Program-made: the position numbers and the translations under genes
Origin: Candidatus Woesebacteria bacterium RIFCSPLOWO2_01_FULL_39_61
GTDB taxonomy: Bacteria > Patescibacteriota > Microgenomatia > UBA8517
Assembly (NCBI GenBank): GCA_001793155.1
Contig: MGHI01000004.1
Coordinates: forward strand, 1 to 39,330
Length of the DNA stretch: 39,330 bases
Direction of reading: 5' to 3'
Notes under the pieces: model-generated
What the model was told of the DNA's origin: nothing
Database searches by the model: none
Seen by the model: the letters and a program-made list of their open reading frames with translations, nothing else
In this document: positions 1-39,330 of the stretch, in pieces
Layout: every line of letters begins with the position of its first letter
Numbering within the stretch: the stretch's first letter is position 1

Positions 1-95
1 CAAATACTTCCTTATTTGTGCATCAGACGGAATCTGATTGAACTTATACATCTCCTCCATTTTATTGTAAATGTGCCAACAGGTTTAGATTACCC
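1..95 (-). mobile_element. Probable insertion-sequence end with the first codons of a transposase (IS1595-like), truncated by the window edge
   Basis: Minus-strand ORF from ATG at 51 (GGAGGAG just upstream) reads MYKFNQIPSDAQIRKYL off the edge. This resembles, from memory, N-termini of IS1595-like transposases in CPR genomes. Candidate terminus GGGTAATCTAAAC at 95-83. Only 17 codons are visible. Confidence 0.4.
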
Positions 96-108
96 TGAAA
101 AGTGATTA

Positions 109-136
109 TTGACTCAGGTGAAATTACTGATAGAAT
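109..136 (+). promoter_or_regulatory. Sigma70-type promoter for the leader peptide and transsulfuration operon
   Basis: TTGACT (109-114), 16-nt spacer, TGa-TAGAAT (extended -10, 131-136), 13 nt before the leader ATG. Confidence 0.6.
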
Positions 137-149
137 AATTTCAATCAAA

Positions 150-212
150 ATGAAATTTAATTTAACCACAACCTGTACCTTCCGCTTTGGGGAGGTATTT
201 TTGTGTCGTTAA
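150..212 (+). CDS. Cys/Thr-containing attenuator leader peptide (20 aa, MKFNLTTTCTFRFGEVFLCR)
   Basis: Translated by hand. Two TGT codons (174, 204) and four Thr codons. It overlaps attenuator segments 1 and 2 upstream of cysteine-forming enzymes. Confidence 0.7.
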   Translation: MKFNLTTTCTFRFGEVFLCR

Positions 213-261
213 AATAGTTTTTAAAAGTCACAGAGAAACCTCCTTAAAAAGGAGGTTTTTT
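176..261 (+). promoter_or_regulatory. Transcription attenuator with mutually exclusive 1:2, 2:3 and 3:4 stems
   Basis: TACCTTCC(176-183) pairs with GGGAGGTA(190-197). GGAGGT(191-196) can instead pair with ACCTCC(238-243), which is the 5' arm of the terminator. Confidence 0.75.
236..261 (+). terminator. Intrinsic terminator of the attenuator
   Basis: AAACCTCCTT-AAA-AAGGAGGTTT followed by further Ts. Confidence 0.85.
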
Positions 262-308
262 GTATACCTTAAACTTTCAAAAATAGCATACAATCCTGCA
301 AATTTCGC

Positions 309-378
309 AGCACGAGCCGTGTACGAATAAGCGAAGCTTAGCCGCGTTTGACGCGGTAGTACTGAAAAGGCGAGTGCT
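309..378 (+). other. GC-rich multi-stem structured element in the 5' UTR (unassigned)
   Basis: AGCAC-GA-GCC(309-318)/GGC-GA-GTGCT(369-378); GTAC(321-324)/GTAC(359-362); hairpins TAAGC-GAA-GCTTA(328-340) and GCCGCGT-TTG-ACGCGGT(341-357). Confidence 0.55.
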
Positions 379-397
379 AAGAAAAGGAGGATATTTT

Positions 398-1552
398 ATG
401 AAATATAACACTAAAATTATTCAGGAAGGAGAGAAACCGAACCTAAAAGAAGGGGCTTACGGAGACGTTTCAATCCCTATTCATCTTTCATCGACTTTTG
501 CCAGAAAAGAAGTTGAAACACCAACCGGAGGATATGAGTATTCACGGAGCGGCAATCCCACAAGATCAGCTCTCGAAAAAAAACTTGCCGCACTTGAGCT
601 GGCGGATTTCGGCTTGGCTTTTTCGTCCGGATTAGCAGCTACGACTACTCTTTTATTATCGCTGACCAAAAGCGGGGATCGTGTTTTAGCGTCAGATGAT
701 CTTTATGGCGGAACAAAGCGTTTGTTTAATAGGGTTTTTGATAAACAATACAGTGTCAAATTTAGCTATGTTGATACTTCAAATATTTCCGGTCTGGAAA
801 AAGCTATAAAATCTGATACAAAACTCATTTGGCTTGAAACTCCTACCAATCCGCTTTTAAAGATCTCTGATATTAAAGCTATTGCAAAAATCGCCAAAAA
901 AAATAACATTCTACTGGTAGTCGATAACACTTTTCTTTCTCCCTATTTTCAAAAGCCCCTCACACTCGGCGCCGACATAGTTCTTCACTCAACCACAAAA
1001 TACATAAACGGACACTGCGATTCCGTTGGTGGAGCAATAATGTTATCCGAAAGTAACGTGTTTGAAAAACTTAAATTTAATCAAAATGCCGTCGGAGCAA
1101 TCCTCTCGCCTTTTGACAGTTTTCTGACAATAAGGGGAATAAAAACACTAGCTCTCAGGATGGAGAGGCATCAGGAGAATGCGCTCAGGGTGGCAAACTT
1201 TCTATCAACACACCCCAAGGTGCTCAAAGTATATTACCCCGGATTACCAACCCACCCGGGATACGACATTGCTAAAAAACAGATGACAGGATTCGGCGGA
1301 ATGATATCGTTTGAAATAAGAGGGGGAATATCAACTGCAAAACGGTTCTTATCGAACTTAAAACTATTCGCTTTAGCCGAAAGTTTGGGTGGGGTAGAAT
1401 CGCTTATCGAACATCCCGCGAAAATGACCCACGCCTCTTTATCTAAACAAGAACGAGAAGCGGTTGGTATAACCGATGGACTTATCCGAGTATCGGTTGG
1501 TATAGAGGACGCCAGAGATTTAGTAAAAGATTTGAAACAAGCGTTGAAATAA
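398..1552 (+). CDS. Cystathionine gamma-lyase/gamma-synthase family PLP enzyme
   Basis: YSRSGNPT, FSSGLAA, ETPTNP, VDNTF, HSTTKYINGH (PLP lysine), SLGGVESL. Start moved from 374 to ATG 398, which follows AAGGAGG. Confidence 0.95.
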   Translation: MKYNTKIIQEGEKPNLKEGAYGDVSIPIHLSSTFARKEVETPTGGYEYSRSGNPTRSALEKKLAALELADFGLAFSSGLAATTTLLLSLTKSGDRVLASDDLYGGTKRLFNRVFDKQYSVKFSYVDTSNISGLEKAIKSDTKLIWLETPTNPLLKISDIKAIAKIAKKNNILLVVDNTFLSPYFQKPLTLGADIVLHSTTKYINGHCDSVGGAIMLSESNVFEKLKFNQNAVGAILSPFDSFLTIRGIKTLALRMERHQENALRVANFLSTHPKVLKVYYPGLPTHPGYDIAKKQMTGFGGMISFEIRGGISTAKRFLSNLKLFALAESLGGVESLIEHPAKMTHASLSKQEREAVGITDGLIRVSVGIEDARDLVKDLKQALK

Positions 1553-1556
1553 ACTT

Positions 1557-2912
1557 ATGTATTATAAATCAATTTTAGATGCTATCGGTAACACTCCCTT
1601 AGTCAAGATTAACCACCTTAATCTAAATCTTTCTGTTACGCTTCTTGCAAAACTGGAGTATTTGAACCCCGGTGGATCTGTAAAAGACAGAATCGGTCTT
1701 GCCATGATTGATAAAGCAGAAAAGGAAGGAAAACTAAAGTCGGGCGGAATAATTGTTGAACCAACATCCGGAAACACAGGGGTCGGCCTTGCCGTGGTGG
1801 CCGCTTTACGGGGGTATAAAACAATTTTTGTAATGCCCGACAAAATGAGCGATGAAAAAAGAAGCCTTCTTCGCGCATACGGGTCTAAAGTAGTAATTAC
1901 TCCGACGGCGGTACTGGCTGACGATGAAAGAAGTTATTATAAGGTTTCAGACAGGCTCTCTCACGAAATAAAAGGTGCGTACAAACCGGATCAATATCAC
2001 AATCCTGCCAATACAGAAGCACACTACACAGGAACAGGTCCTGAAATTTGGAAAGAAACTGATGGAAAAATTACTCACTTCGTCTGCGCAATGGGAACAG
2101 GAGGAACCATTACCGGGGTTGCAAAATTCTTGAAGGAAAAAAACAGGAATATAAAAATTATCGGAGTTGATCCGGTGGGATCCGTATTTCACGAATATAA
2201 AAAGAGGGGAAAGTTTCCAAAATTAATGAAAACGTATAAGGTTGAAGGAGTGGGTGAGGACTTTATCCCGGGAACCATTGATTTCAAATATATTGATGAG
2301 GTAATCCAAGTTAGTGACCGAGAAAGTTTCCTGACGGCAAGAAATCTTGCAAGAAAAGAGGGTCTCTTGGCCGGAGGATCCTCAGGAATGGCAATGTACG
2401 CTGCTAACCAAGTGTGCCAAAGATTAAAAAAGGGACTGGTTGTAGTACTTTTTCCCGATAGTGGAAAAAGTTATCTTTCAAAAATTTATAACGACGATTG
2501 GATGAGAGAAAACGGATTTTTAGAAAGTACCCAAGGAATAACAATATTAAATGTCCTGAAAAATAAAGTACGTTCCAAAATATTCAGCGTTAATCCCGAA
2601 GACAGCGTTAAAAGCACTATAAATATCATGAAAAAGTACGACATCTCTCAAATACTGGTAATCACGAGGGGAAAACTTTTGGGAAAGGTGAATGAAAAAG
2701 AACTTCTGGAAGGTCTTTATGCCGGACGAATAGGACCAACTAACAAAATAAGTGTAATACTGGACAAAAAGGTGCAAAGTGTAAGTGAAAATGAAACTAT
2801 AGATAGAGTTTCTGAACTGTTAACGCTCGATAACCTTGTAGTCGTTACCGACCACAGAAGTAAACCACTGGGCGTGGTAACGAGAATAGATTTGATAAAT
2901 TATTATTCCTAA
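1557..2912 (+). CDS. cbs: Cystathionine beta-synthase with C-terminal CBS-domain pair
   Basis: NPGGSVKDRIG (PLP lysine), EPTSGNTG, GTGGT, PDSGKSYLSKIYNDDWM typical of CBS, then about 120 aa of tandem CBS domains. Confidence 0.93.
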   Translation: MYYKSILDAIGNTPLVKINHLNLNLSVTLLAKLEYLNPGGSVKDRIGLAMIDKAEKEGKLKSGGIIVEPTSGNTGVGLAVVAALRGYKTIFVMPDKMSDEKRSLLRAYGSKVVITPTAVLADDERSYYKVSDRLSHEIKGAYKPDQYHNPANTEAHYTGTGPEIWKETDGKITHFVCAMGTGGTITGVAKFLKEKNRNIKIIGVDPVGSVFHEYKKRGKFPKLMKTYKVEGVGEDFIPGTIDFKYIDEVIQVSDRESFLTARNLARKEGLLAGGSSGMAMYAANQVCQRLKKGLVVVLFPDSGKSYLSKIYNDDWMRENGFLESTQGITILNVLKNKVRSKIFSVNPEDSVKSTINIMKKYDISQILVITRGKLLGKVNEKELLEGLYAGRIGPTNKISVILDKKVQSVSENETIDRVSELLTLDNLVVVTDHRSKPLGVVTRIDLINYYS

Positions 2913-2943
2913 TGCACCAAATTCGTAGTATCATACTAATATC

Positions 2944-4830
2944 ATGAGTGTCAAAGTTGACGATACCTTGGACAAATTAAGACATTCCACATCACACCTT
3001 CTGGCTGCGGCTATTCTTGATCTCTATCCCCGAGCCAAGCCTACATTAGGTCCGCCGATTGAGGATGGTTTCTATTATGATTTTGATAATCTGAAAATTT
3101 CGGACAGCGATCTACCTAAAATTGAAGAGAGAATGCATGACATAGTAAAAAGTTGGACAAAATTCGAAAAAAATCTGGTTACTTCAGAGGAGGCACGAAA
3201 ATTTTTCAAAGGAAACGAGTATAAAGTTGAGCTCATAAATGAGCACGCACAAGCTGGCGAGGAAATAACATTATATAAATCGGGGAATTTTATCGACCTC
3301 TGCCGCGGTGGACACATTACGAACCCCTCAAAGGAGTTAAAACATTTTAAACTTCTCTCTGTTGCCGGAGCGTACTGGCGTGGCAGCGAAAAAAACAAAA
3401 TGCTCACCCGTATCTACGGAACAGTCTTTTCTACCAAGGATGGGTTAGAAAAACATCTTAATAATCTCAAAGAAGCTGAAAAACGCGATCACAGGCTTTT
3501 AGGACGCGAGCTTGATTATTTCTCAATAAGTCCACTTACAGGCCCAGGACTTATCCTTTGGCATCCCAAATTAGCAACGATACGAAACATTGTCGAAGAG
3601 TACTGGAAAGGTCTACATTATAAACATGGTTATCAATTAGTCTATACGCCTCATATTGCCAGCATGGATATGTTCGTGATTTCTCGACACTATAACAAAT
3701 ATATCAACTCAATGTTTCCGGCAATGCTTCATCAATATATTGAAGGTGAAAGTAAACCCGACTATCAGGTAGATGAGCAGCTTAAGCCCATGAACTGCCC
3801 AAACCATATTCAGATTTACGAGTCGCATCCCAAAAGTTACAGAGAGCTTCCAATAAGAATGGGAGAACTTGGAACTGTGTATAGATATGAAAGAGCAGGC
3901 ACACTCCATGGAATGTCCAGAGTAAGAGGGTTTACTCAAGACGACTCCCATATATTTTGTCGACCAGATCAAGTTATTGATGAGGTTAGAGAAGTTATAA
4001 AACTAACTAAAAAAATGTACGAAGTTTTTGGTTTTACTGACTACCAAGCCTACATTTCAACAAGACCAGAAAAGTACTTGGGCTCATTAAAAATGTGGGG
4101 GATTGCCGAAGACTCTCTGAAAAAAGCCTTAGAGCTAGAAGGAGTTAAAAACTACAAAATTGATCAGGGGGCCGGAGTTTTCTATGGACCGAAAATTGAC
4201 TCGAAAGTTAAAGATTCTCTTGGACGGGAATGGCAGCTGGGTACTATACAATTCGACTTCAACATGCCGGATGCTGCCGAAACAACCGAAACGGAGATCG
4301 ATGAGTTTTGGGCAATGAAAACATTCCATGATAAATTTAAGACTCGAGAAGCACTTTCTAAATACCTTAAAAAACTAGGGCGGGGTTTTAATGTTCAATA
4401 CATTGATCAAAAAGGGCAGAAAAAACAAGCAGTAATGATACATAGGACTATTTTGGGATCAATGGAAAGATTTTTTGGAGTATTAATCGAGCATTACAAC
4501 GGAGCTTTCCCAACGTGGTTGACGCCTGTTCAGACTAAAGTTTTGCCGATTGCCGAAAGACATCTTGGATATGCAAATGAAGTCGTAAAGATATTAAAAA
4601 ATGAAGAAATTAGAGCAGAGCTAGATGATCGAAACGAAACTTTGCAAGCTAAAATTAGAGACGCGCAACTAGAAAAAGTTCCTTATATGCTCATCGTAGG
4701 AGATAAAGAGAAAAAAGCAGGAACTGTTGCGGTTAGATTAAGATCGGAAAAGGATCTAGGACAACTTTCCCTTGAAAAGTTTATTTCTGACGTTAAAGAG
4801 AAAATTGAATCAAAATCATTGGATTTGTAA
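2944..4830 (+). CDS. thrS: Threonine--tRNA ligase (no N-terminal TGS domain; about 37-aa insertion)
   Basis: RHSTSH and DLCRGGH editing motifs, KRDHR, KPMNCP, RVRGFTQDD, FYGPKID, HRTILGSMERF, C-terminal anticodon domain. Confidence 0.98.
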   Translation: MSVKVDDTLDKLRHSTSHLLAAAILDLYPRAKPTLGPPIEDGFYYDFDNLKISDSDLPKIEERMHDIVKSWTKFEKNLVTSEEARKFFKGNEYKVELINEHAQAGEEITLYKSGNFIDLCRGGHITNPSKELKHFKLLSVAGAYWRGSEKNKMLTRIYGTVFSTKDGLEKHLNNLKEAEKRDHRLLGRELDYFSISPLTGPGLILWHPKLATIRNIVEEYWKGLHYKHGYQLVYTPHIASMDMFVISRHYNKYINSMFPAMLHQYIEGESKPDYQVDEQLKPMNCPNHIQIYESHPKSYRELPIRMGELGTVYRYERAGTLHGMSRVRGFTQDDSHIFCRPDQVIDEVREVIKLTKKMYEVFGFTDYQAYISTRPEKYLGSLKMWGIAEDSLKKALELEGVKNYKIDQGAGVFYGPKIDSKVKDSLGREWQLGTIQFDFNMPDAAETTETEIDEFWAMKTFHDKFKTREALSKYLKKLGRGFNVQYIDQKGQKKQAVMIHRTILGSMERFFGVLIEHYNGAFPTWLTPVQTKVLPIAERHLGYANEVVKILKNEEIRAELDDRNETLQAKIRDAQLEKVPYMLIVGDKEKKAGTVAVRLRSEKDLGQLSLEKFISDVKEKIESKSLDL

Positions 4831-4879
4831 TTAGTTGTTGAGCACAAAGTACAAGCTGTGATACAATTCCTATCGTAAG

Positions 4880-5452
4880 TTGAAAACCAACAATCTTAAC
4901 TTTCGAGTAAATCATCAAATTAACGCACCCGAATTAAGAGTTATTGGTGCCAATGGTAAACAGCTTGGAGTCTTAAAACTCCGGCAGGCTTTAGATAAAG
5001 CAAACGAGGCAGGCCTTGACCTTGTCGAAATTGCCCCAAACGCCAAACCTCCCGTAGTAAAAATCGTGGAGCTTGGCAAGTTCAAATACGAACAAGAAAA
5101 GAGGCTGCAAAAACAAAAGCGGGCAACGAAAGCCTCAGAAATAAAAGAGGTACGATTTTCGCCATTCATCGCCGAGCACGATTTCCAAAACCGAATAGCT
5201 AAGATCAGGGATTTTCTTGCCGACAAGCAAAAGGTCAGAGTCGTAGTTAAATTTACGGGTAGGCAAATGGACAGTAGGAGTTTTGGTTACAAACTCATTG
5301 AAAGAGTGGTAGAAGTTTTCAAAGACACAATTGTCATCGACATGGAACCGAAATTTTTGGGGAGACACTTAATAACGGTCATTTCGCCGACTAATAAGGT
5401 AAAAAAAGAAAAACCCGATTTAAATCTAAAAAATGCCGAAACAAAAAACTAA
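4880..5452 (+). CDS. infC: Translation initiation factor IF-3
   Basis: VNHQINAPELRVI, LDLVEIAPNAKPPVVK, KFTGRQ; thrS-infC-rpmI-rplT synteny; non-ATG (TTG) start. Confidence 0.96.
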   Translation: MKTNNLNFRVNHQINAPELRVIGANGKQLGVLKLRQALDKANEAGLDLVEIAPNAKPPVVKIVELGKFKYEQEKRLQKQKRATKASEIKEVRFSPFIAEHDFQNRIAKIRDFLADKQKVRVVVKFTGRQMDSRSFGYKLIERVVEVFKDTIVIDMEPKFLGRHLITVISPTNKVKKEKPDLNLKNAETKN

Positions 5453-5627
5453 AAAATCTATTACCAGAAGGTTCAAAGTAACCAAAAAAGGCAAGCTATT
5501 AAGACGCCAAGGGTTTAGACGTCATCTTAATGTCAAAAAAAGATCTAAGACCAAAAGACGCCTGAGTAAAGTAATTTCAACAAAGAAAGTCTACGCCAAA
5601 AAAATTAAAAAGGTGTTAGGAAAGTAG
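5433..5627 (+). CDS. rpmI: 50S ribosomal protein L35
   Basis: MPKQKTKKSITRRFKVTKKGK; synteny. Confidence 0.95.
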   Translation: MPKQKTKKSITRRFKVTKKGKLLRRQGFRRHLNVKKRSKTKRRLSKVISTKKVYAKKIKKVLGK

Positions 5628-5706
5628 ATGGTAGATAGTAGTTAGCAGATAGGATTTTTATTCTTTTTTCAATCCTACATACTATTTCCTATCTACTATC
5701 TACTAT
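5624..5706. repeat. Heptamer-periodic inverted repeat (GTAGATA / TATCTAC arms)
   Basis: GTAGATG GTAGATA GTAGTTA GCAGATA GG ... CCTACATA CTATTTC CTATCTA CTATCTA CTA between rpmI and rplT. Confidence 0.85.
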
Positions 5707-5714
5707 AACCTAAA

Positions 5715-6053
5715 ATGACCAGAGTCAAATCAATTGCAGCAAGAAAACACAGGGAAATAAAGCTCAAAGCCCGCGGATTCAAAAACGCCCGAAGTAGGCG
5801 TGTTAAAACAGCCAAAGAGGCGTTGCTTCATGCCGGCCAGTATGCCTATGCGGGTAGAAAACTGAAGAAAAGAGATCTCCGTCGTCTTTGGATTACGCGC
5901 TTAAATGCCGCGGTACGGGAGCAGGGATTAAGCTACAGCGCTTTTATTTCGCTTCTCAAAAAGAAAAATGTCGAACTCGACAGAAAAATCCTCGCCGAGC
6001 TTGCAGTAGAAAAACCCGAGGTTTTAACCAAAATAATAACCGAAGTAAAATGA
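5715..6053 (+). CDS. rplT: 50S ribosomal protein L20
   Basis: MTRVK, YAYAGRKLKKRDLRRLWITRLNAA, LDRKILAELA. Confidence 0.98.
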   Translation: MTRVKSIAARKHREIKLKARGFKNARSRRVKTAKEALLHAGQYAYAGRKLKKRDLRRLWITRLNAAVREQGLSYSAFISLLKKKNVELDRKILAELAVEKPEVLTKIITEVK

Positions 6054-6094
6054 GTATATTCACATTCACCGGTTTTAGCTTTAGACTAATTTAA
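6050..6094 (+). CDS. Phe-rich pheST leader peptide (14 aa, MSIFTFTGFSFRLI)
   Basis: ATG overlaps the rplT TGA (ATGA). Four Phe codons in 14. Same position as E. coli pheM. Confidence 0.8.
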   Translation: MSIFTFTGFSFRLI

Positions 6095-6148
6095 CCGGTG
6101 GAGTGTGAGAGTCAGCAGTTAACAGCTCTCCACCGAGAGCTTTTTTTT
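6061..6148 (+). promoter_or_regulatory. pheST transcription attenuator
   Basis: CACATTCACCGGTT(6061-6074) pairs with AACCGGTGGAGTGTG(about 6093-6107). GGTGGAG(6097-6103) can instead pair with CTCCACC(6128-6134). Terminator AGCTCTC-CACC-GAGAGCT-T7 at 6124-6148. Confidence 0.85.
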
Positions 6149-6149
6149 G

Positions 6150-6188
6150 ATTTATCGCTTTCTTTTTCCTGAAGAAAGGTAGATAAAT
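6150..6188 (+). repeat. Degenerate CTTTCTT/AAGAAAG hairpin before pheS
   Basis: ATTTATC-G-CTTTCTT...AAGAAAG-GTA-GATAAAT, ending 6 nt before the ATG. Confidence 0.5.
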
Positions 6189-6194
6189 AAAATC

Positions 6195-7229
6195 ATGAGA
6201 GAGGAAATATTAAATCTGAAAAATGAAGCACTAGCTCAAATAATGGATGTGGTTTCTTTTGATGACTTGGAAAATCTGAAGATATCATACCTGGGGAGAA
6301 AAGGTAAAATTAATGACTTTATTAAAAAAATTGGCGAGCTACCTCAGACCGACAAAAAGGAAATCGGAAATCTTATCAATGATTCTAAGAAAGTAATTGA
6401 AGTTACCCTGGCTAAAAAGAAGGAAGGGCTGACCTCCTCGCTTTTAAGTAAAAAGGAGTGGTTCGACTTAACAATTCCTGGTAATAAGACTTCTGCCGGA
6501 CATTTTCACCCACAAACGACAGTTTTAAACGAAATTCTGGACATTTTTAAATATTTAGGTTATCAAATCGCCGACGGTCCTGAAATCGAAAAGGATTATT
6601 ACAATTTTGAGGTTCTTAACTTTCCTCCAGAACATCCCGCCCGTGATGCTCAGCAGACAATGTTTTTTGACGTTTCGAATACTTCCTTTAAAGAAGGTCA
6701 AGTAATCCCAAGAACTCATACTTCTGCCATGCAAGGCAGGGTAATGGAAGCTTCCAAGCCACCGCTTAGGGTTATAGTACCCGGAAGATGCTTCAGGTAT
6801 GAACAGGTTGATGCCTCCCACGGAGTCGAATTCTGGCAGGTTGAGGGGTTTGTTGTAGATAAAGCGGTTCATCTTACTGATCTTTTTGGAACAATCGAAT
6901 TTGTTTTAAAGAGCTTGTTCGGTCAAAGCGCCAAAATCAAATTTGCGACAACCTTTTTTCCGTTTGTTGAACCGGGCGTGGATGCATATTTAGAGTGTAC
7001 TGTTTGCGATGGTCGAGGTTGCACTTTTTGCAAACAAACCGGCTGGAGTGAAATCATGCCGGCAGGAATGATACACCCGAATGTTTTATCTAAATCCAAA
7101 ATCGATTCGAAAATTTGGAACGGATTTGCTTTTGCGATCGGATTATCAAGAGTGGTAAGTCTAAGATATCAAATCGATGATTTAAGGGTTTTACATACCC
7201 CGGATTTGCGAATTCTGAAACAGTTTTAG
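6195..7229 (+). CDS. pheS: Phenylalanine--tRNA ligase alpha subunit
   Basis: YNFEVLNFPPEHPARDAQ, RTHTS, PGRCFR, FFPFVEP, CxxC...CxxC insert, GMIHPNVL. Confidence 0.98.
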   Translation: MREEILNLKNEALAQIMDVVSFDDLENLKISYLGRKGKINDFIKKIGELPQTDKKEIGNLINDSKKVIEVTLAKKKEGLTSSLLSKKEWFDLTIPGNKTSAGHFHPQTTVLNEILDIFKYLGYQIADGPEIEKDYYNFEVLNFPPEHPARDAQQTMFFDVSNTSFKEGQVIPRTHTSAMQGRVMEASKPPLRVIVPGRCFRYEQVDASHGVEFWQVEGFVVDKAVHLTDLFGTIEFVLKSLFGQSAKIKFATTFFPFVEPGVDAYLECTVCDGRGCTFCKQTGWSEIMPAGMIHPNVLSKSKIDSKIWNGFAFAIGLSRVVSLRYQIDDLRVLHTPDLRILKQF

Positions 7230-7231
7230 GT

Positions 7232-7267
7232 TTTCTTTGCCGTTCTTTCTTTTCGAAAGAAAGAACG
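7232..7267 (+). repeat. TTTCTTT tract plus CTTTCTTT/AAAGAAAG hairpin before pheT
   Basis: TTTCTTTGC then CGTTCTTTCTTT-TCG-AAAGAAAGAACG (7241-7267), 7 nt before the ATG. Confidence 0.8.
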
Positions 7268-7274
7268 AGAATGT

Positions 7275-9251
7275 ATGCTAGTCCCATTATCTTGGCTCAA
7301 AGAATATGTCAATATCAAGCTCCCGCTAAAGGATCTGATGTGGAAAATGACCGAAATAGGATTGACCACAGAAACTTATACCAAGCTTGGTGATGACGTT
7401 ATTTTGGATATTGAAGTTACCCCCAATAGAGCTGATTGGTTGAGTATTGTAGGAATCGCAAGGGAACTTTCCGCATTACAAAATACTCCCATGAAATTTC
7501 CCGTAGTATCTGAAATCGCGTCTCCTAAGGCAAATCTTCCTTTCAAAATTAATAATGACTTCAAATTATGTCCCCGCTACAGTGCTATAAGCATTAAGGG
7601 TGTTGTGCAAGCTCCTTCTCCCAAATGGATGCAGGATTATCTTACAAAAATAAGTTTGCGGCCGATAAATAATCTTGTTGATGTAACAAACTATGTCATG
7701 TTCGAATTCGGTAACCCCATACACGTTTTTGACTACGATAAACTCAAAAATGCGGAAATGACAATTATGACCACGAAGGGTGGAGAAAAATTTACCAGTG
7801 TTGATGAAATATCTTATAGATTGCCTAAGGATGCTATTATATTCAAAAGCGGCAGTGAGGTAGTAGACCTTTGCGGCATTAAAGGAGGAGCCAATTCCGG
7901 CGTATCCAAATCAACCAAAAATATACTTATACTGGTAGCAATTTATGACGGAAAATTAATAAGAAGAACCTCACAAAAACTTGATTTACTCTCTGATGCG
8001 TCACGCATTTTTGAGCGCAGAGAGGATACGGGCGGGACGCTTTTGACTCTTCAACGGACTGTGAATTTAATGACTGAGCTGGCGGGTGGCAATATCGCAT
8101 CCGAAATAGCCGATGTCAAAAAAGAAAAATTAAAGCTTTCGAAACTAACACTATCCTTATCTAACTTGGAAAAAGTTCTGGGGATTAAAATCGAAGACAA
8201 GGAAGTCTTAGCTACTCTTGACAGACTCAATTTATCACCGATTCTTAAGAATAATTTGATCGAGTGCACCATTCCGACATATCGAGCTGATTTAAAAATT
8301 GAAGAAGATCTTATAGAAGAGGTCGCAAGATTATTCGGATACAATAAATTCCCGAAAACTTTGCCATACGGTGCAACTCCTAAAGATAAAATCGCCTATT
8401 TTTTTGACCCAAAACCTAAACTGAGATTGAAAGAGCTGATGTTTGGCGCCGGGTTTATTGAAATCCAAACCCTATCCCTAACCTCTGAAGAATTTATTAA
8501 TAAATCTCAGTTAAATCTTGATCTTCATATTAAAATTGCAAACCCGGTGAGCAAGGAATACGAATATTTGCGCACCAGTCTTATTCCCTCGCTACTTTCC
8601 GCGGTCAAATTAAATAGCGACATAAAAAAATTGAAACTTTATGAACTTAATAAAGTTTATTTTGGCCCGATAGATCAGTCTCAGGAAGTTTATAAACTAT
8701 CGGGATTAGAAGTAAATACTAGCTTTAGGAAATTTAAGGCAAGTCTGGATTTAATCTTCGATCGGCTTAAGGTTAAAGATTATGATATCAAAATAACTAC
8801 AGTTACTAAATCTCTCTGGCATCCTACAAAAAGCGGGGTAATTGAAAAAGGTGATGAATTTATCGGAACTTTCGGTGAAATTCACCCGAAAGTATTGCAA
8901 AACTTTAAAATAAAGGAGAAAGTTTGGGGTTTTGAGCTTGATGAAAAAACCCTGGAAAAACTCACAAAAAAGATTATATACAAAGCCCCTAACCAGCATC
9001 CTCCTCAGATAGAGGATATAACACTAATAATACCTGATTGGGTTAAAGCTTCGGGTGTTATCGCAACAATTAAAAAATCCGATACGCATGTTTCCGAGAT
9101 AGAGTTAACCGATATATATCAAAAATCACACACATTCAGGATTTGGTACCAGGATCCTAAAAAAACCATGTCTGATAACGATGTAAAGATAATCCACAAC
9201 AAAATTCTGTCGAATCTTAACAAAAAATTCGAAGTAAACGAGAAGATATAA
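7275..9251 (+). CDS. pheT: Phenylalanine--tRNA ligase beta subunit (lacks the B2 OB-fold)
   Basis: LSWLKEYV joined almost directly to DIEVTPNRADWLS; INNLVDVTNYVM; PTYRADLKIEEDLIEEVARLFGY. Confidence 0.97.
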   Translation: MLVPLSWLKEYVNIKLPLKDLMWKMTEIGLTTETYTKLGDDVILDIEVTPNRADWLSIVGIARELSALQNTPMKFPVVSEIASPKANLPFKINNDFKLCPRYSAISIKGVVQAPSPKWMQDYLTKISLRPINNLVDVTNYVMFEFGNPIHVFDYDKLKNAEMTIMTTKGGEKFTSVDEISYRLPKDAIIFKSGSEVVDLCGIKGGANSGVSKSTKNILILVAIYDGKLIRRTSQKLDLLSDASRIFERREDTGGTLLTLQRTVNLMTELAGGNIASEIADVKKEKLKLSKLTLSLSNLEKVLGIKIEDKEVLATLDRLNLSPILKNNLIECTIPTYRADLKIEEDLIEEVARLFGYNKFPKTLPYGATPKDKIAYFFDPKPKLRLKELMFGAGFIEIQTLSLTSEEFINKSQLNLDLHIKIANPVSKEYEYLRTSLIPSLLSAVKLNSDIKKLKLYELNKVYFGPIDQSQEVYKLSGLEVNTSFRKFKASLDLIFDRLKVKDYDIKITTVTKSLWHPTKSGVIEKGDEFIGTFGEIHPKVLQNFKIKEKVWGFELDEKTLEKLTKKIIYKAPNQHPPQIEDITLIIPDWVKASGVIATIKKSDTHVSEIELTDIYQKSHTFRIWYQDPKKTMSDNDVKIIHNKILSNLNKKFEVNEKI

Positions 9252-9617
9252 CTAATTTTTATTTTCTTTGAGAGCAACAAAATCTCGCCAGTAAGCCTTA
9301 CTTTGTATTAGATCAACTACCGCCGGATGTGCTGGATGCTTTATCTGCATGCTATACAGTACCTCATCTATAACTTGGTCGATTTTCGGCCTTTCGAATA
9401 AATCATTTTTATCGGGGATTATGGTCCACTGGTTATAGCAATTTTCCGGAACAACCGATCTAATTGTTCTTACCATATTTGATCTTTCTTCGGAGTATTT
9501 TAGGGACGAAGGAGTAATTCCGGAAGTTGATTCAATAAAGCCTACCCACGCGTCTTTGACCTGTCCAAGAATATGTTCGTCAGAACTACAGTCAATCTTT
9601 ATCTCAGCTAATGCCAC
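9252..9617 (-). CDS. Hypothetical protein (121 aa)
   Basis: Fills the pheT-PBP gap exactly. GTG start preceded by TACAAT 8 nt upstream. No motif recognised. Confidence 0.65.
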   Translation of the reverse strand: MALAEIKIDCSSDEHILGQVKDAWVGFIESTSGITPSSLKYSEERSNMVRTIRSVVPENCYNQWTIIPDKNDLFERPKIDQVIDEVLYSMQIKHPAHPAVVDLIQSKAYWRDFVALKENKN

Positions 9618-9656
9618 TTTTATATATTGTAAACCTTAAGTTCAAGTTTCTGCCCT

Positions 9657-12239
9657 CTAGGGTGTTGGAGTTGGCGACGGGGGAGGCAGAGTTGGAGAAT
9701 AATCCCAGGCAGTATTTACTCCGATTGTTATTCCTCTGTCTGACTCTTTACCGTTAGCGTCTTTAGCAACGGCCCGAAGAGTGTGAACACCATTTTCCAA
9801 TGTAGCGTCTTCTTTAAAAGGTTTTGAGTTAAAAGTTCGTATCCTGGTTCCGTCTACATAAAGTTCTACCTGAGTAACCTCGCTGGTAGAATCCGCTCTC
9901 ACCTCTATACTGAATTTGTTGGGTAAGTTTGAAGTTTTATCCTTAGGTGTAAAAAATTCAACGTTTACCGGGTTTTGCGTTCCGCAATAATCCGTCGGCG
10001 GATGATATCTCGGATCGGTTTGTGTTGCCGACCAGCTGAGAATTCCTTCCTGCCATTTATTTTGTCCCCCCGCGGGAGCTGTGGGATCCTCTTCCTTAAA
10101 GACAAAGAACTCCTTTTCATCATAATTACCCGCGGCTATATCCGAGGGCGTTGCCAATTTGCCGTCATTTTTACAAACCTTCAATTTTACATGCACCGGA
10201 TCCTCGCGAGGCTGCGTTCCGTCTATAAATTTTTCGATTCTGGAAGGATACCCATCGTGAGCAGCATATCCCGAGACTGAATCAATCGCAGCTGTTACTA
10301 TCCCTCCAGGAACCTCTATAGGGAAATTCGGTTTCCCGTCAAGCGCTGCTAAAATTATCCGCCTCCAAATCGGCGCCGCACCGGAGACTCCCGATGCCAA
10401 TCTAAGCATAGGAGAATTGTCGTTATTCCCAACCCAGACCCCAACCATTACCTGAGTTTCGCCTCCTACTGTCCAATTATCCCTACGATCATTAGTTGTT
10501 CCTGTTTTAGCCATTACCTGACGTCCGGGGATCTTCAAGGCTGAATTAGGTCCGAAAACTATTAACCTGGCATCGTTATCTGAGAGTATGTCAGCTATCA
10601 AATATGCCTGCTCCGGTGTTAATACTCTCTTTCCTTTTTTAGGTTCCGTTTGTTCAAGAACCTTTCCGTCAGAATCCTCAATCTTGAGAATCGCCGTAGG
10701 ATCAACTTTAAATCCCTGATTTGTAAAAGTAGAGTAAGCACCGGTTAACTCCAATAAACGCACCTCTCCACCACCCAAGGTAAGGGAAAGACCTACCCTT
10801 GCAAGCGTCTCCTTTGTCGGCGGAAGCGATTGTAAGCCGAGTTCGTACGCAGTCTCTAAGGTCTTTTTAATACCGACGGTAGCAAGCATTTTAACAGCAG
10901 GTACGTTAACGGAGTTACCGAGAGTATAACGAACCTGCATCGGACCGCGATATTTTCCGTCATAATTAACGGGTTTATAAGTTGGCTGGTCACCACCGGG
11001 GAATTCCGTAGGAACATCCATAATGAGCGTTGATGGGGTATACCCTTCCTTAAACGCAGTAACATAGGTTATCGGCTTTATGGCGGACCCGGGCTGTCTT
11101 AGGGACATTGTGACGTTTACCTGACCATCATAGTCCTTGGCACTAAAATCTTTTGAACCCACCATCGACAGAATTTCTCCGGTCTGAGGATTAAGAATTA
11201 CTGCAGCGCCGTTTGTTATATGAAATTTATCCTCCACTTTAGCTATTTCTTCTGACACTATTGACTGGGCTTTTTCCTGCAGGTCCAAATCGAGTGTGGT
11301 CGTAACTTTCAGTCCACCCTGTTCGACAACCCTCTCACCGTATCTCTCTTCCAATATAGCCTGAACGTACTGAACAAAATGAGGTGCTTTAAAGTTGGCT
11401 CCGCGGTTTAGAAAACTTATGTCATCCAACTGACTCAGCGCTTCCTCCTCCTGTTCGTTATCAATGTATCCGTCTTCACGCATTCTTCTTAATACCTGCT
11501 TTGTTCTGTCTTTATAGGCGTCGGGATAAGCAGAATAAGGAGAATAAACGGAAGGTCTTTGGGGAAGTCCGGCAAGTACTGCTGATTCGACTAAATTAAG
11601 GTCTTCAACGCTCTTCCCGAAATAGGTTTCTGACGCAGCTTCGACACCCCAAGCGGTCCCGCCGTACGGAGCTTCGTTTAAATACATCTGTAAAATTTCA
11701 TCTTTGGAATATTTTCTTTCTATTTGAACTGCAAGTATAAACTCCTTTATTTTGCGAAGTACTGAATATTCGGGGGTGAGTAGAACATTTTTTACCAGTT
11801 GTTGGGTTAGAGTAGAACCTCCCTGTGCGTAACCACGGGTAAATATTCTGGAAAAACCTCTTATAATACCCAAGGGGTCAAAACCGCTGTGTTTATAAAA
11901 GTTTTTATCTTCAATTGCTATCGTGGCTTTCTTCAAGTAGTCGGGAATATTTTTGATATCTGCCGGGGTACGCCTCTGATCGGCAAATATATCATAAAGA
12001 ACTTTGCCGTTCCTGTCTAAAATTTTGGTCGAAAATCCTTCCCGTCTGACTATTTTGTCCGGAGAGGGAAGGTTAAAAGCAAACAAGGGAAAGATAATAA
12101 ATGAAGATAAAAAGACAAGTACTACCCCGAGGAGTGAAAATTTCGCTAATTTCAGTATTAAACGGGTTTTTTTAACGCTGAAAGAATCCTGCCGGAAACT
12201 TTTTCTCGCAAACCTCTTTCTTCTCCAAGTTGACATCAC
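9657..12239 (-). CDS. Class A penicillin-binding protein (PBP1A family) with C-terminal Ig-like domain
   Basis: N-terminal TM helix; glycosyltransferase motifs EDKNFYKHSG and GGSTLTQQLVKN; transpeptidase SAIK, SVN, KTG; C-terminal VELYVDG...HTLRAVAKD Ig-like fold and Pro/Thr tail. Start may be ATG 12236. Confidence 0.95.
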   Translation of the reverse strand: MMSTWRRKRFARKSFRQDSFSVKKTRLILKLAKFSLLGVVLVFLSSFIIFPLFAFNLPSPDKIVRREGFSTKILDRNGKVLYDIFADQRRTPADIKNIPDYLKKATIAIEDKNFYKHSGFDPLGIIRGFSRIFTRGYAQGGSTLTQQLVKNVLLTPEYSVLRKIKEFILAVQIERKYSKDEILQMYLNEAPYGGTAWGVEAASETYFGKSVEDLNLVESAVLAGLPQRPSVYSPYSAYPDAYKDRTKQVLRRMREDGYIDNEQEEEALSQLDDISFLNRGANFKAPHFVQYVQAILEERYGERVVEQGGLKVTTTLDLDLQEKAQSIVSEEIAKVEDKFHITNGAAVILNPQTGEILSMVGSKDFSAKDYDGQVNVTMSLRQPGSAIKPITYVTAFKEGYTPSTLIMDVPTEFPGGDQPTYKPVNYDGKYRGPMQVRYTLGNSVNVPAVKMLATVGIKKTLETAYELGLQSLPPTKETLARVGLSLTLGGGEVRLLELTGAYSTFTNQGFKVDPTAILKIEDSDGKVLEQTEPKKGKRVLTPEQAYLIADILSDNDARLIVFGPNSALKIPGRQVMAKTGTTNDRRDNWTVGGETQVMVGVWVGNNDNSPMLRLASGVSGAAPIWRRIILAALDGKPNFPIEVPGGIVTAAIDSVSGYAAHDGYPSRIEKFIDGTQPREDPVHVKLKVCKNDGKLATPSDIAAGNYDEKEFFVFKEEDPTAPAGGQNKWQEGILSWSATQTDPRYHPPTDYCGTQNPVNVEFFTPKDKTSNLPNKFSIEVRADSTSEVTQVELYVDGTRIRTFNSKPFKEDATLENGVHTLRAVAKDANGKESDRGITIGVNTAWDYSPTLPPPSPTPTP

Positions 12240-12294
12240 CTAATTTTAACATGGCTTTGATTTAAATTCCCAAACAATCTAAAATAATCACAAC

Positions 12295-13449
12295 ATGGAT
12301 AAATTAGAAGAAGTTTTAACAAGAGGAGTAGAGCAAATTTTACCGTCGAAAGAGGGTTTGGCAGAGCTAATGGGGAAGAAAAAGATAACTCTTTACCAAG
12401 GATTTGATCCTTCAATGCCATCTCTACATTTAGGAAATTACGTAGGTTTAATGAAACTGAGAGCCTTTCAAAAACTAGGACACAAGGTCATATTTCTGGT
12501 TGGGGACTTCACCGGCATGATAGGGGATCCTGATAAAATTTCAACAAGAGTACCTTTAACCAGAGAGCAAACTGTTAAAAACTCGGAAAAATGGAAGGAA
12601 CAGGCATCTAAAGTATTAGATTTTGGAGGGGAAAATCCTGCTAAGATACTTTTCAACTCAAAATGGAATGACCCTATTGAGTTTAAGGAGTTATTAGAAA
12701 TTACGTCGCATTTTACCGTGCAGCAGATTCTGGAAAGAGATATGTTTCAAAAAAGACTTAAGGAGAACCATCCCATCAGGTTGCATGAATTATTGTATCC
12801 AGTCATACAAGCTATCGATAGCATAAAGATGGTGCCGGGTGGGGTTGATCTCGAAGTTGGCGGAAATGACCAGTTATTTAACATATTAGCAGGGCGAGAT
12901 TTAATGAAAGTTGTATGGAAAAAGGAGAAATTTATTCTTGCTACAAAACTACTTATTGATAAGGAAGGAAATAAGGTTGGAAAAACAACAGGTAATGCCC
13001 TATTTCTTGATGTTCCACCTAGCGAGCTCTTTGCAGGCATCATGTCTTTTCCGGATGAGGTTATCGAGCTTGGATTTGAACTATTAACAGATGTTGATCT
13101 CTCAGGAATCGCCGAAAAAGTTAAATCAGAACCGATGGAACAAAAGAAACAGCTCGCATATGAAGTTGTAAATATTCTTTGGGGAGAAAACACGGCAAAG
13201 GAAGCTCAAGAACATTTTGACAAAACATTCAGCCGCGGTAAACCAACCTTCCAAGACACACCATTGGTCGATTCAAGTCTACTTGGTACCGTTTCTCACG
13301 CCTCAAACGTAAGCATTTCGCAAGCCAAGAGACTTATTACACAAGGTTCCGTCGATGTTAATGGGATAAAGATCGTAGATCCAAAGTTTCAAGTTGAAAG
13401 TGGAGCAGAAATAAAAATAGGTAAAAGAGGATTTTACGAAATAAAATAA
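12295..13449 (+). CDS. tyrS: Tyrosine--tRNA ligase
   Basis: YQGFDPS..LHLGN (HIGH), IGDP, GGNDQLFN, KVGKT (KMSKS), C-terminal S4-like domain. Confidence 0.97.
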   Translation: MDKLEEVLTRGVEQILPSKEGLAELMGKKKITLYQGFDPSMPSLHLGNYVGLMKLRAFQKLGHKVIFLVGDFTGMIGDPDKISTRVPLTREQTVKNSEKWKEQASKVLDFGGENPAKILFNSKWNDPIEFKELLEITSHFTVQQILERDMFQKRLKENHPIRLHELLYPVIQAIDSIKMVPGGVDLEVGGNDQLFNILAGRDLMKVVWKKEKFILATKLLIDKEGNKVGKTTGNALFLDVPPSELFAGIMSFPDEVIELGFELLTDVDLSGIAEKVKSEPMEQKKQLAYEVVNILWGENTAKEAQEHFDKTFSRGKPTFQDTPLVDSSLLGTVSHASNVSISQAKRLITQGSVDVNGIKIVDPKFQVESGAEIKIGKRGFYEIK

Positions 13450-13463
13450 CAGTAAAATTTGCT

Positions 13464-13580
13464 ATGAGATTTCCAAGAATAAAAGACAAGAAAAAATTAT
13501 TTTTTACAATAATCCTGATTTTCTCTACAATCGGGCTTTTGCTTACTACCTTTTTGCCTCTCATCTTTTACGCCCTTTAA
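13464..13580 (+). CDS. Small single-pass membrane protein (38 aa), below the ORF-track cutoff
   Basis: MRFPRIKDKKKLFFTIILIFSTIGLLLTTFLPLIFYAL: basic N-terminus then a hydrophobic helix. TAAAAT 5 nt upstream. Confidence 0.6.
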   Translation: MRFPRIKDKKKLFFTIILIFSTIGLLLTTFLPLIFYAL

Positions 13581-13619
13581 TTAAGCACATTACTCCGTGA
13601 TATTATTAAGCCAAGATTC

Positions 13620-15644
13620 ATGAAGCTTGACACACCGATATTACGATTACCTTCTGTAGGGTCCGTATATGCCAACAGGTTAAGAAAGTTGGATATCGAA
13701 ACGGCAGAAGATTTACTTTTACACGTTCCGTCAAGATACATTGATTACAGAATCAAATCGGCAATTTCCGATACACAACCCGGAGAAACAGTCACAATTC
13801 AGGGAAAAATTGAATCCGTCAAAAATATTTACACTACCCATGGAAAGAAAATTCAAATGGGCGAGGTGTCTGATAAAACCGGAGTCTTAACGGTTGTCTG
13901 GTTTAATCAACCGTATCTTATCCGAAACGTCAAAAAGGGAATGAATTATTCTTTCTCGGGAAAAATTGACTGGTTCGACAGAAAGAAGGCTCTCGTTTCT
14001 CCGGAATATGAACCCCTTGACGGAAAAACCCAAACACTGCATACCGGACGGCTCGTTCCTGTTTATCCCGAAACAGCGAGGGTATCTTCCAAATGGTTAA
14101 GGGGAAAGGTAGTTTTGACTCTGTCTTTAGTTGAACAATGGTTGGATGATTTTGTTCCCACGGATGTCTTAGCAAGATATTCCTTAATAGATTTTATAAA
14201 AGCGCTGGAATCCGTTCATTTTCCTGAAACGCCCGAAGAGGCTCGGGAAGCAAAAACGCGATTGGCGTTTAACGAACTTCTTTTCCACCACCTTAGAAGT
14301 CTGATGCGTAAAAAAGATTGGCACCAGATCATGACTGCCAATAGGCTTATTGTTGATACAGACGCGATGAAAGAGTTTATTAATTCACTTGCCTTTGACC
14401 TAACCAATTCCCAAATCAGGTCGATAAATGAAATCTCCGAAGATCTTGTCAAAGATTCGCCCATGAACAGACTCCTTGAAGGTGATGTCGGCTCGGGAAA
14501 AACGGTGGTTGCCGCGGCGGCTGCCTTCGCATCTTTTATCAACGGCTATCAGACAGTTTTTATGGCTCCGACGCAGATTCTGGCAAATCAACACTTTAAT
14601 ACTCTTCACGAAATCTTTGACAGATTTAAGGTAAGGGTAAGCCTGGTAACCTCGTCCCTGGTCAAAAAAGATCTCGGCAAAACGGATATATTTGTCGGCA
14701 CGCATGCGCTAATCCACAAAAAAATCGACTTTGAAAGTGTTTCACTCGTCGTTATCGACGAACAACACAGATTCGGCGTTGAGCAAAGGGCACACCTAAT
14801 CAAAAAAACCGAAAATAAGGGCACCGCCCCCCATATTCTTACCATGACGGCAACTCCCATACCGAGAACTGCTGCACTAACCATCTATGGTGATCTTGAC
14901 CTATCAACCTTAGATGAACTTCCCAAAGGCCGACGGCCAATTACCACATGGGTTATCTCGCCGGCCAAAAGAGATTCTGGATATGAGTGGATCAAGGACA
15001 AAATTAAAAAAGAAAATATTCAGGTTTATATTATTTGCCCTTTGATTGAGGAATCCGAGGTCGAAACAATGAGGCAGGTCAAGGCTGCAACGGTTGAGTA
15101 CGAAAAATTAAAAGAGATTTTCTCGGACATGAATGTAGACTTACTTCACGGCAGACAATCGGCAAAACTCAAAAACGAAGTGTTGGATTCCTTTAAAAAG
15201 GGAGTTACCAAAGTCTTGGTATCAACACCGGTAGTTGAGGTAGGAATTGATGTAGCCAACGCAACAATAATGGTTATCGAAGGCGCCGAAAGATTCGGTT
15301 TGGCTCAACTTCACCAACTCCGGGGTCGAGTCGGACGGGGAAGTATTAAAAGTTACTGCCTTTTAATTACAGATTCGCATTCTAATGTTGTTTTTACAAG
15401 ACTGAAGGCTCTTACTAAATCGATGTCCGGATTTGAACTGGCCGAACTTGATTTGAAAATGAGAGGACCGGGTGAAATTTTCGGGAAGAAACAGCACGGT
15501 TTTCTGGATTTGAAAATAGCCGCATGGAGCGATACCGATCTTATCAAAAAATCCAGAAGCGTTGCGGAAGAGGCAATCGAAAATCCCAAAAAGTTCTCAA
15601 AACTTTTAAACAAAATCGACAGCCAAAACATCGTCCCGAACTAA
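13620..15644 (+). CDS. recG: ATP-dependent DNA helicase RecG
   Basis: Wedge domain, MNRLLEGDVGSGKT, DEQHRFGVEQR, TATPIPRT, QLHQLRGRVGRG, DLKMRGPGE. Confidence 0.98.
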   Translation: MKLDTPILRLPSVGSVYANRLRKLDIETAEDLLLHVPSRYIDYRIKSAISDTQPGETVTIQGKIESVKNIYTTHGKKIQMGEVSDKTGVLTVVWFNQPYLIRNVKKGMNYSFSGKIDWFDRKKALVSPEYEPLDGKTQTLHTGRLVPVYPETARVSSKWLRGKVVLTLSLVEQWLDDFVPTDVLARYSLIDFIKALESVHFPETPEEAREAKTRLAFNELLFHHLRSLMRKKDWHQIMTANRLIVDTDAMKEFINSLAFDLTNSQIRSINEISEDLVKDSPMNRLLEGDVGSGKTVVAAAAAFASFINGYQTVFMAPTQILANQHFNTLHEIFDRFKVRVSLVTSSLVKKDLGKTDIFVGTHALIHKKIDFESVSLVVIDEQHRFGVEQRAHLIKKTENKGTAPHILTMTATPIPRTAALTIYGDLDLSTLDELPKGRRPITTWVISPAKRDSGYEWIKDKIKKENIQVYIICPLIEESEVETMRQVKAATVEYEKLKEIFSDMNVDLLHGRQSAKLKNEVLDSFKKGVTKVLVSTPVVEVGIDVANATIMVIEGAERFGLAQLHQLRGRVGRGSIKSYCLLITDSHSNVVFTRLKALTKSMSGFELAELDLKMRGPGEIFGKKQHGFLDLKIAAWSDTDLIKKSRSVAEEAIENPKKFSKLLNKIDSQNIVPN

Positions 15645-15722
15645 TATCGTCTTTTTTTGGGTTCCATCTTGCACCAGAGTGCCTATATCAGTTACAATTC
15701 CAATGATCTTAACTGAATTTAG

Positions 15723-15757
15723 TTTCTTTGACTCACTTTCTTTCAAAAGAAAGTGAG
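15723..15757 (+). repeat. TTTCTTT tract plus CTTTCTTT/AAAGAAAG hairpin before rpmF
   Basis: TTTCTTTGA then CTCACTTTCTTT-CA-AAAGAAAGTGAG (15732-15757), 8 nt before the ATG. Confidence 0.8.
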
Positions 15758-15765
15758 AAACGATT

Positions 15766-15927
15766 ATGACGCCGTTACCCAAGAAAAAACATACCAGAAG
15801 TCGAAGCAATATCAGGAGAAATTCTCCGGCGCACAGGATGAGTCTGCCGAATTTGAGCCAGTGTCCCAGCTGCGGCAAACTCAAAGAATCGCACAAAGCT
15901 TGTCCCTATTGTGGTTTTTATAAATAA
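15766..15927 (+). CDS. rpmF: 50S ribosomal protein L32 (zinc-ribbon type), missed by the ORF track
   Basis: MTPLPKKKHTRSRSNIRR...CPSCGKLKESHKACPYCGFYK (53 aa). Confidence 0.95.
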   Translation: MTPLPKKKHTRSRSNIRRNSPAHRMSLPNLSQCPSCGKLKESHKACPYCGFYK

Positions 15928-16022
15928 CTTTGTATCAATTACTTCAGAAAATCACAGGGTTTACAAATAATCTGAATCTTTTACAATAATATAGTGTTTT
16001 GTCTTTTTCTTTTACATAGAAT

Positions 16023-16403
16023 ATGAAAAAAGCAGGTGATCCCCGCCATAAATTAAGAAGGGAAGTAGTTAAATTACTGTTCGCCGAAAGCTTTACGCAT
16101 CAAGGAGGATTGAACGATAATGCTAAAGCTATTCTTAAAATGAAGGATTTTCTGGACGATAAAATTAAAAAGGCGGCTCCGGCTTGGCCTGTAGATAAGT
16201 TAAACAGAATCGATTTAGCAATACTAAGGTTGGCGGTTTATGAATTAACTCAATCGAAAACTCCGCCAAAAGTTATAATTGATGAGGCGGTTGAGCTGGC
16301 AAAAGAATTCGGGGCAGAGTCATCGCCTTCTTTTGTAAATGGAGTTCTGGGAACTATTTTTAAGGAAAAGGGGGAAGAAAGTGATGACAAAAAATCCTCA
16401 TAA
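16023..16403 (+). CDS. nusB: Transcription antitermination factor NusB
   Basis: [37 protein letters not shown]. Confidence 0.96.
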
Positions 16404-16638
16404 AGACGTAAAAACTCAAATTAAAAAACTCCTCTCGGAATATCTGGGAGTTGAGCCTGATGATATAGACGAAGAGGATTCCCTCGTAGCGGACCTGCAT
16501 ATGAAGCCGACAGATTTAACAGATTTTGTCGAAATACTTGATACTCGGGGACTGGATATTTCGAAACTAGAGTTAACTGAAATCGAAACCGTCGGAGAGC
16601 TCATTGAGGAAGTCGGTTTAAATGACTACCTCGATTAG
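16384..16638 (+). CDS. Acyl-carrier-protein-like protein lacking the canonical phosphopantetheine serine
   Basis: Small and acidic; [22 protein letters not shown]...[11 protein letters not shown] matches the ACP pattern; acp-rnc synteny. Start moved to ATG 16384. Confidence 0.75.
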
Positions 16639-16648
16639 AATAGTAAAT

Positions 16649-17323
16649 ATGTCCCCGAAAAGTATAGCAGTCTTATTTAAAAACAATAAAATATTTGATT
16701 TGGCTCTTACTCATAAATCATGGGTGAATGAGCACCCGGGCAAAAGCGAGTCGAACGAACGTTTAGAGTTCTTGGGCGATGCAGTGCTCGAGTTCGTCGT
16801 TTCAAAGGAACTTTATGAGCGTTTTCCGGACAAAGAAGAAGGATATTTGACAGCTTTAAGGGCAAATCTGGTAAATACCGTAAATCTCGCGGAAATTGCC
16901 AGGAAACTCAGGGTCGGAACACTTTTATACTTATCAAAAGGTGAAGAAGAGGGCGGAGGACGGGAAAATCCGTCGCTACTCGCTAACACAATGGAGGCTC
17001 TCATTGGAGGTTTATATATAGACGGAGGAATAACAGAAGCCGAAAATTTTATTAAAAAATATCTTTTCCCGTCTATAGACGAAAAGATAGCAAAACCTTT
17101 AAAAGACGCCAAAAGCAGACTCCAGGAATACGTTCAGGCCAAGGGTTTACCGGCTCCAAAATACGAAGTAGTCGAAGAGGAAGGCCCGGATCATAACAAA
17201 AAATTTACTATCGAAGCCAGGGTAAACAACGAAGTGTGGGGAAAAGGAATGGGAAAAAATAAAAGCGAGGCGGCACAGGATGCTGCAATAAAGGTTTTGG
17301 AGAAAATTTCAGATTCAGATTAA
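16649..17323 (+). CDS. rnc: Ribonuclease III
   Basis: NERLEFLGDAVL signature, EALIGGLYID, dsRBD (KSRLQEYVQ...GPDHNKKF). Start 16649 preferred over 16622 (TAGAAT 7 nt upstream, no overlap). Confidence 0.97.
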   Translation: MSPKSIAVLFKNNKIFDLALTHKSWVNEHPGKSESNERLEFLGDAVLEFVVSKELYERFPDKEEGYLTALRANLVNTVNLAEIARKLRVGTLLYLSKGEEEGGGRENPSLLANTMEALIGGLYIDGGITEAENFIKKYLFPSIDEKIAKPLKDAKSRLQEYVQAKGLPAPKYEVVEEEGPDHNKKFTIEARVNNEVWGKGMGKNKSEAAQDAAIKVLEKISDSD

Positions 17324-17359
17324 TTTGCCTAAAGACTCCTCATGGGTTAAAATTCACTC

Positions 17360-17581
17360 ATGGTAAAAATCCGACTGGTAAGACAAGGCGCAAAAGGAAA
17401 TCCTACATACAGGATCGTTGTCATAAGTAAAGAAAGAAAAAGACAGGGTAAGCCCATTGATACGATAGGATATTGGTATCCTTCCAAACAAACTAAAAAA
17501 CTTGATAATGACAAATTAAAATTCTGGCTGGGTAGAGGAGCCCAACTTTCTTTAAGTTTAAAAAAGCTGATTGAAATATGA
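17360..17581 (+). CDS. rpsP: 30S ribosomal protein S16
   Basis: MVKIRLVRQGAKGNPTYRIVV...WLGRGAQ. Confidence 0.96.
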   Translation: MVKIRLVRQGAKGNPTYRIVVISKERKRQGKPIDTIGYWYPSKQTKKLDNDKLKFWLGRGAQLSLSLKKLIEI

Positions 17582-17823
17582 AAAAATTAATTAAATATTT
17601 GCTGGAAGAGGCAATGGGTATAAAAGACGCCGATATTGAGGAGGTTGAGGAGAACGGTAAAGTAACCTTAACAATTAACGTAAGCCCAGAACTTATCGGG
17701 CTTGTTATCGGAAAAGGTGGAAAAACAATTAAGGCTATCCAAAGTTTAGCCAGGATACGGGGCAAACTTGAAAAAAGGATTGTCTTCGTGAATGTATCCG
17801 AAAGTACTTCAAAATCCCAATAA
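17578..17823 (+). CDS. khpA: KH-domain RNA-binding protein (KhpA family)
   Basis: IGLVIGKGGKTIKAIQSL GxxG loop; rpsP-khpA synteny. Confidence 0.88.
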   Translation: MKKLIKYLLEEAMGIKDADIEEVEENGKVTLTINVSPELIGLVIGKGGKTIKAIQSLARIRGKLEKRIVFVNVSESTSKSQ

Positions 17824-17829
17824 TTTCTT

Positions 17830-18525
17830 CTATTTAAATGGGTTCTCCCTTTGACCGGGCGTAGTAGGCGGTAACGTAGTAAATTCCGGTTGGCTGAAAT
17901 TGGCAACTTTAGTTAAAAGATCCTGCTCCTCTTTTGTTAACTCCCGGAAAGGCTCATTTAGGGGAGGAAGTTGTGTGGGTAAGTCCGCCCAATACGCGGA
18001 GGTTTTTAATTCTCCCTCAAGAGCTCCTGCTTGACTTAACTTAATCGTAAGTTCGTCCAGTGTTGATATCGGTGCACTGGAGATCATATTTTTCAGAAAA
18101 TTTACAGCTGAAAGGAAATTGGGGATATCAAATTCCCCTGACAGCTGCATTTTTGCAAGCTGGTCATTTGTCTTCGAAGCGTTTTTTAGTTCTATCTTAC
18201 TAAGCGAAAGCGAGTTGTTATTAGCATATAAACGCATCTGAGAAATAATTAATATTCCCGGATTTTTATACGGCAATACGACAATCACATCACTGGAATT
18301 GTCTAATATTCCCGGCGGTATGTCTTTTAATTTATCGAGTTTTGTTTGTAATTGATTTTCGGAATTTCTCGTAGTTTTGAGTGTGCTAAGTTGAGTTTTA
18401 ATTTGGGAGTACCCGTTATTCAGAATAATAACAAAAAGGATAATTACGCCCAAAAGAACAGAGATTGGCCCAAGTAAAACCATTATGTTTGGAGTTAATA
18501 TTTTTCGAAAAAGTGACATTTTCAT
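17830..18525 (-). CDS. PilO-like pilus alignment protein
   Basis: N-terminal TM helix, coiled coil, alpha/beta C-domain, ends with RENPF; follows pilM and pilN. Confidence 0.65.
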   Translation of the reverse strand: MKMSLFRKILTPNIMVLLGPISVLLGVIILFVIILNNGYSQIKTQLSTLKTTRNSENQLQTKLDKLKDIPPGILDNSSDVIVVLPYKNPGILIISQMRLYANNNSLSLSKIELKNASKTNDQLAKMQLSGEFDIPNFLSAVNFLKNMISSAPISTLDELTIKLSQAGALEGELKTSAYWADLPTQLPPLNEPFRELTKEEQDLLTKVANFSQPEFTTLPPTTPGQRENPFK

Positions 18526-18529
18526 TTTT

Positions 18530-19054
18530 TTACCTTGATAACGACAGTTTCATTTCGTAACCCTTTGTTGGGCCATACTCCAGAGATACCAAATCTATTC
18601 GTACTAGCTTAACTTGGCTCATAAGTTTAGACAAAAAATGTGTGAGTTCTAAAGAGTTACCAGTAACAATCACCACCTGTGCATTTGCGGGTTTCAGCTC
18701 AACTTCCTCCAAAAAGACATTTTCCTCAAGCGTACCCAAGACATCCTCAAGGATACCGACGCCTTTGTTTATATTATCCGATTTTTCAATTTTACCAATC
18801 TTATCGAGTCGATCCTTAATTAGTATCATTTTTTGCTCTGTTTGCTCCAATGCCTTGATATTGCCTTTAAGCTCGTCTTGCTTTTTAATCGATGAGGATA
18901 TTTGATATCTGAGCAAGAGATAACTGGCGAGTACCACCGAACTCGTCACAAGCATAACAATGGTTGATACGAGTGCAAACTTTTTAAGTGTTTTTGAAAG
19001 TTTGACATAAGATCCCTTGGGTCTTAATTCTTGCGGTAAAAGATTTACGGACAT
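18530..19054 (-). CDS. pilN: PilN-like pilus alignment protein
   Basis: N-terminal VNLLP PilM-binding motif, TM helix, coiled coil. Confidence 0.8.
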   Translation of the reverse strand: MSVNLLPQELRPKGSYVKLSKTLKKFALVSTIVMLVTSSVVLASYLLLRYQISSSIKKQDELKGNIKALEQTEQKMILIKDRLDKIGKIEKSDNINKGVGILEDVLGTLEENVFLEEVELKPANAQVVIVTGNSLELTHFLSKLMSQVKLVRIDLVSLEYGPTKGYEMKLSLSR

Positions 19055-19154
19055 ATTTAATTAAATCTCCAAATTGCTCAATAATTTAGTCTAGTTTTAT
19101 TTTCTTTATCTACCTTTTTCTCTCCAAGTTCCTGAAGAATTTGGAGATCTCTTA

Positions 19155-19193
19155 TTTCTTTACCACACTTTCTTTTTTTGCAAAGAAAGTGTG
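19155..19193. repeat. TTTCTTT tract plus CTTTCTTT/AAAGAAAG hairpin between pilM and pilN
   Basis: TTTCTTTAC then CACACTTTCTTT-TTTTGC-AAAGAAAGTGTG (19164-19193). Confidence 0.8.
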
Positions 19194-19200
19194 AATCAGG

Positions 19201-20214
19201 TTATTCCCTCATGGCTAGACCCACTGCTATAGAATATAGCGGTGCGTAGCCGGCAAGCTGGGTTACAGCTTGAGGATCCACACTAACCTTTGAAAAAGGG
19301 TTTCCGACTATTACTTCTATACCTAGAAGCTTTGTGAGTGTGGAAGCAGCTTCCGGCATCCCGGCTGTTCCTCCGGCTAAGATAGCGGATGTAGGCGAAT
19401 CTCCTTTTTCTTCCGACTGATAAAAATGAATGGCTTTCTTCATTTCGTCAGAAACCACCCTAAAAACCGGGTCAAGAGCTTGTTTTACTTTTCCTTCAAG
19501 TTGTGTGGCTGAAAGACCGTAAGTTCTTTTGTATTCTTCAGCCTGCGTTTCATCGACTCCTAAAAATTGCGAAACAGCCCTGGTAAAAGCCTCACCGGCT
19601 GTAGGGATGGAGCGGGAGAAAACGAGTGTTCCGTTTTTTGCAATAGCAATATCCGAGGACCTAGCCCCGAAATCAACAATCATGCTCGATTGGTCCATCG
19701 GAGCCAAGCTCCTTACCAATGCCATCAATTCCGTTTCTATCGTAGTAAGATTCATACCCGACATTTCGACGGCGCGTGCGTATTTTTCAACCAAAGCCTT
19801 GGGTGCTGCAACAAGAAGAACCACTACTTGGGGTGGAGTAGTATCTTCTCTTCTTTCTACAATCTGGTGTTGTATTATGGCTTCGTTTGCCGGGATAGGA
19901 ATATATTGCTCAGCCTCCCATTTTACAGCCGAGGCAACCTCTGCATCCGTCAAGAGAGGGAACTTTATCGTCCGTGTATAAACTTGGGTTTCGGGGAGTG
20001 CTATAATCACTTCTTTTGACGAAATTTTTGCATCTTTATGCAGTTTTCTAATCGCTTCGGTTAAAATTACAAGTTCCTTTTCGTCTTTACTTTGATCGGG
20101 TGTTTTACCTTTATGCCCAACAATACCCGAGGCTCGGAGACTAAATCCTGCCCCTTGTTTAACAAGTTCAACCATCTTAATAGTTTTCGTACCGATATCA
20201 AGTCCTACAGACAT
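19201..20214 (-). CDS. pilM: Type IV pilus assembly protein PilM
   Basis: Actin-like VGLDIG, WEAEQYIP, VDFGA, LAGG, AVGLAMR. Confidence 0.95.
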   Translation of the reverse strand: MSVGLDIGTKTIKMVELVKQGAGFSLRASGIVGHKGKTPDQSKDEKELVILTEAIRKLHKDAKISSKEVIIALPETQVYTRTIKFPLLTDAEVASAVKWEAEQYIPIPANEAIIQHQIVERREDTTPPQVVVLLVAAPKALVEKYARAVEMSGMNLTTIETELMALVRSLAPMDQSSMIVDFGARSSDIAIAKNGTLVFSRSIPTAGEAFTRAVSQFLGVDETQAEEYKRTYGLSATQLEGKVKQALDPVFRVVSDEMKKAIHFYQSEEKGDSPTSAILAGGTAGMPEAASTLTKLLGIEVIVGNPFSKVSVDPQAVTQLAGYAPLYSIAVGLAMRE

Positions 20215-20284
20215 AATTTATGTATGCTAAAGAAATTAGCACCTAGTCAGTATTAAAAATAATGATTTCATTACGCTCATATTT

Positions 20285-21271
20285 TTATGGTTTGGTTAAA
20301 TTGTTCTTACTAAAAACTGCAGAGTTAAAGGCAGATTGTGGCTCAGGATATGATCTGACAACATGAAGGCTTCTAACCGATTCTCCTGCTGTTCCGGTTG
20401 ACTCGACCCTAAATCCTTGTGCTGGAAGATTGGGAATCGCACCTAAAACTCCGATCCCTACGGGCTGGGGATTGGGGTTATACAATATTCGGACTTTGGC
20501 CATTACCAAGCAATTTGCATTATTTACAGAACAATTGGGAGGTGCGGGTATGAGAGCTGTCAAATTAATAAGGCCGCTGTAAAAGCTGTATCCTCCGCCA
20601 AAAGGGCAAGGACTGGCACTTGTTGAGCCAAAGTTGTTTAAAACCCGTCTTGAAGCCGAGGGGTCGTAAGTTGTACGGACTGCCTTAATATTGGAAAAAT
20701 TATTTGGGCTTGCGAAAGATTGCTGACTGGTATCAAAATAGATTTCGACCTCAATCGCGGGCTGCGCAGCAAGATTGTTACCGAAGCAAACCTGAAGTCT
20801 GTTGGCCCTTGTACAGTTCCCTGCACTGCAAGTTAAAGCGTTTGTGGTGTTGTCGTGCGAAACTAACCAGAAAGTCGCCACCTCGCCCGAAGACAAAAGA
20901 TTCGGGTAATTGTAGGTACTTCCAAGTTGCGGATAGGTAAGTTCCGCATCAAAACCAACATTCGCGCTCGGATCAAGGACTTGAGTCACATTTGTTTGGG
21001 TCAGTAGAACCTGTTCAACACCGGCTTCAGCAGCAGAAAAGGCTCGTCGTGCGTCTTCTTGGTAAGTCGTTGTGGTTAATTCAACCACCGACCGCGACGT
21101 AACGGACAAAACAACTGTCAGAATTACTGCCATAGTAAGAAGAACAATCAACAAAGCCTGTCCTTTTGTATTAGATGAAGAATATAAATAGATTCTACTC
21201 CAGTGTCCTTTAGATATCCCGGCTTTTTTCTTCGAGTAATTCTCTTTTAAGACTTTAGGCAGAATATACAT
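20285..21271 (-). CDS. PilX-like minor pilin
   Basis: KG-QALLIVLL hydrophobic segment without Glu5, AFSAAEAGVE, C-terminal VESTG. Confidence 0.8.
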   Translation of the reverse strand: MYILPKVLKENYSKKKAGISKGHWSRIYLYSSSNTKGQALLIVLLTMAVILTVVLSVTSRSVVELTTTTYQEDARRAFSAAEAGVEQVLLTQTNVTQVLDPSANVGFDAELTYPQLGSTYNYPNLLSSGEVATFWLVSHDNTTNALTCSAGNCTRANRLQVCFGNNLAAQPAIEVEIYFDTSQQSFASPNNFSNIKAVRTTYDPSASRRVLNNFGSTSASPCPFGGGYSFYSGLINLTALIPAPPNCSVNNANCLVMAKVRILYNPNPQPVGIGVLGAIPNLPAQGFRVESTGTAGESVRSLHVVRSYPEPQSAFNSAVFSKNNLTKP

Positions 21272-21404
21272 ACCAAGTCTAGTTTAACAATTGCAGACGT
21301 AAACGGTCAATTGCTAATTGTACGAAGAGACGGATGGGCGTTTTCTAGCTTCTTGATGTTCTACAGCTCATTTCAAAATCTTGAAATGAGGTTTGAAGTG
21401 GGTT

Positions 21405-21947
21405 CTAGTAAATTCTTAACAAGAGTTTTGTTGTTGAGGTTACATCAGCTCCTTCTGCACCGGAGGAATTGGCGTCTCTACCTACCAAATTAATAATAAT
21501 TGAGGGGGGAACACCAGCGGTGGGGGGCGGGCAGTCAAATACATTCCCGGCAGTACAGTCTATATAAATTTCGGTTGAAGTTAGTCTTGCCGATCCCGAA
21601 GCAATATAACCATTAGCTCCACCTACGCAACTAAAATAGGGGTTTGTGGCCGTTCCCCATTCATCTTGGTAGGTTATCTGATTAGGGGTACATCCCCCGA
21701 CGGGTATTCCGCGGGCATTTCTTAAGTGTCTTTCCATAACATTCATTGCATACTCAACATTACCTTTTACCTGGCCTAGGTTTTCGCTTTTCCGGGATCC
21801 CCTGAGGCTCAGGGCTAAGGATTGAACAATAACATAAGCTAAAATTGTGAAAACTAGTAAAACAACCAATAGTTCAATAAGCGTATAGCCTGAGAATGCT
21901 TTACTTTTTTGATTTTTGATATTTGTTTTTTGAGCTTGATATATCAT
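21405..21947 (-). CDS. Minor pilin (PilW/PulJ-like)
   Basis: SG-YTLIELLVVL; MERHLRNA. Confidence 0.88.
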   Translation of the reverse strand: MIYQAQKTNIKNQKSKAFSGYTLIELLVVLLVFTILAYVIVQSLALSLRGSRKSENLGQVKGNVEYAMNVMERHLRNARGIPVGGCTPNQITYQDEWGTATNPYFSCVGGANGYIASGSARLTSTEIYIDCTAGNVFDCPPPTAGVPPSIIINLVGRDANSSGAEGADVTSTTKLLLRIY

Positions 21948-22405
21948 CTATTCCAGTCTGCAAGTTTAGAAATAGATCTAACCGTATGAACACCTTGTGA
22001 ATCAGTCCAGTTAACCGAAATCGTTACCTCCACAAGCCCTGCGTTAATCGCATCATCAGTCAAATTTATATCTCTTGTAAAAATCGTGCCCGTAATAGTT
22101 GCCGTTCCGCAGGAAGACGGTAAACCCCAAGCCGGTGGGGGGTAGGGAAGAGAGTTGATACACCAATTGCTTCCGGCACCTCCCGAAGAGTGCGATTTAA
22201 ATTCATCCCAATCTGCGTCCCTATACTGCCTGATCCACTCAGATCCTTCTTGAGCAAATTCCGTAGCGAGCGCATTATTTAATGAGAAACTGGTATTTCT
22301 AACCGAGGTCGCGGCAAGAGAAACTACTCCGATCAAAAGAATGGAAGCGATAGCCACAGAGAAAAGAACCTCAAAAAGTGACTGTCCGCTATATACCTTT
22401 ATCAT
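21944..22405 (-). CDS. Minor pilin (PilV/PulI-like)
   Basis: SG-QSLFEVLFSVAI; FAQEGSEWIR; VTISVNW. Confidence 0.82.
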   Translation of the reverse strand: MIKVYSGQSLFEVLFSVAIASILLIGVVSLAATSVRNTSFSLNNALATEFAQEGSEWIRQYRDADWDEFKSHSSGGAGSNWCINSLPYPPPAWGLPSSCGTATITGTIFTRDINLTDDAINAGLVEVTISVNWTDSQGVHTVRSISKLADWNR

Positions 22406-22974
22406 TGTATGTTTCCTGCCGGCGTAATAGTTATAGATCTATTAGCTACTCCGCTGTCTACGTAATTAAACGTAAGTACTATATCAGTATTCCGGTCGGT
22501 TCCTCTCCCCAGAACACGAAAAATAAATCTATTTCCGCCGCCAAATGCCAGCAGATTAATATTTTCAGGTAATTCTATTGGTCCCTTTACGGCAACCCTC
22601 TGCCCCCAATCAGGACAAACTGCATAAATCGTATAGCTTGCGGGAATCTCCGGCGGACCCGCTGAATAACCAGTAGTCCTGGAAAATACATATCCTCCCA
22701 AAACATTGGTTTGGCAGGCGTTACCTACCGGCTCTTCGGGTTTTCTACCGGCCAATGCCATCCCTTGGGCAAGCCTCAAATCTCCCATTACCATCCTAAC
22801 CGCACTTTCTAAGTGCTGTCGTCTCTGAAATCCGCGGTAATTTGCATAACCTAGACTAAAAATAAGAACCATAGTCACTATAACTATAATAAGTTCTACT
22901 AGGGTAAATCCTGCCTCGTTTTTACGAAAGTAAACCTTAACTTTACGAGGGTTGGGAAGTGGACTATCGTTCAT
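22402..22974 (-). CDS. Minor pilin (FimT/FimU/GspH-like)
   Basis: AG-FTLVELIIVI; DLRLAQGMAL; ends with ITITPAGNI. Confidence 0.88.
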   Translation of the reverse strand: MNDSPLPNPRKVKVYFRKNEAGFTLVELIIVIVTMVLIFSLGYANYRGFQRRQHLESAVRMVMGDLRLAQGMALAGRKPEEPVGNACQTNVLGGYVFSRTTGYSAGPPEIPASYTIYAVCPDWGQRVAVKGPIELPENINLLAFGGGNRFIFRVLGRGTDRNTDIVLTFNYVDSGVANRSITITPAGNIQ

Positions 22975-22989
22975 ACATTATAAAATTAA

Positions 22990-23036
22990 CCTTTCGACGG
23001 GTTCCAGATTAATGCTGAGCCACGTCGAAGCATTAA
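22990..23036. repeat. REP-like bulged palindrome (CTTCGAC...GCTCAG type)
   Basis: TTAATGCT-GAGCCACGTCGA-AGCATTAA (23009-23036), with a second TTCGAC at 22993. Confidence 0.6.
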
Positions 23037-23554
23037 GGGTTTGTTACACAAAAGTTACAAGTAGCACCTCCACAGGTTGGTGAACCCGTACAAGCAGATG
23101 GTGTTGTACCAGGATCTTCAAGAGCTGCCCAGAACCTGAATCTTGTGCAGTTTGCCACCACACAGCTTAACGGTTCATAGAAATAAGCCTGTCCGGCCAA
23201 AGGATCCCCAGGTATTGCCTCCATATAAATATTTGCTCCTAAACCACAGGCAGTTCCTGTAAATTGATTTCCGGCGGCAGGTATTGTATTGGGGTAGTAA
23301 TTACAATCCGCTTTATAGAGCTCTAAGGCAGAAGCAACAGCTTCCAAATCTGCTTTGCGTTTGGCATCCCTGCCTGATTCTCTGGCCCCGTTTAAAGAAA
23401 AAATAGAAATTGCAGCCAAAATTGCAATTATTGACATTACGGTGAGCAACTCAATCAGCGTAAAGCCTGAGGTAATCTTTTTGAAAATTGGAAATCCCTC
23501 GATTTTACTCGGGATGGTCAGCTTGTCTAACAATTTGTGTTTGAAATGTCTCAT
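23033..23554 (-). CDS. Type IV pilin (GspG-like)
   Basis: SG-FTLIELLTVM; RDAKRKADL..LELYKAD..YP; PGDP; Cys-rich C-terminus. Confidence 0.92.
   Translation of the reverse strand: MRHFKHKLLDKLTIPSKIEGFPIFKKITSGFTLIELLTVMSIIAILAAISIFSLNGARESGRDAKRKADLEAVASALELYKADCNYYPNTIPAAGNQFTGTACGLGANIYMEAIPGDPLAGQAYFYEPLSCVVANCTRFRFWAALEDPGTTPSACTGSPTCGGATCNFCVTNP
23494..23531. repeat. REP-like bulged palindrome inside a prepilin leader
   Basis: ATCCC-TCGATTTTACTC-GGGAT followed by GGTCAGCTTGTCTAAC; encodes LDKLTIPSKIEGF on the minus strand. Confidence 0.55.
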
Positions 23555-23556
23555 AG

Positions 23557-24117
23557 TTAGGGAACAGGACAGACAGCACCCGCAACCGGAATAGTCGCTA
23601 CTTCCCCGGATTCACCGTTTGAGCATACAAACCAGATCGGTGTAGTCGTATCCTGAGGTTGTTCTAATCTTGCATACAAGAAATAATTTCTCGCACAAGG
23701 ACCACCGAGAGCGCATGTTCCGTCACTCCTGAAAAAGTAACGACAGAGGCCACTGGTGCATATACTGTCTCCATCTCGTGGGTCGGCTGAACAATCGCCT
23801 GATCCCAAGCCCAAATCAGTAGTGCACAAGGTTGTATCTGCTTGCACGTCCGTGGTTCTTGACGGATAAAATCCGTTATTCCTGTTAGCGTATACTTCCA
23901 ATCCGCTTTGATATTGCCTCAGGTCGTTTTTTCTCAGTGTATCTCTTGCCCTTCTTTGACTTCCGGGAAACCTGGCAACAAATATCGTCGCAAGTCCGCC
24001 GATAACCGCCATTACGATTAGAAGTTCAATCAAAGTGAAACCATGGTGGGTAGTTAGAAATCGGTAGTCGGTTGTTCGCTTTGAAATTTGAAATTTGAAT
24101 TTTGAATTTTTTATCAT
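23557..24117 (-). CDS. Type IV pilin (GspG-like)
   Basis: HG-FTLIELLIVM; RDTLRKNDL..LEVY..YP; YARLE; 8 Cys. Confidence 0.92.
   Translation of the reverse strand: MIKNSKFKFQISKRTTDYRFLTTHHGFTLIELLIVMAVIGGLATIFVARFPGSQRRARDTLRKNDLRQYQSGLEVYANRNNGFYPSRTTDVQADTTLCTTDLGLGSGDCSADPRDGDSICTSGLCRYFFRSDGTCALGGPCARNYFLYARLEQPQDTTTPIWFVCSNGESGEVATIPVAGAVCPVP
24044..24110 (-). repeat. Two adjacent heptamer tandem arrays encoding a prepilin leader
   Basis: Minus strand: AAATTCA AAATTCA AATTTCA AATTTCA, then CGAACAA CCGACTA CCGATTT CTAACTA CCCACCA. Confidence 0.75.
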
Positions 24118-24148
24118 AAGGCAGTTATATATTTATACCATTTTATAC

Positions 24149-24769
24149 TTAAGGTCTTCCACTTTTCTGCTTCTCCAGAAGTTCTGCTTCGTATTCTTCA
24201 ATAGATCTATTAAGAGGGGTATCCGTAAAGCTCTTACCATAAATGCAAATCTTAACCCCGCATAAAAGATTTCTTTTAACTATATCGCTGTCATATCCTG
24301 CTTCGTCTTGATTTCCTTCGAGCGATGAATAAAGTTGGAATCTTGCGGTGTTTGAAATGTAGATGTAACTAAAACCTTCTCCCGATTTAGGATCCTGAGG
24401 AAAAACCTTAAGGTAAGGTTCATAAGAAGGATCAAAAAGATCAGAAAAAGAATCCTTCCCCCAGACACAACCTCTTAGACCATCAAAAAATTTAGTCCGA
24501 TCAAACCCGGAACTTTCCTTTAACTCTCCGAGAATAGTCTCAAAATTATCACCTTTGCAGGCCTTAATCATTCCAGCACTCGAAGGAGGAAAAAATCCGA
24601 AATCTTGATAATAGCGGTGAAGTGCGTCAGAAACAGAACCCATATCTTGTTTTCGTGTCGAATCCCTTGAACGCCTTAATGCAATTATCATATTGTTGAG
24701 TGTCACCAAAAATACAACGCTTAGTATTATCAGAACCGAGATTAATTCTTTTTTTGTAAATGGTTTCAT
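24149..24769 (-). CDS. GspG-like pilin with degenerate cleavage motif
   Basis: MKP-FTKKELISVL; RDSTRKQDM..LHRYYQDFGFFP; PQDP; YSSLE. Confidence 0.82.
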   Translation of the reverse strand: MKPFTKKELISVLIILSVVFLVTLNNMIIALRRSRDSTRKQDMGSVSDALHRYYQDFGFFPPSSAGMIKACKGDNFETILGELKESSGFDRTKFFDGLRGCVWGKDSFSDLFDPSYEPYLKVFPQDPKSGEGFSYIYISNTARFQLYSSLEGNQDEAGYDSDIVKRNLLCGVKICIYGKSFTDTPLNRSIEEYEAELLEKQKSGRP

Positions 24770-24833
24770 ATGTACAAATTACTACAGATGTCACACTTTG
24801 ATCGAGGGCCTTAGGTAGCGTGACATATGCTAC

Positions 24834-24872
24834 AGAAATCACATTTTAGTGCGATTTCAAAATGTGATTTCT
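24834..24872. repeat. Perfect 14-bp inverted repeat overlapping the pilD stop
   Basis: AGAAATCACATTTT-N11-AAAATGTGATTTCT. Confidence 0.75.
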
Positions 24873-25678
24873 TTATACCTGACAATTATATCTCCCCAAA
24901 ATAGCATTATAAAAAAAGCCGTAATCATGAAAGGGCCAAAAGCTATGTGCTTACCGAAACTCGCTTTACCGAAAATTATAAGAATAACTCCCACCGCTCC
25001 TCCCAGTATAAAACTTAATAAAAACCAAGCCGGGGTTAACCTCCAACCCAGAACTAATCCCAAGCTTATTGCCAATTTAGCATCCCCGAGTCCCATACCA
25101 CGACCTCGCGTAATAATATTTAAAAATATTAGCAGGCTGGAGACAAAAAACCCTGAAAAAAAATGTAAATAAATTTGATTTGTAGCCGAAAGCAAAATTG
25201 CAAAAACGCTTAGCAGTAAAGAAATAAATACTAGTTCATCGGGAATAAATTGATTCTCCAGGTCAATAACGAATATGGGGATAAAAATAAGACTAAGGGT
25301 AGTTATGTAGGGGAGAGAAAGAACTCCTAATACGTGTTTCCAGCTGCATATCGCACTTATGTTTGAGTTACCACAATAGCCTCCGGCCAAAAATAAATAA
25401 ATTAATACAAAAACTACTGCACAAGATACTTCTATTAAAGGGTAGCGTGGGGAAATTGTTTCATGACAGTGTCTGCATCTTCCTCTAAGGAGGATATACG
25501 AGAGTATTGGAATATTGTCAAACCAGGCAATAGTTTTATTACACTTGGGACAGCGCGATCTCCCCGAGATAATACTTATGCCTCTGGGGAGTCGATAGGT
25601 ATAAGCCGACAAGAAAGATCCTAAGACGGATCCGGTTACAAAAAAAATAAGCAGATAAAAAATATGAACATCAAACAT
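24857..25678 (-). CDS. pilD: Prepilin peptidase/N-methyltransferase
   Basis: GSFL..YRLP, RSRCPKC, DNIPILS..GRCRHC, IDLE..IPD, GMGLGDAKL, AFGPF. Confidence 0.96.
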   Translation of the reverse strand: MFDVHIFYLLIFFVTGSVLGSFLSAYTYRLPRGISIISGRSRCPKCNKTIAWFDNIPILSYILLRGRCRHCHETISPRYPLIEVSCAVVFVLIYLFLAGGYCGNSNISAICSWKHVLGVLSLPYITTLSLIFIPIFVIDLENQFIPDELVFISLLLSVFAILLSATNQIYLHFFSGFFVSSLLIFLNIITRGRGMGLGDAKLAISLGLVLGWRLTPAWFLLSFILGGAVGVILIIFGKASFGKHIAFGPFMITAFFIMLFWGDIIVRYKEITF

Positions 25679-25695
25679 TAGTCGCTCATCCTATA

Positions 25696-26229
25696 CTAAT
25701 TAATATAAGACATTGTTCCCTTTGCCCAAGGACTGGGATCTCCGTTTGAGCAAATTAGACCCGTAAAATTGTCCTCGGTTGAAAAAGTAACATAAATTTC
25801 CTCAGGTAGGGTACATTTGCTAGTCTGTTTTTTGGATTCCAATTTAGCAAAAACTAGAGCACCGTAGCTGTTCATGCTATCCTCAGCATAACAAAAAGTC
25901 GGATTAGTTGAAGGTTTTACGTTGGTCGTACAGGAAGTAACTGTCGTATAAGCGTAACGAATGCCTCCCGGAAATCTGCCCACTTCTTTGATGTTCTCCA
26001 GATCCACGTCCCAAGTTGAGTCGGTAGGATACATGTCTTTATTCAGATTATAGTCTAAAATAGCCTTCCCGAGCTGGGTAACTCCTCCAATTCTTCCGGC
26101 ATCCCTAGCTCGAGCAGTCATCTCGGTCGGATTGATAAAACTATAAATAAATGCAGCAAGGGCCCCGATTATTGCTATTACAATAAGAAGTTCAATAAGA
26201 GTAAATCCGCGAAGTAATCGTTTCCTCAT
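25696..26229 (-). CDS. Type IV pilin, paralog of the adjacent major pilin candidate
   Basis: RG-FTLIELLIVI; INP..ARARDAGR..VTQLG; VFAKLES. Confidence 0.92.
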   Translation of the reverse strand: MRKRLLRGFTLIELLIVIAIIGALAAFIYSFINPTEMTARARDAGRIGGVTQLGKAILDYNLNKDMYPTDSTWDVDLENIKEVGRFPGGIRYAYTTVTSCTTNVKPSTNPTFCYAEDSMNSYGALVFAKLESKKQTSKCTLPEEIYVTFSTEDNFTGLICSNGDPSPWAKGTMSYIN

Positions 26230-26286
26230 TGGGTTTTATTGCTTCTATAACTATTCTTAAAAATTACCGTAAATAAAAATAACACA

Positions 26287-26339
26287 AGTGGGGCTTTTAA
26301 GCGCACTTATTAAGTAAGCAGTGCTCAAATAGCCCCACT
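26287..26339 (-). terminator. Long hairpin downstream of the major pilin candidate
   Basis: AGTGGGGCT(26287-26295)/AGCCCCACT(26331-26339) with inner GCACT/AGTGC; T-rich tail on the minus strand. Confidence 0.65.
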
Positions 26340-26363
26340 AAGATCCAACTTTATCAATCATAG

Positions 26364-26894
26364 TTAGTTGATGAAGTTTTGACCTCCTGCGGCATAGGTT
26401 GGCTCTGTTCCTTCGCAAACTATACCCCCTCGACCCGAAACAGTATCAAAGACAACAAATGCGTTCTCAGCTGCTGCACACCTCGAGTCGTTAGATCCCG
26501 ACTCCAATCTTGCAAATACTATACCATTATTTGGAGGCGTACCACCATCGCTGTCATAACACCAATCTCCTTCAACTCCTTGCGTATTACAGGCACTAGT
26601 ACCGGTTATGTTGTAAGCTAAATTGCCTGGAACAACGGCTATTTCTCCGGCAGTAACCAAATCTGTAACCCAAGTGTTACTTTCAGTAACGTAGTCTCCC
26701 TCGTGTGATGCACCAAATGCCTGAAGTGCGTGCCCGAGTTGGGTAACTGACGAAGTTCGACCCGCGTCTCTGGTTCTGGCTAACTGTTCCTGAGGATTAA
26801 TCGCAACCAAAATAACTACGGCCAGAACTCCCAATATCGCAATAACGATCAAAAGTTCAATAAGTGTAAAACCTTTTTTCAAATAGGCAGTCAT
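26364..26894 (-). CDS. Type IV pilin, probable major pilin
   Basis: Short leader KG-FTLIELLIVI; strong SD-like GAGGGGGGGTGA (26906-26918); own promoter candidate and downstream hairpin. Confidence 0.93.
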   Translation of the reverse strand: MTAYLKKGFTLIELLIVIAILGVLAVVILVAINPQEQLARTRDAGRTSSVTQLGHALQAFGASHEGDYVTESNTWVTDLVTAGEIAVVPGNLAYNITGTSACNTQGVEGDWCYDSDGGTPPNNGIVFARLESGSNDSRCAAAENAFVVFDTVSGRGGIVCEGTEPTYAAGGQNFIN

Positions 26895-26927
26895 TTAATT
26901 AATAGTCACCCCCCCTCTTAGCAAATA

Positions 26928-27026
26928 AAAAATTCAAAATTAAAAATGCAAAATGATAAATCAAAATCTAATAATTTTTAACTTTAAATTGTAATTTTGA
27001 AATTTGATATTTTAATTTTAAATTTC
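26928..27026. repeat. AT-rich heptamer-periodic long inverted repeat in the pilin 5' UTR
   Basis: AAATTCA AAATTAA AAATGCA AAATGAT ... TAATTTT GAAATTT GATATTT TAATTTT AAATTTC. Confidence 0.8.
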
Positions 27027-27037
27027 TCAATATATCC

Positions 27038-27067
27038 AGTATTCACTAATTACCGCTCTGATGTCAA
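27038..27067 (-). promoter_or_regulatory. Promoter candidate for the major pilin
   Basis: Minus strand: perfect TTGACA, 18 nt, AATACT. Confidence 0.45.
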
Positions 27068-27080
27068 GTATATTGTTACT

Positions 27081-28286
27081 TTAGAGTTGTGTGGTCAAAT
27101 TATATATAGGCAGAATAATTGAAATTACCAAAAAAGCAACTCCAACACCCAAAAGAATCAACACCAAAGGTTCAACAGCAGCAGTTAGGGCTTTGACTTT
27201 TTGATCGCTTTCCACTTCAAAAACGTGACTTATTTTGGAGAGTACCTCGTCCATTTTCCCGGTTTCTTCTCCCACAGCAACCATTTGCGATAAAATAAAA
27301 GGGAATGCATCGGGGTGTCTCGAAAACGCGAAGGCTAATGGGAAACCTTTCTCGACCATTTTGGTAATTTCTTCAAGCGCTTCTGAAATCACAACATTTC
27401 CGACAACCTGAGAGGATATATTCAAGGCTTCAAGTATCGATACGCCCGAACCAATCATTAGGGATAGTGTTCGGGTTAGCTCGGTCAAAATAATCTGTTT
27501 TTGGAGATCTCCTACTATTGGGATTTTAAACAGAAATTCATCGGTTTTCTTCTTGCCTTCTTTAGAATTTCTGTATATACCGAAAGCATAAACACCGGCC
27601 CCCATGCCGATCAAAACCAACGGCCAGAACCGAAGCATAAAGTTTGATAGGCCTATTATTATTTTGGTCGATACCGGCAAATCCGCATCAAATTGTTCAT
27701 ATAGAGTAGTCAAACGGGGGATAACAAATATAAGCATAATTAAAGCAACCGCAATCATCCCAAGAATAATAATAACAGGATAAATTAATGCTCCTTTGAC
27801 TCTACCCTTAAACTCTTCCTGCTTCTCCAAGTCTTCGGCGAGCTTGACCAACACCTCGTCCAAAACTCCTCCTATTTCCCCTGATTTAATCAAAGCAATG
27901 TAGGTTTTTGAAAACGCATTTTTATGTTTTGACATAGAAGCAGACAGTGGTTCACCCTCTTCAACGTCAGCCAAAATTTGGGCAACTATAGTTTGCATTG
28001 ATCCTTTTGTTTGTGACCGGAGAATAAGTAGTGCTTCGGTTATCGGCAAACCGGCATTAATCATTGTCGCAAGTTGCCTGGTAAAACTTGATATATCACC
28101 ACCGGTAATTCTGTCTCTGAATTTCCTAACAAAATTGACGGAGAAATCACTTTTTGAAGAAATTGTTATTACTATTAAACCTTTCTGACGGATTAACTTA
28201 GCGGCTTGTTCCGGGTTTTGGGCTTCAACTTCGCCGATAACCAGATTGCCATTATTATCTTTGGCTTTATATCTATAGTGTTTCAT
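27081..28286 (-). CDS. pilC: Type IV pilus platform protein PilC (GspF family)
   Basis: FTRQLATMINAGLPI, SGEIGGVLD, ALIYP, VGEETGKMD, VEP. Confidence 0.96.
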   Translation of the reverse strand: MKHYRYKAKDNNGNLVIGEVEAQNPEQAAKLIRQKGLIVITISSKSDFSVNFVRKFRDRITGGDISSFTRQLATMINAGLPITEALLILRSQTKGSMQTIVAQILADVEEGEPLSASMSKHKNAFSKTYIALIKSGEIGGVLDEVLVKLAEDLEKQEEFKGRVKGALIYPVIIILGMIAVALIMLIFVIPRLTTLYEQFDADLPVSTKIIIGLSNFMLRFWPLVLIGMGAGVYAFGIYRNSKEGKKKTDEFLFKIPIVGDLQKQIILTELTRTLSLMIGSGVSILEALNISSQVVGNVVISEALEEITKMVEKGFPLAFAFSRHPDAFPFILSQMVAVGEETGKMDEVLSKISHVFEVESDQKVKALTAAVEPLVLILLGVGVAFLVISIILPIYNLTTQL

Positions 28287-28291
28287 AGGAC

Positions 28292-28370
28292 AGGTGAAAG
28301 GTGAATGGTAAAAGGTAAAAAACTGACATAAAGTCCTTGCCTTTTACCTCTTGCCTTTTACCTCTTGCCT
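28292..28370. repeat. Heptamer-periodic inverted repeat between pilT and pilC
   Basis: AGGTGAA AGGTGAA TGGTAAA AGGTAAA ... CTTGCCT TTTACCT CTTGCCT TTTACCT CTTGCCT. Confidence 0.85.
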
Positions 28371-29431
28371 TACTTTGAGGATCTTACCAACCTACTTAGC
28401 TCTTCAGGTCTTAGAGAAAATGTTTGCGCGGTTTTTAAGTCAATTTTCCCGATTTTCACCAGATTGGCAAGCGACATTTCGAGTGTGTTCATACCGACCT
28501 CCGTCGAGGTTTGAATAATATTGTCTATCTGATGAGTTTTTCCTTCCCGTACGGATGTTTTAATTGCCGAGGTTCCGAGCATAATTTCATAAGCTACAAC
28601 TCGTTTACCAGTTACGGAGGGGATGAGTCTCATCGAAAAAACCGCTTCGATTACATTGGAAAGTTGTAATCGTACCTGTTCTTGCTGTTCATCGGGAAAT
28701 ACATCAACAATTCTGTCGATTGTCTGAGAGGCGCTGTTTGTGTGTAAAGTTGCGAAGACAAGATGTCCGGTTTCCGCAACCGTTAAGGCTGATGCAATTG
28801 TTTCATAATCTCTCATTTCCCCAACGAGAACAACGTCAGGATCCTCTCTGAGTACGCTACGCAGTGCTATCTGCCAGGAGTGCGTATCGAATCCCATCTC
28901 CCTTTGAGATATTATTGAGCTTATCGGTTTAAATATAAATTCGATCGGATCTTCGATAGTTACGATATGTTCACTTCTGGCTTCGTTAATTTCATTCAGC
29001 ATCGAGGCAAGGGTTGTTGATTTTCCGTGACCGGTAGGGCCGGTAACCAATACAAACCCCTGTTTAAGACCTGTAAATGTGTGTATCAGTTTAGGAAGAC
29101 CGAGATCGTCGATTTTGGGTATTTTCAAAGGAATTCTTCTAAAGGCAAGGGCAAGAGTACCTTTTTGTGTATAAGCATTGACTCTGAAACGGGCATTTTG
29201 GTTAAAAGGGAGAGAAAAATCAACTTCTTTGTTAACAGTGAGACGTTCAATCTGCTCACTCGACATTATTTCTTTGGTAAACCTTTCGACAATCTCGGGA
29301 GTAAGAAGTTCTTCGTCCGGAATAGGGGACAGCTGACCCTCAATCCTCAAATAAGGAGCTATTCCCGATAAAATGTGCAGGTCTGATGCTTCTCTGTCTA
29401 CGGTAAGCTGTAATAACTCTTTGATATCCAC
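28370..29431 (-). CDS. pilT: Pilus retraction ATPase PilT
   Basis: ASDLH, RFRVNAY, GPTGHGKSTT, TIEDPIE, LREDPDVVLVGEMRD, AETGHLVFATLHT. Start moved to GTG 29431 because the 10 upstream codons are repeat-derived. Confidence 0.96.
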   Translation of the reverse strand: MDIKELLQLTVDREASDLHILSGIAPYLRIEGQLSPIPDEELLTPEIVERFTKEIMSSEQIERLTVNKEVDFSLPFNQNARFRVNAYTQKGTLALAFRRIPLKIPKIDDLGLPKLIHTFTGLKQGFVLVTGPTGHGKSTTLASMLNEINEARSEHIVTIEDPIEFIFKPISSIISQREMGFDTHSWQIALRSVLREDPDVVLVGEMRDYETIASALTVAETGHLVFATLHTNSASQTIDRIVDVFPDEQQEQVRLQLSNVIEAVFSMRLIPSVTGKRVVAYEIMLGTSAIKTSVREGKTHQIDNIIQTSTEVGMNTLEMSLANLVKIGKIDLKTAQTFSLRPEELSRLVRSSK

Positions 29432-29436
29432 CTTAA

Positions 29437-29500
29437 AAAATTGAAAATTGAAAATTGACAATTTGCATAATCAAATTGGTTATTTTAATTGAAAATTTCA
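29437..29500. repeat. Heptamer array (AATTGAA) between pilB and pilT
   Basis: AATTGAA AATTGAA AATTGAC AATTTGC, then CAAATTG and a degenerate partner arm. Confidence 0.7.
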
Positions 29501-29503
29501 TAA

Positions 29504-31246
29504 TTATTCCTGTGCAACTCTTAATACTTCCTCAATTGTCGTTATTCCTTCGACAACTTTTAAATATCCGTCTTGTTTCATTGTAATCATTCCTTCTTCG
29601 CGGGCCGCTTTATCTATTGCACCACTCGCATTCCGCTCTAATATAAGCCTACCTATTTTTTCGCTAACTGGCAATACTTCAAAAACTCCGACACGACCGT
29701 AATAGCCGCTGTTACCGCATTCCGGATCGCCTTTACCCTTATAAAATTTAATTGGTTGGGCCGGTCTCCATAATTGACCCAAGATGTTTGTTACCTCCTC
29801 TATAACTTTCGGTTCGGGAGAATATTCAATTTTACATGAATCGTGAATTTTACGTACAACCCTCTGGGCAACTATACAGTTTATTGTGGAAGCCAGTAAG
29901 AAAGGCTCCGCGTGCATATCCAAAAGTCTCGGAAGAGCCCCGGCTGCGTCATTTGTATGAAGTGTGGAAAAAACAAGATGCCCCGTTAATGAAGCCTGAA
30001 TAGCTAAATCCGCTGTTTCCTGATCACGGATTTCACCAACCAAAATAATATTAGGGTCCTGCCTCAAAAAGGATCTAAGCCCTGACGCAAAAGTAAGACC
30101 CGCGGCGGGATTAATTTGAACCTGATTCACCCCGGGTATTTTATATTCTATTGGGTCTTCCAACGTCAAAATATTAACTTTTGAGGTGTTAAGAGCAGAG
30201 ATCAATGAATAAAGAGTGGTAGTTTTTCCCGACCCCGTAGGCCCAGTGATTAAAATAATTCCGTGAGGCCGCAGAATATTCTCCTGCAGGATTTTAAGCG
30301 CGCGGCCACGAAGTCCAAGTTCACTTAAGCTCGGTATTCCGCCTGTTTTTTTCAAAAGCCTCATAACAATTTTCTCACCCCAAGCAGTAGGCAATGTTGA
30401 TATACGAAGGTCAACTTCGTCGCTTTCCGCTCTGAAATTAAAACGTCCGTCCTGGGGAACTCTTTTCTCATCAATCTTCATACCGGATAGAATTTTTATC
30501 CTTGATACGAGCGCTTCATGGAGTTCTTTAGGAATTGTTAATTTTTCCTGAAGTATTCCGTCGATACGGTAACGAACGCGGGTTGACGTTTCCTGGGGTT
30601 CAACGTGAACGTCAGACGCTCGGGCTTTCATAGCAAAACCTAAAATGTGTGATACTATCTCGGCTACTTTTTCTTCGCGGATAACGCCGGTTTTGGATAC
30701 ATCGAGCATCATTACCTTATCGCCGGTATCCATTTCGTGGAGTGCTTCAGACACTTCTTTCGCCAGGCTCGTTGTATACCCGGTGGAAATCAAAGTTTCT
30801 ATTTTTGAAGGCTCCGCTGCTTGGGGTTTTACAAGCATCCCCGTCTTTTGCTCGATAAACTCAATAGCAGTCAAATCCAAAGGGTTGGTCATCGCAATAA
30901 CTACTTGCTTGGCAACAGGATCAACCGATACTGGAAAGGCTTTAAACCGCATGGCTACTTCCTGAGGAAGTAAAGAAAGAGCTTCCGGGGAAACGGGAAC
31001 GGAAGCTAAGTCAATGAAGGGGACGTCATAAAGTTCCGCTTTAGCCTTGGTCAAAGAGGTTTCATCAACCAATTTTTGCGACATTAAGATGTCTTCCTGG
31101 GATTTTCCGGTCTGGATTTCAGCTAACTTAACTTGTTTGGCTTTTTGTGCATCCAGTGCTCCGTAGGATACCAATATGTCCGCGAGAGTTCTCGATGAGT
31201 CACCGTTAGCTTGCGTCTGGTCTGTTTTTGCATTCTGGGCAGGCAT
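29504..31246 (-). CDS. pilB: Pilus extension ATPase PilB (GspE family)
   Basis: N-terminal T2SSE_N region, ASDVHVEP, PQDGRF, GPTGSGKTTT, LRQDPNIILVGEIRD, LTGHLVFSTLHTN. Confidence 0.96.
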   Translation of the reverse strand: MPAQNAKTDQTQANGDSSRTLADILVSYGALDAQKAKQVKLAEIQTGKSQEDILMSQKLVDETSLTKAKAELYDVPFIDLASVPVSPEALSLLPQEVAMRFKAFPVSVDPVAKQVVIAMTNPLDLTAIEFIEQKTGMLVKPQAAEPSKIETLISTGYTTSLAKEVSEALHEMDTGDKVMMLDVSKTGVIREEKVAEIVSHILGFAMKARASDVHVEPQETSTRVRYRIDGILQEKLTIPKELHEALVSRIKILSGMKIDEKRVPQDGRFNFRAESDEVDLRISTLPTAWGEKIVMRLLKKTGGIPSLSELGLRGRALKILQENILRPHGIILITGPTGSGKTTTLYSLISALNTSKVNILTLEDPIEYKIPGVNQVQINPAAGLTFASGLRSFLRQDPNIILVGEIRDQETADLAIQASLTGHLVFSTLHTNDAAGALPRLLDMHAEPFLLASTINCIVAQRVVRKIHDSCKIEYSPEPKVIEEVTNILGQLWRPAQPIKFYKGKGDPECGNSGYYGRVGVFEVLPVSEKIGRLILERNASGAIDKAAREEGMITMKQDGYLKVVEGITTIEEVLRVAQE

Positions 31247-31257
31247 TGTATTAATTA

Positions 31258-31329
31258 AAAGTTTAAAGTGAAAAGCTAAAAATTACAAAGAAATTAGTTT
31301 TTAGCTTTTCGGTATTAGTTTTAAACTTT
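31258..31329. repeat. Heptamer-periodic inverted repeat in the pilB 5' UTR
   Basis: AAAGTTT AAAGTGA AAAGCTA AAAATTA; AAAGTTTAAA/TTTAAACTTT and GAAAAGCTAAAAA/TTTTTAGCTTTTC pair. Confidence 0.8.
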
Positions 31330-31334
31330 ATTCT

Positions 31335-31364
31335 ATTATGCCCCAGCAGGGGTGTTTCTTTCAA
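31335..31364 (-). promoter_or_regulatory. Promoter candidate for the pilus operon
   Basis: Minus strand: TTGAAA, 18 nt, CATAAT. Confidence 0.5.
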
Positions 31365-31373
31365 GATAGGGGG

Positions 31374-33107
31374 CTAAGTGGTATTTGTTTGAAGATCCCA
31401 AAATCGTCGATATAGACTTTGTTTATCTAAAAGATCTAAATGCGACCCCGCCTCGATTATTTTACCTCTTTCCATAACTATTATCTTATCGGCACGCATT
31501 GCAGTTGATAATCTGTGGGCAATAATAATAGTAGTCTTAGTGGCTGCAACCTTCCACAACGCTTCCTGAATCAGCCTCTCATTTTCCGAATCTAGCTGGC
31601 TGGTAGCTTCGTCGAAAATTATTATATCGGGATCGGATAAAACCATACGGGCTATAGCAAGTCGCTGTTTTTGTCCGCCAGATAATTTAATACCTCTCTC
31701 GCCAACATGAGTTTCATATTTTTTGGGCAAAGATTCTATAAAATTATGAAGGTTTGCAATTTTAGCCGCTGCTTCGATTGCTTTCTGGCTTGCTCTCTCG
31801 TTGCCGTAAGAAATGTTATAACCAATAGTATTGTTAAAAAGTACCGGCTCCTGGGGGACAACTCCCATAAAACTCCTGAGGTGCGACTTTGTAAACTTAG
31901 TTATGTCAACCCCGTCGATAGTAATTGCACCCTGATTGCAATCATAAAACCTCATGAGAAGTTTAATAAGTGTGGTCTTGCCCGACCCCGATCTTCCTAC
32001 GAGCGCCACTGACTGCCCACGGCGTATTTTAAGATTGATCCCCCTGACAGCGTTTTGTCTACTTTCCTCGTAGGAAAATGTTACCTTTTTAAATTCTATG
32101 TCCCCGTTTACTTGTTTTAAGAATATGGGGTTAGGGGTATCCTTAATTTCTACTTCATGATCCAGAATGCTGAAATATTTTTCCAAGTCGGTGAAGCTTT
32201 TTGCTACATCCCTGAAACTCCAAACCAATTCAAATAGTCTCGGATAAAAACTATTAACAAATCCCAGTATCAAAACAAAGTCTCCTGGTGTCAAATTCCT
32301 TTGATTAAACCGACTTAAACCCCAAAAAAGTACTAAAAAAATGCTTAAATTGACTAATGAGCCAATGCTAATATCGATGAGTCTAAAAGTGTTGACGAAT
32401 TTCCACCCGTAGGCAAGCCAGTCAACAAATCCATTCTTTAATCTTCTTAACTCCCAGTCCTCTTTAGAAAATAATTTAACCGTCTCAAAGTTCACCAGAT
32501 TATCAACAATTATTGCCGAAATTTTATCCTCCTCTTCATTGTGTCTTTTCCTCGCTTCCATATTAATTTTTACCAGATAATAGGTAATTAATGTTCCTGC
32601 CAAAAATGAGATAACCGAAAATAGTGCAATCTTGATATCAATCCCGCCTAAAAAGTAAATCATAACAATAAACCCGACCAATACTTCACTGAACCTGTGA
32701 TGAATTGCGTGAAACAACTCCCACATCGCACCATCACCTCTTTTTATAGCTGAGATTAAGGATCCTGTACTCTTATTAGAGTGAAAGATAAAATCCAAAT
32801 CCTGGATATGTTTGAAAACCGTAACCCTGGCGTTAATTCCGGCGTCAAAAGAAAGAATATCACCTAGGTAAAAGGATAAAGAACGTGTGAGCAATGCAAA
32901 AAATCTCAAAGCGATAAATAAAATCAATATCCTTAAAAGACTCGAGTAGTCTAAGTTCCCTAGACCGTCAACAAACAATTTATAAAAATAGGGGAGTACC
33001 GAAAAACTAACTCTGGAAACCAAGGTGAATACCAGAAAAATTATAAAATTAGACTTTTTTCTGGTTACAAAAAAGTAGAATGTTTTTAAAATTTTTATAA
33101 TATTCAT
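31374..33107 (-). CDS. ABC exporter, fused permease/ATPase (ABCB, ATM1/MsbA-like)
   Basis: Six-TM N-domain, NFETVKLF, GRSGSGKTT, LSGGQKQR, FDEATS, IAHRLST. Confidence 0.95.
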   Translation of the reverse strand: MNIIKILKTFYFFVTRKKSNFIIFLVFTLVSRVSFSVLPYFYKLFVDGLGNLDYSSLLRILILFIALRFFALLTRSLSFYLGDILSFDAGINARVTVFKHIQDLDFIFHSNKSTGSLISAIKRGDGAMWELFHAIHHRFSEVLVGFIVMIYFLGGIDIKIALFSVISFLAGTLITYYLVKINMEARKRHNEEEDKISAIIVDNLVNFETVKLFSKEDWELRRLKNGFVDWLAYGWKFVNTFRLIDISIGSLVNLSIFLVLFWGLSRFNQRNLTPGDFVLILGFVNSFYPRLFELVWSFRDVAKSFTDLEKYFSILDHEVEIKDTPNPIFLKQVNGDIEFKKVTFSYEESRQNAVRGINLKIRRGQSVALVGRSGSGKTTLIKLLMRFYDCNQGAITIDGVDITKFTKSHLRSFMGVVPQEPVLFNNTIGYNISYGNERASQKAIEAAAKIANLHNFIESLPKKYETHVGERGIKLSGGQKQRLAIARMVLSDPDIIIFDEATSQLDSENERLIQEALWKVAATKTTIIIAHRLSTAMRADKIIVMERGKIIEAGSHLDLLDKQSLYRRFWDLQTNTT

Positions 33108-33177
33108 AACAGTTTCTAAAGTACCTGATATAACATTCTCTTACATGCCAAGCATGCAGGCTTCGGCCGGAAAAGTG

Positions 33178-33209
33178 AAACCCTGCGCTTTAAGAGCGGG
33201 GTGAATATT
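33178..33209 (+). repeat. Isolated IS200/IS605-end-like imperfect hairpin
   Basis: AAACCCTGCGCTTTAAGAGCGGGGTGAATA resembles the two hairpins of the neighbouring element, in opposite orientation. Confidence 0.5.
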
Positions 33210-33287
33210 ATTGCGACAAAGAAAATTTCCCTTCACAGGGTCTTTAAAACAGGAATACTTCGATTATATCAGATCTCGAAATCTGCT

Positions 33288-33395
33288 ATGACATTCTCCC
33301 CGCCTTAAAAGGCGGGGTTTCTCTCTAAAGAGAATGACATATCAAAGTTCGATTCATCTCTGGGCTAAAAGCCCAGAGTTTTCTCGAAATCTGCT
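33288..33395 (-). mobile_element. 108-bp non-autonomous IS200/IS605-family derivative (both ends, no genes)
   Basis: Minus strand: TTAT|AGCAGATTTCGAGAAAACTCTGGGCTTTTAGCCCAGAGATGAATCGAA (left-end hairpin) ... GAAACCCCGCCTTTTAAGGCGGGGAGAATGTCAT (right-end hairpin ending TCAN). Confidence 0.7.
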
Positions 33396-33411
33396 ATAAT
33401 TTTTTCCTGAA

Positions 33412-34023
33412 ATGCATGCATATCTAATAGTCGATAAGAATCAAGAAAGAGTTAGAAATAAAGCAAAGGAATTATCCGAGTCCGGCAAATCCCAGTTTTT
33501 GAATTTCTCCTTGGAAAAAATAGAAAACGTCAGGGAGCTTATTAAGTTTTCGGCTCTTTCCGTGAGTAAAAAAACAACCATATTTATTGACAATATTGAT
33601 AAGGCGTCTACGGAAGCTTTGAATGCTTTTCTCAAACTTCTTGAGGAACCGCAGGAAAATTTAGAATTCATACTCGGGTCATCTTCTTCCCTTAATATCC
33701 CACAGACAATAGTTTCCCGGTGCCTTGTAATTCATCAGGAAGTTAGCGGGTACGGATATGAGCATAGCGATTTCGCAGATAATTTTTTTTCCATGAGTCC
33801 CTCGGACAGATTCGGAGCGTTATCAAAAATAAGAACCAAAGACGAAGCCTCAGATTTTTTGAAAAAACTTATTTTAGGGTTACACGCACGCCTTCATGAG
33901 GATAAGGATTTTGAAAAAATCAAACTCGTTAATCTCCTCAAACTGACACAAAAAACACTTATATCGATAAATTTAAACGGAAATGTTACTGCACAGTTAA
34001 CCAATCTGGGGGTACAAATCTGA
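33412..34023 (+). CDS. holB: DNA polymerase III delta-prime-like subunit, reduced
   Basis: IDKASTEALNAFLKLLEEP and IPQTIVSRC (SRC motif); no recognisable zinc cluster or intact Walker A; 203 aa. Confidence 0.85.
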   Translation: MHAYLIVDKNQERVRNKAKELSESGKSQFLNFSLEKIENVRELIKFSALSVSKKTTIFIDNIDKASTEALNAFLKLLEEPQENLEFILGSSSSLNIPQTIVSRCLVIHQEVSGYGYEHSDFADNFFSMSPSDRFGALSKIRTKDEASDFLKKLILGLHARLHEDKDFEKIKLVNLLKLTQKTLISINLNGNVTAQLTNLGVQI

Positions 34024-34090
34024 AGCTTGCGGTATTCCAGAAAGACTGTTTTTAAGGTATAATTAGAGGCAATTCCCTGTAGGGAAGTAA

Positions 34091-36073
<1,983 letters not shown>

Positions 36074-36124
36074 ATTGGAGTTACGTATTGAAATAATAGT
36101 ATTTATTAAATTATAATTGTAGCT

Positions 36125-36147
36125 GGACTCAGACAAGAGTCCTTTTT
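36125..36147 (+). terminator. Terminator-like hairpin after gyrB
   Basis: GGACTC-AGACAA-GAGTCC-TTTTT; a TTGAAA-18-TATAAT promoter candidate (36088-36117) lies just upstream. Confidence 0.55.
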
Positions 36148-36166
36148 GTATAGAAATTTGTTTTAT

Positions 36167-36202
36167 TTTCATTGCCAAACTTTCTTTATTAAAGAAAGTT
36201 TG
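36167..36202 (+). repeat. CTTTCTTT/AAAGAAAG hairpin before hppA
   Basis: TTTCATTGC then CAAACTTTCTTT-ATT-AAAGAAAGTTTG (36176-36202), 8 nt before the ATG. Confidence 0.8.
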
Positions 36203-36210
36203 AATTAGTT

Positions 36211-38448
36211 ATGAATGAACTTTCGCAATTAGAGCAAACGATGCTCTGGGGAGTAATCGGAGTGGCGCTAACATCTTTAATCTATGCCTATTGGCTTTGG
36301 AAAGCGACAAAGGCAGAAGACAAAGGTAATGCCAAAATGCAGGAGGTGTGGAACGCAATTAAAAAGGGGGCAGAAGGCTACCTCAAAAAGCAACTGCGAA
36401 CGATAATTTTTGTACTTCTCTCCTTGACCATCGTTCTTTTCTTGAGTGTATATGTAGTTCCGCCATCTGCCGAAGCATTTGCCAGATTCGGTAAAAGTGC
36501 TACTTTGGTCGTGGCATTGGGAAGAACTGCAGCTTTCATTGTCGGAGCAGCTTTCTCAACTTTGGTCGGACAACTGGGAATGCGTGTTGCAATTGAAGCC
36601 AACGTCAGAGTTACAGCCAAAGCTCTCAAAGGAAGTTATAACGGCGCCTTAACCGTAGCCTATAGAGCCGGAACATTTACCGGAATGTTAACGGACGGTC
36701 TCGGACTATTGGGGGGAACTGTAATTTTCATGCTCTTCGGTAAGGCTGCTCCCGACGCACTTCTCGGCTTTGGTTTCGGAGGAACACTTGTTGCGCTTTT
36801 TATGAGAATAGGCGGAGGAATCTATACCAAAGCGGCTGACGTCGGAGCTGATCTGGTAGGAAAAATAGAGAAAAATCTTCCGGAAGACGATCCCAGAAAC
36901 GCCGGAGTTATTGCTGATCTGGTAGGAGACAATGTCGGAGACTGTGCGGGGATGGCGGCCGATATTTTCGAGAGCTACGAAGTAACAATAGTTTCAGCAC
37001 TAATTCTCGGACTGGTCCTCTTTCATTTGACCGGAGCAACCTTCTGGATAGTATATCCTCTGGTAGTTCGGGCAATCGGTGTACTATCTTCGATAGTCGG
37101 GACATTGGCTGTTCCTACCTGGGAAAAGATATCAATTAAATTTTTGAGGGCAAAGGATGCGGAAGAAGCAATGTTTAGAAGCTACGAACTTTCAAGTTTG
37201 ATTACCATTCTCTTCTCTTTCGCATTCGCTTTGTTTTACGCGGGCGAGTGGAAACTAGCTCTTCTTAACGCAGTCGGAATCGGACTCGCAGTAGTTTTTA
37301 ATCCACTAACCAGTTACTTTACATCTCATAAATTCCGACCCGTAAAGGAAATTGTCGAATCAACCAAATCAGGTAGTGCAACCACAATTCTTTCGGGACT
37401 TGCGACGGGAATGGAATCAAGCGTATGGAGCGTTTTTGTAATTGCAATCGCACTAGCATTGAGTTACTTGATCTATTTCGGAATGCCGCCAATTTATATG
37501 CTTTACGGAGTTGCCATGATAGGAATAGGGATGCTTTCTCTTACAGGCAACAACGTTGCCATGGACGCATTCGGACCGATTGCCGATAATGCAAACGGAA
37601 TAGGAGAAATGGCCGGAGTGGGGAAATCGGCTTGGAAGATAATGGCCGATCTGGACGCCGTAGGAAATACAACAAAAGCAATTACCAAACAGCTAGCGAT
37701 TGCTTCAGCAGTTGTTGCTGCAACAGCTTTGTTTTTCTCATTTGTTACCGATATTGGGATTGTACAGACGCGTCTGGGTCTTCCCGTACTTTCTGCAATC
37801 CGGATATCCACCTTAGATACGGTAATAGGATTTCTTATTGGAGGATCACTTCCTTTCCTTTTCTCTTCATTTTCAATTAAGGCCGTTGCTCGCGCGGCAA
37901 CCAAAATAGTCAAGGAAGTAAGAGCGCAGTTCAAAAGACCCGGAGTCATGCAAGGCCGTGTTAAGCCTGAGTATGATAAGGTTGTAGCTATAACAACAGC
38001 AGCCGCACAAAAGGATCTTGTCAGTCTGGTTATTTTGGCAGTTACTCTGCCTTTGATAGTTGGACTTATATTTAAAGTCGAAGCTCTCGGAGCATTTTTG
38101 GCCGGCGTAATTTTGGTCGGCCAGCTAATGGCTGTATTTATGGCTGTTTCGGGAGGAGCACTGGATAACGCCAAAAAGTATATCGAAGACGGGTATCTCG
38201 GAGGCAAGGGGTCCGACGCTCATAAAGCCAGCGTCGAAGGTGATACTTTCGGAGACCCCCTTAAAGATACTGCAGGGCCTGCCTTAAACCCGATGATTAA
38301 AGTTGTCAATTTGATAAGCCTGATCGCAGCCCCCGTAATTGTTCAGTATCAGGGTCGAACTGGCTCATGGATTGCGGCAATTTTACTTATCGGACTTTTT
38401 GTCTGGGCATTAAGACAAAGCAAAACCCAAGTCTTAGCAGCTAATTAA
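36211..38448 (+). CDS. hppA: Membrane-bound pyrophosphatase, K+-independent H+-translocating type
   Basis: GGGIYTKAADVGADLVGKIE, EDDPRN, DNVGD, GPIADNA, GNTTKA (Lys variant marks K+ independence), GDPLKDTAGP. Confidence 0.96.
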   Translation: MNELSQLEQTMLWGVIGVALTSLIYAYWLWKATKAEDKGNAKMQEVWNAIKKGAEGYLKKQLRTIIFVLLSLTIVLFLSVYVVPPSAEAFARFGKSATLVVALGRTAAFIVGAAFSTLVGQLGMRVAIEANVRVTAKALKGSYNGALTVAYRAGTFTGMLTDGLGLLGGTVIFMLFGKAAPDALLGFGFGGTLVALFMRIGGGIYTKAADVGADLVGKIEKNLPEDDPRNAGVIADLVGDNVGDCAGMAADIFESYEVTIVSALILGLVLFHLTGATFWIVYPLVVRAIGVLSSIVGTLAVPTWEKISIKFLRAKDAEEAMFRSYELSSLITILFSFAFALFYAGEWKLALLNAVGIGLAVVFNPLTSYFTSHKFRPVKEIVESTKSGSATTILSGLATGMESSVWSVFVIAIALALSYLIYFGMPPIYMLYGVAMIGIGMLSLTGNNVAMDAFGPIADNANGIGEMAGVGKSAWKIMADLDAVGNTTKAITKQLAIASAVVAATALFFSFVTDIGIVQTRLGLPVLSAIRISTLDTVIGFLIGGSLPFLFSSFSIKAVARAATKIVKEVRAQFKRPGVMQGRVKPEYDKVVAITTAAAQKDLVSLVILAVTLPLIVGLIFKVEALGAFLAGVILVGQLMAVFMAVSGGALDNAKKYIEDGYLGGKGSDAHKASVEGDTFGDPLKDTAGPALNPMIKVVNLISLIAAPVIVQYQGRTGSWIAAILLIGLFVWALRQSKTQVLAAN

Positions 38449-38508
38449 TAAGGCTAAATATACTTCAAAACTGAAACTTCAATTGGAGATTGTTCTATAC
38501 TATATCAG

Positions 38509-39117
38509 TTGAAAATGGAAACAAAACTTATTTTAGTAAGGCACGGAGAAACCGATATAAATGTCGGTGGGAAAATGCATAAAGTCAGTGACCCCGAGAG
38601 ACTAAATAGGAACGGCCGGGAACAGATTACCAAAGCCGCAAAAAAACTTAAAGATATCGGTATAGATTGCGTTTATGCTTCATCAGAGAAAAGAGCAAAC
38701 GAAAGCGCCAAAATTATATCTAAAATTTGCAAGGTTTCACTTCAGTTTGTTGAAGGGGTTGAGGAGAGAAATTGGGGAGAATACTCAAACACAACCTGGC
38801 CCGAGTTGAAGGTAATTCTAGATCATCTGACATATAAACAGCGTTTTGCATTCAAACCACCCGGCGGGGAATCCTTAACAGAATTTGAAGAAAGGTTGGG
38901 TAAAGCTATAAAGACAATAATAAACCTAAACAGGGGGAAGAAAGTAGCTTTAGTTAGCCATGGTGGAGCCATACGAGTTATGATTGGTTTTCTTTTGAAC
39001 TTACCCCCAAAAGATCGGTTTAAGTTAGAACCTCCCAACGCCTCAATCACGATTTTGAATCACGATGAGAAGCATTTCAAACCTCAAACGTTCCTAAGCA
39101 CTACTCATTTGGCTTGA
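38509..39117 (+). CDS. Histidine phosphatase (phosphoglycerate mutase family)
   Basis: LVRHGET, ERNWG, PPGGES, VSHGG, NASIT. Confidence 0.93.
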   Translation: MKMETKLILVRHGETDINVGGKMHKVSDPERLNRNGREQITKAAKKLKDIGIDCVYASSEKRANESAKIISKICKVSLQFVEGVEERNWGEYSNTTWPELKVILDHLTYKQRFAFKPPGGESLTEFEERLGKAIKTIINLNRGKKVALVSHGGAIRVMIGFLLNLPPKDRFKLEPPNASITILNHDEKHFKPQTFLSTTHLA

Positions 39118-39252
39118 TTCTCCCCAAAATTTGTGCGGCAAACCAGAACTCCCTTGGGAACAAGCATCCTAATTGTGTCCGTCAATTATACGAACCATCC
39201 ATTTTATTAATTCTGGGATATACTAAAATCATGCAATGGTTTTTGTACAGTA

Positions 39253-39330
39253 TCAGGGTTTCGTTGACATCTGGTAGTTGGTTGTGACTACCTGTAAGTA
39301 TCCAGTCTTCAACTGCCTGTTGTGGTGTTC
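39253..39330 (-). mobile_element. Possible IS end with the C-terminus of a minus-strand ORF
   Basis: Open frame from the edge reads EHHNRQLKTGYLQVVTTNYQMSTKP-stop through GGGTTTCGTTGAC. A plus-strand start MQWFLYSI at 39231 is cut short at the same point. Confidence 0.3.

Follow-up and report, generated by a model that had tools for sequence, protein, structure and literature searches.

The window, by which we mean the whole stretch of 39,330 nucleotides that was analysed, starts at a contig end (contig C4) of the genome of Candidatus Woesebacteria bacterium RIFCSPLOWO2_01_FULL_39_61 (G000), which comprises 1.08 Mb in 46 contigs and is 96% complete. Coordinates are window positions on the + strand. 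A short leader ORF with a set of alternative RNA helices and a structured repeat precede genes for CGL (cystathionine gamma-lyase/synthase family) and CBS, which are followed by thrS and infC:

109..136, +: sigma-70-type promoter, TTGACT-16-TAGAAT with an extended −10 TG (10/12 consensus matches)
150 (ATG) to 210-212 (TAA), +: leader ORF MKFNLTTTCTFRFGEVFLCR, 20 codons plus stop (sequence, ORF list)
161..213, +: 1:2 hairpin (anti-antiterminator), 175-183/190-198 with a lower stem 161-171/201-213, −20.0 kcal/mol
165..179, +: control codons 6-10 in the masking folds, ACC ACA ACC TGT ACC (Thr Thr Thr Cys Thr)
187..247, +: 2:3 antiterminator helix, 187-205 with 229-247, one mismatch (region 186-246, −24.1 kcal/mol)
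233..262, +: 3:4 intrinsic terminator, stem 236-245/249-258 (outer limits 233/261) with a six-U run, −14.9 kcal/mol
286..397, +: copy of a multi-copy structured repeat (covariation, copy search), with P1 293-297/388-392, core 310-329, a 35-nt insert 330-364 and the P2 3' strand 369-377
398-1552, +: CGL (PF01053, E 3.5e-157; NF005871, 519 bits against a cut-off of 513)
1557-2912, +: CBS, with PALP and CBS domains (TIGR01137, 533.6 bits against a cut-off of 510.25; PF00291, PF00571)
2944-4830, +: thrS, 31 nt after CBS
4880-5452: infC, downstream of thrS

The original prediction had named a promoter, a 20-aa leader with its first Cys codon at 174, a 1:2 stem and a terminator, all of which lie where it had placed them, and it had likewise put thrS behind the CGL-CBS pair on the same strand, where we find it.

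The leader, its folds and the proposed mechanism

The promoter scan by itself was not significant, with 14 promoter-like sites per 5 kb against 11.5 ± 3.2 in shuffles; the window promoter aligns with the sequence TTGACT-17-TAAAAT at the orthologous locus of a related genome, G022. Transcription is predicted to start at about position 143, so that the 5' UTR would measure about 6 nt, and no Shine-Dalgarno sequence precedes the leader ORF. In the ORF listing the leader frame is longer (102..212), with a GTG start on the upstream side of the −35 box, and we therefore take the ATG at 150 as the first start within the predicted transcript. The first Cys codon, TGT at 174-176, is codon 9 of the leader and the second is codon 19. 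Thr occupies four of the five control codons, compared with 5.47% of codons genome-wide.

Folding shows that the 1:2, 2:3 and 3:4 pairings of the leader are mutually exclusive. The 2:3 antiterminator forms once 159-186 is masked, and it takes up the 5' arm of the terminator. An antiterminator of GGAGGT with ACCTCC had been predicted; this pairing is present, but the helix is longer than the hexamer and joins 187-205 to 229-247. The stretch 137-270 folds at −39.5 kcal/mol against −22.0 ± 3.6 kcal/mol (z −4.83), and none of 200 dinucleotide shuffles was as good. The 3:4 hairpin was absent from the output of a simple terminator scan, which gave the 1:2 hairpin followed by TTTTTG instead.

To model a translating ribosome, the leader was folded with a 28-nt footprint placed on each codon in turn, a model that is thermodynamic and not kinetic. 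None of the 13 terminator pairs was left only with the A site on T6, T7, T8, C9 or T10. All other A-site codons, including C19 and the stop codon, kept 11-13 of the 13 pairs, with 12 of 13 for C19. When the 3' edge of the footprint was moved from +8 to +14, T7, T8 and C9 remained control codons. When the stretch from the ATG to the terminator was shuffled 300 times, such stall-dependent loss of the terminator arose once. The geometry is thus that of a classical attenuator whose control window is exactly the TTTCT run. A short ORF at the 5' end near the promoter, a codon cluster that masks segment 1 and mutually exclusive pairings are all found here, as in other ribosome-mediated attenuators, and the folds, masking results and shuffles together support the earlier assignment to the trp/his/thr-type class of mechanism. 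The best Rfam match of the leader was a sub-threshold Phe_leader (29.3 bits against a gathering score of 55, E 0.039), with the window terminator aligned to the terminator stem of that model. At E ≤ 10, Rfam gave no Thr-leader match for the window leader and no T-box match in window positions 1-3000.

In the mechanism that we propose, transcription would begin just downstream of the promoter at 109-136, and the 20-codon ORF would be translated from its very short 5' UTR, without a Shine-Dalgarno sequence, by a ribosome coupled to RNA polymerase. If the ribosome reaches the stop codon, or if none ever loads, the 1:2 and 3:4 hairpins would form and RNA polymerase would terminate near 260. With a hungry A-site codon among codons 6-10, the stalled ribosome would cover segment 1. 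Segment 2 (187-205) would then be freed to pair with 229-247, no terminator would form and CGL and CBS would be transcribed. That a stall at Cys9 frees segment 2 for the antiterminator had been anticipated, and the masking model agrees. As no terminator is listed between CBS and thrS, read-through would probably extend into thrS.

Downstream genes and the structured repeat

A simple scan found no terminator-like site between CBS and thrS, and the promoter scan found no promoter-like site on the + strand between 137 and 397. The thrS gene is without a Shine-Dalgarno sequence, and its ATG is preceded at 9 nt by a −10-like box that is conserved in G022 and in the metagenome contig L086; thrS is probably transcribed on its own, possibly as a leaderless mRNA. 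Given this box and the lack of a Shine-Dalgarno sequence, read-through from the leader may matter little for ThrRS.

CGL is unevenly distributed in the class. At E ≤ 1e-60 it was found in 31 of 401 class genomes, G000 included. Among 36 genomes of the window's own family, a search for orthologues gave four matches, all of them weak (E at least 6e-6, at most 24.5 bits), so that none is regarded as orthologous, and the class-level search found CGL in none of 26 family genomes. The closest CGL, with 73% identity, is on L086, in the same CGL-CBS-thrS order; this contig ends inside CGL, so its leader is not visible. The next relatives are those of G169 (69%, on a cut contig), G344 (63%) and G627 (62%). 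The base composition of CGL-CBS gives no sign of recent acquisition, with a GC content of 0.40-0.44 against 0.39 for the genome, and the sole evidence for such an event is that the pair is absent from relatives. From the sequences at hand, the predicted attenuator now appears to stand before a gene pair that the sampled family relatives do not have. As to a source of homocysteine, neither ahcY nor metK had a match in G000 (96% complete), and the cysE-like match in this genome is weak (45 bits against a cut-off of 211).

The gap between the terminator and CGL measures 136 nt and holds one copy of the structured repeat; Rfam had no match at E ≤ 10 for 262-397. The 20-nt core of the repeat, allowing up to three mismatches, occurs in 97 of the 401 class genomes, with six copies in G000. 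Single genomes carry 0-15 copies of the core pattern, compared with 7 matches of a reversed-pattern control across all 401 genomes. In a three-helix model built on 28 copies, 88% of positions that should pair do so and 13 of 17 pairs have changed on both sides; none of 500 shuffles reached the observed covariation, and slid controls paired at 31-38%. For CGL in the window (384-392), and likewise in G714 and G748, the gene has its Shine-Dalgarno sequence on the 3' arm of the outer helix. No common theme links the genes around the six G000 copies, one of which lies antisense to its neighbours, and for these reasons a metabolite riboswitch is unlikely. The CBS-thrS joint was considered as a relative of the repeat, as a 12-nt word there (2919-2930) resembles the 5' end of the repeat; the relationship is not established, and the word is unique in the genome, with shorter versions occurring 19-26 times.

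Threonine-run and cysteine-run leaders in the class

The leader DNA was searched against 125 family genomes, and this search decided the assignment to the Thr lineage. Among the matches listed, a single extended one was found, at G022:C13:5328-5429, where 98 nt align at 75% identity (E 8.9e-10); the others listed span 16 to about 60 nt, together with two weak ones of 103-112 nt at 70-76% identity, and most cover the terminator part only. G022 is the nearest relative of G000 and has the closest thrS (72% identity). Its copy aligns with the window from promoter to terminator and includes a promoter, the stems, a terminator and the ORF MLNFQGTTTTTTTPFAGRVFLWL, which has seven Thr and no Cys. The two TGT codons of the window leader stand opposite ACT and TGG. 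As in the window, thrS follows the G022 leader on the same strand, here at a distance of about 2.2 kb. Between leader and thrS, G022 carries an ORF of 491 aa without family and a SerB-like HAD-IB phosphatase, compared with CGL-CBS in G000. Nothing in Pfam passed the threshold for the 491-aa ORF, its NCBIfam match is meaningless and no solved structure matched it.

In 5 of 37 family loci examined (L270, L285, L277, L307, L300), a Thr-run leader with a terminator stands directly before thrS, and these leaders have the same kind of stems as the window leader:

G016: MLLLTTTTTSSA
G013: MKIFTTTTTSC
G010: MSTILNIFTTTTAL
G641: MNLVTTTTTVAL
G615: ...TTTTTAA

In alignment A2, the window codons ACC ACA ACC TGT ACC stand, codon for codon, opposite ACC ACC ACR ACT ACY of the 5-Thr thrS leaders. 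The pairwise scores of the window leader are 31, 27 and 25.5 with Thr leaders against 24 with the best Cys leader. The Thr run counts seven codons in G022, five in other genera and four in the window. We conclude from this descent from Thr-run leaders of the family that charged tRNA-Thr, with its four codons, should be the main signal.

T-boxes are the usual control of thrS in Firmicutes. Words like GGAACCACG, which we take to be the T-box consensus, were found upstream of thrS at 9 of 23 loci by eye and at 5 of 14 loci by regular expression. In 20 loci of relatives, Rfam gave no T-box at the gathering score before thrS, and sub-threshold matches were seen in 2 of 7 loci (L286 with 42 bits and L281 with 37.6 bits, against 93). 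True T-boxes were therefore not accepted for these thrS leaders, and with scores below the threshold we call them only T-box-like.

In ten class genomes we found leaders in which two or three Cys codons in a row stand immediately ahead of segment 1. Nine of the ten came from the 30 other CGL-bearing genomes and one (G653) from a pattern search:

G627: MKIWNKTISICCCNPLT
G545: VKQLIICICCLPL
G560: MNHGTIIEICCCLP
G344 and G800: MKIAFEVNCCAILP
G614: MQTIIISCCCLAFFP
G513: MKYINITICCQAFL
G653: MNISINRVVCCCTS
G714: MNIILNSACCITPA
G748: MNIILKIVCCITPE

They precede CGL, a PALP (CysK/CBS-like) gene or PALP-CGL fusions. The leader ORFs are without a Shine-Dalgarno sequence, each is followed by a module of GGAGG, CCTCC and GGAGG-U, and at several loci the 3' arm of the terminator doubles as the Shine-Dalgarno sequence of the gene. 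Three loci with CC or CCC short ORFs without a clear terminator (L108, L103, L117) were excluded from all counts. At the close loci L212 and L215 there is no leader and pnp is followed directly by CGL, and the scan found none at L210, L211, L214 and L219. Since these Cys-run leaders precede CGL/CBS-like genes, we consider Cys-codon attenuation of CGL and CBS to be real biology in the class. A check of Cys codons in the upstream regions of relatives, as originally suggested, found Cys-run leaders in ten class genomes and no Cys codon in the G022 orthologue.

In the MAFFT alignments A1 and A2 the arms of the terminator come out of register, and each sequence was therefore examined by its own masking folds instead. 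In these, 8 of 10 Cys-type leaders and 3 of 4 Thr-type leaders lost the terminator for a stall on at least one codon of the run; the model failed for L217, L218 and L270.

Outside the class, CCC leaders before CGL were found in Companilactobacillus, in 5 of 79 genome loci scanned and in the metagenome locus L118; a sixth CCC-leader locus among the 79 is L011, the G627 record. The Companilactobacillus leaders have an ordinary Shine-Dalgarno sequence and stems unrelated to those of the class. No Rfam match was obtained for them, and a literature search found no report of cysteine leader-peptide attenuation of cystathionine genes in Lactobacillus.

The probable signal of the leader and its known counterparts

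We propose that 109-262 is probably a ribosome-mediated leader-peptide attenuator of Thr lineage, which would respond mainly to Thr-tRNA and, to a smaller extent through Cys9, to Cys-tRNA. Any hungry control codon should give read-through, so that the input should come chiefly from Thr-tRNA and to a minor extent from Cys-tRNA. This shifts the weight of the original prediction, in which cysteine was sensed and Thr added a second input: C9 does lie in the control window and the four Thr codons are control codons, but the leader belongs to a Thr lineage, Thr is probably the main input and Cys contributes at most one codon's worth. Several observations count against our reading. It makes no obvious metabolic sense for threonine to control CGL-CBS, the leader ORF has no Shine-Dalgarno sequence and the simple scan missed the 3:4 hairpin. 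The shrinkage of the Thr run from seven or five codons to four could also mean decay and not retuning.

The Cys codon is the point at which other readings of the leader depart from ours. If stalling at Cys9 governed read-through and the Thr codons were incidental, the leader would be a pure cysteine sensor. C9 stays within the control window at every footprint tested, the genes directly downstream make cysteine, homologous genes stand behind Cys-run leaders in ten class genomes, and Cys is rare in G000 (0.57% of codons, one tRNA gene). However, every true Cys leader that we found has two or three Cys codons against one in the window, a stall at the second Cys (codon 19) keeps the terminator, TGT stands opposite ACT in the Thr leaders, and the G022 orthologue lacks Cys beside its seven Thr; a pure cysteine sensor is thus improbable. 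At the other extreme, a Thr-only attenuator may have been inherited with the thrS neighbourhood, the Cys codon being neutral or structure-compensating and CGL-CBS passengers. C9 would then have to be without effect inside a control window where any hungry codon should flip the switch, the one replacement seen of 19 possible would by chance be the amino acid that the downstream enzymes make, and each of the six relatives has a longer Thr run. Orthology with Thr-run leaders and the different genes between attenuator and thrS in G000 and G022 do speak for this reading. In addition, on our reading of alignment A2, where ACT has become TGT the partner in segment 2 has altered as well, a C-G pair having become G-U, so that the Cys codon may be a structural accident. 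On balance a Thr-only attenuator appears unlikely, though by no means negligible. Selection for Cys9 itself is favoured by its being the product of the downstream enzymes and disfavoured by the compensating pairing change.

It is also conceivable, though we give it very little credence, that the element senses nothing: a decaying relic acting as a constitutive partial terminator, or an independent gene for a small RNA or small protein, with CGL-CBS expressed from elsewhere, for example from within 262-397. The missing Shine-Dalgarno sequence, the eroded Thr run and the mobile-looking structured element inserted between terminator and CGL would fit such a relic. Yet promoter, ORF, three helices and U tract are all intact, a switch geometry of this kind is rare among shuffles, and the + strand scan of 137-397 listed no promoter-like site from which the genes could be expressed. 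Beyond the attenuator of mainly Thr input that we favour, we speculate on a broader scenario, tentative and on balance doubtful, in which the stretch from attenuator to thrS is a site of gene exchange in Woesebacteria-like genomes. The captured G000 attenuator would be caught in mid-retuning, with its Thr run cut from seven codons to four and a Cys codon gained at the centre of the control window, and would read both Thr-tRNA and Cys-tRNA, and the repeat at 286-397 would be the capture joint.

E. coli thrL of the thr operon is the classical Thr-codon leader attenuator. Like such leaders, the window has a short ORF, a Thr run and a stalled ribosome that would select an antiterminator over an intrinsic terminator. 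In contrast to them, it combines four Thr codons with one Cys, its stems are made of GGAGG and CCTCC, and the first genes downstream are CGL-CBS and not genes of threonine biosynthesis. In Streptomyces lividans, a candidate thrL before thrS has two Thr codons and no clear terminator, at least in the part of the source drawn on, and its transcript was reported as leaderless (PMC8079986). From that same portion of the source, this candidate controls thrS, whereas the window leader has a terminator and would first control CGL-CBS.

For cysteine, polycysteine leader ORFs without a Shine-Dalgarno sequence precede cysteine-metabolism genes of Actinobacteria, including the cbs operon of Bifidobacterium longum (Seliverstov 2005, PMC1262725, as far as its passages on leaders go), and the mycobacterial ones were shown, according to the sections drawn on, to work by making a ribosome-binding site free (Canestrari et al., bioRxiv 10.1101/834739). 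In the portions of both sources used here, stalling at Cys remodels mRNA structure (PMC1262725; bioRxiv 10.1101/834739). As described in these portions, polycysteine leaders share with the window a short ORF without a Shine-Dalgarno sequence ahead of cysteine genes, here CGL and CBS. They have Cys runs and no clear intrinsic terminator, whereas the window leader has a strong terminator and a single Cys in its control window, and not the two or more Cys codons, adjacent or nearly so, that mark the stall site of polycysteine leaders. The proposed attenuator uORFC-8-2 before cysS in Rhodobacterales has Cys codons in its first stem and a terminator with a U run (Brewer 2021, PMC8632094, in the excerpt considered). 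By that excerpt, it differs from the window leader in its two tandem conserved Cys codons, its aminoacyl-tRNA synthetase target and its phylum, and no sequence relation is shown. Closer at hand, the Cys-run leaders of the class have the GGAGG/CCTCC four-segment design, the lack of a Shine-Dalgarno sequence and the downstream gene families in common with the window leader. Unlike it, they have Cys codons in runs of two or three, with the stop codon falling at segment 2, and the window leader aligns better with Thr leaders. The CCC leaders of Lactobacillales differ from it in their Shine-Dalgarno sequence and unrelated stems.

Leader-peptide attenuation is textbook knowledge in Proteobacteria. 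Proposals exist for Actinobacteria and, with hisS paralogues as the targets, for some Firmicutes, according to the part of the source consulted (PMC2965389). Neither Rfam 15 nor the literature matches listed contained a leader-peptide attenuator from CPR.

In conclusion, the kind of attenuator is already known, and what appears to be new is its occurrence in a CPR class with tiny genomes. One such class, of Microgenomatia type and with genomes of about 1 Mb, repeatedly uses predicted leader attenuators, with Thr runs near thrS and Cys runs before CGL/CBS-like genes, all built from Shine-Dalgarno and anti-Shine-Dalgarno words and without a Shine-Dalgarno sequence of their own. Because these organisms have not yet been grown alone, such switches would be direct indicators, readable from sequence, of the amino acids that limit them. 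The mixed Thr/Cys leader of G000, set against its 7-Thr orthologue, offers a case of how the specificity of an attenuator might drift after gene exchange.

A structured element and a GGAGG/CCTCC module

Positions 286-397 of the window hold a structured element of three nested helices, P1 to P3, in which P2 contains tandem G-A and P3 has a GAAUA loop. The 3' arm of this copy overlaps the Shine-Dalgarno sequence of the following cystathionine gamma-lyase/synthase family (CGL) gene.

Copies of the structured element in the Woesebacteria genome G000
Window 286-397, core 310-329
Contig C5, 10744, + strand
Contig C21, 7483, - strand
Contig C39, 38669, - strand
Contig C44, 2477, + strand
Contig C44, 10214, - strand

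The element is present in 97 of the 401 genomes of the Microgenomatia-type class. Its helix model is 88% paired across copies (n = 28) with compensatory changes at 13 of 17 pairs, and its score was reached by 0 of 500 shuffles. The genes flanking the copies are unrelated to one another, and an Rfam search of the window element gave no match.

A class-wide pattern search (GGAGG, 10-40 nt, CCTCC, loop, GGAGG, then U) found a second module in 123 of the 401 genomes (example loci L179-L208); the reversed-pattern control gave 2 hits. At several of these loci the terminator's 3' arm also serves the next gene as its Shine-Dalgarno sequence. Separate conserved versions precede genes without assigned identity in families f17 and f8.

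Cysteine leaders and the genes behind them

In ten genomes of the class, Cys-run (CC/CCC) leader-peptide attenuators are predicted upstream of genes for CGL, for a CysK/CBS-like domain (PALP) or for PALP-CGL. Their leader ORFs lack a Shine-Dalgarno sequence. They matched no Rfam family, and the literature search found no publication on such leaders.

Predicted Cys-run leaders of the class
L209, 1374-1480
L213, 1405-1500
L223, 194-291
L189, 1452-1561
L224, 163-284
Further loci: L217, L167, L218, L216, L221

CGL genes of Companilactobacillus are preceded by an ORF of 24-26 codons with a Shine-Dalgarno sequence, three consecutive Cys codons and a strong terminator on its 3' side (L048, L051, L062, L067 and L077, about 2830-2975). 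The same type of leader precedes CGL in the metagenome locus L118; for the Companilactobacillus leader, too, neither an Rfam match nor a literature report was found.

PALP and CGL-family domains are fused in single proteins of 715-730 aa, encoded at L223:293-2458 and L221:1489-3636 and, by open-frame length, in L222, L224 and L225. With regard to homocysteine for cystathionine beta-synthase (CBS), the whole 96%-complete G000 genome gave no match to the ahcY model or the metK model.

Predicted sensing systems ahead of thrS

In G022, the nearest relative by thrS, a 7-Thr leader attenuator is predicted upstream of two genes.

L323, 1440-1606: 7-Thr leader
L323, 1608-3083: 491-aa ORF
L268, 675-1412: SerB-like HAD-IB phosphatase

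For the 491-aa ORF, neither Pfam nor NCBIfam gave a family above threshold, and no solved structure matched it. The phosphatase scored 110.8 bits with TIGR00338 (cut-off 144). The thrS gene begins 85 nt past the phosphatase.

In G000, G022 and the metagenome contig L086, thrS has no Shine-Dalgarno sequence, and a GTAGTAT(C/T)ATAC box is conserved 9 nt upstream of its ATG (window 2913-2946; L268 about 1460-1500; L086 about 2390-2428). Because of this box near the ATG and the absent Shine-Dalgarno sequence, we suggest that thrS has a separate, possibly leaderless transcript in all three. The thrS upstream regions compared in family f1 (L268-L290, L297-L315) are of three kinds: five of the 37 loci carry a Thr-run leader attenuator, and the others have either a T-box-like leader with a sub-threshold Rfam score or neither type. 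Judged from these sequences, the sensing system ahead of thrS is switched among close genera within one family.

Follow-up and report, generated by a model that had tools for sequence, protein, structure and literature searches.

The pil locus and its heptamer arrays

The window analysed here, a 39,330-nt stretch of a 1.08-Mb genome, contains a pil operon, an RNase III gene and the rpmI-rplT pair, together with several arrays of 7-nt units (strand is given where assigned):

31335..31364, minus strand: candidate pilB promoter, sigma-70-like (TTGAAA-18-CATAAT), consensus match only
31258..31329: pilB leader array, a gene-less heptamer hairpin with arms at 31258-31289 and 31298-31329
29504..31246, minus strand: pilB, MshEN plus T2SSE ATPase
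29437..29500: pilB-pilT array, AATTGAA type with a weak partner, filling the spacer (29437-29463 in TRF)
28370..29431, minus strand: pilT, GTG start at 29431 inferred from relatives (the ORF list reaches 29461)
28292..28371: pilT-pilC hairpin, gene-less, GGTAAAA/GGCAAGA units
27081..28286, minus strand: pilC, two T2SSF domains
27038..27067, minus strand: candidate pilin promoter, sigma-70-like (TTGACA-18-AATACT)
26922..27027: pilC-pilin hairpin, gene-less, about 105 nt, AAATTCA/TTTTGAA units, with the pilin promoter on one side and the ribosome-binding site on the other
26364..26894, minus strand: first pilin gene, N-methylation motif
24080..24110, minus strand: solo AAATTCA-type arm, in frame in the leader peptide of a prepilin (23557-24117)
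21906..21933, minus strand: solo TCAAAAA-type arm, in frame in the leader peptide of a prepilin (21405-21947)
16622..17323, plus strand: rnc (RNase III)
5623..5706: rpmI-rplT hairpin, gene-less, GTAGATA/TACTATC units, before rplT (5623-5652 plus 5680-5706 in TRF)
5433-5627: putative rpmI, small ORF upstream of the hairpin, assigned from its position

Period-7 arrays were located with TRF, which recovered all five sites named in the original prediction with the coordinates and 7-nt units proposed there. The pilB leader array is weak in TRF (31255-31290, 68% matches), while the pilT-pilC and pilC-pilin hairpins are each reported as two tracts (28292-28320 plus 28336-28371, period 14; 26929-26967 plus 26996-27025). 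By TRF, the named sites hold about 3.7-5.7 units per arm, and inverted arms are 72-82% complementary. The solo arms at 24080-24110 and 21906-21933 had been missed.

A hairpin had been claimed at every junction. When the coding strand was folded as RNA and compared with shuffles, four of the five named sites formed a long stem from complementary ends (z of -3.99 at the pilB leader, -4.65 at pilT-pilC, -2.99 at pilC-pilin and -5.92 at rpmI-rplT), whereas pilB-pilT reached only -0.30; its array, whose partner arm is weak, does not qualify as a significant hairpin. The pilT-pilC hairpin extends between the pilT stop codon and a point 5 nt short of the pilC start, and its stem occupies the whole spacer. 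As proposed, two arrays lie just after promoter candidates (31364-31335 and 27067-27038); the 15 sigma-70-like sites found in total are within chance (11.3 ± 4.0), and a site similar to the pilin candidate recurs in many relatives. An Rfam search of the window returned no match. None of the four pil arrays is among the five terminator-like sites listed, which does not fit an intrinsic terminator, with its short GC-rich stem and following U run.

Period-7 arrays across the genome

The arrays are real, and period 7 is dominant in this genome. At a threshold of 17/21, 66 arrays were retrieved for period 7. Multiples of 7 aside, no other period exceeded 8 arrays, and three shuffles gave 0-2. The strong excess that was anticipated over other periods includes intergenic spacers, of which 63 of 658 carry arrays for period 7 versus 16 for period 8 and 1-5 in five dinucleotide shuffles. 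Fifty-one of 59 arrays lie between co-directional genes (p 2e-4), the best complement is found within 120 nt in 40 of 105 arrays versus 14% expected, and many arms are solo. The arrays are not specific to the pilus but belong to dispersed families, with roughly a hundred of similar kind spread over the genome. Two compositional patterns were considered. A preference for purines in arms that follow stops and for pyrimidines in arms that precede starts was weak (9/20 and 15/23), and stop codons within units, considered as the reason for period 7, occurred in 48 of 56 versus 40 ± 3 when shuffled, but in 39 on the other strand.

The same junctions in relatives

Hairpins are missing from these junctions in most relatives. 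Arrays occur at the four junctions in only 21 of 75, 8 of 80, 5 of 80 and 14 of 80 relatives. Spacers there have a median length of 13 nt at pilB-pilT and of 16 nt at pilT-pilC, and presence is patchy on the PilT tree, with sister taxa that differ. This distribution bears on the proposal that selection maintains the hairpins as RNase III sites or translation gates, which would fix the proportions of PilB, PilT, PilC and pilin, a reading compatible with the good folding of three of the four pil sites, the two arrays that follow promoter-like sites and the pilT-pilC stem that reaches up to the start codon. The pil region is also among the densest in the genome (6 arrays in 12 kb versus a mean of 1.25), but three of 118 12-kb windows hold more, and arrays are present at 62 of 830 co-directional junctions genome-wide. 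The pilB-pilT array does not fold, folding shows no strand preference (16/30 and, in a second set, 8/18), and no covariation was detected. A precedent for such control is described in the available text of PMC12721329: in Haemophilus influenzae, transcribed heptamers form one arm of an RNase III-cut hairpin in the hmw 5′ UTR that controls the HMW adhesin. The hmw hairpin is a conserved regulator of one locus, phase-variable, and pairs its repeats with an arm that has none; in the hairpins here both arms consist of repeats, and relatives do not keep them in a fixed position. Proximity of rnc had been cited in support, and the gene does lie in the same region; it is, however, 9.8 kb from pilC on the opposite strand, and it lies 10-14 kb from pilC in five of five genomes with an array-free pil locus. 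The linkage is family-wide synteny and no part of the element. Tuning of pilus stoichiometry is, on these grounds, a very improbable explanation, and the arrays are likely not pilus regulators.

The arrays had alternatively been read as empty sites or scars, each hairpin marking a cassette whose gene was deleted between paired arms. Relatives do carry cassettes of the TIGR02436 four-helix-bundle family in the pilC-pilin spacer, in four cases (L099/L401, L407, L092 and L086), and in L086 the gene is shortened to about 65 codons between two intact arms. These cassettes lie before the pilin promoter, whereas the hairpin in the window lies after it, and L402, which is closer to L401 than L407 is, has a 15-nt spacer and no hairpin. 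Cargo at pilB-pilT and pilT-pilC was absent from 30 loci and from 127 and 130 de-duplicated loci, respectively, as it was from all four junctions in 80 family genomes (a set that overlaps those loci); the long gaps at pilB-pilT in L108 and L109 and at pilT-pilC in L319 gave no four-helix-bundle match. Upstream of rplT (200 nt read by eye), none of 29 relatives has cargo, and one has a heptamer hairpin of another unit. Of the cassettes in other genomes, only 17 of 74 could be mapped to neighbouring genes here, with one clear empty hairpin, a number too small to show whether their sites are hotspots in this genome. An empty hairpin at C39:53147-53285 precedes a gene whose homologue follows a cassette in L386 and L389. 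Filled and empty forms at one junction differed in their units, and no junction displays both forms of one unit. The genome contains no gene fragments between arms, and its empty hairpins have related full-length copies elsewhere. Scarring is an unlikely origin for the arrays.

Association with TIGR02436 genes

The window holds no four-helix-bundle gene, as originally stated, and the suggested tie of such arrays to TIGR02436 genes was borne out elsewhere in the genome. Of nine full-length TIGR02436 genes, seven have period-7 arms on both sides and one on one side; the remaining gene, in 16S rRNA, is inside a long stem with weaker repeats. Across the class, a period-7 arm accompanies 36 of 42 TIGR02436 genes, 28 of them with a pair, and most of the others display period 8. 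At different sites, cassettes with more similar proteins also have more similar arm units, unit similarity rising from 0.45 to 0.63 (Mantel 0.27, 0/500, with 56 of 75 cassettes scored), and array density in 80 pil loci correlates with the genomic TIGR02436 count (rho 0.50 versus 0.16 for control periods); both tests were run across kin, and their support is overstated accordingly. Gene and arm type move together between sites, a co-inheritance that does not demonstrate binding. Movement may be slow, since one cassette has kept its site although synonymous divergence has reached saturation.

The arrays at the named sites differ in how closely they match cassette arms. A 24-nt stretch of one pilT-pilC arm recurs exactly (21/21) in the TIGR02436 cassette at C40:63686, in one of its arms, and nowhere else in the genome. 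The best cassette-arm matches of the pilB-pilT array and the rpmI-rplT hairpin both score 19/21 (C40:56475 and C39:39216), while the pilC-pilin and pilB leader arms, at 17 and 16 out of 21, have no clear partner. A search for GxxExxY (TIGR04256) as other cargo gave no match, and the 6 of 519 small called genes with arrays on both sides (3.5 expected) revealed no new family.

Dispersed families and rRNA copies

Several unit families coexist in the genome, and the claim that architecture, not sequence, is conserved holds only in part: every unit type is found again in other places as a sequence family. The pilC-pilin hairpin is one of six full-length copies of about 100-105 nt with inverted ends that align almost gap-free (the profile that finds them was built from the same six), with no gene-bearing member in the genome. 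The pilB leader hairpin has a related copy at C22:6210-6294 (76% over 85 nt, a score matched or exceeded in 3 of 200 unit shuffles). Periodic AT-rich DNA aligns easily, a caveat for all such comparisons; still, unit order is retained beyond unit-shuffled controls in six of nine (at most 4 of 200 shuffles), the other three being weaker (7, 37 and 176 of 200). For the ~100-nt family, RNAalifold returned no pairs, and a hand-drawn register gave no covariation above shuffles.

The five named elements lie outside rRNA, and elements of the same design replace rRNA loops on contig C21, where five gene-less hairpins (z of -5.9 to -8.5) interrupt 23S rRNA and a TIGR02436 cassette of the same genome interrupts 16S. 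The 23S insert at model position 1218 shares 83% identity over 140 nt with a 16S insert (score 148 versus 30 ± 7); the rRNA operon comes from a metagenome assembly, and its 16S contains an N-run. Related gene-less whole units of about 70-140 nt recur at unrelated sites, in co-directional spacers and in 16S and 23S loops; half-elements are found inside genes and, in frame, in leader peptides.

Template switching occurs at quasi-palindromes. Polymerase slippage that expands 7-mers, with fold-back template switching that makes and repairs the complementary arm, could generate hairpins locally, with no mobile element. Unit number does alter by slippage, as in the near-identical L113 and L114, which differ by one unit, and many solo arms, together with the missing strand preference and covariation, would suit such an origin. 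So would the arrays that persist in the pil locus of 20 of 31 genomes lacking a TIGR02436 match, and the heptamer-repeat excess reported from bacteria (PMC4692102, available text). Local generation fails, however, to predict fixed-length families with conserved unit order, the 83% copy common to 16S and 23S sites, the tie to TIGR02436, or the same unit family kept at pilT-pilC across saturated synonymous divergence (fourfold sites are mostly saturated, at 0.42-0.70). We regard it as improbable.

Relation to known systems

The closest parallels are the intervening sequences (IVSs) of rRNA (S23p/23S_rRNA_IVP, PF05635, TIGR02436). In the available text of PMC4990558 and PMC11270868, these display a long stem from complementary ends, heptamers beside the ORF, a sporadic distribution, and inserts with and without an ORF, both kinds being present in the rRNA of the genome studied here. 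The IVS in helix 45 of Coxiella carries heptamer repeats upstream of S23p, and RNase III cuts there (PMC4990558). Unlike rRNA IVSs, the five named elements are ORF-less, occupy mRNA leaders and spacers, and bring several unit families together; elements outside rRNA are not described in the accessible portions of PMC4990558 or of PMC11270868, which treats CPR rRNA inserts. In the literature accessible to the search, we found no statement of a link between heptamer hairpins outside rRNA and an IVS-type element.

Long heptamer simple-sequence repeats are known from Xanthomonas (GGGAATC) and Nostoc (GGGGA(C/T)T), with about four units and 70 inverted pairs in Xcc (PMC4692102, in the text available). 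The arrays here share the period-7 excess, the unit number of about four, the inverted pairs, the location in co-directional spacers near stop and start codons, and neighbours without functional bias. Those genomes each use one G-rich unit, which is interpreted as a G-quadruplex and for the most part conserved in the two species compared (PMC4692102), whereas the arrays here comprise many AT-rich units, are patchily distributed and are tied to four-helix-bundle genes. A single-locus marker hairpin, so far as its accessible description goes, likewise pairs degenerate heptamer arms at a tolerant site, with two repeat classes at the same position and variable copy number; only one locus is involved, and neither a cargo gene nor a genome-wide family is discussed.

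The TAACTGA repeats of Beggiatoaceae, Cyanobacteria and Bacteroidetes also lie immediately upstream of start codons, within ORFs and in operons for ribosomal proteins, but they are described as direct repeats of one unit and as regulator binding sites (PMC4679880). Horizontal spread was suspected without a mechanism, and the main text of that paper does not use the terms "helix bundle", "S23" or "intervening".

MITEs, REP/BIME and Rickettsia palindromic elements are short, gene-less, palindromic and dispersed, and some lie in frame in genes. The dispersed, fixed-length ~100-nt family resembles MITEs, but its arms are tandem heptamers, and no target-site duplication was evident by eye at the six copies, which are old and diverged with uncertain ends. 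Among Y1 transposases no matching gene was found: the genome has four Y1 matches, and the one inspected has neither heptamer arms nor arrays, which together with the many unrelated units sets these elements apart from REP/BIME with RAYT, where a single conserved short palindrome flanks the Y1 gene. A reverse transcriptase search of the genome (96% complete) gave no match.

A proposed IVS-like selfish element

We propose, with a probability of roughly 0.6, that the arrays are dispersed gene-less hairpins and half-hairpins, probably short copies of an IVS-like selfish element whose long form carries a TIGR02436 gene between arms of this kind. Copying would proceed as whole units, and copies would persist where promoter, stop and start signals are spared. 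How they spread is a more tentative matter, and the scheme we favour is somewhat less likely than not: a pentameric, Avd-like four-helix-bundle protein may bind the repeat arms and promote copying or retention via host recombination. RNase III would cut long stems as in the Coxiella IVS. The rRNA would thereby be freed, and any clipping of mRNA would be a by-product, not a selected control of the pilus; incidental cutting of the pil hairpins may occur.

More speculatively still, S23p/IVP genes and heptamer hairpins could constitute one overlooked class of mobile element that encodes neither a transposase nor a reverse transcriptase, in which an Avd-like pentamer recognises cognate 7-base arms and drives gene-bearing and gene-less copies into rRNA loops, gene junctions and leader peptides. 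If true, this would provide one explanation for ORF-less rRNA IVSs, the bacterial heptamer excess and an orphan protein family; for IVSs, the 7-base repeat excess and the S23p family, descriptions so far give neither a function nor a means of spreading. Here, one 1.08-Mb genome holds gene-bearing and gene-less forms in rRNA and mRNA spacers; their arms match, and whole units are copied between unrelated sites. This case adds rRNA copies, a fixed-length family and negative tests of regulation. Such elements are concrete substrates for tests of protein binding, RNase III cutting and mobility.

For the pilus itself, the IVS-like reading makes the pil junctions ordinary landing places, not a new form of control, and it cautions against assuming a regulatory role for intergenic hairpins and long prepilin leaders in these bacteria. 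The pil operon would be rich in arrays because it offers many junctions and cleavable leaders; period-7 arrays occur in 29 of 218 prepilin leaders versus 0 of 218 mature controls.

Period-7 arrays across the genome and in the pil locus

A genome-wide scan of the source genome (1.08 Mb, 46 contigs, 96% complete) found 7 to be its dominant period, enriched over unrelated periods, as the original prediction required, and over shuffles. At 17/21 matches, 66 arrays were retrieved, whereas no unrelated period gave more than 8 and shuffles gave 0–2, and 63/658 spacers contain a period-7 array versus 1–5 in shuffles. At 16/21 matches, 105 arrays were obtained, of which 64 are intergenic, with spacers comprising ~13% of the genome, and 41 lie within genes called by a custom script. 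Co-directional neighbors flank 51/59 intergenic arrays having two neighbors (p 2e-4), and the best complement lies at most 120 nt away for 40/105 arrays versus 14% expected. Repeat-derived stretches are visible in two proteins besides prepilin leaders. Two in-frame period-7 arrays were observed in each of the protein-coding genes at C39:59259-60584 and C42:11776-12432 (contigs of the same genome).

The pil region is array-dense (6 per 12 kb versus a mean of 1.25), exceeded by 3/118 genome segments of that size. Its PilT has Candidatus Woesebacteria proteins as nearest titled relatives (84–85% identity). The relevant features of the window, which is contig C4 of the genome, are:

minus strand: pilB, pilT, pilC, and a pilin gene, then more pilin genes, a prepilin peptidase gene, and pilM
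16622-17323, plus strand: rnc

Five arrays had been placed in the window, before pilB, at pilB-pilT, pilT-pilC, and pilC-pilin, and at rpmI-rplT; all five positions are correct, and the observation is largely right. The accompanying description as hairpins holds for four arrays, which beat all 200 shuffles in folding (z −3.0 to −5.9), and fails for pilB-pilT (z −0.3; 65/200 shuffles). A terminator-like stem (31338-31355, plus strand) was observed within the pilB promoter candidate, between both hexamers.

Association with four-helix-bundle genes

The proposed link of such arrays to TIGR02436 four-helix-bundle genes is supported. The genome contains 10 TIGR02436 matches, nine full-length, and period-7 arms accompany 8/9 full-length genes (both sides in 7/9, one side in 1/9). 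The remaining full-length gene interrupts the 16S rRNA gene, enclosed by a long stem, and no period-7 arms were found at the partial match. TIGR02436 occurs in 207/301 genomes of the class and 87/139 of the order; the class tally may include one unpublished genome (G105), which otherwise underlies no claim. Across 40 regions picked among the best-scoring matches listed for the class, 36 of 42 genes show at least one period-7 arm, 28 of them on both sides, with most others displaying period 8. A 24-base stretch of the pilT-pilC arm recurs exactly in one arm of the cassette (a TIGR02436 gene between repeat arms) at C40:63686, the sole other genomic site with a 20-mer from the pilT-pilC arm. Other cassette arms agree with those at pilB-pilT and rpmI-rplT in 19/21 positions, and no clear partner among cassette arms was found for the pilC-pilin and pilB-leader arms.

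Among the 56/75 cassettes with a scorable arm, closer cassette proteins have closer arm units, also across different sites (Mantel 0.27, 0/500). This correlation shows that gene and arms move as one block, not that the protein binds the arms. Genomes with more TIGR02436 matches have a higher array density in 11 kb of pil DNA (rho 0.50 versus 0.16 for control periods; 80 genomes, kin being non-independent), with 1.2 arrays per 10 kb in genomes without a match and 4.3 in those with four or more; 20/31 genomes without a match nonetheless carry an array in pil DNA. A like design with other periods was observed as ~10-base and ~6-base arm units around four-helix-bundle genes (relatives' loci L092:7848-8400 and L120:11237-11770) and as 8-base units in empty hairpins at pilT-pilC (L045, L118, L124).

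Gene-less copies outside and inside rRNA

The pilC-pilin hairpin aligns almost gap-free with five other sites (95–100 nt, 73–78%), most of which span a spacer from stop codon to start codon. Unit order is retained above unit-shuffled controls in 6/9 comparisons, with three weaker, and ~10 more members were found in relatives' loci. Single repeat arms are read in frame in two prepilin leaders of the window (24080-24110 and 21906-21933). Among 218 relatives' leaders of at least 30 nt (398 found, L291-L370), 29 carry period-7 arrays versus 0/218 mature controls and 1.45 in shuffles. These leader arrays, in frame and of many different units, may explain the unusually long prepilin leaders of these bacteria.

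The 23S rRNA gene (C21:4488-6374; L431:588-2475) contains five gene-less ~120-nt heptamer hairpins in loops, near Rfam model positions 166, 283, 583, 1218, and 1437 (z −5.9 to −8.5). Positions 583 and 1218 presumably correspond to helices 25 and 45 in E. coli numbering. Helices 25 and 45 are described as usual sites of rRNA intervening sequences (IVSs) (PMC4990558). Excision of all hairpins would leave 23S rRNA in at least six pieces. The 16S rRNA gene (C21:22003-23450; L432), with an N-run near C21:21950, harbors two heptamer hairpins that contain no gene and, close to the 5′ end, a TIGR02436 cassette. Three of the five 23S inserts and one 16S insert form one family (72–79%). The 1218 insert and another 16S insert share 83% identity over 140 nt, and weaker relatives (70–74%) of two rRNA inserts occur beyond the rRNA operon. 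The 16S cassette protein is 58% identical to that of a cassette after pilC in L099. A sixth gene-less heptamer hairpin was observed just upstream of the 23S rRNA gene (C21:6540-6690), and the 3′ part of that gene contains two long ORF-bearing inserts (C21 ~1900-2560 and ~3300-3960), which we take to resemble group I introns with homing endonucleases.

Each component has been described on its own: IVSs occur with or without an ORF, CPR rRNA included (PMC11270868), Xanthomonas has inverted heptamer pairs (PMC4692102), a Nostoc intron contains heptamer hairpins (PMC3488679), and TAACTGA repeats are also on record (PMC4679880). We found no paper joining IVSs with heptamer repeats or hairpins outside rRNA. 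The window's elements resemble ORF-less IVSs and likely behave like them, but their location outside rRNA sets them apart from IVSs in the strict sense.

The pil junctions in relatives

Empty arrays at the four pil junctions occur in a minority of relatives (21/75, 8/80, 5/80, and 14/80), with differing units and a patchy distribution on a PilT tree of 119 rows with weak deep branches; two near-identical genomes differ in array length by one unit. This patchiness bears on the suggestion that the hairpins are RNase III sites tuning pilus stoichiometry, for which the Haemophilus hmw hairpin offers a precedent (PMC12721329). Such tuning is unlikely: the coding strand outfolds its complement in just 16/30 junction hairpins of relatives and 8/18 in the genome, neither consensus structure nor covariation was found in the ~100-nt family, and rnc lies 10–14 kb from pilC in 5/5 genomes chosen for an array-free pil locus. 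Since perfect stems pair on both strands, the strand and covariation results are compatible with RNase III cutting; what they remove is the signs of selection for it, not cutting itself.

The other suggestion, that empty hairpins are remains of a cassette that lost its gene at that site, is unproven. Cargo was found after pilC in four relatives (L099, identical in sequence to L401; L407; L092; L086), but none was seen at pilB-pilT (127 loci) or pilT-pilC (130 loci), nor at either junction in 80 genomes, these sets overlapping. The L099 and L407 cassettes are in sense orientation with a single unit family, that of L092 has longer units, and that of L086 is antisense with a truncated gene and both arms intact, which fits loss of cargo in place. 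L401 and L407 cassettes share 75% amino-acid identity and diverge at fourfold sites about as pilC does (0.64 versus 0.68), so a cassette gene can be old and conserved, but L402, nearer to L401 than L407 is, has a 15-nt spacer, and gene absence there left no hairpin. The cassette precedes the pilin promoter in L099/L401, L407, and L086, whereas the window's pilC-pilin hairpin follows it; no promoter hexamer was located at the L092 cassette. In another clade, a cassette is located after the prepilin peptidase gene.

Pil junctions of L367, L298, L350, and L324 display two to three nested or chimeric unit families per spacer, as if existing hairpins attracted further insertions. A different, non-heptamer palindromic repeat (~60 nt) follows the pilC stop in several genomes belonging to one family (L403-L412, L084, L097). 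Upstream of pilB in L334, L313, and L315, heptamer arms flank a promoter-like site located between pilB and an apparent divergent gene; with the promoter in the loop, each transcript would contain one arm only.

Possible mechanism

The comparisons show that the families are dispersed, that slippage occurs, that gene and arms move together as a block, and that placement is driven by tolerance. Gene-less hairpins would be copied as whole units, and RNase III may cut their stems by analogy with the Coxiella IVS, in which GACAGAT repeats precede S23p and cleavage occurs at the repeats (PMC4990558). The four-helix-bundle protein may have a role in this. Its relative XCC0516 (2GSC, E 6e-8), whose solved structure comprises five chains, is termed a homopentamer (PMC4990558), and the similar pentamer Avd binds an RNA stem-loop (10.1101/2023.10.23.563531). 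We favor protein-assisted host recombination between arms as the putative copying route. No target-site duplication was evident by eye at six diverged copies with uncertain ends, and no reverse transcriptase match was found in the 96% complete genome, which has four Y1 transposase matches. The ComEC (PF03772) match at C19:14029-14724 contains two internal stop codons, and the gene may be split or frameshifted.
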